A stretch of DNA of 64,000 nucleotides from NCBI GenBank assembly GCA_044225365.1, contig JBGAIQ010000001.1:128001-192000 (forward strand), read 5' to 3'. The notes under the pieces are model-generated. The model saw nothing but the letters and a program-made list of their open reading frames with translations. It was not told the origin of the DNA and made no database searches. Position 1 is the stretch's first letter. Every line of letters begins with the position of its first letter. Below, in pieces: positions 1-64,000 of the stretch. A program made the position numbers and the translations under genes. The stretch comes from Planctomycetota bacterium (GTDB lineage Bacteria; Planctomycetota; B15-G4; JADJEK01).

Positions 1-1
1 G

Positions 2-52
2 GGTCGCATCGAGAAGTTCCGCAACAAGTACGGAACCAAGGCCAGCTCCTGA
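2..52 (+). CDS. rpmE: 50S ribosomal protein L31, C-terminal fragment (partial)
   Basis: Frame 2 reads GRIEKFRNKYGTKASS*, the typical L31 C-terminus (GRVEKF..KY); rpmE-prfA-prmC is a common gene order. Confidence 0.8.
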   Translation, partial: GRIEKFRNKYGTKASS

Positions 53-99
53 AGCGCCGTCCCCGATCCTCCTGACTTCAGGCACGGAGCCGACCCGTC

Positions 100-1164
100 A
101 TGCTGGACAAACTGCGCCAGCTCGCGGCCCGCTTCGATGAGATCGAGGCGATGCTGGGGACGCCAGAGGTCGCGACCGACGCCGCACGCTCGCGCGCACT
201 GATGCGCGAGCGGGGCGGCCTGCAGCGCACGGTCGAGGTCTTTCGCGAGTACGAGCGGGTGATCGCAACGCGCGACGAAGCGCGACAGATCCTCGTTTCG
301 GGGAATGACCCGGAGTACGCCGCACTCGCACGCGAAGAACTCGCTCGCACCGAGGAGGCGGAAGCGCGCCTGCGCTCCGAGCTCGAGCGCCTCCTCGTCG
401 ACGACGATCCGAACTCGCTGAAGGACGTCATCATGGAGATTCGCGCGGGCGTTGGCGGTGACGAAGCCTCGCTCTTCGCGGCGGATCTCTTTCGCATGTA
501 CTCGAAGTGGGCGGAGCGTCACGGACTGCGTATCGAGGTGATGACCTCCAACGAGAGCGAAGTCGGCGGCCTCAAGGAGATCATCTTCTCCGTCAGCGGT
601 GATCGACCCTACGATCGGCTGCGCTACGAGAGCGGCGGACATCGCATCCAGCGCGTACCGACGACCGAGACCCAGGGACGCATCCACACGTCGCTCGCCA
701 CCGTCGCCGTGCTTCCCGAAGCGGAGGAGATCGAAGTCGCGGTGCGCGACGACGACATCAAGATCGACACTTTTCGTTCTGGCGGCCCCGGTGGGCAAAA
801 CGTCAACAAGGTGTCGTCCGCGGTGCGACTCACGCATCTTCCCTCGGGACTCGTCGTGGTCTGTCAGGACGAAGCTTCTCAGCACAAGAATCGCGCGAAG
901 GCGTTGCGCGTCCTTCGGGCGCGACTCTTCGAGATGGAAGATCGGAAGCGCCGTGAAGAGCGCGATGCGGCACGCCGTGGAATGGTGGGCTCGGGCGATC
1001 GAAGCGAGCGGATCCGGACCTACAACGTGCCGCAGAATCGCGTCACGGATCATCGAGCGAAGGAGAACTACAACTTCGACCGCGTGATCGACGGCGATCT
1101 CGACGCCTTGTTCCAAGACCTGAAGAAACAAGACATCGACGACCGCTTGAAGCGGTTGAAGTGA
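100..1164 (+). CDS. prfA: Peptide chain release factor 1
   Basis: GGQ motif (SGGPGGQNVNK), RF1-type PxT tripeptide (QRVPTTETQGRIHTS), followed by prmC. Confidence 0.97.
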   Translation: MLDKLRQLAARFDEIEAMLGTPEVATDAARSRALMRERGGLQRTVEVFREYERVIATRDEARQILVSGNDPEYAALAREELARTEEAEARLRSELERLLVDDDPNSLKDVIMEIRAGVGGDEASLFAADLFRMYSKWAERHGLRIEVMTSNESEVGGLKEIIFSVSGDRPYDRLRYESGGHRIQRVPTTETQGRIHTSLATVAVLPEAEEIEVAVRDDDIKIDTFRSGGPGGQNVNKVSSAVRLTHLPSGLVVVCQDEASQHKNRAKALRVLRARLFEMEDRKRREERDAARRGMVGSGDRSERIRTYNVPQNRVTDHRAKENYNFDRVIDGDLDALFQDLKKQDIDDRLKRLK

Positions 1165-2072
1165 TCCTGGATCCTGCTGCTCGCATCGCGAGCCCGAGGA
1201 GTTCGTTGACCATCGAGACGATCGCAGAGTGTCTCGTCCGCGGCGAACGCGTTCTTCGCGACTCCGGCATCGACGAGCCGCGACTCGAAAGCGAACTCCT
1301 GCTCGCGCACTCGCTCTCGATCCCGCGAGTGCGATTGCACGTGGTGCGCGGCGACGCGATCGATCCCGCGAGCGCACGCCACTTCGCGATGCTGATCGAG
1401 CGTCGCTGCCAACGCGAACCTTCGGCCTATCTCCTCGGTCATCGTGAGTTCTACTCGCTCGACTTCCTCGTGGGTCCCGGAGTCCTGGTTCCGCGCCCGG
1501 ACACGGAGACGCTCGTCGATTCGGCTTTGCAGTTCTTGCGCTCGCGCAGTTCACACGAGCCGCCTCGGGTCATCGACGTGGGAACGGGCTCGGGAGCGAT
1601 CGCGATCGCGATTGCGGTGAATCTGCGAACGGCGCGCGTCGTGGCGCTCGATCGGTCGGTGGAGGCGTTGGACTACGCGCGCCGTAACGCGCAGAGGCTC
1701 GGTTGCGCCGATCGAGTTTGCTTCCTCGCGGCGGACCTGAACGATCTTTCCCAAGTGCTTCGAGGCGGTGGGGGCGATTTGCTCGTTTCGAACCCGCCGT
1801 ACGTCGCGGCGGATCAGGTGCGTGACGAGATCGCACACGAGCCTCGGTTGGCGCTCGTCTCGAACCTGGGTCCATTCCCCAAGGTCTACGAGCGACTCGT
1901 CGCGGCCGCGCGGGTCGTGCGTCCAGACGGCGGCTTCATGGTCGAGGTGGGATTAGGTCAAGCAGCCACGGTGGTTGCGCTCCTGCGCGAATCCGGGGAA
2001 TTCGAGCAGGTGGAGACCGTGCCGGATCTCGCCGGCATCGATCGCGTGGTGCGAGCGATCAAGAAATCCTGA
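1161..2072 (+). CDS. prmC: Release factor glutamine methyltransferase
   Basis: VLVPRPDTETLV, SAM motif DVGTGSGAI, NPPY motif; overlaps the prfA stop. Confidence 0.95.
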   Translation: MILDPAARIASPRSSLTIETIAECLVRGERVLRDSGIDEPRLESELLLAHSLSIPRVRLHVVRGDAIDPASARHFAMLIERRCQREPSAYLLGHREFYSLDFLVGPGVLVPRPDTETLVDSALQFLRSRSSHEPPRVIDVGTGSGAIAIAIAVNLRTARVVALDRSVEALDYARRNAQRLGCADRVCFLAADLNDLSQVLRGGGGDLLVSNPPYVAADQVRDEIAHEPRLALVSNLGPFPKVYERLVAAARVVRPDGGFMVEVGLGQAATVVALLRESGEFEQVETVPDLAGIDRVVRAIKKS

Positions 2073-2122
2073 GTACCGAAGCGTGTGCAGTGCGTTGTAG
2101 GTGCGACGCCGCGGTCGGACCT

Positions 2123-2482
2123 TCAGCGCAAGCGGCTCTGGATGTAGTCGTGGAGAGCGAGCTTCGCTTCGTGAGGGATGCCGGTCATGAAGACGGCGAC
2201 TTCGTATCGCGCGGGCTGACTCTTCGGGACCTTTGCGCAACGAACGACTGCGCCTTGGATCTCGAACGCGATCTTCGGAACGCGCGTGCCTTGCGGCGGA
2301 AGTGCGAGGCGAAGTCCGACGAGCGTCATCTCCTTGACCGCTTTGTCGGTCTCGAGCAGGAGGCCCGACTCGCTCATGTTCTTGACGACGGCTTCGAGGC
2401 CGAACTCGTTCGTGGTGAGTCGCGCTCCGAGATCGGTTTCGATCCGCGGCTTGCTGCGTCGTTCCTTCACTCGCTCGACCAT
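2123..2482 (-). CDS. Stand-alone PilZ domain (c-di-GMP receptor) protein
   Basis: RxxxR (ERRSKPR) and N/DxSxxG (NMSESG) motifs; ATG at 2482 has an AAGGAG RBS, so a start shorter than the ORF track is preferred. Confidence 0.85.
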   Translation of the reverse strand: MVERVKERRSKPRIETDLGARLTTNEFGLEAVVKNMSESGLLLETDKAVKEMTLVGLRLALPPQGTRVPKIAFEIQGAVVRCAKVPKSQPARYEVAVFMTGIPHEAKLALHDYIQSRLR

Positions 2483-2541
2483 GGCGTTCTCCTTCGCATC
2501 GGCAGATCCCTGCCGAGTGGTGCCCGATTGAGGACGGATTC

Positions 2542-2570
2542 TCATCGGCACCGCAAGCGTTTCGACTTGA
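2542..2570 (-). promoter_or_regulatory. Sigma-28-like promoter motif TCAAG-N16-GCCGATGA upstream of the PilZ gene
   Basis: Read directly on the minus strand; the same bipartite motif recurs at 8 other intergenic sites. Confidence 0.65.
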
Positions 2571-2661
2571 GCGAAAAACCCGGAGATTTGCGTCTCGAAG
2601 GCCGACTCACGGGATGTCGGATTCGAGGCTGGTTGTTAGAGTCAGAGACACGAGGTGATGC

Positions 2662-3147
2662 ATGGCCAATCTGAACAAAGTCCTCCTCATCGGCCGTCTG
2701 ACGCGGGATCCGCAGCAGCGGTTCATCCCGAGCGGACAGTCTGTCGTGAACATCGGCCTCGCCGTGAATCGCGTCTACAACGTGAACGGCGAGAAGCGCG
2801 AGGAAACGACGTTCGTCGACTGCGAAGCGTGGGGTCAGCAAGGCGACACGCTGATGAAATACATGAAGAAGGGCAACCCGCTCTTCGTGGAGGGTCGACT
2901 GAAGTTCGACAGTTGGCAGACGAAGGAAGGCGAGAAGCGCTCGACCTTGCGCGTCGTGATCGATCGCTTCCAGTTCCTCGGTTCGGGCGCGGGCGGGGGC
3001 GCCGGCGGCGGCGGGGGTGGCGGCTCGCGGGGCGGCGAGGACTTCGATCCCGCCGACTTCGGCGTCGAGGGCAACGCGGGCGGTGGGGCTCGCTCCGGCG
3101 AGGCTCCGGCGGGCCCAGCGGCGATGGAGTCCGACGTCCCGTTCTGA
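2662..3147 (+). CDS. ssb: Single-stranded DNA-binding protein
   Basis: NKVLLIGRLTRDP OB-fold start, Gly-rich linker, acidic C-terminal tip ESDVPF. Confidence 0.97.
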   Translation: MANLNKVLLIGRLTRDPQQRFIPSGQSVVNIGLAVNRVYNVNGEKREETTFVDCEAWGQQGDTLMKYMKKGNPLFVEGRLKFDSWQTKEGEKRSTLRVVIDRFQFLGSGAGGGAGGGGGGGSRGGEDFDPADFGVEGNAGGGARSGEAPAGPAAMESDVPF

Positions 3148-3167
3148 TCGGAACGAGCCCAAGTTCG

Positions 3168-3407
3168 ATGCTCGTACGTGTGCGATTGTTCGCCTCGCTT
3201 CGCGAGAAGCTCGGCCGCGCCGAACTTCCCTGCGAAGCTCCGGAGGGCGCGACCGTCGCCGACGTCCTCGAACGGCTCCGCTTCGAACACCCTGCGCTCG
3301 CCGCGTCCGTGCATTCGACCGCCGTGAATCGACAATACGCAAAGGCGGAGCAGGTCCTTCGAGAAGGCGACGAGATCGCACTCATTCCGCCCGTGAGCGG
3401 AGGGTGA
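3168..3407 (+). CDS. moaD: Molybdopterin synthase sulfur carrier subunit
   Basis: MLVRVRLFASLRE...AVNRQY...GDEIALIPPVSGG with terminal GG; ATG 3168 inside the 2655..3407 ORF. Confidence 0.93.
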   Translation: MLVRVRLFASLREKLGRAELPCEAPEGATVADVLERLRFEHPALAASVHSTAVNRQYAKAEQVLREGDEIALIPPVSGG

Positions 3408-3411
3408 TGCG

Positions 3412-3822
3412 GTGATCGACATCGTCGACCATCCGATCGACGTCGAGAGTCTGACGTGCGGGCCCTTCCGCGGGGTCGAAGGCGGAGTCGTTTCCTTCAT
3501 CGGCACCGTTCGCGCTTCGACGCGCGGGCGCGAAGTGCTGCGCTTGCACTACGAGGCGTACCCGGAAATGGCACTCCTCGAGATCGAAGCGATCGTGAAC
3601 GAGGGCAAGCGACGCTTCGCCGTCGATTCGATCGACATCGTGCATCGAGTCGGCACCTTGCTTCCCGGGGACGTCGCGGTGGTGATCGTGGTGCGCGCGC
3701 CGCATCGTGGCGCTGCATTCGACGGGTGTCGCTTCGCGATCGACACGCTGAAGGAGACCGTGCCGATCTGGAAGAAGGAAGTGTTCCGCGATGGCGAGAT
3801 CTGGGTCGGCGACCGGCCCTGA
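3412..3822 (+). CDS. moaE: Molybdopterin synthase catalytic subunit
   Basis: FIGTVR, LHYEAYPEMA, HRVG, APHR, LKETVPIWKKE motifs; follows moaD. Confidence 0.95.
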   Translation: MIDIVDHPIDVESLTCGPFRGVEGGVVSFIGTVRASTRGREVLRLHYEAYPEMALLEIEAIVNEGKRRFAVDSIDIVHRVGTLLPGDVAVVIVVRAPHRGAAFDGCRFAIDTLKETVPIWKKEVFRDGEIWVGDRP

Positions 3823-3839
3823 CCGTTCGCTGCCTGCGC

Positions 3840-4658
3840 TCAGAAGTCCGTATCGAGGGCGTCGCGGCTCGGAGAGTTGCGGATCGTGACGCGGCGACCG
3901 AAACGGCAAATGCCGCGGCGCGTCTTGCGGATGAAATCGATGATCGTTGCCGCTTCGTCGGAGGCCTCGAGACGCTCGACCTCCGCGATCGCGTCGGGGA
4001 TCGGGAGTCGGAAGAAGAAGCGGAAGATGCGCCGGATGCGGTTGCGCGCTTCGGGATCGAATCCGCTGCGGCGCAGACCCACGACGTTCGAACCGACGAT
4101 CGTGTCGATTCCCGACGCCATGCTGAACGGGATCACGTCCTTGCCGATGCCGCCGAGCCCCTGGACGATCGCGAGTCGCCCGATGCGGGCGAATTGATGG
4201 ACCACGACGTTCCCCGAGATGAACGCCCGGTCCTGGACCTCGACATGGCCGCCGAGCAGCGCTCCGTTCACCAGAGTGACGGAGTTCCCGATGTGGCAGT
4301 CATGCGCGACGTGAGCGTGACCCATGATCAGGTTGTCGTCACCGATGCTCGTGACTCCGGTGCCTTGAACCGTTCCGCGGTGGATCTCGGCGTGCTCGCG
4401 AATCGTATTGCGATTGCCGATCACGAGGCGCGTCGGCTCGCCCTTGTAACCCATGTGCTGCGGTTCATGGCCGATGACCGCGAACGGATGGATCACGTTG
4501 TCGCAACCGATCTCGGTATGACCCGAGACGTGGACGAAGGCGACGAGACGGGTTCGGGGACCGATCTTCGCCGGGCCGTCGACGACGACACAGGGACCGA
4601 TCTCGACGTCGGAGGCGATCTCGGCGCGCGGATCGACGACAGCGGTGGGGTGGATCAA
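3840..4658 (-). CDS. lpxA: Acyl-ACP--UDP-N-acetylglucosamine O-acyltransferase
   Basis: IHPTAVV hexapeptide repeats, IHRGT, HVAHDC catalytic motif, VHQF, NVVGLRR; probable TTG start 4658 with GAGG RBS. Confidence 0.88.
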   Translation of the reverse strand: MIHPTAVVDPRAEIASDVEIGPCVVVDGPAKIGPRTRLVAFVHVSGHTEIGCDNVIHPFAVIGHEPQHMGYKGEPTRLVIGNRNTIREHAEIHRGTVQGTGVTSIGDDNLIMGHAHVAHDCHIGNSVTLVNGALLGGHVEVQDRAFISGNVVVHQFARIGRLAIVQGLGGIGKDVIPFSMASGIDTIVGSNVVGLRRSGFDPEARNRIRRIFRFFFRLPIPDAIAEVERLEASDEAATIIDFIRKTRRGICRFGRRVTIRNSPSRDALDTDF

Positions 4659-4815
4659 GGAGGTTGCCTCGGCGGTTCTTTTCGATTCGGGGTGCGGGCC
4701 CGGTCGCGAACGAGCGAACCTGCATGCGACAGTCGAACGAAACACGTTATCCGGTGGAAACGTCGCGATCCAGCGTCGGTTTTCGACGTGGCAACCGCTC
4801 GCCGTTGCCCGCGAC

Positions 4816-6375
4816 TCAGAGGTGCAGGATTTCGGCGTCGTCCCACGAGTACACGATCTGAGGATTGACTGCATCGGGATACTCGCCGCCGCCCATCAGC
4901 AGCACCGTGCCGTCGCACAGCAAGTTCGCCGAGAAGTTCGCGCGGGGTCGAATCATCGCGATCGAGCCGTAGAACGTTCCGTTCTGGTCGAGGATGTCGA
5001 TCGTGGCGTCCGGAGTCGGACTGGTCAGGATTCCGTACGCGCCCCCCGCGATCGCGACCAGCCCATCGTTCGTTCGGACGACCGTCGTGAGAGCGCGCGC
5101 GACCGACATCGTCGTGACGATCTGGAACGAGTTGGTTCCGACGTCGTATTCGGCGATCGAGTTGGTCGCGGTCGGGGTCAGCGCAGTGCCCTGCGCGCCG
5201 CCGATCAACCACACGTTGCCGTTGTCCAGTCGTATGGCCGCATGGCCGAAGCGGTCGCCCGTCGACATCGTCGCATTGGCGGTCAGCGTGCCGATCCCGG
5301 CATTCGGCGTGTAGAGCTGGAACTTGTCGGAGATCGCGGGGATTCCGAAGAGGCCGAGCGTGTAGCCGCCGGTGAGGAGGATCTTGTTGTTCGCGAGCGT
5401 CGTCGCCGTGTGGCCAATGCGAGGCTCGGCCATGTCGGGCCCGGCCGTCCATGTGTTGGTCGCCGGATTGAAGATCGTCGTCGACTTGAGGGCGCCGAGC
5501 AGCGTCGCCAACGCATTGGCGAACGAGTTGGTTCCTCCCGTGATCCAGACTCGGCCGTCGGGCAGGAGGTTCGCGGTGTGAAGCGCTCGCGGCGTCGACA
5601 TGTTCGGCAGAGCGACGGAAGTGTGGGTGGCCGGGTCGTAGAGCTCGGCGAACGCGGTCGGATCCCCGACGCCGTCGTCCGCACCGCCGGCGAGCAGGAT
5701 CTTGCCGTTCGCCAACCTCGTGGCCGTGTGCGAGACGCGGGGCTGCAGCATGTCGCCGAGATGCGTGAACGTCTGCGTTGCGGGGTCGTAGCGATCGATC
5801 GACCGCTGGCCGTAGGACGCTGCGACTCCGTCCGCGCCGCCGCCGAAGACGAGTAGGGAATTGTCGGGCATCGCCACGACGGCCTGACCCGCGCGGGCGA
5901 CGTTCATGGTGCTCGCGACGGCGCGCGTCGTCTGCGGCATCGACGGCGTCCAGATCCACGGGTTCGACTTGCCGCCGAAGTGAACGTTGTTCACGATCCG
6001 CAACGCCTGGAGATGCAATGTCAGAACCTGCAGGATCGGGTCGTAGGGGAAAGGAAGGGGGATCACGACCTTTCCACCGGCGGGAATCGTGCCGAGGAAC
6101 CCGGGGATCGCGAGCGATAGATCGATGAGATCGAACCCGACGTCGATCGAACTCGGGGTGTGCGGCGGCGGGAGCACGGTGGGGCCGCCGGAGAGCGAGA
6201 GCACCACGAGGTACGAATCACCGGGTGTCCCTGACACTTCGACCGTCGTAATGGACCCCTCGGTCGCACCGCCGACCGATTTCAACGTCAAGACGTCGCC
6301 GATTGCGCTCGTCGCTCCGATACCCGCGAAGACCGTGGTAGCGACGAAGAAGCCCGCGATCGAAGAGCGATTCAT
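4816..6375 (-). CDS. Secreted kelch-repeat (beta-propeller) protein
   Basis: Signal peptide MNRSSIAGFFVATTVFAGIGATSAIG with GGAG RBS; repeated M..PR..HTAT.L.(D/N)G.(I/V)L..GG ... YDPAT units. Confidence 0.85.
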   Translation of the reverse strand: MNRSSIAGFFVATTVFAGIGATSAIGDVLTLKSVGGATEGSITTVEVSGTPGDSYLVVLSLSGGPTVLPPPHTPSSIDVGFDLIDLSLAIPGFLGTIPAGGKVVIPLPFPYDPILQVLTLHLQALRIVNNVHFGGKSNPWIWTPSMPQTTRAVASTMNVARAGQAVVAMPDNSLLVFGGGADGVAASYGQRSIDRYDPATQTFTHLGDMLQPRVSHTATRLANGKILLAGGADDGVGDPTAFAELYDPATHTSVALPNMSTPRALHTANLLPDGRVWITGGTNSFANALATLLGALKSTTIFNPATNTWTAGPDMAEPRIGHTATTLANNKILLTGGYTLGLFGIPAISDKFQLYTPNAGIGTLTANATMSTGDRFGHAAIRLDNGNVWLIGGAQGTALTPTATNSIAEYDVGTNSFQIVTTMSVARALTTVVRTNDGLVAIAGGAYGILTSPTPDATIDILDQNGTFYGSIAMIRPRANFSANLLCDGTVLLMGGGEYPDAVNPQIVYSWDDAEILHL

Positions 6376-6522
6376 GACGTCTCCCGGGAGTGGCCGGCGT
6401 GCGCACGGCGGATGCATCCAGTATTGCATCATCCTATTCCGAATCGGGCGCTCGGGAAAGCGCCTCGGAACCGACGCCCACGGGCGACGGGGGAGCGATC
6501 TCGAAACGTCGTGGAGCGAGAC

Positions 6523-6551
6523 GGAAGTGTCCAACCGTCGAATGCCGATGA
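6523..6551 (+). promoter_or_regulatory. Sigma-28-like promoter motif GGAAG-N16-GCCGATGA
   Basis: About 50 nt upstream of the TPR-peptidase start; -10-like half perfect, -35-like half degenerate. Confidence 0.45.
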
Positions 6552-6599
6552 GCCGAGTGCTACATTCGAAACCGTCCCCGCTCGGTCCGGAGGTGTGCG

Positions 6600-9524
6600 T
6601 TGCGCGTTCTCGCGGTCGTCGTCCCTTGTTTCCTCGTCGCCACCCTCGCTTCCGCCCGTCAGGACGACGTCGGCGTCGCGGACGATTTGAAACTCGCGCG
6701 CGAGGAACTCGACGCGGGGCACTTTTACAAGGCATCGAAGGTCCTGAAGGCCGTGCTCGACGAGACGCCCGACCTCGCGGCGGCGTCGTTGCTCTATCTC
6801 GAGTCCGAGTCGGCTCAAGGACACTACGAGACGGCCGACGAGGTCGATGCGAAGCTCGCTCAGCTCGCAGCGCACACCGAAGAGATCGATGCGGCCCGGG
6901 CACGCTACGCGTTCGCTCGCGGGCAGTACGATCGAGCGAACTCTCTGGCGGAATCTCTCGCGAGTTCGGCGCGCGACCGCGGACGCGTCCTCGAGGCCGA
7001 TTGGATGCGCGTCGCCATCTTGTTCGGACGCGGTGAACGCGAGGCGGCGCGAACGCTCGCGAAGACCGTGCTACCGACGAAGATCGGGAAGGACGGAGAT
7101 CCCGTCGAACTCTTCGGTGCGGCAAGGATCCTGCGCGCGATCGGGCAGCTCGAACTCGCTGCGGAATGTTGCGTCTACGCCGAGCGCACGCTGCGCAGTC
7201 AGAATCGATCCACGGCGGACGTCCTACTCCTTCTCGGCGACCTCGAACGCGCGGCGCTGTCGCTCGATTCGGGGTCGGACGGGGGCGCTCCGCGAGCGTT
7301 TGCGACCTACCGCGATGCGCTCGAACAGAATTCCGGACTCGTCGCCGCAAAAGTGGGGCGAGCCTGGATGCACCTCTACGTCAACGCGAGCGTCGAGGCC
7401 GAGGCGGAGATCGACGATGCGCTCCTCATCAATCCTCGCGACCCCGACGCGCTCGTCGTGAAGGCGTGGATCCAGGTCGGTGATGCGAGATACGCCGACG
7501 CTCTGAAGACGCTCGAGCCAGCGCTCGTCACCAATCCGAACCACAAGAAGGCGCATGCTGTGCGCGCAGCGGCGTTCCATCTGCTGCGGCGTACCGACGA
7601 GTTCGCAACCGAGGAGAAGACGCTCCTCGCGCTCGATCCAACCTACGGCGAACTCTATTGGACGATCGGCGACGCGCTGTCGAAGGTGTATCGCTTCGAG
7701 GAAGCGGTGCCGTTCCACGAACGCGCTGTGAAGCTCGATCCCGAGTTGCCGCTCGCTCCGATCTCCCTCGGACGCGACCTCTGTTTCAGTGGACGCGAGG
7801 CCGAGGGCCAGGAGGCGCTCGAGAAGTCCGAACAGACGCATCCCTTCGCGCATCCGTGGCGCAACAACATGCTCCTCGTGATGAAGAAGCTGCGCGACGA
7901 GTTCGTGGCGGTCGAGTCGAAGGACTTCGACATCAAGATGAACATCGACGAGAACGCCGTTCTCGGTCCGCTGCTGCGAGACACGCTCGAGAGCGACATC
8001 GTCAAGCTCGAGACGAAGTACGGCTGGCACATCGAGCGCAAAGTGCTCGTCGAGATGTTCCCGGAGATGGCGGACTTCTCCGTTCGCTCCGTGGGACTCG
8101 TCGGTGTCGGTGCGGTCGGAGTCTGTTTCGGACACCTCGTCACGCTCGTCTCGCCCCGCTCCGAAGCGCGCTGGACGTTCGTCTGGCGGCGCACCGCGCT
8201 CCACGAATTGACGCACGTCTTCACGCTCGGACGCTCCAAGAAGCGGGTTCCCCGGTGGTTCACCGAGGGACTCTCGGTGTACGAAGAGCGCTGCGTGAAG
8301 ACGAACTGGTATCGCGATCAGATCGCCGAGTTGAACGACGCCGTCGCGAATCACGATCTCCTGCGCCTGCGGACCTTCAACGCAGCGTTCCGCGGGCCGC
8401 GAATCGGATTCGGGTACTTCCAGGCGGGACTCGTCTGCGAGTTCATCGCGAAGACGTACGGCTTCGACAAGATCCTCGCGATGCTCGATGCCTATGCCGA
8501 CGACCTCGAGACACCGAACGTGATCGATCGCGTCTTCCATAAGTCGCCCGAGGCGCTCGACGACGAGTTCGAGGCATGGGTGCGCGCCAACATCCTGAAA
8601 GGAGTGGCGGTGCAGGCGTCCTACGGAATCGACGAGCGCAAGCGGATGCGCGATCGGATCAAGAAGGACCCGAACGACGTCGAGACCATGGCTCAGCTCG
8701 CATGGGCGCTGTATCAGAGTGGGAATTCCGTCGACGCCGGCACGATGCTCGACAAGGTCCTCAAGATCGATCCCTCGAATCCGGCCGCGCTACGGCTCCT
8801 TGGTCGCCGCGATCTCGAGAATGGCCGCGAGGATCTCGCGCGGGAGCACCTCGAACGAGCATTCGCGACGGGGAAGTACGAGTACTACTCCAGTCTGCTG
8901 GTCGCGAGATTGCGGAACGAGGCGAAGGACGACAAGGGCACCGAAGAGGCGCTTCGCGCGGCTCACGATTGCTTCAAGGACGATCCGTCGGACTCCTCGG
9001 CGAGCGACCAGCTCCGCAAATTCCTTCTCGAGCGCGGTCGGGACGACGAGGCTCGGGCCCTCCTGCTCGAGCGCATCGAGTTGATCGAGTCGGCGTTTCG
9101 GCCCCGTCTCGACTACGCGGAGGGGTTGTTCGAGAGCGGCGATCTCGCGACGGCCGAGCACTACATCGATGAAGCGGAAGACATCGATCCTTTCTCGCGA
9201 CGCGTATACCGCATGCGTGCAGCCGTGGCGACCGCGGGCAAGCATCCCGCCGACGCCATCACCGCGCTGCGGCGCGCCCTTCTCGTTGACCGTCGGTTGG
9301 AGCAGGGTTATAGTCCGCCGCGTTCTCCCGAGGAGCGAACGAAGTTCGAGGCGGAGGAGAAGCAGCAGCAGCGCGAGATCCTGATTCAGATCGTCGAAGC
9401 AGAGCTGGAACTCAGCGACCTCGACGCGGCGACGAAGGATCTCGATCGGCTGCGACAGATCGATCCGCAGGCGGGTGATTTGAAGCGCCTCGCGGAGGCC
9501 ATCGAGGCGCGACGCGAGAAGTGA
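6600..9524 (+). CDS. Exported TPR-repeat protein with central gluzincin (peptidase MA-like) domain
   Basis: Signal peptide; many TPR-like helical repeats; HEXXH (LHELTH) followed by VPRWFTEGLSVYEE. Confidence 0.85.
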   Translation: MRVLAVVVPCFLVATLASARQDDVGVADDLKLAREELDAGHFYKASKVLKAVLDETPDLAAASLLYLESESAQGHYETADEVDAKLAQLAAHTEEIDAARARYAFARGQYDRANSLAESLASSARDRGRVLEADWMRVAILFGRGEREAARTLAKTVLPTKIGKDGDPVELFGAARILRAIGQLELAAECCVYAERTLRSQNRSTADVLLLLGDLERAALSLDSGSDGGAPRAFATYRDALEQNSGLVAAKVGRAWMHLYVNASVEAEAEIDDALLINPRDPDALVVKAWIQVGDARYADALKTLEPALVTNPNHKKAHAVRAAAFHLLRRTDEFATEEKTLLALDPTYGELYWTIGDALSKVYRFEEAVPFHERAVKLDPELPLAPISLGRDLCFSGREAEGQEALEKSEQTHPFAHPWRNNMLLVMKKLRDEFVAVESKDFDIKMNIDENAVLGPLLRDTLESDIVKLETKYGWHIERKVLVEMFPEMADFSVRSVGLVGVGAVGVCFGHLVTLVSPRSEARWTFVWRRTALHELTHVFTLGRSKKRVPRWFTEGLSVYEERCVKTNWYRDQIAELNDAVANHDLLRLRTFNAAFRGPRIGFGYFQAGLVCEFIAKTYGFDKILAMLDAYADDLETPNVIDRVFHKSPEALDDEFEAWVRANILKGVAVQASYGIDERKRMRDRIKKDPNDVETMAQLAWALYQSGNSVDAGTMLDKVLKIDPSNPAALRLLGRRDLENGREDLAREHLERAFATGKYEYYSSLLVARLRNEAKDDKGTEEALRAAHDCFKDDPSDSSASDQLRKFLLERGRDDEARALLLERIELIESAFRPRLDYAEGLFESGDLATAEHYIDEAEDIDPFSRRVYRMRAAVATAGKHPADAITALRRALLVDRRLEQGYSPPRSPEERTKFEAEEKQQQREILIQIVEAELELSDLDAATKDLDRLRQIDPQAGDLKRLAEAIEARREK

Positions 9525-11122
9525 CGCATCGAGTGGCTTCGGCAAAGGCCGTGGCAATGGTGATGGTGAGGGTTCGGTTCGGCGACAGCGTGGCGGTGGA
9601 GCGCAGGACTTTCTTGGACGAAATCGAAACGGGCCGCATTCCCGATGACGAATCCGCGCGCAGTGCGGACTCGATCGAGGTCACCCTGCCTCGCGCACCG
9701 AGTGCGCGGGGAACGAGCGATGGTTCGAGTCCGACCTCCGGGTTCTCGAAGTTCCCCGTTGCGATGAGCGCGATCGGTGCGTCCGCCGCCGACACGGCGC
9801 GGGCGAGCCCGTTCGCTCGCGAATTGTGGACTTCGGTTCGCGACGCGTTCCGCGCCACGAACGGACCGGCGATCGCCGATCTCTGGCTCAGTCAGGTGCA
9901 ACCGATCGCATTCACGAAGGGCGTGTTCACGATCGCCGTTCCGAACGATCTCGTGCGCGATTGGCTCGAGTCGAAATACCGGCAACAGATCGAGTCGATC
10001 TTCCAGGATCTGACGGGCAGTCCCGTGCGCGTGCTGTTCCGTCACGAGGCGATGCTGCCCGTGACGGCGCGCGACATGCAGGCCGAGCGCGGCCAGTCCG
10101 ACGAGAATCGTGCGGCGCCGTTCGTGGTACGTCCGGAGAACCGCCTCGCGCATGCCGCCCTGCTGCGCCAACTCGCTGATCCTTCGACCGGCAATCCGCT
10201 CTTCATCTACGGTCCGTCGGGCGTCGGAAAGACCGTCCTCGTGCGGCACCACCTCGAGCGCTACGCCGAACAGCTCGGCGGTCCGCGGGCCACTGTTTCG
10301 GTCAATGCCGAGGCCTTCTCGCAGGACCTCGTCGCCGCGCTCAAGGACAACGAACTCTCCGCATTCCGCGGGCGAATGCTCGCCGCGGATGTCTTCGTTC
10401 TCGAGGAAGCCCATCGACTCCGCGGGAAGCCTCGGACTCAGCGCGAGTTCCTCTCGATCCTGCGCTATCACGTCGAGCGGGGTAGACCGGTGATCCTGAC
10501 GAGCCGCCATCCGCCGAATGGGATCTTCCTGCTCGACGAGGCCCTTCGCTCCTACTTTCTGTCGGGCATCCTCGTTCGCATCCCGGAGTACCCCGATCCC
10601 TCGCGCGTCGCGATCCTCGCCGAGCTCAGCAAGCGCCACGCGCGGCCGATGCCGATCGAGACCATCGAACGCGTGGTCGCGCGGGTTCCGGGTTCGTTCG
10701 ATCGCCAGGTGCGATTCCTCGACAAGGTGGCCGCGTTCGCTGCGCTCTCCAACAGCGACGCGACGCTCGAGTTCCTCTCCGCGCGCTTCCCCGAACTCTC
10801 GGGACAACCCGGCATCGAACTCGACATCAAGTCGTTGATCGAGCTGACCGCTCGTGAGTTCGGGACGAGCGCCGAGGAAGTGGCTTCGAACTGCAAGGTG
10901 CGGACGGCGGTGCTCGCGCGACATGTCGTCGTCTACGTCGCGACGCTCGTCTTCAACATGAAGGCGAACCGGGTGATGCGGCATCTCGGCGGACTCTCGC
11001 CCTCGACGACGGCGTACGCTCGGCGGCGAGTCGAAGAGATGAGGCGCAAGGATCCCATGTTCGATTCGCGGATCCACCAATTGTTGGACCGACTCCAGCG
11101 CGGCCAGAAGTTGTTGTTCTGA
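9521..11122 (+). CDS. dnaA: DnaA-family protein, divergent paralog (start uncertain; TTG 9614 or ATG 9764 possible)
   Basis: Domain I (W..V...W......IAVPNDLVRDWLESKY), NPLFIYGPSGVGKT Walker A, C-terminal domain IV-like HTH; many catalytic residues substituted. Confidence 0.8.
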   Translation: MTHRVASAKAVAMVMVRVRFGDSVAVERRTFLDEIETGRIPDDESARSADSIEVTLPRAPSARGTSDGSSPTSGFSKFPVAMSAIGASAADTARASPFARELWTSVRDAFRATNGPAIADLWLSQVQPIAFTKGVFTIAVPNDLVRDWLESKYRQQIESIFQDLTGSPVRVLFRHEAMLPVTARDMQAERGQSDENRAAPFVVRPENRLAHAALLRQLADPSTGNPLFIYGPSGVGKTVLVRHHLERYAEQLGGPRATVSVNAEAFSQDLVAALKDNELSAFRGRMLAADVFVLEEAHRLRGKPRTQREFLSILRYHVERGRPVILTSRHPPNGIFLLDEALRSYFLSGILVRIPEYPDPSRVAILAELSKRHARPMPIETIERVVARVPGSFDRQVRFLDKVAAFAALSNSDATLEFLSARFPELSGQPGIELDIKSLIELTAREFGTSAEEVASNCKVRTAVLARHVVVYVATLVFNMKANRVMRHLGGLSPSTTAYARRRVEEMRRKDPMFDSRIHQLLDRLQRGQKLLF

Positions 11123-11139
11123 GCCCCGGGATTCGCGGC

Positions 11140-11283
11140 TTTTCCACAAGTTCTCCCGGCGATCCAGCGTGTCTCCAATGTGGCCACAACCATTTTTCAA
11201 GCAAGATGGTTGCGTCGATCTCGAGGAGCGTTCGTCGAAGCTTTGGAATTCTCGATGGAGTAGTTTCGAACAGGTTTTCCACA
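11140..11283. promoter_or_regulatory. DnaA-box-like cluster between the dnaA paralog and tmk
   Basis: TTTTCCACA at 11140-11148 and 11275-11283 (fit TTWTNCACA); palindrome TGTGGCCACA 11179-11188; CAACCAT/ATGGTTG inverted repeat. Confidence 0.5.
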
Positions 11284-11338
11284 TTCGTCGCCCCGATCGT
11301 TCGAATCCGGACGCTCGCGTGACCCTCGAGGTACCGAG

Positions 11339-11944
11339 ATGTTCATCGTGATCGAAGGAATCGACGGCTGTGGCAAGACCACCCAGGCCTCTCGCCTCGT
11401 CACGCATCTGGAGCGACGCGGTCGCCGGGTGCTCCATGTGCGGGAACCCGGCACGACCCGGCTCGGCGAGCGCTTGCGCGACATCGTTCTGTCGCGCACG
11501 GACATTCCGATCAGTCCGCGTGCCGAAGCACTGCTCTACTCCTGCGCGCGAGCCGAACTCGTGGAGTCGGTCCTGAAGCCAGCGTTGAAACAGGGCGAGA
11601 TCGTGGTCTGCGAGCGGTACGCCTATTCGACCTTGGCGTATCAGGGCGCCGGCCTACAGCTCGACGAAGATCTCCTCGACGCCGTGCAACGCTTCGCGAT
11701 CGCAGGTTTGAAACCGGAGCGCGTGATCCTCCTCGACCTCGATCCCGCCACCGCTCGTACGAGATTGAGCGGCAAGGCCGATCGGATCGAGGCGCGCGGA
11801 AGCGACTATTTCGATCGCGTCCGCAAGTCGTTCCTCGATCTTGCTGCAGGCGATCCAACGCGTTTCGTCGTGGTCGATGCGTCGCGAGCCGTCGATCTGG
11901 TGGCTGCGGATGTCGCGCGGGCGGTGGACGATGCCGTTTCGTGA
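11339..11944 (+). CDS. tmk: Thymidylate kinase
   Basis: FIVIEGIDGCGKTTQ, REPG, (D/E)RY..ST.AYQG, DRIE motifs. Confidence 0.96.
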   Translation: MFIVIEGIDGCGKTTQASRLVTHLERRGRRVLHVREPGTTRLGERLRDIVLSRTDIPISPRAEALLYSCARAELVESVLKPALKQGEIVVCERYAYSTLAYQGAGLQLDEDLLDAVQRFAIAGLKPERVILLDLDPATARTRLSGKADRIEARGSDYFDRVRKSFLDLAAGDPTRFVVVDASRAVDLVAADVARAVDDAVS

Positions 11945-13055
11945 TGTCCTCGGCCACGCCGCGGTGATCGCGAATCTGCGCGCCGCGTTGATTCGGGACT
12001 GTCTTCCGCACGCGTTGCTGTTCGCGGGGCGCCTAGGAATCGGCAAGCACACGGTTGCGCGCGCCCTGCTCGCGGCGCGCTATTGCGAACGACGGCGGGA
12101 CGGCGATGCCTGCGGCGCCTGCCCGGAGTGTCGGCGGATCGCGCAGAACGAACACAACGACGTGATCCTGCTCGGTCGCGAGCGCGGGAAGCGCGACATT
12201 GGCATCGCGGCGATTCGCGAAGTTCAGGGTGCTCTCCATCTCGCGTCGACGTCGGGGCGAGGGCGGGCGACGATCCTCGACGGGGCGGAGCGCATGACGG
12301 AGGAGGCGCAGAACGCCTTCTTGAAGACGCTGGAGGAGCCTCCCGCAAAGGCGGTCATCGTCCTCGTATCGAGCGCCGTCGATCGCCTGCTTCCCACGAT
12401 TCGCTCGCGTTGCGCGGTGCATCGCTTCGCGCCGCTCACGACCTCGGAGATGGAGGTCTTCGTCGCGAGGATGTCGAACACGCGCTCGAGCGTTCCTGTG
12501 ACGGTCGCGCGAGGCAGCCCGGGCCATTGGAGCGAGATCACGAAGCCGCCGCATCCAGAAGCTCGAGCCCTCGTGCTCGACCTCCTGCTCGATCCCGCTC
12601 TCTCTCCGTTTGCGTTCGCGATGCGAATGCAGGAACTCGCCTTGACCGAGGAAGAGGAGCCCGAGGACGTCGCGCCCGTGGACCCCGCCGGAACGTTGTC
12701 CGCCGAGGAAGAGGAGGTGGTTTCCGACTCCTCCGAGATCGGCCGGCAGCGGCTCGAGCAGTGGCTGCTCCTCCTCGAATGGGCGCTTCGCGATGTCCTC
12801 GTACTCGCGATGAACCGAGGATCGGCGCATCGAAATGCCCATCTCGTCCATGCCGACAAGGAAGTCGATTTCTCTCGCCTCGCCGGATCCGTCCCCGCGG
12901 AAGTGTTCTTCCCGTTGCTCGATTCGATCGAGCGCGCGCGCGGGGATCTGCATCGCAACGTCGATCGGGCCCTCACGCTGGAGACCCTCGCCATCGAATT
13001 GCGATCGCGGCTGAAGTACACGCGCGGTCCGCGATCGACTTCGACCTCACGCTGA
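11931..13055 (+). CDS. holB: DNA polymerase III subunit delta'
   Basis: HALLFAG..GIGK, Zn motif C..ACGACPEC, NAFLKTLEEPP, LLPTIRSRC; tmk-holB synteny; ATG 11931. Confidence 0.92.
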   Translation: MPFRDVLGHAAVIANLRAALIRDCLPHALLFAGRLGIGKHTVARALLAARYCERRRDGDACGACPECRRIAQNEHNDVILLGRERGKRDIGIAAIREVQGALHLASTSGRGRATILDGAERMTEEAQNAFLKTLEEPPAKAVIVLVSSAVDRLLPTIRSRCAVHRFAPLTTSEMEVFVARMSNTRSSVPVTVARGSPGHWSEITKPPHPEARALVLDLLLDPALSPFAFAMRMQELALTEEEEPEDVAPVDPAGTLSAEEEEVVSDSSEIGRQRLEQWLLLLEWALRDVLVLAMNRGSAHRNAHLVHADKEVDFSRLAGSVPAEVFFPLLDSIERARGDLHRNVDRALTLETLAIELRSRLKYTRGPRSTSTSR

Positions 13056-13078
13056 TCCCGACTTCTCGCGCATCCGCC

Positions 13079-13106
13079 TCAAGGTGGGCCCGCGAACTTC
13101 CGATGA
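13079..13106 (+). promoter_or_regulatory. Sigma-28-like promoter motif TCAAG-N15-TCCGATGA
   Basis: Upstream of the Minf_1886-family gene; spacer one nt shorter than most copies. Confidence 0.5.
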
Positions 13107-13116
13107 CGTAGGAAGC

Positions 13117-13139
13117 CGCCCCGACCGGCGGGGCGTTTT
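13117..13139 (+). terminator. GC hairpin plus T4 (possible intrinsic terminator after holB, or 5'-UTR hairpin)
   Basis: CGCCCCG-ACCGG-CGGGGCG-TTTT. Confidence 0.4.
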
Positions 13140-13165
13140 GGAATCTGCGAGCCAGGATCCACGTC

Positions 13166-13564
13166 ATGGCGGGCACGACACCAGTCGATCGCAAGGTCCT
13201 CGAGATCGTACGCAGCGACGGGCGCTATCGAGCGGCGGCGTATACGTTCGTATTCGAGGCGCTCGACTTCGCGATGCAGCGTCATGGCCGTGAGCGAAGG
13301 CGAGGCGCGGAACGCCACCTCTCGGTGCCCGAGCTGCTGGGCTCGATGCGAGACTACGCGATCGAGCAATACGGACCGCTCTCCCGCACCGTTCTCGAGT
13401 CGATGGGGATCTTCGGCACGGCCGATCTCGGAGAGATCGTGTTCGGACTCGTTGACAAGGGCCTGTTGAACAAACAGGATTCCGACACCAAGGAACAGTT
13501 CGCGGAGGGCTACGACTTCCGCGAAGCGTTCAACGAGCGCGAGCTGATCGCACGCGTCGGTTGA
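13166..13564 (+). CDS. Minf_1886 family protein (Planctomycete/Verrucomicrobia conserved hypothetical)
   Basis: RY...AY.FV.EAL...RH.S..EL....R.YA.EQYG.L...VL..MGI..T.D.GEIVF.LV pattern recognised from memory. Confidence 0.75.
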   Translation: MAGTTPVDRKVLEIVRSDGRYRAAAYTFVFEALDFAMQRHGRERRRGAERHLSVPELLGSMRDYAIEQYGPLSRTVLESMGIFGTADLGEIVFGLVDKGLLNKQDSDTKEQFAEGYDFREAFNERELIARVG

Positions 13565-13643
13565 GGAGCGCTTTCGCGCGCCGAAAGAGATCCCGCGATC
13601 CGGACTCGCGCGAGTCTCGTTCCATTCGCCGCGAGCCCAAGCC

Positions 13644-14408
13644 TTGTCCTCGATCGCCGATTCCGGCCTCCTTCGTTTCTCCAATCTCTCGCGACTTAGC
13701 GGCGTCGAACACGCGTTCGCGGACGCAGCGGCGCTTTCTGGATTCGATGCGAACCGTCGGGAAGACCGGCGACGGCTCCTGCGTGCAGTGATGGGGGAGG
13801 GCGGTGAACTCGTTCCGACGCATCAAACCCATTCGGCGAATCTCGCCGTCGTGCGTCGAGGTGAGGACTGTGACTTCGCGAGAGCGGAAGGCGGAATCGA
13901 CGGACTCGTGACTACGGAGCGCGGCCTGCTCCTGCATGCGATCTCGGCCGATTGTCCGCTCCTCTTCCTCGCCCATCCGAGCGAGCGCGCCCCGGGAGTG
14001 GCCATCTCGCATTGCGGCTGGCGGGGAGTCGCGCGCGGGATCGTCACATCGACGGTCGATCGCCTCCTCGAGGCGACGGGTGCGAATGGAGGCGACCTGG
14101 TTGCTGCGATCAGTCCAGGGGCGGGTGGTTGTTGCTACGAAGTCGGTTCGGAGGTGCTCGACGGACTCGAAGCGGCGGGCGTTCGAGTGTCGCGGTGCAT
14201 CGCGGAATTCGTCCGACCGGACGGTCGAATCTCACACCGACTCGACCTGCGCGCCGCGATCGTCGATCTGCTCGAAAGTCGCGACCTCGCGCCGTCGGCG
14301 ATCGAGTGCTCCTCCGCGTGCACGATCTGCGGCGGAAATCGATTCCACTCGTATCGCAGAAGCGCGACCACGGCGGGACGAATGTCCGGCGTGATCGCGC
14401 TCCGATGA
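13644..14408 (+). CDS. pgeF: YfiH/PgeF family (laccase-domain, purine nucleoside phosphorylase-like) protein
   Basis: QTHS, DGLVT, SADC, HCGWRG, CYEVG, CT.C...FHSYRR..GRM motifs. Confidence 0.88.
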   Translation: MSSIADSGLLRFSNLSRLSGVEHAFADAAALSGFDANRREDRRRLLRAVMGEGGELVPTHQTHSANLAVVRRGEDCDFARAEGGIDGLVTTERGLLLHAISADCPLLFLAHPSERAPGVAISHCGWRGVARGIVTSTVDRLLEATGANGGDLVAAISPGAGGCCYEVGSEVLDGLEAAGVRVSRCIAEFVRPDGRISHRLDLRAAIVDLLESRDLAPSAIECSSACTICGGNRFHSYRRSATTAGRMSGVIALR

Positions 14409-14433
14409 GGCTCCGGCGCTTCGTGCGCCGTTC

Positions 14434-16845
14434 CTACTTGTCGCCGTCCTTCTTGTCTTCCTTCGGCGCCTCACCCTTGGGGGGGGCCGCGAGTGCCTGC
14501 GCCTTCTCGTACTTGCGTTTGGCCTCGGCGAGTTCCTTGTCGAGCTTGTCGGCGGTCGCGACGAAGCCCTTGTACTCCGCGAAGTCCTCGGGGTTCTTGC
14601 CGAGTTTCTTCATCACTTCGATGATCGCCCGCTGCAGCTGCGTGTCCTCTTCGTAGTCGCCGTAGAAGTCGTTGCCGGGGAATTCCTTCTTGCGAAGGTC
14701 GGAGACCTTGCGGCGCACGTAGAGTCGCGTCCAGCGCCGGATCTCGTTCTTGTCGAGGTGCGTGTTGAGCGACTCGAAGAAGGCGTCGAACTCGGGGTAC
14801 TTCTCGGTACTGCCGCCGTCCCCTTCGGCGAGCGCGACGAACAGCTTCTCATTGCCCGCGAAGTGATCTTCGACGTACTTCTCGAAGCGGTTCTTCTCCG
14901 AGCCTTCGACGTCCTGCAGGAGATTCGCGATCTCCTCGGCCTTCCAGGGCGCCGTGCTCTCGAACTCCGATTCCACGTCGGGCACGATGCCGCCCTGGTG
15001 GATCACTCGACCGTCGCCATCGAGGTCGGTGTGGATCGACTCGCCGCCCGGCAGGTAGTAACGCTGGGTCGTGAGTTTGAACATGCTGCCGTAGTCGTAC
15101 TTGCCGTTCTTGTTGGCGTCGACGTACTCCTCGTCCGGGTCCCAGCGCCCATTGCGGTTCTTGTCGTCGAACAACTCCTGCTTGCGCGACTCGAGCTGGA
15201 AGGGATTCTGCACCGAGCCCTTGCCGAAGCTGCGGCGACCCACGAGTTCGGCGCGGTCGTAGCTCTTGAGCGTTCCGGCGACGATCTCCGATGCCGATGC
15301 ACTCTGATGATTGATGAGCACGACGAGCGGAAGATCGCGTGCCCGCGCTCGGCGGTCGGTCTTCTTCTGCGAGCCCTCGCCGGGCTTCTGATCGCGGTTG
15401 CGCGTCTCGACGACGAGCTTGTTGGGACCGAGGAACTCGCCGCACATGTCGACGGCTTCGTTCAGGTAGCCGCCATGGTTGTAGCGAAGATCCAGGACGA
15501 GCCCGACCGCGCCGCGCGCCTGCAGGTCGTCGAGAGCCGCGCGCAATTCGTTGGTCGTTCCATCGCCGAAGGTCTGGACTTCGACGTAGCCGATGCCGCC
15601 TGGGAACAACTCGGAGTGGACCGAGGGAATGCTGATCGTCGCGCGCGCGATCTCGAACTCGCGTGGCTCTTTCCAGCCAGCTCGCATCACCTGCAGCTTC
15701 ACCGAGGTGCCGGGTTTTCCCTTCAGGCGGTCGATCACGGCCTGCTGAGGATGTCCGTAGGTATCCCAACCGTCGACCTTCAGGATCTGGTCGTCGGAGC
15801 GCAGGCCCGCCTTGAACGCCGGACCCGAGTAGATGGGGCGGGTGATCGAGAAGATCCCGGCGGTCGTGTTCACGTACGCGCCGATGCCGCCGTACTCGCG
15901 ATTGAGGTCGAGCAGCCACTTCTCGAATTCGGCGCTGTCCATGTAGGTCGAGTGCGGATCGAGGTACTCGAGCAGCCCCTTCGCGGCCGCGGTGAGCAGT
16001 TTCTCCTCGCCTTCTGGACCCTTGTACTGGTCGCCGTAGATGTGCTCGCGCTGGACGTAGTCGATGATCTCGCGCAGCAGATCGAAGCGATCCGGCCCGC
16101 TCGCCTTGCCCTGAGCGCCGCCTTCCTTCACGAGCCGTTCCTCGCGGCTCGTGTAGTAACGCTGCATCTCCGCCGTCTTGATGAGTGATCGGGCGAGCGC
16201 ACCCTCGACGCTTGGCTCCTCGGCGACCGACCGCAGGACCGGGCCCGCGGTTTCGAAATCTCCGAGTTCGGCGAGCGCGATCGCGCCCTTCACCTTGAGC
16301 GCCGGCTCCTCGGACTTGAGGAGGAGTTTCAGTTCCGTGAGCGCACGCTTGCGATGTCCGCCGTCGCCGATGTCGTAGAGGCATTGCGCGAGCGCACACT
16401 TCACGTCGGCGTCGTTGGTCTGATCGAGGTAGTCCGCGATCTTCGACTCGATCGCCTTGTCCTCGGGAAGGTCACGAACCTGGAACAACGCTGCGATGCG
16501 GACCTCGGGCGCCTGGTCCGGACCCGCGAGTTCGAGGAGCTTCGGCGCGGCATCGTCTCCGGCCTCGAGGAGTTCCATGGCCCGCAGGATTCCGAGCAGG
16601 ACTTTCGGGTCCTCGTTCTTCTTGAGCTGATCCTTCAGGAATGGAACGATCTCGGCGCCGAGATTGCCGAGCTCGGCCGCCGCGGAGTAGACCTGCGAGA
16701 GACCGGTTCCCTCCATCTTGGCGATCGCGTTCTTCGCTTTCTCGGTCGCGGAGGTGGGGGTCTGCGCGAGTGCGCCGCAGGCGATTCCGAGAGCCAGGAG
16801 GGCCGCGAGGGTCGGACGCAGGTGCACGCTCATGGAGGATGCCAT
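14434..16845 (-). CDS. ctpA: S41 C-terminal processing protease with N-terminal HEAT-like repeats and PDZ domain
   Basis: Signal peptide; LDPHSTY, GIG PDZ, VLDLRYNHGG, catalytic SASASEIVAG and GKGSVQ; start 16845 or 16833. Confidence 0.88.
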   Translation of the reverse strand: MASSMSVHLRPTLAALLALGIACGALAQTPTSATEKAKNAIAKMEGTGLSQVYSAAAELGNLGAEIVPFLKDQLKKNEDPKVLLGILRAMELLEAGDDAAPKLLELAGPDQAPEVRIAALFQVRDLPEDKAIESKIADYLDQTNDADVKCALAQCLYDIGDGGHRKRALTELKLLLKSEEPALKVKGAIALAELGDFETAGPVLRSVAEEPSVEGALARSLIKTAEMQRYYTSREERLVKEGGAQGKASGPDRFDLLREIIDYVQREHIYGDQYKGPEGEEKLLTAAAKGLLEYLDPHSTYMDSAEFEKWLLDLNREYGGIGAYVNTTAGIFSITRPIYSGPAFKAGLRSDDQILKVDGWDTYGHPQQAVIDRLKGKPGTSVKLQVMRAGWKEPREFEIARATISIPSVHSELFPGGIGYVEVQTFGDGTTNELRAALDDLQARGAVGLVLDLRYNHGGYLNEAVDMCGEFLGPNKLVVETRNRDQKPGEGSQKKTDRRARARDLPLVVLINHQSASASEIVAGTLKSYDRAELVGRRSFGKGSVQNPFQLESRKQELFDDKNRNGRWDPDEEYVDANKNGKYDYGSMFKLTTQRYYLPGGESIHTDLDGDGRVIHQGGIVPDVESEFESTAPWKAEEIANLLQDVEGSEKNRFEKYVEDHFAGNEKLFVALAEGDGGSTEKYPEFDAFFESLNTHLDKNEIRRWTRLYVRRKVSDLRKKEFPGNDFYGDYEEDTQLQRAIIEVMKKLGKNPEDFAEYKGFVATADKLDKELAEAKRKYEKAQALAAPPKGEAPKEDKKDGDK

Positions 16846-16948
16846 CGATTTTCCGGTCACGTACGATCTCCGGGACTTTGCCGGGGCAGCGAGGTGGACC
16901 ACGGGAGTCGTGGGAGTCGGCGCCGGCGCGTGATCTGGTAGTAAGTAG

Positions 16949-16977
16949 AGGTCGGCGCGCGGGCGTGCCACGCTTGA
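16949..16977 (-). promoter_or_regulatory. Sigma-28-like promoter motif TCAAG-N16-GCCGACCT
   Basis: Minus strand, about 100 nt upstream of the ctpA start. Confidence 0.55.
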
Positions 16978-17104
16978 GCGACCTCGAATGTCGATTGCCA
17001 CCTTATACGGCCCGTGCAGGAGAGCGACAGGCGTTTTTTGCTGCGCCTCCTCGCGAGATCCATCGCTTCAGTCTGGGGACTCGCCGGGCCGGGGGCGCCC
17101 TGGC

Positions 17105-17665
17105 ATGATGGACACGATGACGGCTACCCACCGCACTCCACGTCGCGCGCGCGTCGCTGCTCGCATTTCGAAGAGTCGCCTCACGCACGTCGATTCCGCG
17201 GGCGCGGCCCGCATGGTCGATGTGGGAGGCAAGTCCGCGAACGAACGGCGAGCCCTGGCGCACTCGATCGTGCGAATGGGGGCGTCGACTCTCGCTCAGT
17301 TGACCGCGGGGAGAGCTGCGAAGGGCTCGTGGGAGGCCGTTCTTGGAACCGCGCGGATCGCCGGGATCCTCGCTGCGAAGAAGACTTCCGAGTTGATTCC
17401 CCTCTGTCACGCGCTCGCGCTCTCGGCCGTGACCGTCGACTTCGTCGTCCTCGACGCGGTTCGCATCGAGATTCGGGCCGAGGTGCGTACCGTCGATCGG
17501 ACCGGGGTCGAGATGGAGGCGCTGACCGCTGCCGCCGTGGCCGCTCTCACCCTCTACGACATGGTGAAGGCGCTCGACAAGGGCGTCGTGATCGGGGATC
17601 TCGCGCTCCTCGAGAAGGACGGCGGCAAGTCGGGACCCTGGCGTCGCGCCCGGGGGAAGCGATGA
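17105..17665 (+). CDS. moaC: Cyclic pyranopterin monophosphate synthase
   Basis: [41 protein letters not shown]. Confidence 0.95.
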
Positions 17666-18186
17666 GCGATCGACCGTTCACGGCGCGCATCGTCATCGTC
17701 TCCGATCGCGGGTTCCGCGGCGAGCGCGCCGACGCCACGGCGCCCCAATTGAGTGCGGTCCTGGCGACGCGAGGAATCGTCTGCGAGCCGTCAGCCGTCC
17801 GCATCGTCCCCGACGAGCGCGCCGCGATCGTCGCGGAATTGCGCGCCGCCGCCGCCGCCGCGGATCTGGTGCTCACGTCCGGCGGCACGGGACTCGGTTC
17901 TCGCGACGTCACGCCGGAGGCTACGCGCGACGTGATCGATCGCGAGCTACCCGGCTTCGGCGAAGCCATGCGGGCCGCTTCGCGAGGCAAGACGCCGTTC
18001 GCCGATCTCTCGCGGGCGACCGCCGGTTCCTGCGGCGGCGCGCTCGTCGTCAATCTTCCGGGCAGCCCGAGAGGGGCCGTGGAGTGCCTGGAGGCCGTCC
18101 TGATCGCGATCCCACACGCTCTCAAGTTGTTGCGAGGGGCGGTCGCGGACTGCCAGGCGGAGCTCCGTTCGAGCGGGAGTTCGTGA
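17662..18186 (+). CDS. mog: Molybdopterin adenylyltransferase (MogA/MoaB family)
   Basis: VSDR, VPDE, TSGGTG...[20 protein letters not shown]; ATG overlaps the moaC stop. Confidence 0.88.
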
Positions 18187-18249
18187 ACTGCGCGGCGGCA
18201 TCGGGGTCGAGCAGCGTTCGAACGGTTTTCGTGCAAAGGCCGCGCCGCC

Positions 18250-18278
18250 TTGACACTCGGCATCCGTCTTTCGAGAAT
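18250..18278 (+). promoter_or_regulatory. Sigma-70-type promoter for the efp-accB-accC operon
   Basis: TTGACA-N17-GAGAAT, 72 nt upstream of efp. Confidence 0.6.
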
Positions 18279-18350
18279 CGATCGTTTCCGCATCCGGTCG
18301 TTCCCTGCAAGGCGGGACGAAGCGATCTCGAAACCAGCACGGAGTGCCCA

Positions 18351-18914
18351 GTGGTCCGCATCTCGACGAATCAGTTCAAGCCTGGCATCACGATCAACTA
18401 CGAGGGCAACCTCTTCGACATGATCGAGTACCAGTTCGTCAAACCCGGCAAGGGCACGGCGTTCGTCCGCACGAAGATCAAGAACTCGAAGACGGGCAAG
18501 GTCCTCGAAGTCACGTTCGACGCCAACGACACGGTCGAGCAAGTGATGGTCGAGAAGCAGGAACTCGAGTACCTCTATCGCGAAGGCGACTACTTCGTGT
18601 TCATGGATCCGACGACCTTCGATCAGATCCACGTCAACAAGGAACAGGTCGAGCACATGCTGCCCTTCCTCAAGGAGAACATGCAGTGCCTCTTCAAGCG
18701 CGCGGGGGAGATGATCCTCTCGATCCAGCTCCCCGACTTCGTCGTGCTGAAGGTCGTCGAGACCGAGCCGAACATGAAGGGCGCGACGGCGACGGGCGGC
18801 CCCAAGCCGGCGAAGCTCGAGACGGGCGCCACCGTGATGGTGCCGACCTTCATCAAGCTGGGTGAGATGATTCGCGTCGATACGCGCACCAGCGAATACA
18901 CGGATCGCGCCTGA
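18351..18914 (+). CDS. efp: Elongation factor P
   Basis: VKPGKG loop, [28 protein letters not shown]; GTG start with GGAG. Confidence 0.96.
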
Positions 18915-18991
18915 GCGATCGATCGCAGATCACCTTCGTACGACCCTTCGAAGCAACGAACAAGCAAGGCCGCGAGAGCGGAGCGGAGCCG

Positions 18992-19564
18992 ATGGCGAAG
19001 AAATCACCGACGCGTGGCAAGGGCAACGGTACGGCAGGCAAGACTGCGTCACCCGCGCCCGGCAAGACCGGTCGCGACAACCTGGACATCGAACAGGTCG
19101 AGCGTCTGATGCACCTCATGGCGCAGAATGGCGTCCTCGAACTCGAGGTCCAGAACGGGCCGGATCGCAAGGTCCGACTCTCGCGGCGGGCGCCCGAAGC
19201 GACGACGATGATCCTCCCGGGACCGCTCGCGCACACGCCGGCGCAGGCCTCGGTGCATCCCACGCATCACGCTCCGCCGCCGCAGCCCACGGCGCCGAAG
19301 GACGCGGGTCCGCCCCCCGGCACGATCGAGTTCTGCTCGCCGATGGTCGGCACGTTCTATCGTGCACCGAATCCCGAATCCGCGCCCTACGCGGTGCCCG
19401 GAGACAAGGTCGGCCCCGAGACCGTCGTCTGCATCATCGAGGCGATGAAGGTGATGAACGAGATCAAGGCCGAGATCTCGGGCGAAGTCGTCGACGTCCT
19501 CGTCGAGAACGGCGAAGCGGTCGAGTACGGCCAGCCTCTTTTCCTCATTCGGAAGACCGGATGA
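18992..19564 (+). CDS. accB: Acetyl-CoA carboxylase biotin carboxyl carrier protein
   Basis: [17 protein letters not shown] biotinylation motif, VEYGQPLF. Confidence 0.96.
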
Positions 19565-19583
19565 CCGGTTGGCCGGGAGCGCC

Positions 19584-20930
19584 ATGTTCAAACGCATCCT
19601 GATCGCCAATCGTGGTGAGATTGCATTGCGCGTGATCCGCGCGTGTCGCGAACTCGGAGTCGAGACGGTCGCCGTCTACTCCGAGGCCGACGCCAACGCG
19701 ATCTATCTGCGTCATGCCGACGAGACCATCTGCATCGGCCCTGCGCGCTCGGCGCAGAGCTATCTCGAGATCCCACGGATCATCAGCGCCGCGGAGATCG
19801 CAGACGTGGAGGCCATCCACCCGGGATACGGATTCCTGTCGGAGAACGAGCACTTTGCAGAGGTCTGCGAATCGTGCGGCATCACCTTCATCGGACCGAA
19901 GCCGAAGACGATCGCACTCGTCGGCAACAAGTCGCGCGCGAAGGACACGGCGAAGAAGGCCGGCGTTCCCGTCATCCCCGGGTCGGAGTCGATCCTGGCG
20001 TCGGAGCAGGAGGCGCTCACGGAGGCGCACCGGATCAAGTACCCGGTCCTCATCAAGGCGGCGTCCGGCGGCGGCGGTCGCGGCATGCGCATCGCCCACA
20101 ACGATGTTTCGCTCATCAATGGTTTCCATGCCGCGCGCTCGGAAGCGGAGGCGGCCTTCGGTGACGCCTCGGTCTACCTCGAGAAACTGATCGAGAAGCC
20201 GCGTCACGTCGAGATCCAGGTGCTGCGCGACAGTTTCGGTAACTTCGTCTTCCTCGGCGAACGCGACTGCTCGGTGCAGCGCCGACATCAGAAGATCATC
20301 GAAGAGTCGCCCTCGCCGGTCCTGACCGAGGACCTCCGCAAGAAGATGGGTGACGCGGCGCGGCGCCTGTGCGAGGCTGCGGATTACTTGAACGCGGGTA
20401 CCGTCGAGTTCCTCGTGGACAAGCACCTCAACTTCTACTTCATGGAAGTGAACGCTCGCGTGCAGGTCGAGCATCCCGTGACCGAGATGGTGACGGGCGT
20501 CGACATCGTCCAGGAGCAGATCCGCATCGCGGCGGGCGAGAAGCTGTCGTTCCGGCAGAAGGACATCAAGATCAACGGCTGCGCGATCGAATGTCGGATC
20601 AATGCCGAGGATCCCAAGGACAACTTCCGTCCGTCTCCCGGTCGCATTCGAACGTACTACAGTCCGGGCGGCGCGCACGTGCGGCTCGATTCTCACGCGT
20701 ACGCGGGCTACGACATCCCGCCTTATTACGACTCCCTGATCGGGAAGCTCCTGGTGTGGGGTGAAACGCGCGAAGTGGCATTGCGGCGGATGGAGTGTGC
20801 GCTCGACGAGTTCGTGATCGACGGCGTGAAGACCACGATCCCGCTGCACATCGAGATCATGCGCAACGCACGTTTCCGGCAGGGAGATGTCGATACCTCG
20901 TTCCTCGAATCGGAACTCTTGAACCGGTGA
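19584..20930 (+). CDS. accC: Acetyl-CoA carboxylase biotin carboxylase
   Basis: [47 protein letters not shown]. Confidence 0.97.
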
Positions 20931-20934
20931 CAGC

Positions 20935-21624
20935 GTGTACGCAATCTGGCGCCTGACCTCGCTGCTGACCACGATCCTCAATCGTCTCGTCGCCCTCGCG
21001 GTCGGCGGTGCGTTGGTGTGGGATTTGTCGCACGCACTCGTCGGCGGAGAATTCTTCAGTGCGTTCGAATGGGCGCACTCCCAAGTGGCGGCTCACGTCC
21101 GAGTCGCGCTCGCGTTCGGCGGGCTGCTCGTGCTGCTGAACTTGAACATCCTCCAGTTCCTGCTGTTCATGCTCATCAACTCACCGGGCCGCGCCTATAT
21201 CGAGTCGAAGGCCGCCGGCGGGCAGTCGCGCGTGTCGCTCGCGGCGATCCAGGATGCGCTTCGCGCCACCGCTCTGCAGGTGCCCGAGATCTCCCGATCA
21301 CGAATTCGTGTCCTGAAGCTCGGCGCGAATCGGTACCGGGTCCACATCCGCTACTACGCTCGCACCGTTCACGATGCGGGCAACGCCGCCGAGCACCTCC
21401 GGCTCGTCCTCAAGAAGCGGTTCTCGGACATCGTCGTGCTCGATCCGCGGGATCGCGTCGAATTCGATCTCGATCTCGCGGGCATCGACGGTCTGAATCG
21501 GAAGCCGCTCACCGAGATCAAGCATCTCGCCGACCTGAAGCGCAACGAGGCGCCGCGCCCGCGACCGGAGCCGATCGATCCCTCCTTCAAGGGGCCGATC
21601 TACCCGGTCGAGGGCGAGAATTGA
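20935..21624 (+). CDS. Membrane-anchored AmaP/Asp23-like protein
   Basis: Two N-terminal TM helices, then G..RVS..AI...........PEI....IRV, resembling the Asp23/AmaP fold; directly after accC. Confidence 0.5.
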   Translation: MYAIWRLTSLLTTILNRLVALAVGGALVWDLSHALVGGEFFSAFEWAHSQVAAHVRVALAFGGLLVLLNLNILQFLLFMLINSPGRAYIESKAAGGQSRVSLAAIQDALRATALQVPEISRSRIRVLKLGANRYRVHIRYYARTVHDAGNAAEHLRLVLKKRFSDIVVLDPRDRVEFDLDLAGIDGLNRKPLTEIKHLADLKRNEAPRPRPEPIDPSFKGPIYPVEGEN

Positions 21625-21753
21625 CTCGATTCCCGTCGCGGGGCTCGCCCGGGTCGTGAGCAACGAGCCAAAGTTGCCGGTCATTTGCGCCGCGCTTACG
21701 GAATCGCCCATTTTCCGATGGTAGAACGGCCGGTCTGCCTTTTTTCTATTCGA

Positions 21754-21782
21754 TTGAGCCCGCGCAGTGAGAATGCCGAAAA
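21754..21782 (+). promoter_or_regulatory. Weaker copy of the sigma-28-like motif, TTGAG-N16-GCCGAAAA
   Basis: Intergenic, upstream of the gene heading the nucleotide-sugar operon. Confidence 0.35.
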
Positions 21783-21966
21783 CAGCTTGCTGCCGAGAAT
21801 TGCGACGGGACGTCACCGTGGTGATTCGAGGAACCCGAGGGGCCTGGGGTCGATGGACCCGGGGCCGATCCTCGCGCGGCGCTTCGTCGATCCATCGAGC
21901 GCTTTCGTTGCGATCCCGGATCCCGTGAGATCGCGCCCCGGCGCGCGCACAGCGAAACGAGAAGTC

Positions 21967-22983
21967 ATGAGGAGTGCACGGAGCATCTTCGAGTCCATGC
22001 GGGGCGTCGCCCTGCTCGTGTTCGTGTGCCTATCGGCCTCCAGCGTTGCCGAGGCACGGCAGAAGAAGCCACCCGGGAAGACTGCACCCCCAAAGCCGCC
22101 GGCGCCGCCGCACGTCGGGAAGACCGGACCGAAGCTGCCGCCGGCGCACAATCCCGCGGTGAAGGCGCCGTCGGCCACGCATTCCCCGTCCACGTTCGTG
22201 CTGCCACCGAGCACGGCGGGTGCGCGCACGTCCTCCGAGTCGGCGGAAAAGCCGAGCCACGTTCCCGCGGGTCCAAAGCCCGACGTGCCGGCAGAGCCGA
22301 TCGCGTTCGTGACTCGCCTCACCGATCCCGTAGCGGTACTCGACGCCGAGGCCGAGGCGGAGCTGCCGCTGTTCCATTGGGAGAAGAAGCACGGGCTACG
22401 GCTGTACGACGGCCTCCGACAAGGCGTCGCGGGCGTGTCCGAGGTGTTCTTCCCGGACGACTACACGACGCTGCGCTTCTTCGGCGAGAATCACTTCTTC
22501 ATCACGGAGTCGGGCGCCAAGGGCCATCGGCTCGAGTTCGAAGCGATTCGCCGGGTCCGCGTCGAGGCTCGGGCGACGCCGATCGTCCTCCTGCTCCCCG
22601 GCGGAACGACGATCACGTGCGAATCGACGATCCTGAACGTCAGCCTCGACGAACGCGATCACCGCTACATCGTCAAGAACGACGGACCGGGTGACGTACA
22701 TCTCGAGGGTCCGATCCTGCCGCCCGAGGCGGCTTCCGTTCCCGCCGGGAACGAAGTACAGATTCCGATCGTGCAGGATGCGAAGACCGCGGACCTCGAC
22801 GGTTCCGACGCACAGGTGACGCGCGACGCTTGGGCCGGGCATTCGCTCGAACTTCAGGGCGACGTGGCCGTCACTCGACATACGAATGAACTGGAACTCA
22901 CGGGTTCGGGTACGGCACGCGTCGGCGGCGCTCGGATCGTGGTGAACGGATCGCGCGTGATCATTTCGAAACCGCGCGGATGA
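21967..22983 (+). CDS. Exported hypothetical protein, Pro/Lys-rich N-terminal region and beta-rich C-terminal domain
   Basis: Signal peptide ending [19 protein letters not shown] tract, typical codon usage; start 21967 or 21997. Confidence 0.7.
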
Positions 22984-23020
22984 ATCGAATGGACTCGCTG
23001 TCCTTGTTGGAGCATTGCTC

Positions 23021-23980
23021 ATGCCTCGTGCTTTGGTGACCGGTGGTGCGGGCTTCCTCGGCTCGCATCTCTCCGATCGGCTGATCGCCGACGGATACGA
23101 AGTGATCGTGATGGACAACCTGCTGACGGGCGACGCGACGAACATCGCGCACCTGTTCGGGCACGAGCGGTTCAGCTTCGTGAAGTACGACGTCACGAAC
23201 TATCTCCACATCGATGGTCCGCTCGACTACGTGTTCCACTTCGCGTCGCCAGCGTCGCCGATCGACTACCTCGAGTATCCGATCCAGACCTTGAAGGTCG
23301 GTTCGATCGGAACGATGCGCGCGCTCGGCCTCGCGAAGGCGAAGAAGGCCGTGTTCACGATGGCGTCGACCTCGGAGTGCTACGGCGATCCGCTGGTGCA
23401 CCCGCAGCGCGAGGATTACTGGGGCAACGTCAACCCGGTCGGCCCGCGCGGCGTCTACGACGAAGCAAAGCGCTTCGCCGAGGCGATGATCATGGCGTAT
23501 CACCGGTATCACCACGTCGAGACGCGAATCGTTCGCATCTTCAACACCTACGGTCCGCGCATGCGCCTCAACGACGGCCGAGCGCTCCCGACCTTCATGC
23601 TCCAGGCGCTTCGCGGCGAGGACATCACGGTCTTCGGCGACGGCTCGCAGACGCGCTCGTTCTGCTACGTCTCCGATCTGATCGACGGCATCGTCCGCCT
23701 GTCGCGCAGCAAGGAGTACTACCCGGTCAACATCGGCAACCCTCACGAGATCACGATCTTCGAATTCGCGAAGAAGGTGGTCGAACTCACCGGAAGCAAG
23801 AGTCGGATCGTCAATCGTCCGCTGCCGGAAGACGATCCGAAGATCCGCCAGCCCGACATCACCAAGGCGCGTCAGCTCCTTGGGTGGGAACCGAAGGTCA
23901 ATCTGCACGAAGGCCTAAAGACGACGCTCGAGTTCTTCCAGAAGCAAGTCGCGAAGCTGAAGGACTCGCCGGCGCGTTGA
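23021..23980 (+). CDS. UDP-glucuronate decarboxylase (UDP-xylose synthase) family SDR
   Basis: [57 protein letters not shown]. Confidence 0.9.
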
Positions 23981-23998
23981 ACGCGGCGAGATCGATGG

Positions 23999-25834
23999 AT
24001 GTGCGGGATCTTCGGCTGCGCCGCGCGGCGTGACGTTGCGAACCTGATCGTGGAGAGCCTGCGGCACCTCGAGTACCGCGGTTACGACTCCGCGGGCGTT
24101 GCCGTGGTCCATGGCAACGAACTCGAAGTCGTCCGTCGCGAAGGTCGCATCGACAACCTCGCCGACGAGGTCGGCAAGATGCAACTGCACGGCGACACTG
24201 GGATCGGCCACACACGGTGGGCGACACACGGTCCGCCGTCAGAACGCAACGCCCACCCGCACCGCGACGGCAGCGGCAACCTCGCGCTCATCCACAACGG
24301 CATCGTCGAGAATCACGACGTGCTGCGCGAGCGACTGAAGGGCCAGGGTCATGTGTTCGTCAGCGAGACGGACTCCGAGATCTTGCCGCATCTGATCGAA
24401 GAACACATGAAGACGGGGAAGGGACTCGTCGAGGCGGTGATCCTGACGATCAAGGAGATCGTCGGAACGTACGCATTCGTCGTGCTCGACCGGCGTCGTC
24501 CCGGCGTGCTGGTCGCCGCGCGCAAGGATTCGCCTCTCGTCGTCGGTGTCGGCAAGGGCGAGAACTTCGTAGCCTCGGACGTCTCGGCGCTCCTGCCCGT
24601 GACTCGCGACGTCATCTACCTCGGCAATGGGGAGGTCGTGGAGGTCGCGCGCGACGGCATCTCCCTCTTCGGTCTCGACGGCAAGGTCCGCACGCCTAGG
24701 GTCGAGCGGATCGAGTGGGACGCCGAATCGGCCGCGAAGGGCGGCTATCGTCACTTCATGCAGAAGGAGATCGAGGAGCAGCCGACCGTGCTCGCACGGA
24801 CCCTGCAGCGCTACCTCGACGTCTCCACCGGAATGCTCGCATTGCCCTCGCTCGAAGGGATCCGCGGGTTCCTCGACGAATGCGAGCGCATCTCGATCAT
24901 CGCCTGCGGAACCTCGTGGCACGCGGGCCTCGTCGGCAAGTTCCTGATCGAATCGCGCGCCGGCATCCCGGTCGAAGTCGACTACGCATCGGAATATCGC
25001 TACCGCGATCCGATCCTCGCGAAGAAACACCTCATCGTCGCGATCTCACAGAGCGGCGAGACGCTCGACACCAATGCGGCGGTTCGCGATGCTCGCGAGC
25101 GCGGTGCGAAGCTGCTCTCGATCGTCAACGTGCAAGGCTCCTCGCTCACTCGCGAGAGCGACGCCGTGATCCTCACGGATGCGGGCCCCGAGATCGGCGT
25201 GGCTTCGACGAAGGCGTTCACCACCCAGCTCCTCGCACTGCAGCTCCTCTCGATCGAGATCGCGGTCATCCGCAAGACCCTCGATTCCTCGCGCGTCGGC
25301 CAACTTCTCGATTCGCTCCGCCGCCTGCCGCTCAAGATGCAGGAGTGTCTCGCGCAGAGCGACGCGGTGTACGAAGCCGCCGAGCGATACGCGCGGGCTT
25401 CGGACTTCCTGTTCCTCGGCCGCGGGGTCAACTACCCGATCGCGCTCGAGGGGGCCTTGAAGCTGAAGGAGATCAGCTACGTCCACGCCGAGGGTTATCC
25501 GGCGGGAGAGATGAAACACGGCCCGATCGCGCTCATCGACAAGCGCATGCCCGTCGTCGTGATCGCGACGCCCGGTCGCGTGCGCGACAAAGTTCTCTCG
25601 AACATGCAGGAAGTGCGCGCGCGAGGTGGTCAAGTGATCGCCGTAGCCGCAGCGCACGACCAGGAAGCGCGCAAGCTCGCCGATATCGTGCTGCCCGTCC
25701 CGGAGGTCGACGAGGAATCGTCGCCTCTCGTGAATGTGCTGCCGTTGCAGCGACTTGCCTATTGGATCGCCGACCTGCGGGGTTGCGATATCGACAAGCC
25801 CCGCAATCTCGCGAAGAGCGTCACCGTCGAGTGA
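23999..25834 (+). CDS. glmS: Glutamine--fructose-6-phosphate aminotransferase
   Basis: MCGI, LEYRGYDSAG, GHTRWATHG, SQSGET, KHGPIAL, PRNLAKSVTVE. Confidence 0.98.
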   Translation: MCGIFGCAARRDVANLIVESLRHLEYRGYDSAGVAVVHGNELEVVRREGRIDNLADEVGKMQLHGDTGIGHTRWATHGPPSERNAHPHRDGSGNLALIHNGIVENHDVLRERLKGQGHVFVSETDSEILPHLIEEHMKTGKGLVEAVILTIKEIVGTYAFVVLDRRRPGVLVAARKDSPLVVGVGKGENFVASDVSALLPVTRDVIYLGNGEVVEVARDGISLFGLDGKVRTPRVERIEWDAESAAKGGYRHFMQKEIEEQPTVLARTLQRYLDVSTGMLALPSLEGIRGFLDECERISIIACGTSWHAGLVGKFLIESRAGIPVEVDYASEYRYRDPILAKKHLIVAISQSGETLDTNAAVRDARERGAKLLSIVNVQGSSLTRESDAVILTDAGPEIGVASTKAFTTQLLALQLLSIEIAVIRKTLDSSRVGQLLDSLRRLPLKMQECLAQSDAVYEAAERYARASDFLFLGRGVNYPIALEGALKLKEISYVHAEGYPAGEMKHGPIALIDKRMPVVVIATPGRVRDKVLSNMQEVRARGGQVIAVAAAHDQEARKLADIVLPVPEVDEESSPLVNVLPLQRLAYWIADLRGCDIDKPRNLAKSVTVE

Positions 25835-25841
25835 GGAAGCC

Positions 25842-27161
25842 GTGCCCGAGAACGAATATCTGTCCCGTCTGAAGAAGAAGGTCGAGAATCGCGAGCTGAA
25901 GGTCGCGGTCGTCGGCCTCGGCTACGTGGGACTCCCGCTCGCCGTTCGCTTCGCCGAGTTCGGATTCACCGTGGTCGGCATCGACCTCGACAAGAAGAAG
26001 GTCGATTCGATCAACGCAGGCGTTTCCTACATCGACGACGTGCCCACGGCCTCGGTCGCCGAGTGCGTGAAGAAGGGCAAGCTGCGGGCGAGCGCCGATC
26101 CGAACGTGTACGGCGAGGTCGACTCGATCTCGATCTGCGTTCCGACGCCGCTCTCGAAGTTCCGCGATCCCGATCTCGGCGCCGTGATCTCCGTCGCCGA
26201 CGCGATGGCGAAGTACTTGCGCGCCGGTCAGCTCGTCGTGCTCGAGAGCACGACGTATCCCGGAACGACCGAGGATGTCTTCCTGCCGCGATTCGCCGCG
26301 CGCGGGCTCGAGCCCGGTCGTGATTGCTTCCTCGCGTTCTCGCCAGAACGCGTCGATCCGGGTCGCCGCGATTTCATGATGAAGAACACTCCCCGCGTCG
26401 TCGGCGGACAGACGAAGGCCTGCCAGGAAGCCGCGGCGGCGGTCTACGGCAGCTCGATCGACACGATCGTGAAAGTCTCGAGTCCACGCACGGCCGAGAT
26501 GGCGAAGTTGCTCGAGAACACGTTCCGCTCGGTCAACATCGCGCTCGTCAACGAACTCGCGATCATGTGCGACCGACTCGATATCGACGTCTTCGAGGTG
26601 ATTCGCGCGGCGTCGAGCAAGCCCTTCGGCTTCATGCCGTTCTATCCAGGCCCGGGCCTCGGCGGGCATTGCTTGCCGATCGACCCGCTCTACCTGTCGT
26701 GGAAGATGCGCAGCCTCGACTATCGCGCCCGCTTCATCGAAGTGGCCGACGAGATCAATCGCTCGATGCCGCACTACGTCGTGAACAAGGTCTTCCAGGC
26801 ATTGAACAGCGTGAGCAAGCCGGTGAAGGGAGCGAAGGTCCTCATCCTCGGGGTCGCCTACAAGCGCGACGTCGAGGACATTCGCGAGTCGCCCGCTTTC
26901 GATGTCATCAAAGGACTCGAGAAGCTCGGCGCGGACGTCTCGTACAGCGATCCCTACGTACCGACGCTGGAGCCCGAAGGCGTCATGCTGCGGTCGGTGC
27001 CGCTCGACGAGAGGACGCTCGCGAACTGCGACTGCGCGCTCATCATCACCGATCACAAGAAGTTCGACTACCGGACGATCGTTCGCACGGCGCCGCTCGT
27101 GGTCGATACTCGCAACGCGACCGAAGCGGTTCGCGGCGAAGGCCGCGTCGTGACCTTGTAG
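25842..27161 (+). CDS. Nucleotide-sugar dehydrogenase (UDP-GlcNAc/ManNAc 6-dehydrogenase type)
   Basis: GLGYVGLP, ICVPTP, ESTTYPG, SPERVDPG, GGHCLPIDP, GVAYK..V.D.RESP. Confidence 0.92.
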   Translation: MPENEYLSRLKKKVENRELKVAVVGLGYVGLPLAVRFAEFGFTVVGIDLDKKKVDSINAGVSYIDDVPTASVAECVKKGKLRASADPNVYGEVDSISICVPTPLSKFRDPDLGAVISVADAMAKYLRAGQLVVLESTTYPGTTEDVFLPRFAARGLEPGRDCFLAFSPERVDPGRRDFMMKNTPRVVGGQTKACQEAAAAVYGSSIDTIVKVSSPRTAEMAKLLENTFRSVNIALVNELAIMCDRLDIDVFEVIRAASSKPFGFMPFYPGPGLGGHCLPIDPLYLSWKMRSLDYRARFIEVADEINRSMPHYVVNKVFQALNSVSKPVKGAKVLILGVAYKRDVEDIRESPAFDVIKGLEKLGADVSYSDPYVPTLEPEGVMLRSVPLDERTLANCDCALIITDHKKFDYRTIVRTAPLVVDTRNATEAVRGEGRVVTL

Positions 27162-27181
27162 TCGAGAGCGAGGAGAGAACC

Positions 27182-28144
27182 ATGGCGACGATCGTCGTAA
27201 CGGGAGCCGCGGGCTTCATCGGTTCGACCTTGAGCCACGCGCTGCTCGCGCGGGGTGACGAGGTCGTCGGGTTCGACAATTTCCATCCCTACTACGATCC
27301 CAGGCTGAAGCGCGCGAACGTCGCAGAACTCGCGACGCGCAAGGGCTTCCACTTCCTCGAGGGCGACCTGCGCGACGCGAAGTTCGTCGAGAGCGTGTTC
27401 GCCGGCCGGAAGATCGACGCCGTCGTCCATCTCGCGGCGATGGCGGGAGTGCGGCCGTCGATCTCCGATCCGATGCTGTATTCCGACGTCAACCTCACCG
27501 GCACGATGCTGCTGCTCGAGGCGATGCGGAAGAACGGCGTCAAGCGACTGATGTTCGGTTCGTCGTCGTCGGTCTACGGCGGCAGCAAGGACGTGCCCTT
27601 CAAGGAGTCCCAGATCGCCGATCGGCCGGTCTCTCCGTATGCGGCGACGAAGCGCGCGGGCGAGATCCTCTGCCACACCTATCATCACTTGCACGGCTTC
27701 TCGATCGCCTGTCTGCGGTTCTTCACCGTCTACGGCCCGAAGCAGCGGCCCGAGATGGCGATCCATCAGTTCACTTCGAAGATCGAGAAAGGAGAACCCA
27801 TCCCGTTCTTCGGCGACGGCACGTCGCAACGCGATTACACCTACGTCGACGACATCGTGGAGGGCATCCTCGCCGCCCTCGACCGCTCGCAAGGCTTCCA
27901 GATCTACAACCTCGGTGGCTCGCACACGATCGACCTGCGCGGTCTCGTCGCCGCGATCGAGAAGCGCGTCGGCCGCAAAGCGATCCTCGACAAGAAGCCC
28001 GATCAGCCCGGCGACGTCCCGATCACTTCGGCCGACGTATCGAAGGCCGAGCGCGAGATCGGTTGGAGGCCGAAGGTCACGATCGAAGAAGGCCTCGACC
28101 GCTTCATCGCGTGGTACCACGAGAAGCAAGCAGGCAAGGCGTGA
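27182..28144 (+). CDS. UDP-glucuronate 4-epimerase family SDR
   Basis: GAAGFIG, HLAAMAGVRPS, SSSSVYG, YAATK, LRFFTVYGP..RPEMA, QPGDV. Confidence 0.88.
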   Translation: MATIVVTGAAGFIGSTLSHALLARGDEVVGFDNFHPYYDPRLKRANVAELATRKGFHFLEGDLRDAKFVESVFAGRKIDAVVHLAAMAGVRPSISDPMLYSDVNLTGTMLLLEAMRKNGVKRLMFGSSSSVYGGSKDVPFKESQIADRPVSPYAATKRAGEILCHTYHHLHGFSIACLRFFTVYGPKQRPEMAIHQFTSKIEKGEPIPFFGDGTSQRDYTYVDDIVEGILAALDRSQGFQIYNLGGSHTIDLRGLVAAIEKRVGRKAILDKKPDQPGDVPITSADVSKAEREIGWRPKVTIEEGLDRFIAWYHEKQAGKA

Positions 28145-29286
28145 CGGAACGGCTCGCTGTCCAGGTGGTCGTCGGCGCGCGGCCCAACTTCATGAAGGCT
28201 GCGCCGGTCATCCTCGAGATGCGGCGTCGTGCCGATTTCGATGCTCGGCTCGTGCACACGGGACAGCATTACGACGAACGCATGTCGGACCTGTTCTTCC
28301 GCGACCTCGGAATGCCGCGTCCCGACGTCAATCTCGATGCGCGCTCTGGATCCCACGCCGTGCAGACCGCCGAGGTGATGACGCGGTTCGAGAAGTACCT
28401 CGGTGGACTCGAGCGACTCCCCGATCTCGTCATGGTGTTCGGCGACATCAACTCCACGATCGCTTGCTCCCTCGTCGCCGCGAAGGCGGGAGTGCCGCTC
28501 GCGCACGTCGAAGCCGGGCTGCGATCGTTCGATCGCGGCATGCCCGAGGAGTTGAATCGGATCTGCACCGACGCGCTGGCCGACCTCTGCTACGTGACGG
28601 AGCACTCCGGCATCGAGAACCTGGCGCGCGAGGGAAAACCAGGGGATCGATCGATCCTCGTCGGCAACACGATGATCGATTCGTTGCTGTTCCATCGAGA
28701 GCGCGCGAATCGGGGATTTCCCGCGCTGGCAAGCGCGCTCGCCGTGCGTGATCGTGGCTACGCGGTGTGCACGCTGCACCGTCCGAGCAACGTGGATCAG
28801 AAGGCGCCGCTCGAGCGCATCCTGAATGCGTTCGCGATCGTCTCGCGGGAGCTGCCCGTGCTGTGGCCCGCGCACCCGCGATTCCTGGCGCGAGTGAAGG
28901 AATTCGGACTCGAAGCGAATCTCGCGGCCCTCACGAACGTGAGGCTGCTCGAGCCGCAGGGTTATCTCGACTTCCTCGCGCTCATGGACCATGCCGCCCT
29001 CGTCCTCACCGACTCGGGGGGGATCCAGGAAGAGGCCTGCGTCCTCAAGGTCCCGTGCGTGACCTTGCGCGAGAACACCGAGCGACCCGTGACGCTCGAG
29101 ACGAAGGGCAACGTCCTCGTGGGCTCCGACACGAGTCGAATCATCGCCGCCGCGAGCGAGATGATGAACCTGCCCCGCGAACGGATCGGCGTTCCGGAGC
29201 TCTGGGACGGCAAGTCCGCGCCACGAATCGTCGACGACCTCGAGAAGCGACGCGGCACGCCCGCACTTGCGCGGAGGTTCGAATGA
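28141..29286 (+). CDS. wecB: UDP-N-acetylglucosamine 2-epimerase (non-hydrolysing)
   Basis: GARPNFMK, HTGQHYD, HVEAGLRS, TLHRPSN, TDSGGIQEE, RENTERP. Confidence 0.92.
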   Translation: MTERLAVQVVVGARPNFMKAAPVILEMRRRADFDARLVHTGQHYDERMSDLFFRDLGMPRPDVNLDARSGSHAVQTAEVMTRFEKYLGGLERLPDLVMVFGDINSTIACSLVAAKAGVPLAHVEAGLRSFDRGMPEELNRICTDALADLCYVTEHSGIENLAREGKPGDRSILVGNTMIDSLLFHRERANRGFPALASALAVRDRGYAVCTLHRPSNVDQKAPLERILNAFAIVSRELPVLWPAHPRFLARVKEFGLEANLAALTNVRLLEPQGYLDFLALMDHAALVLTDSGGIQEEACVLKVPCVTLRENTERPVTLETKGNVLVGSDTSRIIAAASEMMNLPRERIGVPELWDGKSAPRIVDDLEKRRGTPALARRFE

Positions 29287-30242
29287 TGCGCGTCGCACTC
29301 GTGACGGGCGGCGCCGGTTTCATCGGCTCGCATCTGGTGGACGGACTGCTCGCGCGCGGCTACGCCGTGCGCGTCCTCGACGATTTCAGTTCCGGCCGGG
29401 AAGCGAACCTCGCTTCGCACATCGCACAGCACAAGGTCGAGATCGTCCGCGGTGACTGCGCGGATCCCAAGGTGGCCGCCGCGGCCGTGGCGAACGTCAG
29501 CGTGATCTTCCACGAGGCGGCGCAGCCGTCGGTGCAGAAGTCGGTCGAGCAGCCCCTGCTCGCGCATCGGCGGAATCTCGATGCGACTCTCGTGCTCCTC
29601 GACCATGCGAGCAAGGCGGGCGTGAGTCGCTTCGTGTACGCCGGCTCGTCCTCCGCCTACGGCAACGATCCCGAGCTCCCGAAGCGGGAATCGATGCGTC
29701 CCGCGCCCCTCTCACCGTACGCGGCGCAAAAGCTCGCGTCCGAGTACTACGCGAGGGCGTACTCGGAATGCTATGGTCTGCACTCCGTGGTCCTTCGCTA
29801 CTTCAACGTGTATGGACCGCGTCAGGATCCGTCGTCGCCCTACTCCGGCGTCATCTCGCTCTTCATCACGTCGTTGCTGCGCGGCCAGCGCGTCAAGATC
29901 TACGGCGACGGTGAACAGACGCGGGACTTCGTCTTCGTGGGCGACGTCGTGGACGCCAACCTGCGGGCCGCCGAGGCCGATGTCGAACCCGGTTCCGTGT
30001 TCAACATCGCGGGTGGTCAGGCCATCTCGGTGAATCAGCTCTACCGGACCGTACAGGTCGCGGTGGGTGGGCCGGCGCTCGCGATCGAGCCGATCCACGA
30101 ACCCGCTCGCAAGGGCGATGTCCGCGCTTCGATCGCAGACCTCGCGCTCGCGCGCGCCGAACTCGACTTCGCGCCGAAGACCTCGCTCGAGCGGGGAATT
30201 CGCGCGACCGTAGATCACTATCGCAAGGAGATGTCGCTGTGA
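29283..30242 (+). CDS. NAD-dependent nucleotide-sugar 4-epimerase (WbpP/GalE-like SDR)
   Basis: GGAGFIG, SSSAYG, YAAQK, LRYFNVYGPRQDPSSPYSGVI, GDGEQTRDF. Confidence 0.9.
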   Translation: MMRVALVTGGAGFIGSHLVDGLLARGYAVRVLDDFSSGREANLASHIAQHKVEIVRGDCADPKVAAAAVANVSVIFHEAAQPSVQKSVEQPLLAHRRNLDATLVLLDHASKAGVSRFVYAGSSSAYGNDPELPKRESMRPAPLSPYAAQKLASEYYARAYSECYGLHSVVLRYFNVYGPRQDPSSPYSGVISLFITSLLRGQRVKIYGDGEQTRDFVFVGDVVDANLRAAEADVEPGSVFNIAGGQAISVNQLYRTVQVAVGGPALAIEPIHEPARKGDVRASIADLALARAELDFAPKTSLERGIRATVDHYRKEMSL

Positions 30243-30970
30243 AAGGTGTGATTCTCGCCGGGGGCCTTGGCACCCGGCTCTCGCCGCTGACGAAGATCAC
30301 GAACAAGCATCTCTTGCCGATCTACGACAAGCCGATGATCTACTACCCGCTGCAGTGCCTCGTGAACGCGGGCATCAGCGACATCCTGATCGTCACCGGC
30401 GGCAACAACGCCGGCGACTTCCTGCGCCTGCTCGGCAACGGCACGGAATTCGGGTTGAAGCACCTGAACTACACGTATCAGCAGGGTGAAGGCGGAATCG
30501 CCGACGCGTTGAAGCTCGCCGAGCATTTCGCTGCGGGCGATTCGATCGCCGTGGTGCTCGGCGACAACATCATCGAGAAGAACATCAAGCACGCCGTCGA
30601 CGCCTACAAGAAGCAGGGCGGCGGCGCGAAGATCCTGCTGAAGGAAGTCCACGATCCGCAGCGCTTCGGCGTCGCGTCGCTGAGCGGCGACAAGGTCGTC
30701 AAGATCACGGAGAAGCCGAAGAACCCGGAGACCAATCTCGCGGTGATCGGCATCTACATGTACGACGCCAACGTCTTCGAGATCGCCCGCACCTTGAAGC
30801 CGAGTTCGCGCGGCGAGCTCGAGATCACCGACGTGAACAACGCCTACATCGCGCGCAACTCGCTCACCTACGACATCCTCGATGGCTGGTGGACCGACGC
30901 CGGTACCTTCGAATCGCTCTTCCACGCCAGCGATCTCGTCCGCAAGGGCGGGGCGAACCACGGAAGCTGA
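30239..30970 (+). CDS. rmlA: Glucose-1-phosphate thymidylyltransferase (short form)
   Basis: ILAGGLGTRL.P.T....KHLLPIYDKPMIYYP, LGDN, EKP, S.RGELEITD, W.DAGT. Confidence 0.88.
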   Translation: MKGVILAGGLGTRLSPLTKITNKHLLPIYDKPMIYYPLQCLVNAGISDILIVTGGNNAGDFLRLLGNGTEFGLKHLNYTYQQGEGGIADALKLAEHFAAGDSIAVVLGDNIIEKNIKHAVDAYKKQGGGAKILLKEVHDPQRFGVASLSGDKVVKITEKPKNPETNLAVIGIYMYDANVFEIARTLKPSSRGELEITDVNNAYIARNSLTYDILDGWWTDAGTFESLFHASDLVRKGGANHGS

Positions 30971-30974
30971 GGCG

Positions 30975-31844
30975 ATGCGGCTCTTCGTCACGGGCGCGAA
31001 TGGAATGGTGGGCAGTGCAGTCTGCGCGCTCGGCCCGACTCTCGGTCACGAGGTCATCGGCCATCCGTTCCCCGGTCTCGATGTCGGCGACTACACCGCG
31101 GTGCTGCAGGCGGTGAAGGCGAGTCGTGCGGACGTGCTCATGCACATTGGTGCGCACACCGACGTCGACGGCTGCGAGAGGGATCCCGAACTCGCCTATC
31201 GCGTGAATGCGATGGGCACTCGCAATTGTGCGCTCGCCGCGGCGGCGGCGGGAATCCCGATTCTCTACGTCTCGACCGACTACGTGTTCGCCGGCAACGG
31301 CAGCGTTCCGTACTTCGAGTTCGATCCGGTCGATCCGCAGTCGATCTACGGTCGGTCGAAGCTGGCGGGCGAACAGTTCGTTCGTGAGCACGCGCTCGGG
31401 CGATTCTGGATCGTCCGAACGCAGTGGATCTACGGCTTCCACGGCAAGAACTTCGTCGACACGATCCTCGCCGCCGCGCAGAGCGGCAAACCCTTGAAGG
31501 TCGTCGACGATCAGATCGGCTGCCCGACGTACGCGACCGACTTCGCGGCGGCGCTCGTGCGCATCGTGACGTCCGATCCGGGTCCGGGCTTCGGCACGTT
31601 CCATTGCTCCGCGCAGGGTCATTGTTCGTGGTACGAGTTCGCCGCCGCGATCCTGGAGCGCGCCGGCGTAGAGCCGGTTTCCTTCGAGCCGATGAAGTCG
31701 ACGGCACTCGATCGTCCCGCCAAACGACCGCTCTTTTCCGTCCTGCGCAATTATGCGTTGGAACAGACGATCGGCGACCCGATGCGTCATTGGCAAGAGG
31801 GTTTGAACGCGTATCTTATGGCCCGATCGCGGCCGGCTTCGTGA
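30975..31844 (+). CDS. rmlD: dTDP-4-dehydrorhamnose reductase
   Basis: GANGMVG, TDVDGCE, STDYVF, YGRSKLAGE, VVDDQIGCPT, RPAKRP. Confidence 0.93.
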   Translation: MRLFVTGANGMVGSAVCALGPTLGHEVIGHPFPGLDVGDYTAVLQAVKASRADVLMHIGAHTDVDGCERDPELAYRVNAMGTRNCALAAAAAGIPILYVSTDYVFAGNGSVPYFEFDPVDPQSIYGRSKLAGEQFVREHALGRFWIVRTQWIYGFHGKNFVDTILAAAQSGKPLKVVDDQIGCPTYATDFAAALVRIVTSDPGPGFGTFHCSAQGHCSWYEFAAAILERAGVEPVSFEPMKSTALDRPAKRPLFSVLRNYALEQTIGDPMRHWQEGLNAYLMARSRPAS

Positions 31845-31890
31845 AAGGAGCGAGCCGCTCGATTCCCTGCGAGCCTCGCGTGCCCCGTCC

Positions 31891-32910
31891 ATGAAAAATC
31901 TGCTCGTCACCGGCGGCGCCGGCTTCATCGGTTCCAATTTCGTGCGCTACGTGCTGCGCGAACGCCCGCAGTACCGCGTGATCAACGTCGACGTGCTGAC
32001 CTATGCGGGCAATCTCGAGAACCTGAAGGACATCGAGAACGATCCGCGCTACCGCTTCGTTCGCGCCGACATCTCGGACGCGGCGGCGATGACGAAGGCG
32101 TTCGACGATCATTCGATCGATGCCGTCGTGAACTTCGCGGCCGAGTCGCACGTCGATCGCTCGATCCTCGATCCCGGGATCTTCGTCCGCACGAACGTCC
32201 TCGGTACGCAGGTGCTCCTCGACGCGGCGAAGAAGCGCGGAGTCGAACGCTACCTCCAGGTCTCGACCGACGAGGTCTACGGCTCGCTCGGCAAGACCGG
32301 CAAGTTCACCGAAGAGACCCCGCTGCAGTCGAACTCACCGTATTCGTCGAGCAAGGCGGGCGCCGACCTGCTCGTGCGCGCGTACGGTCACACCTTCCAC
32401 TTCCCGGTCCTGATCACGCGTTGCTCCAACAACTATGGTCCGTTCCAGTTCCCGGAGAAGTTGATCCCGCTGATGATCAGCAACGCGCTCGAGGACAAAC
32501 CGCTCCCCGTCTACGGCGACGGCAAGAACGTGCGCGACTGGCTTCATGTCGACGACCACTGCTCCGCGATCCTCGCCGTCCTCGAGCGCGGTCGAGTCGA
32601 CGAGGTCTACAACATCGGCGGGAACAACGAAATGGAGAACCTGCGGGTCGTCGAGCTGATCCTCGACGCATTGAAGAAGCCGCGGTCCCTCATCAAGTTC
32701 GTCACCGATCGACCGGGCCACGACCGCCGGTACGCGATCGATGCCTCGAAGATGAAGGCCGAACTCGGCTGGGAACCGGCGCGCACGTTCGAACAGGGCA
32801 TCGAGGAGACCATTCGTTGGTACCTCGATCATCGAACTTGGTGGGAACGCGTGAAGGCCGGCGAGTACCGAGGCTACTACGAGAGGATGTACGGCAACCG
32901 CGACGCTTGA
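31891..32910 (+). CDS. rmlB: dTDP-glucose 4,6-dehydratase
   Basis: GGAGFIGSNF, AAESHVDRSI, STDEVYG, CSNNYGP.QFPEKLIP, DRPGHDRRYA. Confidence 0.96.
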   Translation: MKNLLVTGGAGFIGSNFVRYVLRERPQYRVINVDVLTYAGNLENLKDIENDPRYRFVRADISDAAAMTKAFDDHSIDAVVNFAAESHVDRSILDPGIFVRTNVLGTQVLLDAAKKRGVERYLQVSTDEVYGSLGKTGKFTEETPLQSNSPYSSSKAGADLLVRAYGHTFHFPVLITRCSNNYGPFQFPEKLIPLMISNALEDKPLPVYGDGKNVRDWLHVDDHCSAILAVLERGRVDEVYNIGGNNEMENLRVVELILDALKKPRSLIKFVTDRPGHDRRYAIDASKMKAELGWEPARTFEQGIEETIRWYLDHRTWWERVKAGEYRGYYERMYGNRDA

Positions 32911-32943
32911 CGCGGTCGTTACGCAACTCCTTGCTGGATCGGC

Positions 32944-32972
32944 TCAAGTTAAGGGCTTCCAGACACCGAAGA
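32944..32972 (+). promoter_or_regulatory. Sigma-28-like promoter motif TCAAG-N16-ACCGAAGA
   Basis: 70 nt upstream of the wza-like start; preceded by an IHF-like CAA-N4-TTG at about 32924-32933. Confidence 0.55.
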
Positions 32973-33042
32973 ATGACGCGTTCGTTGCAGTGCGGTGCAC
33001 AAGAACACCGCGCCCCAGCGGGCCGAAGCGACGAGTGACAAG

Positions 33043-33933
33043 ATGGATCGGAGATGGTGGAGTCTGCTCCTGATCGTAGTCGCGACCGGATGCCGGTCGT
33101 TCGATGAAGGTCGAGTCGTGCAGGCGCTCAATCAGCGTGGGTTCGGTCGCAAGTACATTGGCGACTCGAACGAGATCCTCACGATCGGGATCGGCGACTC
33201 GATCAAGGTCACCGACGCTCTGATCCCCGAGATCTCGGGTGCCTACACCGTTCGCATGGACGGCGTCATCGAGGTCGATCTCCTGCGCGAGGTCTTCGTC
33301 GCCGGCTTCTCGTCGGCCGAGATCGCGGAAACGCTGAATCAGCGATACAAGGAGTTCTACAAGGACGCCAACGTTCGCGTCGAAGTGATGAACGTGCAGA
33401 GCAAGTTCTACTTCATCCAGGGCGAGGTCGCGCCCGGTCGCCGCGAGTTCAAGGGCAACACCACCGTGTGGGACGCGGTCATGGTCGGCCAGATTCCGCC
33501 GACGGCGGACCTCGCGGATATCCGCGTCATCCGCCCCGATCCCGTTCATCCGCTCGTGATCCCGGTCGACCTCGAGAAGATGCTCTACTACGGCGACGCT
33601 CGCGACAACATCCTGTTGCGCGAGGACGACATCGTCTTCGTCACTCCGAACCTCGCCGGCATCATCAAGAATGCCGTCAACCTCATCCTCGAACCGGTGA
33701 AGCCGATCCTCCAGCTCACCGTCTCCGTCCGCAACATCGAGACGCTGTTCAAGTCCTTCCAGACCGATCAGAACTTCTACGTCGGCGGCGGCAGCAACTC
33801 GAACTTCAACAGTGGCCTCGGCGGTGCCGGCACGGGCTTCTCCACGACGGGCGCCGCCGCGGGTACGGGCGGCAACGGCAAGAACGGCGGCAACGGCGGC
33901 AACGGCTCGGGCAACGGCGGCGGGAACAAGTGA
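33043..33933 (+). CDS. Polysaccharide export lipoprotein (Wza/OPX family)
   Basis: Lipobox VATGC; GD.I.V...PEISG..TVR.DG.I polysaccharide-export motif; SLBB (GEV.PG, NILLREDDIVFV); Gly/Asn-rich tail. Confidence 0.85.
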   Translation: MDRRWWSLLLIVVATGCRSFDEGRVVQALNQRGFGRKYIGDSNEILTIGIGDSIKVTDALIPEISGAYTVRMDGVIEVDLLREVFVAGFSSAEIAETLNQRYKEFYKDANVRVEVMNVQSKFYFIQGEVAPGRREFKGNTTVWDAVMVGQIPPTADLADIRVIRPDPVHPLVIPVDLEKMLYYGDARDNILLREDDIVFVTPNLAGIIKNAVNLILEPVKPILQLTVSVRNIETLFKSFQTDQNFYVGGGSNSNFNSGLGGAGTGFSTTGAAAGTGGNGKNGGNGGNGSGNGGGNK

Positions 33934-33940
33934 GCGAGGA

Positions 33941-35713
33941 ATGAGCATGGAACCTCGCACAGGCGGTGTCGGGAGCGGTGAAGTCGACGCGGGCGCGCAG
34001 TTGAAGCGCATCGTGGCGGCGGCGCGCAGCTCGGTGGGCAAGCTCTTCGTCTACAGCGTCGTCGGGCTCATCCTCGGGACGTTCGTGGCCTCGATCCTTC
34101 CCGAACTCTACGAATCGCGCACGCTCGTCCTCCTTCGCGAAAGACAGCTCGTCGAGGACTCGGCGATCCTTCGCGCGATCGAAGACAAGCCGCTCCAGGT
34201 GAAGGAGCAGACCCTCGAAGAGGAATTCAAGTCCTACGGGTTCATCGACCGCGTGCTCGAACGCGCCGGTTGGAAGGAATACCAGGACATCAAGCACCGG
34301 ATGGCCAAACCGGAAGAGTTCGTGAAGGGCGATTCCGTGGCCGCAGCGCGCGCGATCGAGAAGATTCGCAAGCAGGCGCAGGACGATCAGCAGAAGCTGA
34401 TCGAGAAGGTTCGCAAGGACAAGTACTTCAACGTCGGAGTCAACACCTCCGCGGCCGGCGAGCTCCTCGTCAATCTCACGATGAAATGGTTCGAGCCGAA
34501 GCTCGCTCGCGACTTCGTCTTCGAAGCCCGCAAGTACTGGGTCAGCAAGCGCGACGACGAGTACAAGCGCTACTACCGAAAGCAGCTCGAAGACGCCGAG
34601 AAGACACTCGAAGCGCGAAAGAAGGAATACGAACTCGCGACGCAGAACCTCGAGGACTTCTCGAGGCAGAACAACGTGTCGTTCCTCAACAACGAGGACA
34701 ACCCGGACGCGAAGGTGCAGGTCGAGCTCGCGACGCAATTGTCTCAGACGCAGAGTCAGATCGCGGAACTCGAAGTTCGCGTGCGCGCCCTCGAGGAGCG
34801 CAAGGAGCGCACGCCGCCGACGCTCGAACAGTCGACGAAGGAGCCGAATCCCGAGTACGTCATGGTCAAGCAGAGCTACGACCTCGCGGCGGGGGAACTC
34901 GCGAAGCTCTCCGAGCATTACCAGGACAACCATCCGGTGGTGCAGAAGCAGCGTCAGCTCGTCGAGAAGGCGAAGGCTGCGCTCGAGGCGATGAAGGGCA
35001 AGGAGTACAGCGAGACGCAGACGCAATCGGAGCAGAATCCCGAGTACACCGCGATCACGCAGAGTCTCGCGGTCGACGCGCCTCAACTCCAAGCGTTGCG
35101 CGAGCGGGCGGTCAGCATCGAGAAGCAGAAGGCCGAAGTGGTGAAGCGGCTCGAGCAGCAGCCGATGATCCAGAGCATGATGAAGCGATTGAACAATGCG
35201 TTCGAAGTCGCGCAGACGTCTTTGAACGAAGCGATGATCGCGATCAAACCGCTACAGGAAAAGGTCGCGAAGTGGGAGGGTCAATCGGCCGGGATCTTCG
35301 CGGATCCGGAGTCGGACCTGAAGAACACGGGCGCCTACGAAGTCCTCGAGGATCCGTACGAGGCCGGCGACCCCACGGGCATCCCGCGCGCGGCGATCTC
35401 CGTCATCGGTCTGCTCGTCGGCCTCGCGTTCGGCCTCGCGTCGCTGTTGCTCACCGAGATGATGCGCTCGACGTTCGACGAGGCGGGCGAGGCGCAGAAT
35501 GCGCTCGGAATTCCCGTGCTGGCGACGATCGGTCGCATCTCCACGATCCTCGAAGAGCGCCGCGCGCGCTGGCGGGGCATCGCCCGTGCCTTCGGTGTCC
35601 TCATGATCGTCGGTGCGCTCGGAACGATCGTCACGGTCATGGTCGCCGCCCCCGAGAAACTGCCTCCGCTGATGCAGGAGTACTTGAAGAACCTCAAGAC
35701 CGCCCTGCAGTGA
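33941..35713 (+). CDS. Polysaccharide co-polymerase / chain-length determinant (GumC/Wzc periplasmic part, no kinase domain)
   Basis: N-terminal TM plus LPELYES, long coiled coil with Y..NHP.V motif, C-terminal TMs and LGIPVLATI. Confidence 0.85.
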   Translation: MSMEPRTGGVGSGEVDAGAQLKRIVAAARSSVGKLFVYSVVGLILGTFVASILPELYESRTLVLLRERQLVEDSAILRAIEDKPLQVKEQTLEEEFKSYGFIDRVLERAGWKEYQDIKHRMAKPEEFVKGDSVAAARAIEKIRKQAQDDQQKLIEKVRKDKYFNVGVNTSAAGELLVNLTMKWFEPKLARDFVFEARKYWVSKRDDEYKRYYRKQLEDAEKTLEARKKEYELATQNLEDFSRQNNVSFLNNEDNPDAKVQVELATQLSQTQSQIAELEVRVRALEERKERTPPTLEQSTKEPNPEYVMVKQSYDLAAGELAKLSEHYQDNHPVVQKQRQLVEKAKAALEAMKGKEYSETQTQSEQNPEYTAITQSLAVDAPQLQALRERAVSIEKQKAEVVKRLEQQPMIQSMMKRLNNAFEVAQTSLNEAMIAIKPLQEKVAKWEGQSAGIFADPESDLKNTGAYEVLEDPYEAGDPTGIPRAAISVIGLLVGLAFGLASLLLTEMMRSTFDEAGEAQNALGIPVLATIGRISTILEERRARWRGIARAFGVLMIVGALGTIVTVMVAAPEKLPPLMQEYLKNLKTALQ

Positions 35714-36996
35714 GGCTTCTCTTCCTCTGTCACCGGATCCCGTTTCCGCCCGACAAAGGCGACAAGATCCGTTCGTACCACGAACTGGCGTACCTCGCGG
35801 CACGGCACGAAGTCGACCTGTTCACGCTGATCGACGACATCGCCGATCACCCGCATGTCGAGTCGCTACGGCGAATGGTCGCGGAGATCCACGTCGTTCC
35901 GCTGCGGCGCTGGGCCGCGGCCGCTCGCGCGGCTCGAGCGCTCGCGACGGGTGGGTCGCTCTCCGCCGCGCACTTCGCCGAGCCCCGGCTCTTCCGGCTT
36001 CTGCGCGAACGGATCGTCGCCCGAGGCTACGATCTCGCATTCGTCTTCTCATCCAACATGGCGCCCCTCCTTCCATCGACGTCGCACGGAATTCGGCTCC
36101 CCCGAGTGCTCGATTTCGTCGACATCGATTCCGCGAAGTTCACGTCCTACGCCGCGGAGGGCCGCGGGATCATGCCGTGGATCCACGGGGTGGAGGGCCG
36201 GCGGCTGCGGGAGCTCGAGCAGCGCGAATCGGAGTCCGCCGAGGCCACGGTCGTATGTTCGGTCCGGGAAGCGGAGGAACTGCGTACCTTCGCGCGTCCC
36301 CGCCGCCTCGAGACCATTCCCAACGGTACGGACACGCAGTACTTCGCGCCCCAACGCGACGCGGCCGCGGCGAATGCGGTGGCGCCGTGCGACATCGTGT
36401 TCACCGGCGCGATGGACTACCGGGCGAACGTCGATGCCGTCACCTGGTTCGCGGACGCGATCCTCCCCAAGGTGAGAGCGGTTCGCCCCGTGACGACGTT
36501 CTCGATCGTCGGTTCGAATCCCGTTCGTGAGGTCGTCGCACTCGGCGAGCGGCCCGCGATCACGGTGGCGGGTCGCGTTCCGGACGTGAGGCCGTATCTC
36601 CACTCCGCGAAGGTCGCGATCGCTCCACTCCGCGTCGCGCGCGGCATCCAGAACAAGGTGCTCGAGGCCCTCGCCTGCGGTGTCCCCGTCGTCGCGACCG
36701 GGGCGGCCCTCGGCGGCGTTGGTCGGGCGAGCGCGCCGGGCGGTAACGTCCCCGGATCGATCCGCGCGGACGATCCCGACGCCTTCGCCACGGCGATCGT
36801 CTCGCTGCTCGACGATGGAGAGCGCCGCGCTCGCCTCGGCCGCGAAGGTCGGGATTACGTGGTCGCGGAGTATCGCTGGGAGCGTACGCTCGAGCGTCTC
36901 GAAGCGGTCCTGGTCGAAGTCGCGTCAAGCGGTGCGGCGTCGAGTTCCGAAGAAAGATCCGGTTCGAGCCGCGCGACGAGGAGCGAGCGAGGATGA
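35710..36996 (+). CDS. GT4 glycosyltransferase, XrtA/PEP-CTERM-associated type (TIGR03087-like)
   Basis: LLFLCHRIPFPPDKGDKIRSYH, DFVDIDSAK, FTGAMDYRANVDAV, APLRVARGIQNKVLEA. Confidence 0.88.
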   Translation: MRLLFLCHRIPFPPDKGDKIRSYHELAYLAARHEVDLFTLIDDIADHPHVESLRRMVAEIHVVPLRRWAAAARAARALATGGSLSAAHFAEPRLFRLLRERIVARGYDLAFVFSSNMAPLLPSTSHGIRLPRVLDFVDIDSAKFTSYAAEGRGIMPWIHGVEGRRLRELEQRESESAEATVVCSVREAEELRTFARPRRLETIPNGTDTQYFAPQRDAAAANAVAPCDIVFTGAMDYRANVDAVTWFADAILPKVRAVRPVTTFSIVGSNPVREVVALGERPAITVAGRVPDVRPYLHSAKVAIAPLRVARGIQNKVLEALACGVPVVATGAALGGVGRASAPGGNVPGSIRADDPDAFATAIVSLLDDGERRARLGREGRDYVVAEYRWERTLERLEAVLVEVASSGAASSSEERSGSSRATRSERG

Positions 36997-38462
36997 TCGG
37001 CAAGGTCGAGACGGCCCAACTCGGAGGCGAGGTCGAAGGCGGAGTCGCCTCGGCCGCGTCGTCGGTCGTCGGGGACGCAATCGGCCATGGATCGCCTCGC
37101 GAACGCAAGCGCCTCGCGGTGCTGGTCGTCGCCTTTCACTTCCCGCCGATCGCCGCCGCGGGCACGCACCGCACATTGAACTTCGTCCAGCAACTGGCGA
37201 AGCTCGGTCACCGCCTCGGCGTCGTTACCACGGGAAGCACCTCGGGCTTCCGGAACGAATCCGCGCTCCTCGAACGCGTGCCGGCCGAGGTATGCGTCGC
37301 GCGAGCGTCGCACGTCGATCCGTTCCTCCTGCTGCATCGCCTTCGCGGCGGCGCGAAGGCGAAGGCGGGTGACGAATCGGGAGCGAGCCCTCCGGCGGGC
37401 GCGCCGTCGATTCCGCGCGGCGTCATGGGAACGGTGCTCGACTACATCAGTCGGCTCGCGGACGTCCCCGATCGCTACGCGTCGTGGATCGTTCCGGCCT
37501 TCGTCCAAGGTGTCCTCCTCGCCCGGCGCATCGACGCGCAGGTCGTCTATTGCACGGCGCCGCCGGCCTCGGCGCACTTGGCGGGAATGCTCATCGCGGA
37601 CGTGCTCGGATTGCCCTTCGTCGCCGACTTCCGCGACCCATGGGCGCTGAACCCGTTCCGCTCGGTGCCCTACAGCTCGCTCCGCGAGATCGACGATTGG
37701 CTCGAGAGTCTCGTCATCGAACGCGCGCGCCGTGTCATCCTCAATACCCCGCTCGCGGAACGCGACTACGTCGCTCGCTACCGCGATCCTCGGAAGTTTC
37801 TATCGATCCAGAACGGGATCGCTCCCGACCTCTTCGCTCTGCCGCGCGGCGAGCCGTCTCCCGGCGATCGCGTGCGACTCCTGCATGTCGGGTCGATCTA
37901 CGGCCGCAGGTCGCCCCTGCCCCTCGTGCGAGCCCTGAAGCGACTTGCACTCGAACGACCCGAGATTTCGAATCGCCTCGGCATCGAGCAGATCGGTCCA
38001 GTCGAGGATGGTGGAGCGCTCGAGCGTGAGCTGCGGGCGTGTGGCGTCGCCGAGCGATTCACGATCCATCCCTCGGTAAGTCATCGCGAAGCGTTCCTCG
38101 AGACGACTCGCTCCCACGCCCTGCTCCTGCTCGGCGTGTCGGGCTCCTCGCCCGAGGTGCAGGTGCCCGCGAAGCTCTTCGAGTACCTGGCGGCGGATCG
38201 GCCGATCCTCGCGCTCGCGAAGGAGAAGGGCGCGATCGTCGCCACGCTCGAGCGAGCCGGCGCGGACTACCTCGCGGCGGATCCGGACGACGAACAGGCG
38301 ATCTACTCGGCCTTGATCGGTCTGCTCACGAGGATCGAGAGCCAACGTGCGGAACGGACTCCGACCCAAAGGGTCAAGGGCGAATCGTTCCGCTACGAGG
38401 ACCTCGCGCTGCGCCTCGAGGACGTTCTCCAATCGGTCGTGACGGGAGGGCGCGATGCGTGA
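36993..38462 (+). CDS. GT4-family glycosyltransferase
   Basis: FHFPP....GT.R, ADFRDPW, NG, GSIYG.RSP, PAKLFEYL. Confidence 0.82.
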   Translation: MIGKVETAQLGGEVEGGVASAASSVVGDAIGHGSPRERKRLAVLVVAFHFPPIAAAGTHRTLNFVQQLAKLGHRLGVVTTGSTSGFRNESALLERVPAEVCVARASHVDPFLLLHRLRGGAKAKAGDESGASPPAGAPSIPRGVMGTVLDYISRLADVPDRYASWIVPAFVQGVLLARRIDAQVVYCTAPPASAHLAGMLIADVLGLPFVADFRDPWALNPFRSVPYSSLREIDDWLESLVIERARRVILNTPLAERDYVARYRDPRKFLSIQNGIAPDLFALPRGEPSPGDRVRLLHVGSIYGRRSPLPLVRALKRLALERPEISNRLGIEQIGPVEDGGALERELRACGVAERFTIHPSVSHREAFLETTRSHALLLLGVSGSSPEVQVPAKLFEYLAADRPILALAKEKGAIVATLERAGADYLAADPDDEQAIYSALIGLLTRIESQRAERTPTQRVKGESFRYEDLALRLEDVLQSVVTGGRDA

Positions 38463-39789
38463 CCTCATCGTCTTCGCGATCATCTTCGGAACGTTGCCGT
38501 TCGCCTTCGTGCGGCCCTACTACGGACTCCTGCTCTACAACTGGCTCGCGTTCATGCGCGCTCCCGACCTGTGTTGGGGGCCAGCGAAGACGTTCCGCTT
38601 CTCGCTGATCGTCGCGGCCGCGATGTACTCCGGATGGCTGCTGTTCGACAAGCGCCCATTCATGCGCGCGAATCGACGCAACACGTACATGCTGCTGCTC
38701 GCGGTCTGCGTATCGATCTCGTGGATGATCGCGCCGATCAAGGACGACTCCGTCAACAGCAAGATGTCGGAGTTCCTCAAGGTCATCGCCGTCGCTGTGT
38801 TCACGACCGGGCAGATCGATACCAAGAACCGAATCCAGACGATCGTCTGGGTCAGCATGTTGTCGTTCGCGTTCTACGGTGTGAAGGGCGGGATCTGGGG
38901 GCTCATCCTGCGCGATGCGCGCATCATCCGCGGTCCGGGCGGTCTGCTCCTCGACAACAACGACTTCTCGCTCGCGATGGTGATGAACCTGCCGTTCCTG
39001 CTCTACCTCTCGACGGTGGAGGAACGACGCCGAGTGCGGAACTTCCTGCGTGCCGCATTCGTGCTCACGATCATCACGATCGTCATGACGGGTTCGCGCG
39101 GCGGATTCCTCGCGATGACGTTCGCCAGTTTCGTGATGGTGATGAAGAGCCGCTACAAGGCGGTCGGTATCTCGACCGGTCTCGTAGGTGCGCTGCTGTT
39201 CTTGGTCTTCATCCCGGATCGATATCGCGATCGCTTGATGACTCTGCGCACGGCGGCGACTCAGGACAGCTCGGCCGTCGGCCGTTTGCAGGCATGGTCC
39301 GTCGCGCTTCGAATGATCCAGGACAAGCCGCTGTTCGGGATCGGATTCGCGAACTTCGTCTCCTCGTACGGCAAGTACGAGCCCTACGCGGGCGCACACC
39401 TCAAGCACCGCGTGACGCACAATTCCTATCTGCAGATCTGGGCGGAGTCGGGGACGTTCTCCTTCCTGCTCTTCCTCTGCGTACTCTTCTCGACCATCCT
39501 CGTGTGTCGTCGCATCCAACGCATGGTTCGCGTTCGCGACGGTCCATTCTGGATCCATCAGTACGCCGCCGCGATCGAGGTCTCGTTCTACGGGTTCCTC
39601 GTCGGTGCGACGTTCCTCAATCGAGCGCACTTCGACTTCATCTACGTGATCGCTGCGATGGCGTCGGCGCTCTACCCGATCGCGGTCCAGGAGATCGCAG
39701 CGAACGACAAAGCGACCCGGCCCAATCGCCGCGCGGGGAGCCTCGTCATCACTGGCGGCGATCCGTTCCTCGCTGGCCAACTGCGGTGA
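38455..39789 (+). CDS. O-antigen ligase/polymerase (Wzy_C), putative exosortase-system O-glycosylation ligase (TIGR03097-like)
   Basis: MRDL start, multiple TMs, YGVKGG, GP.G....DNN, TGSRGG, S..GRL.AW, H(N/S)SY.Q..AE.G. Confidence 0.85.
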   Translation: MRDLIVFAIIFGTLPFAFVRPYYGLLLYNWLAFMRAPDLCWGPAKTFRFSLIVAAAMYSGWLLFDKRPFMRANRRNTYMLLLAVCVSISWMIAPIKDDSVNSKMSEFLKVIAVAVFTTGQIDTKNRIQTIVWVSMLSFAFYGVKGGIWGLILRDARIIRGPGGLLLDNNDFSLAMVMNLPFLLYLSTVEERRRVRNFLRAAFVLTIITIVMTGSRGGFLAMTFASFVMVMKSRYKAVGISTGLVGALLFLVFIPDRYRDRLMTLRTAATQDSSAVGRLQAWSVALRMIQDKPLFGIGFANFVSSYGKYEPYAGAHLKHRVTHNSYLQIWAESGTFSFLLFLCVLFSTILVCRRIQRMVRVRDGPFWIHQYAAAIEVSFYGFLVGATFLNRAHFDFIYVIAAMASALYPIAVQEIAANDKATRPNRRAGSLVITGGDPFLAGQLR

Positions 39790-40901
39790 GCATCCGCGTC
39801 ACCATGCTGTGCGCCGATCTCGCGGTCGGCGGAATCCAATCGATGGTGAACGCCCTCGGTCGGGGACTGAGTCACGGCGAATTCGAGGTGTCGTTCGTCT
39901 GTTTCGACAAGGAAGGCGCCATCGCCGAACACCTCGCGCGCGATGGATTCGAGGTGCGGTTCGTTCCGAGGCGACCCGGTTTCGATCGAGCCCTTCCGAG
40001 GGCACTCCGGAGGACGTTCGCGTCGCTCCGGACGGACATCGTCCACGCCCACAATCGCACGGCCTTGTTCTACGGCGTACTCGCTCGTGGACTGTCGTCC
40101 CACCCTCGACTCGTCTACACCGAGCACGATCGCTCTTTCCCCGAAGTGTTGAAGGTGCGGCTGCTCCACTCGATCCTCGCGCGGCGCATCGATGCCGTCG
40201 CCGCCGTCGCCACCGCCGTCGCGAATGCAATCGTCGCCACCGAGAGGTTTCCCCGCGGCAAGACCGAGGTCATCGTGAACGGGGTCGCCGATCCGGCGAC
40301 GGATCTCTCGCCCGACCAAGCGCGGCGGGAGATCCGCGAGGAATTCGGGATCCCGAGCGGACGGCGTCTCGTGCTGGCGATCGGTCACCTGACACCGGTG
40401 AAGGATCATGCGACGCTGCTCGACGCGATCGCGCGGATGTCGCCGGCGACGCGACCCTTCGTCCTCATCGCAGGAGACGGAGAATTGCGCGAATCACTCG
40501 AAGCGCAGCGTGCGAGTTCGTCGCTGCAGGAGTGCGTTGCGCTCCCGGGATACCGCGCGGACATCCCGCGCCTGCTCCGCGCCGCAGATCTCCTCGTGAT
40601 GCCGAGTCGGTCCGAGGGTTTGTCGCTCGCGCTCGTCGAGGCGGCGGCGCGCGGAGTTCCCATCGTCGCGACCGCGGTCGGCGGCAACTCGGAGGTCGTC
40701 CAAGACGAGGTGAACGGCCTCCTGGTGCCGTCGCGCGATCCGGCAGCGCTCGCGTCAGCGATCGAGCGGCTGTGCGCCGATGACGCGATGCGAGCGCGCA
40801 TGGGGCGCGCGGGGCTCGCGCGCTTCCAGTCACGATTTCGGCTCGACGGGATGATCGCTCGCTACGAAGACCTGTATCGCCGCGTGCTGGCACTCGCGTA
40901 G
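39786..40901 (+). CDS. GT4 glycosyltransferase (TIGR03088-like)
   Basis: GG, DIVHAHN, YTEH, VIVNGV, KDHATLL, PSRSEGLS..LVEA, VATAVGGNSEVV. Confidence 0.85.
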   Translation: MSIRVTMLCADLAVGGIQSMVNALGRGLSHGEFEVSFVCFDKEGAIAEHLARDGFEVRFVPRRPGFDRALPRALRRTFASLRTDIVHAHNRTALFYGVLARGLSSHPRLVYTEHDRSFPEVLKVRLLHSILARRIDAVAAVATAVANAIVATERFPRGKTEVIVNGVADPATDLSPDQARREIREEFGIPSGRRLVLAIGHLTPVKDHATLLDAIARMSPATRPFVLIAGDGELRESLEAQRASSSLQECVALPGYRADIPRLLRAADLLVMPSRSEGLSLALVEAAARGVPIVATAVGGNSEVVQDEVNGLLVPSRDPAALASAIERLCADDAMRARMGRAGLARFQSRFRLDGMIARYEDLYRRVLALA

Positions 40902-40911
40902 GATCGAGACG

Positions 40912-42801
40912 ATGTGCGGAATCGCCGGAATCATCAACCTCCGCGGCGGCAGGCCGATCGAGCGCCGCGAACTCGCCGCGATGACGGATTCGATCCGACA
41001 TCGGGGTCCGGACTCCGATGGGTTCGCGATCGAGGACGGGGTCGGTCTCGCGTTTCGCCGACTCGCGATCATCGACGTCTCCGGCGGCGATCAACCGATC
41101 GTGGCGAGCGACGCCAACGCGGCGATCATCTTCAACGGCGAGCTCTACAACTACCTCGAGATCCGCGACGAACTCCTCGCCAAGGGACATCGTTTCACGA
41201 CAAAGGCGGATACGGAGGTCGTGCTCCGTGGGTACATCGAGTGGGGCGAGGATGCGCTCTGCCGAAAACTGCGCGGCATGTTTGCATTCGCGATCCACGA
41301 TCGGAAGCGCCGCCGAACGATCCTCGTCCGAGATCCGCTCGGCAAGAAACCACTCCATCTGCACGTTCGCGGCGATCGCCTCTACTTCGGATCGGAGATC
41401 AAGGAGTTCCTCGTCGACCCGGAGTTTCCGCGTGCGCTCGACCCCAAGGCGATCCTCGACTATGCGACGCTCGGTTACGTCCTGCGCGAGTCCTCGATCT
41501 TCGGTGCGGTCGAGAAGCTCCTGCCGGGCACCTACGCGGTGGTCGAGAATGGATCGATCAGAAAGGTGCGGTACTGGTCCGCGCCCTTCGAGCCGATCGA
41601 GATCGACTATTCCGCTGCCGTCGAGCGCGCAGCGGCGTTGGTGAAGGACGCGGTCCGTTGTCGTCTCATGTCCGAGGTGCCACTCGGTTGTTTCCTGTCG
41701 GGCGGACTCGACTCGTCGCTCGTCGTCGCGAACATGATCGAGTTCAGTGGGACCGGTCTGAATGCGATCACGGTCGGCTTCGACGAGACCGGGTTCGATG
41801 AGCGCGTTGCGGCCCGCGAGGTCGCTCGTCATGTCGGGATCGTCGCGCAGGAAGAAGTCGTTCATCCCGATCCGAAGATCCTCGACGCGATCGAGTTCAC
41901 CTTCGACGAACCCCACGCCGATCCTTCGGCCGTACCGACGTATCTGCTCTCTCGAGCGACGCGCAAGCGGGTGACCGTCGCTCTCTCGGGCGACGGCGGC
42001 GACGAGTGCTTCGGCGGCTACCGGCGGTATCGGTTCGATCTCGTCGAGAATCGGGTGCGATCTTTCGTGCCGCGTGCGATGCGTGCCGCGATCTTCGGGT
42101 CGCTCGGGCGAATCTGGCCGAAGGCCGACTTCCTCCCCCGACCTCTGCGATTCAAGACGCTGCTCGAGAACCTCGCTCGCGATCCCGTCGAGGCCTACTT
42201 CCGATCCGTGTCACGCGTGCGGCCCGAAGAAGCCGTCGCAATGCTCGATCCCGACCTGCGCGCGCAGATCGCGGGGTATCGCACGGTGGATCGCTACTAT
42301 GCGATCGACAAGGAGCGGAAGACGTCGGATCCGCTCGCTCGGATCCGTTCCCTCGACTTCGAGACGTGGCTCCCCGACGACATCCTCGTCAAGGTGGATC
42401 GCGCGTCGATGGCGAACTCCCTCGAGGTCCGCGCCCCGCTGCTCGATGCCCGGTTGGTCGCGTTCGCGAGCGGCCTGCCTCCCGAATACCTGATCGCCGG
42501 CGGATCGGGGAAGCGGGTGTTGAAGGATGCCGCTCGGAAGTTCCTCCCGAGCGAGGTCATCGATCGCAAGAAGCACGGTTTCGACCTGCCGGTGAAGCGC
42601 TGGCTCGCCGGACCGCTTGCGGAGGAGATCGATTCCCTGTCGAGGCCGGGCTCGAGCCTCGCGGGTCGATTCGACCTCGCGCGCGTCGCGAGCGTGACGG
42701 CCGAGCATCGACGCGGCCTCCGAGATCGCACCGCCGAGCTGTGGATGCTCCTCATGTTCTCGCGCTTCGCGCGAAGGTATGCCGACGGGCGAGCCACGTG
42801 A
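40912..42801 (+). CDS. asnB: Asparagine synthase-like glutamine amidotransferase (glycan amidation)
   Basis: MCGIAG, HRGPD, RRLAIID, FNGELYN, LSGGLDSS, SGDGGDE, KVDRASMANSLEVRAPLLD. Confidence 0.9.
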   Translation: MCGIAGIINLRGGRPIERRELAAMTDSIRHRGPDSDGFAIEDGVGLAFRRLAIIDVSGGDQPIVASDANAAIIFNGELYNYLEIRDELLAKGHRFTTKADTEVVLRGYIEWGEDALCRKLRGMFAFAIHDRKRRRTILVRDPLGKKPLHLHVRGDRLYFGSEIKEFLVDPEFPRALDPKAILDYATLGYVLRESSIFGAVEKLLPGTYAVVENGSIRKVRYWSAPFEPIEIDYSAAVERAAALVKDAVRCRLMSEVPLGCFLSGGLDSSLVVANMIEFSGTGLNAITVGFDETGFDERVAAREVARHVGIVAQEEVVHPDPKILDAIEFTFDEPHADPSAVPTYLLSRATRKRVTVALSGDGGDECFGGYRRYRFDLVENRVRSFVPRAMRAAIFGSLGRIWPKADFLPRPLRFKTLLENLARDPVEAYFRSVSRVRPEEAVAMLDPDLRAQIAGYRTVDRYYAIDKERKTSDPLARIRSLDFETWLPDDILVKVDRASMANSLEVRAPLLDARLVAFASGLPPEYLIAGGSGKRVLKDAARKFLPSEVIDRKKHGFDLPVKRWLAGPLAEEIDSLSRPGSSLAGRFDLARVASVTAEHRRGLRDRTAELWMLLMFSRFARRYADGRAT

Positions 42802-43976
42802 AGCTGCTCACGCTGACGTCGTTGTTCCCCAGTTCGACGCAGCCGCGTCACGGCGTGTTCGTGCGCGAGCGACTGCAAGATCTGCGAGCGCGTCACAATG
42901 TCGAGATCCGCGTCCTCTCGCCCGTGCCCTTCTGGCCCAGATTCCTCCCGTCGGCGAAGTATGGCGCATTCGCCAGCACACCGCGACACGAAGTGTTCGA
43001 GGGCTTCGACATCGAGCATCCCCGCTATCTCATGATCCCGTCGATCGGCGTGCCGATGCAGGGAGTGCTCTACGAGAAGGGCGTTCGCGGAACGGCGCGA
43101 CGGATGCACCTCGAGAACGGTTTCGACGCGATCGACGCGCACTACGCGTATCCCGATGGCTTCGCCGCAGCGTTGTTGAAGCAGCGGCTCGGACTTCCCC
43201 TCGTGCTGACGGTTCGGGGAACCGACGTCAATCTGTTGCCGAAGCAGGCCTCGCTCGCGTCGCAGATCCGATTCGCCCTGAGGACCGCGGATCGGGTCGT
43301 GGCGGTCGCGCAGTCGCTGAGGGATCTCGCGATCGAAGCGGGCGCCGATCCAGCGAAGACCGTGGTGCTTCGCAACGGCGTCGACTCGACGAAGTTCCGC
43401 CCGCTCGACGCATCCGAGTGTCGCCTCGCGCTCGATCTTCCCGCGGGCCGCAAGATCGTCGTCGTCGTGGGTTTCCTGGTGCCACGCAAGGGTCACGCGC
43501 TGATCATCGATGCGCTCGCGACGATCGATCCCGACCGCCGTCCGTTCCTCGTCATCGCGGGGGACGGGCCGGAGGAATCCGCACTGCGAGAGCGCGTCGC
43601 CTCGAGCGGAGTCGCCGCCGACGTGCGATTCCTCGGTGGCGTGGCTCACGCGGAGTTGTCGCGAGTGTATTCGGCCGCCGACGTATCGCTGCTGGCATCC
43701 GATCGCGAAGGCTGGCCGAACGTCCTCCTCGAATCGATGGCGTGTGGCACTCCCGTCGTGGCAACGGCGGTTCACGGAGTGCCCGAGGTGATCACGGCGC
43801 CGTTCCTGGGGCGGCTCGTCACCGAGCGAACGCCGAAGGCGTTTGCGGCGGCGTTCGTCGATGCGCTGGCGACCGACTTCGATCGCGGTCGAATCCGCGC
43901 CCATGCGGAGACGATGGATTGGAAAGAGACCTCGGACGGGCTCGCCGCGATCTTCGGGGACGTGGGGCGGCGATGA
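42798..43976 (+). CDS. GT4 glycosyltransferase (TuaC-like)
   Basis: LFP....P.HG.FV..R, DAHYAYPDG, RGTD, NGVD, KG, S.REGWPNVLLESMACG.PVV. Confidence 0.87.
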   Translation: MKLLTLTSLFPSSTQPRHGVFVRERLQDLRARHNVEIRVLSPVPFWPRFLPSAKYGAFASTPRHEVFEGFDIEHPRYLMIPSIGVPMQGVLYEKGVRGTARRMHLENGFDAIDAHYAYPDGFAAALLKQRLGLPLVLTVRGTDVNLLPKQASLASQIRFALRTADRVVAVAQSLRDLAIEAGADPAKTVVLRNGVDSTKFRPLDASECRLALDLPAGRKIVVVVGFLVPRKGHALIIDALATIDPDRRPFLVIAGDGPEESALRERVASSGVAADVRFLGGVAHAELSRVYSAADVSLLASDREGWPNVLLESMACGTPVVATAVHGVPEVITAPFLGRLVTERTPKAFAAAFVDALATDFDRGRIRAHAETMDWKETSDGLAAIFGDVGRR

Positions 43977-45160
43977 GGATCCTCTATCACCATCGAACCG
44001 CGTCGCGCGACGGACAGGAAGTGCACATTCGTGAACTGATCGCGGCGTTTCGTGCGCTCGGTCACGAGGTCCTCGTCGTGGCCCCCGGGGGCGATCCCAC
44101 GGCGACGATTGGCGAGGGCACGGGCGACATGGGCGGAAGTCGCAAGGGACTCGGCGCGCTCCGCGCCTTGGTGCCCGACTTCCTGATGCCGCTCGCGAAC
44201 GCGGCGTACTCCACGCTCTTCAAGCGCAAGATCCTGACGGCGGGACGTCGGTTCCGCCCCGATGTCGTCTACGAACGTCACGCGTTGAACAATACCGTGG
44301 GCCGCGATACGGCGCGGGCACTCGGCGTTCCGCTCCTACTCGAGGTCAACGCGCCGCTCTCACGAGAGGAATTCGAGCAGAAGCGACTCCATTCCCTCGA
44401 GCCGGCCTTGTCGCGGGAGATGTCCGTCGTGCGCGACGCGGGCATCGTGTTCGCCGTGACCGACGTCCTGAAGCGGATCCTGATCGAGGATGGAGTATCG
44501 CCGGAGCGGATCGAAGTCGTCCACAACGGGGCTTCGAGCGAACTCTTGAACGCCCCCGTCGATCGTTCGCGGCGCCAGGAATTTGCACCCTGCTCCGAGA
44601 TCGTCCTCGGTTTCGTTGGGTTTCCGCGACCGTGGCACGGCCTCGATCGGATCCTGCGCGTGCTCGCGAGTGCGCGTAGCGAAGCGCTCGCCAGGACTCG
44701 TTTCGTCGTGGCGGGCGAAGGACCCGCCGTCGGAGATCTCGCGCGCATTTCCGAGGAGCTGCGTCTCGCCGAACGCGTGCGTTTCATCGGCGTGTTGGGA
44801 CGATGCGAAGTGCTCTCCTTCCTCGATGCGATCGACATCGGTCTGCAGCCGGCGGCCACGCGTTACGCTTCGCCCCTCAAGCTGTTCGAGTATCTCGCTC
44901 GGAGTGTTCCGGTGATCGCGCCGCGCCAGCCGAACATCGAGGAGATCGTGGTGGACGAGCGGTCGGCACTCTTGTTCGATCCTCGGGCTCCCGGCGATCT
45001 CGAGCGACAGCTCGTGCGACTCGTCGAGGATACCGACCTACGGCGGCGAATCGCTGCGGGCGGACGCTCGCGCATCGACGAAGCCGGCTTCACCTGGAGC
45101 AAGAACGCCGAGCGTATCGCACGGGCGGCGCAGCGCCTCGTCTCCTCGAGGACTCCATGA
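43973..45160 (+). CDS. GT4 glycosyltransferase
   Basis: MRILYHHR..S.DGQ.VHI, YER, LEVNAPL, GF.R.WHGL, YASPLKLFEYL. Confidence 0.87.
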   Translation: MRILYHHRTASRDGQEVHIRELIAAFRALGHEVLVVAPGGDPTATIGEGTGDMGGSRKGLGALRALVPDFLMPLANAAYSTLFKRKILTAGRRFRPDVVYERHALNNTVGRDTARALGVPLLLEVNAPLSREEFEQKRLHSLEPALSREMSVVRDAGIVFAVTDVLKRILIEDGVSPERIEVVHNGASSELLNAPVDRSRRQEFAPCSEIVLGFVGFPRPWHGLDRILRVLASARSEALARTRFVVAGEGPAVGDLARISEELRLAERVRFIGVLGRCEVLSFLDAIDIGLQPAATRYASPLKLFEYLARSVPVIAPRQPNIEEIVVDERSALLFDPRAPGDLERQLVRLVEDTDLRRRIAAGGRSRIDEAGFTWSKNAERIARAAQRLVSSRTP

Positions 45161-46026
45161 TCGTAACGACTCCGCTCGCGCTCGAGAGGTCTTCGCTCGC
45201 CCACGCGCTCTCGTTCGATGTCGAGGAGTACTTCCACGCCTTGAACCTACGGCCCGTCGCACCCGCCGACCAATGGGAGGGACTCGAGCGCCGAGTCGCG
45301 GCGACGACGCGGCAGATCCTCGTCCAACTCCGACAGCACGAGGTGAAAGCGACGTTCTTCTTCCTCGGATGGGTTGTGAAGCGGGATCCGAAACTCGTCC
45401 GCGAAGTCCATGCCGAGGGACACGAGATCGCTTCCCATGGAATGACTCACCAGATGGCCGGCGAACTCGGCCCTGTTGCGTTCCGCCAGGAGGCGATCGA
45501 ATCGAAGACGATCCTCGAGGATGCGATCGGTGCGAGCATCGCGGGCTTCCGGGCCTCGACGTTCTCGATCACGGAGAGTACGTCGTGGGCGCTCGAAATC
45601 CTCGCGGAAGTGGGATACCGCTACGACTCGAGCATCTTCCCAGTGCGGCACGATCGCTACGGGTGGCCCGAGTTCTCACGCTTCCCGGTGCGCGTCGCGA
45701 CCCGATCGGGCCCGCTCGTCGAACTGCCGATGCTGACGTGGCGAATCCTCGGCACGAATCTGCCCGCAGCCGGCGGCGGCTATCTGCGGCTCCTTCCGCT
45801 CGCTCTCGTGAATCGTGCGCTGATGCAGTCGAACGAAATCGGGCAGCCCGGGATCCTCTATCTGCATCCCTGGGAATTCGACGCGGGCCAGCCGCGCTTG
45901 CTGGGGGGTGGACTCTCTGCCCTCCGGCACTATCACGGTCTCGATCGAACGAAGGAGAAGCTCGAGCGATTGCTCGAACGGCATCGTTTCGTGCCTTTGA
46001 TCGAGATCGTCGAGCGGCTCGGTTGA
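45157..46026 (+). CDS. Polysaccharide deacetylase, XrtA-system type (TIGR03006/DUF3473-like)
   Basis: SFDVEEYF, ATFF.LGW, HEIASHG..H, GFRA.TFSI, YDSS.FP.RHDRYG, GGGYLR, YLHPWE.D..QPR. Confidence 0.9.
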   Translation: MIVTTPLALERSSLAHALSFDVEEYFHALNLRPVAPADQWEGLERRVAATTRQILVQLRQHEVKATFFFLGWVVKRDPKLVREVHAEGHEIASHGMTHQMAGELGPVAFRQEAIESKTILEDAIGASIAGFRASTFSITESTSWALEILAEVGYRYDSSIFPVRHDRYGWPEFSRFPVRVATRSGPLVELPMLTWRILGTNLPAAGGGYLRLLPLALVNRALMQSNEIGQPGILYLHPWEFDAGQPRLLGGGLSALRHYHGLDRTKEKLERLLERHRFVPLIEIVERLG

Positions 46027-46045
46027 GAACGCGCCGCGCCGTGCG

Positions 46046-49000
46046 TCAGGGCAACCCGCTCTTCGTTTCGAGCAACTCGCGCAGATAGCGCACACGCGGC
46101 GCGAGTCGGAAACCCTCACTGCACTTGCTGAAGGCGAGCTTCGCGTACTCGGGATCGTCGAGCAGGAACGAGATCACGCCCGCGAAATACCAATACTCCT
46201 GACGACCGGACCGCTGTTTCAGCGCCTGAGCGATGTCGATCTTCACCTGATTCAGGCCCTCGCGGATCTGCGAGAGGGGAGTGGCGTCGGCGCTCTTCGG
46301 TCGCGTGTGGCGCGGGCGCAGGAAGTGGAGCTTCGCGAACATGTCCAGGAAGCGCGAATCGTCCGGGGCCAACTGCTTCAGCAAGGGCATGACGCGCAGG
46401 ACCGTGTCGATCTTGTCGCCCCGCCCCTGGAGCAGGAGGTCGCCGTAGGTGAAGAGCAGCTCGGACTCGCGAGGCGAGAGCGTGCAGAGCAGCTCGAGGT
46501 CCGGGATTCCCGCGGCGTCTCCCTTGAGGCGACGCGAGAGATCGACCCGAAGGCGACGGAGCTGCGAGTGCGACGGATCGACGAGGATCGCGACGTCCGC
46601 GAGTTGCAGCGCGAGCTTCGCATCTCCCGATTTGTCGACGGCGGACACGACCGGTGCGAAATCATCGCCTCGACCCTCGGCATCGGGATCGTTGGGGAGG
46701 ATCTCGATCAGCTTGGTCGCGAGCTGCTTCAACGCGTCCTTCTGTCCCAGTTCCGCGAGCGCACCCGCGAGCAGGGCGGCGCCCGAGTAGAACTTCGGCT
46801 GGATCGCGAGCAGAGGTCCGATCGTGGTGACGATCGTCGGTTTGTCCGTGTTTGGTTGGTTGCAGCGCTGGACGAGGAAAGCCAGGATCGCGGGATCGGC
46901 GCTCCCGCTCGCCTGGATCCTCGATACGGTGTGGGCCACGATCTCGGCGTCGTTCGCCGCTCGGGCGACGTCGGCGAGTACCTTCAGCGCGCGCTCGTTC
47001 TTCGGGTCCTTCGTGAGGACCGTCTCGAGGTCCTTCACCGCTTCGGCGTACTCCTTCTTCCGCAGAGCCGCGATCGCCGCCAAGCGGAACGGTTCGTCCG
47101 AGTTGGGGAAGAGCGTCTTCCCGTTCTGCGCGAGATCGAAGAGGACGTTCGCGTCCTTGTCGGTGGCGTCGAGGAGCCGTCCGAGCTGTCGAAACGTCTC
47201 GAGGTCACCCGGGATCGCCTGGTACTTGTCGGCGAGATACGCCGCTGCGGCGGTCGCTCCATCCTTCTTCTCGATCTCATCGGCGATGTAGCGCGCGGCC
47301 GTCAAGGCCTTGCGATCCGCATTGACGATCTTCTCGGCGAGCGCTCGCGCGTCGGCCTCGAAGCCGCGTCCCGCGAAGCGATAGAGCAAGAAGCGCAAGT
47401 AGGCTTCGTCGATCGAGTCCTCGCCGATCTTCTGGGTCCGCGCTTCGGTCGCGAGCCACGACAACTCGCCTTCGGCGCCGGGCTCGGTGGGTGGCGCGTC
47501 GATCGAGCGACCCGATCGCTGACGAGCCATCCACCACATCGCCTGATCGCTGAGTGGGATCGCCACGTCCTTCATCCGATGTTCGTAGCGGCCGAGGAAC
47601 GTGGCGACGTCTTGCGTATGAGGAGTCAATGCGAAGGCGGCCGCGAGCGGCAGGGCGGCCCAATCGCGCTCGTCCGTGTATTCGCGCGCACTCTGGAGGA
47701 ATCGCGCGGCGTCGGCGGCGCCCTTCTCCTTCAGCGCGATCCCGAACGCGGCGGCGACGACATCGTTTCGCATGCGCCTCGCTCGATCCGGATTCGCGAG
47801 GAGGTCGCGCAAGGGTCCGGCGTCGCCAGCGAGGAACTTGCCGAGCATCCCGCGGGCTTCGAGATTCGAGTCGCTCTCGCCCGGGTAGCGGGGGTGGATG
47901 GCGTCGGCGATCACGCCGACGATCGAGTACTTGCCGAGTGTGGTGAGTTCGTCGAGGAGCGCGTTCACGTCGTCGATCGGAAGCAGGCGAGGCAGCTTCA
48001 CGAACCGATTGGCTTCCTTCAGGAGCTCGGCGTCGGCGTTCGTGTGCGCCATCGCCACGAGCAGAGCGCGATGCAGGTCCGGCGCATTGGGCGACGCGGC
48101 GATCGCTGAGCCCAATGTGCCGACGGCGGCGTCGTACTTGCCATCGGCGAGGCGAACCAAGCCGGTGAGAGCGGCGATTCGCGGGTCCTTGCTGCCGAGA
48201 TGCGGCCCGAGGATCTGGATGGCGCGATCGACGTGGTGCGAGTCGAGACACTCGCGAATCGAGAACTCCATTCCGGCGGTCGCGGGCGCCGCAGCCACGA
48301 GGTCGCGTCGCAGTGCTCGCGCTTCGTCGAGCTGGCCGCTGAGTTCGAGAGCCTCGAACGCTCGCAGCGCGACTTCGGTGTTCGCGGGGTCGCGACTCAG
48401 GATCTCGCGGAAGTCGCGAGCGGCTTCTTGATACAGGCCGAGGTCGAGCCGCAATTCGCCGAGCCGCATGCGCAGCGAGAGGATGTCGGGTTCGGTCGAT
48501 ACGGCCTTGAACAGGAAGTTGCGCGCCTCATCGGTCTCGCCGATCCGACCGAACTCCTGCGAGAGATGCCATGCCATCAGCGGGTCGGTGGCGAGCGAGC
48601 TCTCGAGTTCGAAGATCTGCGCGAACGCCTTCGTGAGGTACTTCGGAGACTGGCGCAACTTGTTGGTCGATTGATAACCCGCTTGGCGATCGAGTTCGGC
48701 GCGCAACTCCGCGAGCTTGGCGAACGCGTTCTTCGTCGCTTCGACCGCGATGTCGTGCGGCGACCGACCGCTGGTGTCCTTCACCTGCTCCGAGACGTCG
48801 ATCCAATGCTGGAAGAGATCGTCGTCGAGCGGCGAGTGCCGCAACGCGACCTTGAGATCCTCGGCGGCTTCGGAGAACCGGCCCGCCTTCTCGTAGAGTT
48901 CCGCCCGACGTTTGCGCAGATCGCTGTCGTTCGACGAGACTTCGAGCAGCGCGTTCGCGAAGAGGATGCCGTCCGCGCGATCTTCGGGGCGATTCGATTT

Positions 49001-50536
49001 GGCCGACGCCTCGAGCATCGATTCGACGAACAGCTTTGCGCGTGCAGGCTGCAGGATGGACGGGTCCTTCGTGCGATTGCTGCGCAGCGCGTCGTAGACG
49101 ACGCGCAGGTACGACAGCGCTCGGACGGGATCGTTCTCGTAACGGAGCGCCGCGACACCGCGATAACCGACGGTACGGAAGTCGAGGTCGAAGTAGCTGC
49201 GTCCCTCCGGTCGTCGCTTCGTCGGATCGAGATGGGCGTCGGCTTCCTCCATGAACATCTTGCTCAACTCCGGCTGGGCTTCGCCCGCGAAGAAGAGCGC
49301 TTCGAAGTAATCGGCCTTGACCGGGAGGGGCGCGGCCTCACCGCCGTTCGCGGTGATCAGTTCCTTGCGATAGAGGGCGCTTTCGTACGCGGCGCCCGCT
49401 TCCTCGGTGAGCTTCGCCAGGAACTCGAGCGCCACGCGCCGTTCGTTCGGGGGCTGCGGCGTCGCGAGCAGAGTCTGGAGTTCCTCCTTCGCCCGCAGGA
49501 ATCGACCGAGTCGCAGATCGATCTCGGCTCGCGTGAGTCGCGCTTCGAGGATGCGGTTCACGTCCGTCGTGCGGATGTCGCCGAGCTTGATGTCCGCTTC
49601 CTGCAGGAGAGTCCACGCGGTATCGAGCTTCTTGTCGACCTCCTGTCGCATCCGCTCGGACGACAATCCCTCGACGAGGATTCGCCGAGCTTCCGATTTC
49701 GGAGTCGGGGAACGCAGGTGCTCGGCGAGGCGCTTGCTGACCCCCACGCGGTCGGGGTGATTCTGTTCGAGGAGCGCCCTGAGCCCGACGAGGCCGAACC
49801 CGGCATTTCCATCGATCAAGTAGTCCACGTACATGACGCGAAGGTTCGCGGCGGAGAACACGAGCGTTCCGTGGGTCGCGAGCAGGCGATGCTGCATCGC
49901 GCGATCGAGCTCTGCGATTGCTTCCTGTCCGTTGCCGAGCACGAGCATCCACAGCGTCTTGTTGCGCAGACAATTCGTGTAGGCGCTGAGGACCTCGCTC
50001 AGCTTCTGTAGTAGGGCGGCGTCTTGCGGGCTCTTCGACCACTTCTCGTCGGCGTCGAGCATGCGTCGACGCCATCCATCGGTTGCGAAGGACAGATGCT
50101 CGATCGCCTTCTGGTGCATCCCGAGGCTCCAGGCCGTGTAGCCTTGGAACTCGGCGAGCTGGAGGTCTTCGGGATCCTCGGCGCGTGCCTTGTCGTACGC
50201 CAGGTTCGCCTCGGTGTACTTCCCGGAGTTGAACAGGTCGCGTGCCTTCTTCGACCAATCGACCGTCTCGTCATGCGTCGTGAAGGTGAACACGACGAGC
50301 GCGATTCCAGCGAGGCCGTGAGTGACGGCGCCCCAATTCGGGAGGGCGAGCAGACTCGAGAGGTAGAGCAGGGTGAACGGAGCGATCACCTTGGGATCGG
50401 GCCCGCGGATGGCGAGGAGGATCGCAGACACGATGAGTGCGAGGGCCAGCGCGCCGAAGCGGCGCTTGGAGTACAGCGCGTAGGCGGCGATCGCGGCTAC
50501 TGCGCCGCTGGCGATCCAGAGAGTCGTGGGCGACAT
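46046..50536 (-). CDS. Giant membrane-anchored TPR-repeat protein (1496 aa)
   Basis: About four N-terminal hydrophobic segments, then all-helical TPR-like repeats (A..A.....P.(D/N)) to the C-terminus; coding-like codon bias. Confidence 0.85.
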   Translation of the reverse strand: MSPTTLWIASGAVAAIAAYALYSKRRFGALALALIVSAILLAIRGPDPKVIAPFTLLYLSSLLALPNWGAVTHGLAGIALVVFTFTTHDETVDWSKKARDLFNSGKYTEANLAYDKARAEDPEDLQLAEFQGYTAWSLGMHQKAIEHLSFATDGWRRRMLDADEKWSKSPQDAALLQKLSEVLSAYTNCLRNKTLWMLVLGNGQEAIAELDRAMQHRLLATHGTLVFSAANLRVMYVDYLIDGNAGFGLVGLRALLEQNHPDRVGVSKRLAEHLRSPTPKSEARRILVEGLSSERMRQEVDKKLDTAWTLLQEADIKLGDIRTTDVNRILEARLTRAEIDLRLGRFLRAKEELQTLLATPQPPNERRVALEFLAKLTEEAGAAYESALYRKELITANGGEAAPLPVKADYFEALFFAGEAQPELSKMFMEEADAHLDPTKRRPEGRSYFDLDFRTVGYRGVAALRYENDPVRALSYLRVVYDALRSNRTKDPSILQPARAKLFVESMLEASAKSNRPEDRADGILFANALLEVSSNDSDLRKRRAELYEKAGRFSEAAEDLKVALRHSPLDDDLFQHWIDVSEQVKDTSGRSPHDIAVEATKNAFAKLAELRAELDRQAGYQSTNKLRQSPKYLTKAFAQIFELESSLATDPLMAWHLSQEFGRIGETDEARNFLFKAVSTEPDILSLRMRLGELRLDLGLYQEAARDFREILSRDPANTEVALRAFEALELSGQLDEARALRRDLVAAAPATAGMEFSIRECLDSHHVDRAIQILGPHLGSKDPRIAALTGLVRLADGKYDAAVGTLGSAIAASPNAPDLHRALLVAMAHTNADAELLKEANRFVKLPRLLPIDDVNALLDELTTLGKYSIVGVIADAIHPRYPGESDSNLEARGMLGKFLAGDAGPLRDLLANPDRARRMRNDVVAAAFGIALKEKGAADAARFLQSAREYTDERDWAALPLAAAFALTPHTQDVATFLGRYEHRMKDVAIPLSDQAMWWMARQRSGRSIDAPPTEPGAEGELSWLATEARTQKIGEDSIDEAYLRFLLYRFAGRGFEADARALAEKIVNADRKALTAARYIADEIEKKDGATAAAAYLADKYQAIPGDLETFRQLGRLLDATDKDANVLFDLAQNGKTLFPNSDEPFRLAAIAALRKKEYAEAVKDLETVLTKDPKNERALKVLADVARAANDAEIVAHTVSRIQASGSADPAILAFLVQRCNQPNTDKPTIVTTIGPLLAIQPKFYSGAALLAGALAELGQKDALKQLATKLIEILPNDPDAEGRGDDFAPVVSAVDKSGDAKLALQLADVAILVDPSHSQLRRLRVDLSRRLKGDAAGIPDLELLCTLSPRESELLFTYGDLLLQGRGDKIDTVLRVMPLLKQLAPDDSRFLDMFAKLHFLRPRHTRPKSADATPLSQIREGLNQVKIDIAQALKQRSGRQEYWYFAGVISFLLDDPEYAKLAFSKCSEGFRLAPRVRYLRELLETKSGLP

Positions 50537-50658
50537 GAGACTTGCGCTACTCGAGAGCTTCTCGACGCTCCCGCTCCTCTACTTGTAACTCACGAGCGAT
50601 CGATTCCTCGATCCGTACGCGACGACGCGCTTCCATCGAGCGCGTCCCGCGTTCGCAG

Positions 50659-51543
50659 TCATAGACTGCGCTTGAAGAACGAAGCGAGCTTATCGTAGTC
50701 CTCGTCGCGCGGCGCACCTTCCTGCAGTTCGACTTTCGCGCCGTGTAACGCCGTGTAAACGGTCCGTACGTCGTCCTTCGAGTTCGCGTCGTTGTCGGAC
50801 GCGAGAAAGACCGGACAACCCACCGCAGCGAGATCGGCGCGCGGTTCGAGCAATTGCGAATCGAGGCTCGAGAACAAGGCCATCGCTCGCACTGCGATCA
50901 CGCTCTGCGGAATCAGGAGTGGCCGTGGGATTCCGCTCCAGCGGGCGAGCACGCGCGAGACGTAGTCGCTCGCCGACGCGGCGGGTTCGATCGCGGCGGC
51001 GGCATCGATGCGCGGATCCTTGCCGGCAGCGACGAGAGCCGTGATCCCCGCGTCACCCACTCCGAGGATTCCGATCGCGCTCGTTCCGACTTCGGCTTCG
51101 GAGACCAGCCAATCGATCACGGCGCTCATGTCCGCCGCCTCCCCGAGGAAGAGCGGTTGCGAGTCACCCTCGGAACTGCCGTGCGCGCGGCGGTCGAGCA
51201 TCACGACGCCGATGTTCTCGCGCCAGAGTCGGTAGGCGATCGACAGGCAGTCCATGCGATTCCCGCCCGAGGGATGGAGCAAGATCACGCAGGTGTTGGC
51301 ATCGGCGCCGAACACGTTCGCCGCGAGTCGCACCTTGGGTCCGATCGTGATCTTGATCTCGCGCGAGCCGCGGAGGAAGTTCGTGTCCCACTCGGGGTCG
51401 ACTCCTTCGGCCAAGGCGCGCGCGCCGACGGGCGTCCGAATCGGTCGCGAGAAGTACGCTCCGCCGACGATGAAGGCGAGTGGAAGCGACAAGCCATAGG
51501 TGATCGCGGTGGCCTTGAAGACCCGCTTCAGGAACATCGACAT
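50659..51543 (-). CDS. Alpha/beta-hydrolase-fold membrane protein, probably catalytically degenerate
   Basis: N-terminal TM; LDRRAHGSSEG signature; nucleophile elbow reads GILGVGDAG; no C-terminal His motif. Confidence 0.78.
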   Translation of the reverse strand: MSMFLKRVFKATAITYGLSLPLAFIVGGAYFSRPIRTPVGARALAEGVDPEWDTNFLRGSREIKITIGPKVRLAANVFGADANTCVILLHPSGGNRMDCLSIAYRLWRENIGVVMLDRRAHGSSEGDSQPLFLGEAADMSAVIDWLVSEAEVGTSAIGILGVGDAGITALVAAGKDPRIDAAAAIEPAASASDYVSRVLARWSGIPRPLLIPQSVIAVRAMALFSSLDSQLLEPRADLAAVGCPVFLASDNDANSKDDVRTVYTALHGAKVELQEGAPRDEDYDKLASFFKRSL

Positions 51544-51682
51544 CGAACCGACCTCCAGACGCCTTTGGGCGGGGGATTCGTCGCGTCTTCGGTCCGGGCG
51601 TGGACACCGACATGCGTCGAGATCGTCCTCGCCCTCGAGCGGGGATCTCGACGAATCGGGAGACGCGATTCCTCCAATTCTC

Positions 51683-51711
51683 GCTTCGGCGCAGGCGGGG
51701 GCTCGACTTGA
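51683..51711 (-). promoter_or_regulatory. Sigma-28-like promoter motif TCAAG-N16-GCCGAAGC
   Basis: Minus strand, upstream of the hydrolase-like gene. Confidence 0.6.
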
Positions 51712-51767
51712 CTCTTATTGGTCGAAATCCCGGCCGGCGGGGTGGAGGAGTGGAGAGGTGTGTTCTC

Positions 51768-52898
51768 TCAGTCGGGGACCGGGGCCGCCGGTGCGGGCAC
51801 GGCGAGGAGCAAGCGGATGCGCTGATCGCCGCGGGGCTCCACCGTGAGGTCGCCGCCATGCGCTCGCGCGATGCCGAGCGCGCAGGCGAGGCTGCGCCGT
51901 TCGGTTCCGATCGTGCGCGACGCGTACAGCGGAACCAGGGGATCGAGGGTCGCGAGAGCACGGCGATCGACGCGGGCGACGGTCGAGACGTCGAGGCGAC
52001 CCGGAGTCGTTCCGATCTCGATCTCGAACTGCGAGGGAGCACCGTTCTGCGCGGCCGCGAGGTATCCGAACAGATGGCGGAAGGCGATGAACATCTGCTC
52101 GCGATCGACGAGGATCTCGGGCAGTGGCGAACGCGGCTTGGGTTCGACTCCGCGCAATTCCAGGGAATCGAGCGCTTCTCGGATCACGACGCCGATGTCG
52201 ACCGCGGTCCGGACCGGACGCCGCGAGCCGCCGAAGTACTCGAGTTCGGCGACGATGTCGCCGATGCGCCGTGATTCGCTATCCATCGTTTCGAGCGCGC
52301 CCGTCAACTCGGAAGCCGACAAGCGCCCGCTCCCGCTCTGCAGCAATTGCAAGAGTCCGCGGATCGTCGTGAGCGGATTGTTCACCTCGTGCGCGAGGTG
52401 ACGAACGAACAAGCGCAGGGCGTCGACGGACGCGGCGCTCGATTCGCCCTCGGTGTTCGTGCCGCACTTCGGAGTCTCGACGACCGGAACGGGAGGAGGA
52501 GGCACCGCTCTTTCCGATCGAGCTTCCGCTGCGCGGAGCTGCCGGGCGAGCAGGGCCGCGAGCGCGGAATTCTCGAGATCCGCGGGGAAGATCGCGTCGA
52601 TGGCGGCTTCACGGAGGGCGAGCGTGGCCGCCGCGCGATCAGCGCCGTACACGGCGACGATCGGTACCCATGGGAAACGCACGCGGACGACCCGGCAGAG
52701 CGCGAGGGACAGGGTCGAATCCGCTTCGAGCTCGACGAGCACGAGGCATGGAGCCTCGGTCGGCAACGCGAGGAACGGGTCGCTCGCGTCGAGGACGACG
52801 AGACGGGAACTCGATGCGATCGCGGCGAGCGCCTCCGCAGCCGCCTTGGCCGCGAGTGCGCCGGACCCGTAGAGCATGAGATCGCCGTTTGCCCTCAT
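51768..52898 (-). CDS. Histidine-kinase-like protein: pseudo-receiver, HisKA and degenerate HATPase
   Basis: Intact H-box LAHEVNNPLTTI; N, G1 and G2 boxes substituted; ends with GIARAHGG.L.V. Confidence 0.75.
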   Translation of the reverse strand: MRANGDLMLYGSGALAAKAAAEALAAIASSSRLVVLDASDPFLALPTEAPCLVLVELEADSTLSLALCRVVRVRFPWVPIVAVYGADRAAATLALREAAIDAIFPADLENSALAALLARQLRAAEARSERAVPPPPVPVVETPKCGTNTEGESSAASVDALRLFVRHLAHEVNNPLTTIRGLLQLLQSGSGRLSASELTGALETMDSESRRIGDIVAELEYFGGSRRPVRTAVDIGVVIREALDSLELRGVEPKPRSPLPEILVDREQMFIAFRHLFGYLAAAQNGAPSQFEIEIGTTPGRLDVSTVARVDRRALATLDPLVPLYASRTIGTERRSLACALGIARAHGGDLTVEPRGDQRIRLLLAVPAPAAPVPD

Positions 52899-53210
52899 CG
52901 ATACCCGGTGTCCGAGTCGTAGGTGCGGAGCCGAGATGGAGTCCTACCCCTCCCGGGCGGATCCATCGTGTTACGCGATTGGCAAGAGTCACGATCCCGC
53001 GGCCAAACCCCGCGGCCCGCAGCATCCTATCAACGGGAAGGCATATGCCTACTCACGTCGAGCGTACGGCGGAATGGCAGAAGGATGCCGGATTCCTTGG
53101 ATTTGGCCAGTCGAAAAACTCGCTTCGTGTCGGACGCTCCAGTTATCCTGCCCTGATCGTTCCTCGTCACCGTCTTCCGAGGAGCCGGCCTGGCCGGCGC
53201 GCGAGATCGT

Positions 53211-53239
53211 TCAAGTCCAATGGTGGAAGCTGCCGAAGC
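53211..53239 (+). promoter_or_regulatory. Sigma-28-like promoter motif TCAAG-N16-GCCGAAGC
   Basis: About 110 nt upstream of the GT2 operon start 53348. Confidence 0.6.
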
Positions 53240-53347
53240 GAACGCCGGACGCTCGATCCCACAGCAGCGACCCGTTCGAGCCCAGTCGTCCGCGCGCGCC
53301 GAACTTCCGACTCTCGTCCCGTTCGTTCCCCGTCGTTCAGCCAGCTC

Positions 53348-54307
53348 ATGTCGTCGAAACCGCAGGTCACGATCCTCATTCCCGTCTACAACGAAGAGGA
53401 GAGCGTGCTTCCTCTCATCGGGTCGATCGTGGACGTCATGCGCCGCGCCGGTCGGGAGAGTGAGATCGTGTTCGTCGACGACGGGAGTGCCGACTCGACC
53501 GGTGATCGGATTCGCGACGCGTCGCTCCGCAATCCGCAGATTCGTCTCATCCGCCTGCGCCGGAATTTCGGGCAGACCGCAGCACTGGCCTGCGGCCTCG
53601 ATCATGCACGCGGCGAGTTCATCGTCACGATGGACGGCGACCTGCAAAACGATCCCGAGGACATCCCGACCCTGCTCGCGCTCCTCGAAGAGGGCTACGA
53701 CCTGGTCTGCGGCTGGCGGCGGGATCGCAAGGATCGGTTCTTCTCGCGGCGACTTCCGTCGCGCATCGCGAACGCCATGCTGTCCGACTTGACGGGAGTG
53801 CGGGTTCACGACTTCGGCTGCACGCTGAAGGGATTCCGCGCGAGCTTCATCGAAGGACTGCCGATCTACTCCGAGATGCATCGTTACATCCCAGCGCTCG
53901 CGGGTTCGGTCGGCGCCCGAGTCACCGAGGTGGTGGTGCGCCATCATCCGCGGCGGTTCGGCGAGTCCAAGTACGGCATCGGCCGCACGTTTCGGGTCAT
54001 CTACGACCTGATCGCATTGCGGCTGCTCACCCGCTTCTCCGCGCGTCCGCTCCACTGGTTCGGAGTCGGTTCGATTCCCTGCTTCTTCTTCGCCGGAGTC
54101 GCATTCTTCTTCGCCTTCATCGATCACACGACGGGCGAACCGGTACGCTATTCGACGATCGTGTTCCCGACGATCCTCATGCTCCTCGTCTACCTCGGAT
54201 TCCACTTCCTCGTCGTCGGTCTCCTGGCCGAACTCGCGGTCAATGTCCTGCGCGGAGGGCCGCGAACGATGGTGCGCATCACCGAGTCGGCGGGAGGGAT
54301 GCGATGA
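53348..54307 (+). CDS. GT2 polyprenol-phosphate glycosyltransferase (ArnC/GtrB/DPM1-like)
   Basis: IPVYNEE, FVDDGS.D, RNFGQTAA, TMDGDLQNDP, DFGCTLK, E.HRYIP, H.R..G.SKYG, two C-terminal TMs. Confidence 0.92.
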   Translation: MSSKPQVTILIPVYNEEESVLPLIGSIVDVMRRAGRESEIVFVDDGSADSTGDRIRDASLRNPQIRLIRLRRNFGQTAALACGLDHARGEFIVTMDGDLQNDPEDIPTLLALLEEGYDLVCGWRRDRKDRFFSRRLPSRIANAMLSDLTGVRVHDFGCTLKGFRASFIEGLPIYSEMHRYIPALAGSVGARVTEVVVRHHPRRFGESKYGIGRTFRVIYDLIALRLLTRFSARPLHWFGVGSIPCFFFAGVAFFFAFIDHTTGEPVRYSTIVFPTILMLLVYLGFHFLVVGLLAELAVNVLRGGPRTMVRITESAGGMR

Positions 54308-55482
54308 CGCTCGAATCCGATCCGATCCCGGTGAAGCGGGCGGAGCCCGAAGCGCCGGACGTCAGCGCCGTGATCGCGGTCGGCGGCAGCGCCCCCGAGC
54401 TCGGCGATGTCCTGCTGCGATATCACGAGGAGTTCCAGAAGCGAGGTGCGTCGGCGGAATTCGTGGTGGTGCTCGATGGCGTCTCGGACGCGATGTTCGA
54501 ACTCGCGCAGGCCGCGCGTCCCGTCGGCGCAAACGTCCGACTCGTCCGTCTCAATCATCCCTTCGGAGAGTCGATCGCACTCGCATCGGGATTCAAGATC
54601 GCGCGCGGTCGCGTTCTCGTGACCGTGCCGGCGTATTTGCAGGTCGAACCCGCCGACGTGCAGGGTGTCCTCGACGGCCTCGAGGATGGGCTCGACCTGG
54701 TGCAGGGTCTGCGTCAACCGCGAGTCGATTCGATCACGAATCGCGTTCAATCCGCGTTGTTCAACGGCGTGATGCGACTCCTCACCGGAGTGCCGCTGCA
54801 CGACATGAACTGCCCGCTCCGCGCCTTCCGTCGCAAGGTCCTCGAGGACGTGTCGATCCAGGGCGATATGGTGCGCTTCCTGCCCGTCATGGCGCATCGC
54901 CATGGATTCCGAGTCGGTGAAGCGACGATCCGACACCTGAAGGAGCGCGGCAAGGCCGGGTTCTTCGGCGTCAACGTCTACATCCGCCGCTTCCTCGACA
55001 TCATCAACCTGCTCTTCCTGTCGAAGTTCACGCGGGCGCCGCTTCGGTTCTTCGGCACCGCCGGCATCTTCTCGATCGTTCTCGGGGTGATCGTCTGCGC
55101 GTGGCTCGCGATGAACTACTTGTTCTTCACGGGCGTCGAACTGCGCGACAAGGTCACGCTCGTCCTCGGAGTCATGCTCGTCGTCCTCGGGGTGCAGATC
55201 TTCTCGATCGGCCTCGTCGGCGAGATCATCATCTTCACGCAGGCGAAGAACCTGAAGGAATACCGCCTGATCGACGAGCAAGAGGAGTGGGAGCGTCGCG
55301 GTCGTTCGAAGCGCAATGGATCGAGCGGAGAATTGAAGCGCCCGCCGAGCAACGGCCACGGCAACGGGCATGGCGACGCCGCGCCTCCCGAATCGGGAAA
55401 TGGCGCGAGTGGGGGCGAGCTGGGCGGGCCATCTCCTGCGGACGGCCGAGGCGGCAAGGGCAAGGGGCCGAAGTCGCGATGA
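54304..55482 (+). CDS. GT2 ArnC/GtrB-like paralog with degenerate DxD motif
   Basis: Collinear with the upstream GT2 (FGES.AL..G, DLV.G.R..R.D, HD.NC...AFR, RFLP, two TMs) but VTVPAYLQ replaces VTMDGDLQ. Confidence 0.8.
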   Translation: MTLESDPIPVKRAEPEAPDVSAVIAVGGSAPELGDVLLRYHEEFQKRGASAEFVVVLDGVSDAMFELAQAARPVGANVRLVRLNHPFGESIALASGFKIARGRVLVTVPAYLQVEPADVQGVLDGLEDGLDLVQGLRQPRVDSITNRVQSALFNGVMRLLTGVPLHDMNCPLRAFRRKVLEDVSIQGDMVRFLPVMAHRHGFRVGEATIRHLKERGKAGFFGVNVYIRRFLDIINLLFLSKFTRAPLRFFGTAGIFSIVLGVIVCAWLAMNYLFFTGVELRDKVTLVLGVMLVVLGVQIFSIGLVGEIIIFTQAKNLKEYRLIDEQEEWERRGRSKRNGSSGELKRPPSNGHGNGHGDAAPPESGNGASGGELGGPSPADGRGGKGKGPKSR

Positions 55483-56930
55483 ACGGCGTGCCGTTGCCGC
55501 GATCGTGGAAGGTCGCGCTCCTCTGCTGCCTCCTCCTCGCATTCGTCGTTCGCCTGCCCTTCGTACTCGCTTCGTGCGCGTACGGGATCGACGACGACGA
55601 ATTCTACACGTTGCGCTACGCACTCGATTTCTTCGGAGAGCCCACGCCCGTAGCTGCGGCGGGGTTCCCGCTCCTGTTCTTCATGACGCGGGTGAACCTC
55701 GAGCTCCTCGGCCTCTCTCCGCTCGCGCTGCGTGCGTTCCCGTTCGCGTGTGGCGTCTTCGCGGTCGTGCTGCTCGCGCTTCGCGGGCGCCGTTTCGTCG
55801 GTGATCGCGGAGCACTCTTCGCGGCCGGCCTCCTCGCGCTCTGGCCATGGCACCAGTACTGGAGCGGGATGGCGCGTTATTACGCTCCACTCTTCCTCGT
55901 CGGGATCGTGATGATCGACGCGCTCGAATCCGCCCTCGCGCGACCGAATCGCGGATCGATCGCGTCGACCGGAGTGGCGTCGATCGTGGCGGCCGCGATC
56001 CACCCCGCGGGCTTGCTCGGTCTGTGCGGAGTCGGCGCAATGTTCACCGATCCGCAGCAGCGGGCGAGGCACGGAAGCAAGCGGCTCGCGATCGTCGGAA
56101 TCGCCGTGCTGCTCGGCCTCCTGCTCCTGCGTTTCAGCGGCCTCTGGCGCACCGTCGAGCGCGTGCTCTCGGGCGATGGGGGAGAAGGCGCGAACGCGGT
56201 GCAGCTCATCCTCAATCTCGCGTTCAACATCACTCCGTTGCTCTGCGTCCTGGCGATGCTCGGCGCCTACTACCTCCATCGCGAGGAACGTAGCCGTGCT
56301 CACGTCCTCGCGCTCTCCGCGTTCTTGCCCGCTGTCCTGCTCGGGATCCTCGCCGCACTGGGAAACAAGGTGCAGGGGAGGTACGCAATGGTCGGCTTCC
56401 CCGCGCTGCTCTGGCTCGCCGGTCGCGGCGCGGCGGGGATCGTGGAGGCCGCGCGATCCGGGTTGCCGCGCTTCCTGGTCGCTTCCGCGTGTGCGGTGCC
56501 GTTGGTCCCGAGCGTCGTCTCGAATCTGATCGACGGGGATCGCCACGATCTGGGGGCGGCGACGAAGCGCCTCGGAGATCTGCTCACCGGCAGTGAGGAC
56601 GTCTACGCCGAGGGGCACGGCCTGGTCGCGGTGATGTGGTGGGGCGTGGATCGGACGCTTCCCGCGACGCTCGGCGTTCCGCCATCGCCGCGATACCTCG
56701 GTGAGTGTCCGCCGACGGAGGATCAGCTCGCGAAGATCGCGGAAGCCGGAGCGAAGACGTACTTCCTCGTCCCCGAGCACGACCTCGTCACCCCGGGGGC
56801 GGAAACGCAGGCGTTCGCCGCTTGGCTGCGCGCGCACGCGCGCGTGCTCCAACGGTTCGGCGTGCCGCGGTTCGACTACCATCGAAACTCGCTCGTCCTG
56901 CTCGTCACGACCGATCGAGGCGCGACGTGA
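55479..56930 (+). CDS. GT-C fold membrane glycosyltransferase (ArnT/PMT-like)
   Basis: Acidic DDDE loop after TM1, PLLF..., LRAFP, P.H.Y.S..ARYYA, many TMs, RY motif, periplasmic C-terminal domain. Confidence 0.78.
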   Translation: MNGVPLPRSWKVALLCCLLLAFVVRLPFVLASCAYGIDDDEFYTLRYALDFFGEPTPVAAAGFPLLFFMTRVNLELLGLSPLALRAFPFACGVFAVVLLALRGRRFVGDRGALFAAGLLALWPWHQYWSGMARYYAPLFLVGIVMIDALESALARPNRGSIASTGVASIVAAAIHPAGLLGLCGVGAMFTDPQQRARHGSKRLAIVGIAVLLGLLLLRFSGLWRTVERVLSGDGGEGANAVQLILNLAFNITPLLCVLAMLGAYYLHREERSRAHVLALSAFLPAVLLGILAALGNKVQGRYAMVGFPALLWLAGRGAAGIVEAARSGLPRFLVASACAVPLVPSVVSNLIDGDRHDLGAATKRLGDLLTGSEDVYAEGHGLVAVMWWGVDRTLPATLGVPPSPRYLGECPPTEDQLAKIAEAGAKTYFLVPEHDLVTPGAETQAFAAWLRAHARVLQRFGVPRFDYHRNSLVLLVTTDRGAT

Positions 56931-57976
56931 TCGTGCGGGAGGCAACGCTCGCGGACTCGGCCGCGATCGATCGCTTCGCCGCCGCGCACCCCGCGGGAAC
57001 GATCTTCCACACCACGGCTTGGCGCGCACAGGTCCTCGACGCCGCGCCGCACGAACCGTACTACCTCGTCGTCGATGCGGGCGAAGGCGCGATTCGCGGA
57101 TTGCTGCCGCTCTTCCACGTCCGCTCCTTGCTGGGTGGCGAGACGCTCGTGTCGGTGCCCTATGCGGTGTACGGCGGCATCCTCGCGAGCGACGATGCCG
57201 TCGCTTCCGCGCTGCTCACCGCAGCGAGGGACCTCGCCGACCGGCTCGGAGTACGTCACTTCGAACTTCGCCAGCTCGACGGTTGTTCACCGATCGCGAG
57301 TGAAGGCATTCCGCTCGCGACCTCACCGCTCTATGTCACCTTCCTTCGCGACTTGCCGAACGATCCCGAGGAGTGCCTCACGATCATCCCGCGCAAATCG
57401 CGGGCGACGACACGGCATGCTCGCGACAAGCACGGGATGGAATTCGTCGAAGGCCGGCATCTCCTCCCGAGATTCCACGAGCTGTTCCTCGAGAACAAGA
57501 CCGCCCTCGGCTCGCCGTCGTTCTCGCGCGGCTTCTTCGAGAACCTGCTGTGGCGTCTCGGTGACCGCGTGTGGCTGAACGGCGTTTCGATGAACGGCGA
57601 GATCATCGCCGCGTGCATCTCCTTCGCTCACGCCTCGACGCTCAATCCCTACTACTCGGGCTCCCTCCCCGGCACCGAACGCCTCGGCTCGATGAACTTC
57701 ATGTACTGGCAATTGATGGAGCTCGCTGTGAAGCGGGGCTTCACGCGCTACGACTTCGGTCGCAGTCGCGTCGATACCGGGGCGTTCGCGTTCAAGAAGA
57801 ACATGGGCTTCGAGCCGACACCGCTCCACTATCAGTTCTACCTTCGGGGTGGATCGACCCTGCCGAGTCTCAATCCCTCGAATCCGAAGTTCGAGCGTTT
57901 CCAATCGCTCTGGCGGAAGCTGCCCCTGCCCATCCTCGATGTCGCAGGGCCCTGGATGATGCGGCATCTTCCGTGA
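56927..57976 (+). CDS. FemAB-like GNAT protein, XrtA-system-associated type (TIGR03019-like)
   Basis: TIFH...W, GLLPL..VRS.L.G..LVSVPYAVYGG, PYYSG, FMYWQLM, FDFGRS....GA..FKKN.GFEP.PL.Y, NP.NPKF. Confidence 0.88.
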   Translation: MIVREATLADSAAIDRFAAAHPAGTIFHTTAWRAQVLDAAPHEPYYLVVDAGEGAIRGLLPLFHVRSLLGGETLVSVPYAVYGGILASDDAVASALLTAARDLADRLGVRHFELRQLDGCSPIASEGIPLATSPLYVTFLRDLPNDPEECLTIIPRKSRATTRHARDKHGMEFVEGRHLLPRFHELFLENKTALGSPSFSRGFFENLLWRLGDRVWLNGVSMNGEIIAACISFAHASTLNPYYSGSLPGTERLGSMNFMYWQLMELAVKRGFTRYDFGRSRVDTGAFAFKKNMGFEPTPLHYQFYLRGGSTLPSLNPSNPKFERFQSLWRKLPLPILDVAGPWMMRHLP

Positions 57977-58004
57977 TGGCCATTGGCCATTGGCCATTGG
58001 CCAT
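57977..58004. repeat. Tandem heptamer repeat (TGGCCAT)x4
   Basis: Perfect copies at 57977, 57984, 57991 and 57998, starting immediately after the femAB-like stop codon. Confidence 0.9.
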
Positions 58005-58074
58005 TCGTCGGAACGCTCTGCTATGCTCCGTCGCGATGGTGAGCATCGCAGGTGGAATCCCGGCGCGCGCGGTG

Positions 58075-58686
58075 ATGAGAATACGCAGAGCGGTCGCGAG
58101 GCGCGCCGTTCCGTGCGTCCTCGCCGCGCTCGCGGCCTGCGCGCACGCACCCGCGACGCGCGTCGACGGCGACACCACGGACAGCGCCGCCAGCGGGCGA
58201 TCGGTGGGTGGGATGCTCTCGGACTACGGTCGGGCGCGAGTCCTCGACCTGTCCGACATCGTTGCGCTTCGCATCGGCGTGGGACCCGGACTGCTCGTCC
58301 AGGCTCGCGCGACGCGATACGTCGCGCTCGGCGTCGGATCGATCGGACCCGCGCACGTGTTCAGCGGGGGCTTCCGTCCCGAGTGCTACTTCCTCGGTTG
58401 GAACGGTCGCGAAGGCGGGGTTTGGATCGAACGTCGCACGGAGTACGGGATCTCGACGTTCTATGGTTGCGAAGCCACGGGCGAGTCGCAAGCGGGCAAC
58501 GTGACGCGCTTCGGCCTCGACGGTCGACGCACGTTCGACGTGGGAGCCGAGGCGTACTTGGCTCTCGTCGGACTCGCGGTCGACGCCCGTGTGGAAGAAG
58601 CGCTCGACTTCGTCGCCGGGATCTTCGGCTTCGATCCGGAAGGGGACGACACCGCCGCGGTCAGCGTCGCTCGAGCGAATCCCTGA
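58075..58686 (+). CDS. Hypothetical lipoprotein
   Basis: Arg-rich N-region plus lipobox LAAC; beta-rich body ending EALDFVAGIFGFDPEGDD. Confidence 0.65.
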   Translation: MRIRRAVARRAVPCVLAALAACAHAPATRVDGDTTDSAASGRSVGGMLSDYGRARVLDLSDIVALRIGVGPGLLVQARATRYVALGVGSIGPAHVFSGGFRPECYFLGWNGREGGVWIERRTEYGISTFYGCEATGESQAGNVTRFGLDGRRTFDVGAEAYLALVGLAVDARVEEALDFVAGIFGFDPEGDDTAAVSVARANP

Positions 58687-60355
58687 TCGTCTGAACTTCG
58701 GCGGGCGTGATCAGGCCCGTGCTCTCGAACTGCGGCAAGAGTCCGAGGAGGATCGCTCTTTGGCGCGCGTCGGTTCGTCCGGCGGCGGCGCGCTTCAAGA
58801 CCGCCCTGGCTTCGTCGCGGGTCACGACCGAAGGCGGCCCCTTCGCATCGGGGCGATAGAGGCCGAGTAGATCGATCAAGGCATCGATGCAGTGCGGATT
58901 GCGCCCACTCGGGTCGAGCGAAGCAGCGGCGCGATAGTGCTTCGCGGCTTCTAGCGCGTCGCCGAGGCGTGCAGCCGCGTACTCACCGAGTTCGAGATGC
59001 GCTTCGAGCGCGAAGAGATGTTCGGGATCGACCTCGAGCGAGCGCTTCCAGTGATGCACGGCTCCGCGTTGATCGTCGCTGACGTATTCGAGCTTGCCCT
59101 CGGCCTTCAGCAATCCAGCGACCTGGAACTGCGCGAACCCGGAAGTCTCGTCCTTCTCCGCGGCGTCGCGCCAGAGGGCGAGGTCGTCGTGGAAGACGGG
59201 TGTGCGAGCGAGAGTGAGCCCGAACAAGGCGATCAGGAGCACGACGACGACGCTCGTGCGAAGGAGAGTTCGGGGCGCGAGCCCCGTGGCGATCAAGACG
59301 CAGAGGCCGGCGCTCGGGAGATACAGGAATCGATCGCCGAAGATCCAGCCGATGGGCACGAGATGGAGGAACGGGATCATCCCCGCGAAGAAGAGGATGG
59401 CGCTGCCCCGTACCAGGGTCGACCGGCGCTTCCCGAGAATCATGACTGCGCAAAGGAGGAGTGCGATCCCGAGCAGGAGCAACACCGCGCCGCCGAAGCT
59501 GCGAGGTTCGTAGTAGATCGAGAGCGACGTCGGCAGGAAGAAGTTCGAAACGGTCCTTCCGAGCACGCGCACGCCGAGTTCGACGCGCGACAGGAACGGC
59601 AGACCGCCGAGGACGGGGTCGTTCGAGACGTCGGGCGAGAAGCGACCGAGCACGGCGACGCGGACGAGGATCAGCGCGATCGTCGTGAACGCGAGGGTGG
59701 CGAAGCGCGCGGCGATCGCGCGGACGGGAAGGCGCTCGAAGACGTCGATGGCGAGCAACGCGAGCGGGAGCGGTAACGCGCTCTCCTTCGCGAGGCTCGC
59801 CGCGGCATACGCCGCCGCCATCGCGACGAGGCGAAGTCCGGTGCGCCCGGCCGCGGGCGGCCGCGCGAGGAGGGCGAGGAGCGCGAAGATCGTGGCGAGG
59901 ATCTCCGCACGTCCCACGATCCACGCAACGGCTTCGACGTGGATCGGATGCACGGCGAAGATCGCTCCCGCGGTCGCCGCGACCGGAGTCGAAGCGCCGA
60001 GCCGGGCCGCGACGAAAACGAGCAAGGCCGCCGCCAGCGCGTGCGATGCGATGTTGACCTTGCGGAATGCAGGGGCGTCGAGACCGGTCGACTCGTACTG
60101 CGCTCGATAGGTCCACACCGTGAGGGGGCGAAAGAGTCCGAGTTCGGGCCGATTCGGCGGCGTGGGGGAGGTGAAGGGCGACGCGTCACCGATCACGGCT
60201 GAGTTCTTCACGACGTACGTTTCGTCGTCGAGCACGAAGCTCCCGCTCGCCGCGACGACGTACGCGAGGATCGCCAGGATTGCGACGAATACCGCCGCCA
60301 CGGCGAGATGGCGGCGGTTCATGGCGGGCTCGAGCGGTGGGTTCGACGTCGTCAT
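58661..60355 (-). CDS. TMTC-like (DUF1736-type) GT-C membrane glycosyltransferase with C-terminal TPRs
   Basis: FVLDD...V.N, FRPLT, N...H, FAVHPIHVEAVAWIVGRAEIL, KESA, DRFLYLPS, W/F.DD..LW, then TPRs. Confidence 0.85.
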   Translation of the reverse strand: MTTSNPPLEPAMNRRHLAVAAVFVAILAILAYVVAASGSFVLDDETYVVKNSAVIGDASPFTSPTPPNRPELGLFRPLTVWTYRAQYESTGLDAPAFRKVNIASHALAAALLVFVAARLGASTPVAATAGAIFAVHPIHVEAVAWIVGRAEILATIFALLALLARPPAAGRTGLRLVAMAAAYAAASLAKESALPLPLALLAIDVFERLPVRAIAARFATLAFTTIALILVRVAVLGRFSPDVSNDPVLGGLPFLSRVELGVRVLGRTVSNFFLPTSLSIYYEPRSFGGAVLLLLGIALLLCAVMILGKRRSTLVRGSAILFFAGMIPFLHLVPIGWIFGDRFLYLPSAGLCVLIATGLAPRTLLRTSVVVVLLIALFGLTLARTPVFHDDLALWRDAAEKDETSGFAQFQVAGLLKAEGKLEYVSDDQRGAVHHWKRSLEVDPEHLFALEAHLELGEYAAARLGDALEAAKHYRAAASLDPSGRNPHCIDALIDLLGLYRPDAKGPPSVVTRDEARAVLKRAAAGRTDARQRAILLGLLPQFESTGLITPAEVQTIRDSLERR

Positions 60356-60435
60356 CCGCGAGGTTCTCGAGTCGTTCCGGACCGCGACTCGGGGCAGGGC
60401 ACACGGGCCGGATTTCGCCCAAGCCCCGCATCAGC

Positions 60436-60463
60436 AAAAGTCAGGCCCGCCGGAAGCCGATAG
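60436..60463 (+). promoter_or_regulatory. Sigma-28-like promoter motif AAAAG-N15-GCCGATAG
   Basis: Closest to the classical TAAA-N15-GCCGATAA consensus; 98 nt upstream of the DUF5658-like gene. Confidence 0.55.
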
Positions 60464-60561
60464 GATGGGACCGACCCCGCGGTTCGTCGTCTCCTGGATT
60501 CCGATCGGCGCCGGGGGTCTGCACGGCGTCCCGTCGGGTGACTCGCCAGCTGGAGATTCGC

Positions 60562-61044
60562 GTGACTGAATCCGCATCGCCCGAACCCGCACCGCGTTCC
60601 TGGTCCGAGCGCGGGCCCGATCGACGCAAGCGTCCGACTCGGATGTTCTCCCGCTACACGTTCTTCGGGGGCCGAAGGCGGCACGTCCGACGCGACTCCG
60701 AGCGCGAAGGCGCGTTCGTCGATCTGTACGAGCCACGGCTCGCCCTGCTCGTCTGCGCCTTCTTCTTCCTCACGGTCGTCGACTCCGTGTCGACGGTGAT
60801 CTACCTGCGCAAGGGTGGCTCGGAGCTCAATCCGATCGCGCAAGCGATGCTCGATCACGGGGAAGTCGCCTTCGTGTTCATCAAGGGCGTGCTGACGATG
60901 ATCTGCTCGCTCTTCGTGCTCCTGCACAAGAACTTCCGCTACGCGAACGTCGCCCTGGGCATCGGTTTCTCGTTCTACTTCGCGCTCGCGATCTACCATC
61001 TCGTCCTGCAGATCCATGCCTGGGATCGCGTCATCTCCGGCTGA
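60562..61044 (+). CDS. DUF5658-like membrane protein
   Basis: DRR..PT...SRY...GRRR..RR, FVD.Y, D...T...L..GG.ELNP, three TMs; GTG with GGAG RBS. Confidence 0.7.
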   Translation: MTESASPEPAPRSWSERGPDRRKRPTRMFSRYTFFGGRRRHVRRDSEREGAFVDLYEPRLALLVCAFFFLTVVDSVSTVIYLRKGGSELNPIAQAMLDHGEVAFVFIKGVLTMICSLFVLLHKNFRYANVALGIGFSFYFALAIYHLVLQIHAWDRVISG

Positions 61045-61146
61045 GATCGTTCGACCCCGCGCTCAACGAAAAGAGTCGGTGAGGAGGTCCGACGATTCAT
61101 GTACGGCTCGAACGGTCGGAGGCCTGGCCGAATCGTGAACGGTCAC

Positions 61147-61920
61147 TTAGGACGACGCCAACTCGCCTTCGAGATCCGCCGACCGCCGCGCGATCAGGGG
61201 CCACGTCACGTTCCGCGCGCGCTCTAGATCCTCGGGGAAGTCGATCTCGATCCACGGCAGTCCCGCGCTCGAAATCGCACGAATCGGATGCTCTCCGCAC
61301 ATCGCGTCGAACGCACGCGGAGCCCAGGCGTTCACCTGGCCTTCCGTGATCGTGAGGCGTTCGGCTTCGCGCCGCAACCGCTGGGCGCCGAGCTGCGAGA
61401 ACTTGACGACGCCGAGATTCTCGCCGTCGTACGAACCGCGCTGCAAGGTCTTGGCGAGTCCGAGCACTCTTCCGTTCTCGACCTTGACCTTCATCTCCTC
61501 GTCACCGAGCGCGGGATTCGGCTCGTAGAGCAGTGCATCGGGGAAGGGGGAGCGGACGAGCCGCAGCAGCAGTTCGGGATGGAACAGGACGTCGGCGTTG
61601 GTGAGGACGAAGCCTCCCGGCGCGGGTCCGAGCTCGGCGAGCGCGAGGTGGAGTGAGTAGAGGGAGTTCGTCGTGTCGTAGATCGGGTTGCGAACGAAGC
61701 GGGCCCTCTCGTCACAGGCCGACTCGACCATCTCCGCGAAGTAGCCGGTGACGACGACGATGTCGGAGATTCCAGCAGCCCGGAGTGAATCGATCTGGTG
61801 CTCGATCAGCGCGCGTCCGCCGACTTCGAGGAGGCACTTCGGACGGTCGGCGGTGAGGTGTTGGAGGCGGCGGGCGCAGCCAGCGGCGAGGAGGATGGCG
61901 GAACGCGGGGGCTCGGTCAC
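61147..61920 (-). CDS. Phosphocholine/phosphonate cytidylyltransferase family (LicC-like NTP transferase)
   Basis: ILLAAG...RL..LT.DRPKCLL, VTGY, NP.Y.TTN..YSL, NADVLF, EEMKV, GE..G, WIEIDFPEDL. Confidence 0.85.
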   Translation of the reverse strand: MTEPPRSAILLAAGCARRLQHLTADRPKCLLEVGGRALIEHQIDSLRAAGISDIVVVTGYFAEMVESACDERARFVRNPIYDTTNSLYSLHLALAELGPAPGGFVLTNADVLFHPELLLRLVRSPFPDALLYEPNPALGDEEMKVKVENGRVLGLAKTLQRGSYDGENLGVVKFSQLGAQRLRREAERLTITEGQVNAWAPRAFDAMCGEHPIRAISSAGLPWIEIDFPEDLERARNVTWPLIARRSADLEGELASS

Positions 61921-62045
61921 TGTGTGGGGTCCAACTTTCTCACGGATCGTAGAGGCGCCGGGATGCGGAGAACAGTTCCTTCAGCGACCGGCGGCCACGG
62001 AAGCTGCGCGGTACGCCGTCGAGGTCGTTCGACACGAACTGCGCC

Positions 62046-62100
62046 AAAAAAGTGAGGATGCGGTCGGAGACGTGGGTCAGACGTACTCCGCCGCATCCTC
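62046..62100 (-). terminator. Intrinsic terminator on the minus strand
   Basis: GAGGATGCGG/CCGCATCCTC 10-bp stem extended by CGGAG/CTCCG and ACGT/ACGT, followed on the minus strand by ACTTTTTT. Confidence 0.7.
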
Positions 62101-62395
62101 GTCAACGATGTTCTCGAACCCCACGACGACTTCTTCTCGCCGACTGCATTACGTTCCGTCCAAAGGAGGATCGGCGGGTTCGAGGCACCGCTTTGTGCTG
62201 AATGCGGGTCTTTTCGGAAAGCCGACCGCGCCAAGTGAAGTCCCGAGCGCAGATCGGACCCGGAGTTTACCTCTTCTGCCGCCATTGGGTACCGGATGTC
62301 TGGGGATTGCACGCGATACCCTGATCGGTCGGGATTTTCCCGACATCTACCCAACGGCGTCCCCGCGACGGCCCGGGTGAAGAAAGCTCGAACCT
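62046..62395 (-). ncRNA. Candidate structured RNA (sRNA or leader), family unknown
   Basis: Several nested helices whose mismatches are G-U on the minus strand; ends in the terminator; no credible ORF. Confidence 0.45.
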
Positions 62396-62402
62396 TTCCG
62401 TG

Positions 62403-62454
62403 CACGTCAAATTTAAGGTGGTAACTTTGACTTTCACGTCAACGTTCGTAGGAT
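62403..62454 (+). promoter_or_regulatory. AT-rich promoter/operator upstream of the MerR regulator
   Basis: TTGACT-N16-TAGGAT; TTGAC-N6-GTCAA palindrome 62427-62442; CACGTCAA repeated at 62403 and 62435. Confidence 0.55.
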
Positions 62455-62562
62455 CCTTGTCGATCTTCTGGAGTAGCCGATGTTTCGGAACGGCGGTCCG
62501 AAACGCTTCGAGCTCAGGGCCCAGCACTTCTTTCGCGACCGCACCGGAGCGTCACTTACGTC

Positions 62563-63042
62563 ATGGACGAGACCCTCGACAACAACCTCGTGAAGATCGG
62601 TGACTTGGCGCGACTCGCCGAAGTGACGACGAGGACCGTGCGCTTCTACGAAGACCTGGGACTGATCCAGCCCACGACCCGCAGCGTGGGAGGATTCCGC
62701 CTCTACGAAGTCGAACAGGCGGATCGGTTGCGGGCGCTGCTCAAGCTCAAGGAGGTCGGGTTCAGTCTCGACGACATCCGCGCCTATCGGGAGCTCGCGA
62801 ACGAGGGGGCGAACGCGCTCACGGTGATGACTCGCTTGCGCGAGCGAATCACTTCGGGCGCTCAGCAGTTGCGCGACCGGATCGGTCGCCTGCAATCCGC
62901 GCTCGAGGACCTCGAACGCACGAAGGAGACCCTCGCCGCTTGTCACGGCTGCGACGAGAAGGTCTACGACCGGAATTGTCACGCCTGCTGGAAGCAACTC
63001 GCGGGCGGAAATCTCCCCGACGGATTGAAAGCCGTGATCTGA
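62563..63042 (+). CDS. MerR-family transcriptional regulator with C-terminal CxxC-x8-CxxC
   Basis: KIGDLARLAEVTTRTVRFYEDLGLI.P..RS.GGFRLY HTH, GFSLDDI, coiled coil, CHGCDEKVYDRNCHAC. Confidence 0.92.
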   Translation: MDETLDNNLVKIGDLARLAEVTTRTVRFYEDLGLIQPTTRSVGGFRLYEVEQADRLRALLKLKEVGFSLDDIRAYRELANEGANALTVMTRLRERITSGAQQLRDRIGRLQSALEDLERTKETLAACHGCDEKVYDRNCHACWKQLAGGNLPDGLKAVI

Positions 63043-63109
63043 CCATGGCCGTTCCAGCCCCCGCGCAACACGACACCGCGATCTCAGCGAACCGACGGAG
63101 CGGAAACGA

Positions 63110-64000
63110 ATGACGTCGCTACCTGCCAGTACCGATCTCCTCGAGCAGATTCGCCGTCGCGGATTCGTGCGCGGCGAAGAACTCGATCGCCTCCTCGACG
63201 GGAACGCACGAGGTTTCGAATCGCTGGTGAAGTCACTGCTCTCGGCGTTGAAGCGCGTCGTGGTGCAAGCAACGGACGCCGCAACGACCGCGGCCGAGAA
63301 GGAAGCCGCTGACGCTCTCGACGACGGTTGGGACTTCGACTTCCTGCTGCGAGGCGAAGCGCGCAACAGCGCGCTCTCGACCTACATTCGTGAAGTGCTC
63401 GCGATCCCGCACATGCGCCGAGAGGACGAAGTACGGCTCGGCAAGCGGTTCGAATTCGTTCGCCGGCGGTTCTATCACGCGATCCTCGCTGGCGGCGTGT
63501 CGGGCAAACACGCCCGAGCGATCCTCGATTACAGTCGCTTGCGGCCGTTGCTCGACGAACCCGAATCGCCCAAGTCCAACAAGTCGGTCGAAACGACCGA
63601 TGCCGCGATCGCGGCCGATCCCGTGTTCCGTGCGCTCCCTCGGGGACCCAAGCTCGTTCCCATCCGCCGCGCCTGTGCGGAGTACAACGCGGTCCGTGAA
63701 GAGTTCGTCCGGCGGAATCTGCACGTCGTGATCGCCGCCGCCGCGGCCTATCGCACGTACGGCGTACCACTCCTCGACATCATCCAGGAGGGCAACGCCG
63801 GACTCATTCGAGCCGTCGAGAAGTTCGATTGGCGGAAGAACGTGCGATTCCGGACCTATGCGACCTTCTGGATCCGACAGGCGATCGAGCGCGCGATCGC
63901 CGCGAACAAGGGAATCGTGCGCGTGCCGAACTACCTCCAACAAAAGCTGCGGCGATTGCGGCGCGAGGGCAAGATCCCGCGCCGGAACGAGGAGACTTCG
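63110..64000 (+). CDS. Sigma-70 family RNA polymerase sigma factor (RpoD/RpoS-like group), 3'-truncated by the window end
   Basis: Translated by hand: region 1.2 LSTYIREV..IP.M.REDEVRL; region 2 NLHVVI..A..Y...G..LLDIIQEGNAGLIRAVEKFD.RK..RFRTYATFWIRQAI.RA....IVRVP. Confidence 0.9.
   Translation, partial: MTSLPASTDLLEQIRRRGFVRGEELDRLLDGNARGFESLVKSLLSALKRVVVQATDAATTAAEKEAADALDDGWDFDFLLRGEARNSALSTYIREVLAIPHMRREDEVRLGKRFEFVRRRFYHAILAGGVSGKHARAILDYSRLRPLLDEPESPKSNKSVETTDAAIAADPVFRALPRGPKLVPIRRACAEYNAVREEFVRRNLHVVIAAAAAYRTYGVPLLDIIQEGNAGLIRAVEKFDWRKNVRFRTYATFWIRQAIERAIAANKGIVRVPNYLQQKLRRLRREGKIPRRNEETS

Follow-up and report, generated by a model that had tools for sequence, protein, structure and literature searches.

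The window that we analysed is a 64,000-nt stretch of the genome of a Planctomycetota bacterium (G000:C95:128001-192000), and within it we consider a gap of 642 nt that is bounded on one side by a nucleotidyltransferase gene on the minus strand and on the other by the plus-strand operon of a MerR-like regulator and a sigma factor (Table 1). The G+C content is 0.54-0.61 across the gap versus 0.63-0.70 in the flanks. The transferase gene begins with a GTG codon at 61920 and its protein matches NTP_transf_3; the preliminary description had called it a cytidylyltransferase, a label that is not established because every NCBIfam match of the protein falls below the curated cut-offs. Our analysis partly confirms the main claim of that description: the minus strand of the gap does carry a conserved and structured non-coding element, which is shorter than had been proposed and lies outside any described family. 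Four islands of the locus are conserved and are separated by fast-evolving DNA: the promoter region of the transferase gene, the core of the RNA, the divergent promoter block and the genes' coding sequences.

Table 1. Genes and sequence features at the locus, in window coordinates.
Feature	Position	Strand	Remarks
Nucleotidyltransferase gene (NTP_transf_3)	61147..61920	-	Pfam PF12804, 67.2 bits; downstream of the element, same strand
-10-like box TACGAT	61946..61951	-	25 nt upstream of the transferase start
U6 tract after P2	62046..62051	-	AC precedes it
Conserved structured core (stem-loop 1, linker, terminator hairpin, U-tract)	62046..62240	-	MFE -81.1 kcal/mol
P2, terminator hairpin	62054..62100	-	-31.8 kcal/mol; apical loop CUGACCC at 62074-62080
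P1 3' arm (GGGUUCGAG)	62113..62121	-	pairs with 62176-62184
Optional local hairpin H1 (CGGCGA / UCGUCG)	62124..62142	-	loop GAAGAAG; present in the MFE structure
Purine-rich motif GCGAGAAGAAGUC	62128..62140	-	inside the P1 loop; core GCGAGARG invariant
C-rich loop segment GAUCCUCC	62165..62172	-	anti-Shine-Dalgarno-like
P1 5' arm (CUCGAACCC)	62176..62184	-	pairs with 62113-62121
Variable stretch	62241..62404	-	fast-evolving; RNA 5' leader or spacer that is not transcribed
Second TTGACGTG box	62403-62410	-	after the candidate promoter
Candidate RNA promoter	62411..62442	-	TTGACG (62437-62442), 20-nt spacer, TTAAAT (62411-62416); read from the sequence
MerR-like/sigma operon promoter-like site	62427..62454	+	TTGACT-N16-TAGGAT; dyad TTGAC-N6-GTCAA
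MerR-family regulator gene	62563..63042	+	four C-terminal cysteines
RpoD/RpoS-like sigma gene	63110 onwards	+	429 aa; follows the MerR-family gene

A structured core on the minus strand

The region had been described as a single structured RNA of about 350 nt, transcribed from the minus strand. The strand assignment holds: as a minus-strand RNA the whole 361 nt folds with z -2.94 (0 of 100 shuffled sequences as good) versus z -1.13 (12 of 100) for the plus strand, and in the hairpins of relatives the wobbles are G-U only on the minus strand. The proposed extent holds for one half only. While long irregular helices can be drawn through all 361 nt, the fold signal, once the sequence is split in two, lies entirely in the 3' half, where the core folds better than its shuffled controls (z -3.47, 0 of 200 as good), whereas 62241-62402 alone folds no better than its own (z -0.50, 61 of 200 as good). 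It is thus the 3' 195 nt that are structured and conserved, and the fast-evolving 5' half that has to be given up as part of the structure. The three helices drawn there (62242-62248 with 62371-62377, 62280-62291 with 62348-62359, and 62295-62300 with 62342-62347) are pairable as written, yet the stretch folds at chance level, and the arm 62348-62359 carries at least four differences in near relatives, none compensated among those listed. The switch that had been suggested to act through a second CTCGAACC at 62387-62394 fares no better, since that copy is mutated at 62387 and 62390 in near relatives (runs X3 and X4).

By near relatives we mean contigs of three DNA runs, X3, X4 and X5, that cover the stretch, and the differences that we count in them are bounds rather than complete counts. 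Over 61800-62238 the X3 contig has 16 differences, 12 of which are listed at 61942-62039, and the X5 contig has 15, with the same 12 at 61942-62039. With 12 of 16 so placed, at most four fall within the 199 nt of 62040-62238, which are thus at least 98% identical; the 98 nt of 61942-62039 hold the 12, and the flanks of the core differ by 12-19%. Most variable of all is the spacer between the hairpin and the transferase promoter, where 61984-62039 has at least 11 differences versus none among those listed for 61943-61983. On the other side of the core, at least 17 differences (run X3) fall in the 89 nt of 62302-62390, and beyond them the promoter/operator block at 62391-62456 has one (62416) among those listed.

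Within the core, stem-loop 1, of which GAGAAGAAG forms part, is closed by the helix P1, and this closed domain sits 12 nt before the hairpin P2. P1 had already been proposed, and it is supported by covariation in a comparison with L055, a metagenome contig whose MerR-like protein is 80% identical to that of our genome. The variable stretch is unalignable between the two, and the alignment through the helices is gapless: of the nine P1 pairs four have changed in both partners and all still pair, P2 has one compensatory change from A-U to G-C and one G-U, and H1 has two one-sided changes between G-C and G-U with all positions still paired. Taking the helices together, 66 of 66 cells pair (100%) versus 33-48.5% when the partners are slid. 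Adding three sequences of the genus that we label g6 raises the number of P1 pairs changed on both sides to five of nine, with 92.9% of cells pairing, while H1 is weak in that genus (85.7% of cells paired). In this larger set there are 15 double-changed pairs versus 7.1 ± 1.6 in shuffles (reached in 0 of 500), and 93.4% of cells pair versus 38-52% when slid; the alignment here is model-fitted, which favours structure, and its seven rows include two copies of P2 from the reverse strand. An alignment-independent measure, the P1-like complementarity around the motif, is significant (p ≤ 0.03) in six of 11 sequences, namely in our genome, L055, g4, g2 and both g3, and not significant in g5 or g6; in our genome the duplex of the 60 nt upstream with the linker reaches -29.3 kcal/mol (z -3.29, p 0.010). 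Because P1 keeps its pairing through four to five double changes, we conclude that the constraint acts at the level of RNA. In a MAFFT alignment that took in all 11 segments the arms of P2 fall out of register, and we therefore drew no pair counts from it.

The terminator reported earlier, a hairpin at 62054-62100 followed by AC and U6, is present on the minus strand, and it does lie 125 nt upstream of the GTG. P2 and its U-tract form a predicted intrinsic (Rho-independent) terminator, with a G+C-rich hairpin directly before a run of U. A simple terminator scan of 61800-62700 returned no site, having missed P2 because bulges interrupt its stem. Canonical terminators are rare in this genome but real: genome-wide, hairpins followed by T5 number 83 versus 44 for the control of hairpins followed by A5 at -18 kcal/mol, 23 versus 3 at -26 kcal/mol, and 11 versus 0 at -29 kcal/mol or below, where the P2 site itself scores -29.0. 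Across the family, manual reading gives a clear U-tract after P2 only in g1 and g3, with C/U-rich tails in g5 and g6.

The element is non-coding as far as the sequence comparisons can tell. The preliminary description had named translation of the frame at 61917-62405 as one outcome that would undo it. Its 162-aa product has no Pfam match, third-position G+C in the frame is 0.58, tblastx finds no conservation among the syntenic gaps, and near relatives carry one-base insertions at 62363/62364 within the frame, all of which speaks for non-coding DNA. A 65-aa frame at 62149-62346 loses its ATG in X3 and X4 by a change at 62344. We also agree that there is no known family signature. Searching 58000-64000 with the 4227 models of Rfam 15 at E ≤ 10 gave three chance-level matches, all far under the gathering thresholds (18.1 against 70, 17.9 against 78 and 12.3 against 40), and in six syntenic loci at E ≤ 5 there was one unrelated match, located off the element (30 against 98).

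The element across the family

The element is single-copy in our genome, and a BLASTN search of the region against 60 relatives gave short chance matches only (best E 0.0015). We built a model, R1, from our sequence and L055. Across 61 whole genomes R1 recovers only our own copy, and the family-wide picture therefore rests on synteny and manual reading. When confined to 46 kb, the model recovers all three g6 loci where synteny predicts them (E 1.9e-4, 1.5e-3 and 9.7e-3) and, weakly, g3 and g4 (0.019 and 0.06); the g5 loci it does not find at their syntenic position. Five other R1 matches, with E of 0.006-0.07, were taken as noise; the one inspected (G008:C173) lacks a transferase gene and is not similar to the g4 locus.

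Synteny itself is preserved. The MerR-like gene occurs in all 11 other genomes of this planctomycetotal family. In 10 of the 14 loci that we tested, ours included, the transferase gene is found upstream of it in divergent orientation, and G008 has the same arrangement across a contig break. The syntenic gaps are 333-1008 nt long, and only two blocks within them are common to the genera, the MerR operator/promoter and GCGAGAAGAAG(Y)C. Every one of the 12 syntenic sequences (11 of the 12 family genomes and one metagenome contig) has the motif together with a strong hairpin, the hairpin following 5-27 nt after the motif with energies of -31.8 to -48.3 kcal/mol and with stem sequences that are largely unrelated. 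GCGAGARG, located in the P1 loop, does not vary among the 12, and the apical loop CUGACC(C) recurs in seven (g1, L055, g4 and g6) over inner stems of different sequence. The C-rich segment is conserved in our genome, in L055 (GGUCCUCC) and in g6 (GAUCCCC) and not in g2-g5; in our genome it shows, in addition, complementarity to the 5' arm of P2 (p 0.005). Our metagenome scan yielded one locus only, and a scan of genome contigs with one generic MerR pattern yielded one close relative, identical to L033.

In g5, at a second locus, a copy of the motif matching 22 of 24 nt lies in an mRNA leader, immediately before the Shine-Dalgarno sequence of a gene for a secreted beta-helix-like protein, which means that the motif can work in cis; paralogues of that gene in our genome have no motif upstream. 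Genome-wide the motif is not enriched (143 matches versus 182 for the control), and pattern searches in our genome and 12 family genomes are uninformative, being dominated by coding GAG-AAG-AAG codons. The pattern CGAGAAGAAG-N2-4-TCG, for instance, has 32 matches in our genome, of which the other 31 lie inside open frames of at least 348 codons. Our analysis yielded no target for the RNA: between the motif and the start regions of the transferase and MerR-like genes there is no specific complementarity. A TGAAACAT box seen in g2, g4 and g5, and inverted in g6, was set aside for its inconsistent position.

Promoters and RNA ends

In this genome the RNA would most likely be started at TTGACG-N20-TTAAAT, a layout that L055 matches (TTGACG-N20-TTGAAT-TTGACGTC). 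Such a promoter would place the start near 62404, close to the 62395 suggested before, and would give the RNA a variable leader of 160 nt. A TAAACT box at 62264-62269, common to L055, is a possible alternative -10; it lies in the stretch where the X3 and X5 contigs break. The TTGACG-N20 layout was not found in the other genera, and no promoter box is common to all of them.

The candidate RNA promoter overlaps the promoter of the MerR-like/sigma operon together with its TTGAC-N6-GTCAA dyad, so that the regulator, the sigma factor and the RNA would be released together. By manual reading, TTGACT-N16-TAnnnT recurs in five other genera (g2, g4, g5, g6 and g7), and it was not found in g3. Promoters activated in the MerR manner combine an over-long spacer of 19-20 bp with an operator dyad placed between -35 and -10. 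The minus-strand site has a 20-nt spacer (in our genome and L055), and the dyad overlaps its -35 rather than lying in mid-spacer; the spacer of the operon's own promoter is 16 nt. The exact layout is missing in the other genera, and so co-regulation with the MerR-like gene is a proposal that we confine to this genus.

The transferase gene appears to have a promoter of its own. A TAnnnT box stands 25-34 nt before its start in all 11 sequences, and manual reading finds an ATTT(Y) box 25-26 nt further upstream in five genera (g2-g6). As for transcripts, the RNA-library evidence consists of one contig of 208 nt, from a 90%-identical relative, which covers 61908-62115 at a depth of 2.7 and passes through P2 to the transferase start; it fits read-through better than termination, and it could also be carried-over DNA. 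Run X17, from which this contig comes, is uncovered from 62116 onwards, which is not evidence of an RNA end.

Readings of the element and known systems

What does the element do? It is probably a new small regulatory RNA, and a candidate of an ordinary kind that involves no new principle; that it is a stand-alone one, acting in trans, we hold with about even confidence. On this account the functional part would be the 3' portion of about 195 nt (62240 down to 62046) of a minus-strand non-coding RNA. Stem-loop 1, closed by P1, would present in its large loop the C-rich stretch and the invariant motif, and stem-loop 2 (P2 and U6) would end the transcript about 125 nt before the nucleotidyltransferase gene. 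The exposed purine-rich loop would be the site of contact with a partner, joined in this genus by the CCUCC stretch and the CUGACCC loop of P2, and the partner may be a pyrimidine-rich RNA or an RNA-binding protein. We rejected an Hfq-dependent class II sRNA, with ARN repeats and a U-tail, as no Hfq gene was found in this genome, which is 94% complete.

The chief alternative, tentative and in our judgement the less likely, is a cis-acting 5' leader of the nucleotidyltransferase gene, an attenuator or riboswitch in which stem-loop 1 would sense a ligand, a protein or an RNA, with P2 as the regulated terminator and read-through expressing the gene. The arrangement invites it: wherever the element occurs, the transferase gene follows it on the same strand, and a helix-closed domain is followed directly by a terminator. 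The relative's RNA-library contig spans P2 and reaches the start codon, the near-identical motif in g5 sits in an mRNA leader, and a pairing between the loop segment CCGAUCCUC and the P2 5' arm is possible in our genome (p 0.005). However, this antiterminator complementarity reaches p ≤ 0.02 in only three of 11 sequences, ours and two g3, and it involves the 5' arm in ours alone (1 of 11), both g3 sequences using the 3' arm. Moreover, conservation of the supposed sensor between genera extends over 8-13 nt only, Rfam gives no match, the -10-like box stands downstream of P2 at a fixed distance from the start codon in 11 of 11, and genus g7 keeps the gene with neither the synteny nor the element. 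The spacer that such a leader would have to traverse is the most variable part and in G005 tolerates an insertion of 168 nt with 28-nt inverted repeats at its ends. Three of these results, the antiterminator that is not conserved, the promoter-like block downstream of the hairpin and the 168-nt insertion, lean towards a free small RNA. The two readings could also both hold, if early termination of a leader yields the small RNA.

Could the hairpin and the motif act without any functional RNA? P2 would then insulate the transferase promoter from divergent transcription on the MerR-like side and the purine block would be a DNA site for a protein. Strong hairpins of unrelated sequence at one place do resemble fast-evolving terminators, the motif at the second g5 locus adjoins a -10-like TAGACT as an operator might, and the 5' part is without constraint; but P1 around the motif keeps pairing through its double changes, identity of at least 98% in near relatives extends over all 199 nt and thus beyond hairpin and motif, the P2 apical loop CUGACC is kept over differing inner stems in three genera, and the motif has no dyad symmetry, all of which makes this reading improbable. 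Slightly less so, though still doubtful, is a variant of the free RNA in which a novel RNA-binding regulator of this family would recognise the purine-rich loop GCGAGAAGAAG and the RNA would be a decoy titrating that regulator from mRNA leaders. In this doubtful scheme the decoy would be released with the alternative sigma factor from a shared MerR/HspR-like operator, and its targets would be mRNA leaders with the same hairpin, such as that of the secreted beta-helix-like gene in g5; the whole would amount to a sponge system resembling CsrB but built on a new motif, a notion to which we attach equally little weight.

Two further readings are very improbable. In the one, the motif would be the ribosome-binding site of a short leader peptide of 15 codons starting at a GTG (62120-62122), whose translation opens the terminator. 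Manual reading finds a GTG 5-8 nt after the motif in our genome and three g6 sequences, where it opens a frame of 15 codons whose stop is the UGA in the CUGACC loop; against this, L055 and g4 have no in-frame start there and g5 has no such frame, the three g6 peptides differ by non-synonymous changes only, the differences between our genome and L055 track P1 pairing rather than codons, and tblastx gives no signal. The other, which we consider the least probable of all, is a 6S-like RNA that binds the RNA polymerase holoenzyme, possibly with the neighbouring sigma factor, a comparison that the preliminary description had raised. The element does adjoin the sigma gene, and its full length can be drawn with long irregular helices. 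Yet the 6S model (RF00013) has no match in 58000-64000 at E ≤ 10, the genome's proper 6S RNA lies on another contig (G000:C26:1468-1653, 53.3 bits versus a cut-off of 46.4), the core consists of two separate stem-loops and a terminator rather than an end-paired rod around a central bubble, and the 5' half that a rod requires is neither conserved nor structured.

To our knowledge, regulatory RNAs of Planctomycetota are almost unexplored and no riboregulator has been characterised in the phylum; the literature listings and the opening lines of abstracts that we consulted contained nothing on this element or on small RNAs of Planctomycetota. Should transcription be confirmed, this family would have a structured RNA of its own, with a defined loop that is conserved and with genetic links to two neighbours, a regulator/sigma operon of the stress type and a gene for a sugar-nucleotide enzyme; the RNA would offer an entry point to post-transcriptional control in these bacteria.

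How does the element compare with known systems? Like riboswitches and attenuators it has a P1-closed domain before a terminator hairpin upstream of a same-strand metabolic gene. Unlike them it finds no match in Rfam and conserves only a 13-nt motif between genera, its terminator/antiterminator alternative is not conserved, and its terminator is separated from the gene by a promoter-like block. With 6S RNA it has in common that it is a non-coding RNA of a few hundred nucleotides beside a sigma-factor gene, and it differs in failing the family model and in its architecture. RsaE/RoxS and the actinobacterial 6C RNA are small RNAs whose C-rich loops pair with ribosome-binding sites, and in genera g1 and g6 the loop of stem-loop 1 similarly has GAUCCUCC or GAUCCCC at its beginning; however, the C-rich stretch is missing in g2-g5, the universal element is the purine-rich motif, and Rfam again gives no match.

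A further parallel is with OxyS/OxyR, GcvB/GcvA and SgrS/SgrR of enterobacteria, in which small RNAs are transcribed divergently from the gene of their own regulator. Our element differs from these in phylum and in its unrelated sequence, in a MerR-family regulator that is co-transcribed with a sigma factor, in a conserved site that is purine-rich and not a typical anti-Shine-Dalgarno seed, in that no Hfq gene was found, and in a promoter link seen in our genome and L055 only. What it shares with them is the plan of the locus: a non-coding gene with an intrinsic terminator, head-to-head with a transcription-factor gene, whose candidate promoter, in this genus, overlaps the operator of the regulator.

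Gene order around the transferase gene

Our comparison of the position of the DUF5658 gene at five loci from relatives (L035, L036, L040, L042 and L043) places it convergent with the transferase gene in the own Planctomycetota family, as it is in the window, and, in another family, f5, immediately 5' of the MerR-like gene and co-oriented with it. From this gene order, the transferase gene together with the RNA element appears to have been inserted into an older arrangement, DUF5658-MerR-sigma.

Within the transferase coding sequence, many unrelated contigs of the DNA runs X3-X5 match solely a short 5' piece, where their depth is higher; this piece is a conserved nucleotide-binding motif common to other organisms.

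Features in the window, in its genome (G000) and in related genomes
Feature	Location	Strand
DUF5658 membrane-protein gene	window 60280-61044	+
35-nt 5' piece of transferase coding sequence	window 61867-61901	
Promoter-like TTGACT-N16-TAnnnT and dyad TTGAC-N6-GTCAA, MerR-like/sigma operon	window 62423-62454	+
Inverted repeat GTTTCGGA-N7-TCCGAAAC, 5' untranslated region of MerR-like gene	window 62483-62505	+
MerR-family protein	window 62563-63042	+
Second purine-rich motif copy, genus g5	L136:1030-1075 (G004:C452)	
Second purine-rich motif copy, genus g5	L137:1036-1082 (G009:C940)	
168-nt element, G005	L034:605-772	
6S RNA (RF00013)	G000:C26:1468-1653	-

Motif copies, insertions and terminators

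The second motif copy of g5 is identical to the primary g5 copy at 22 of 24 nt. It follows a -10-like TAGACT and comes before the ribosome-binding site of a gene whose product, 343 aa long, is a secreted, beta-helix-like protein. The element in G005 is inserted in the stretch that separates the RNA hairpin from the transferase promoter, and the other two g6 genomes lack it. It carries 28-nt inverted repeats at both ends (96% complementary) and appears to be a miniature inverted-repeat element.

G000 has a 6S RNA (53.3 bits, E 2.1e-9). The whole 6.5-Mb genome contains only 83 hairpin+T5 sites with a folding energy of -18 kcal/mol or stronger, 14 of them within 150 nt 3' of a crude gene end. Intrinsic terminators of the canonical kind seem to be rare here.

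The MerR-like protein and its putative operator

Four C-terminal cysteines of the MerR-family protein form a CxxC-x8-CxxC pattern. Three of them (C127, C130 and C139) do not vary across 11 orthologues, and C142 is almost invariant; these residues and their conservation suggest a metal or redox sensor. The inverted repeat upstream of its coding sequence could fold into an mRNA hairpin. By manual reading, a site equivalent to the promoter-like element and dyad occupies the corresponding place in L030, L032, L035, L037 and L041, and five other genera have it, g3 being unclear. The NCBIfam models matched by the protein include HspR, at 39.6 bits, below the cut-off of 105, and the dyad is similar to the HspR inverted repeat.
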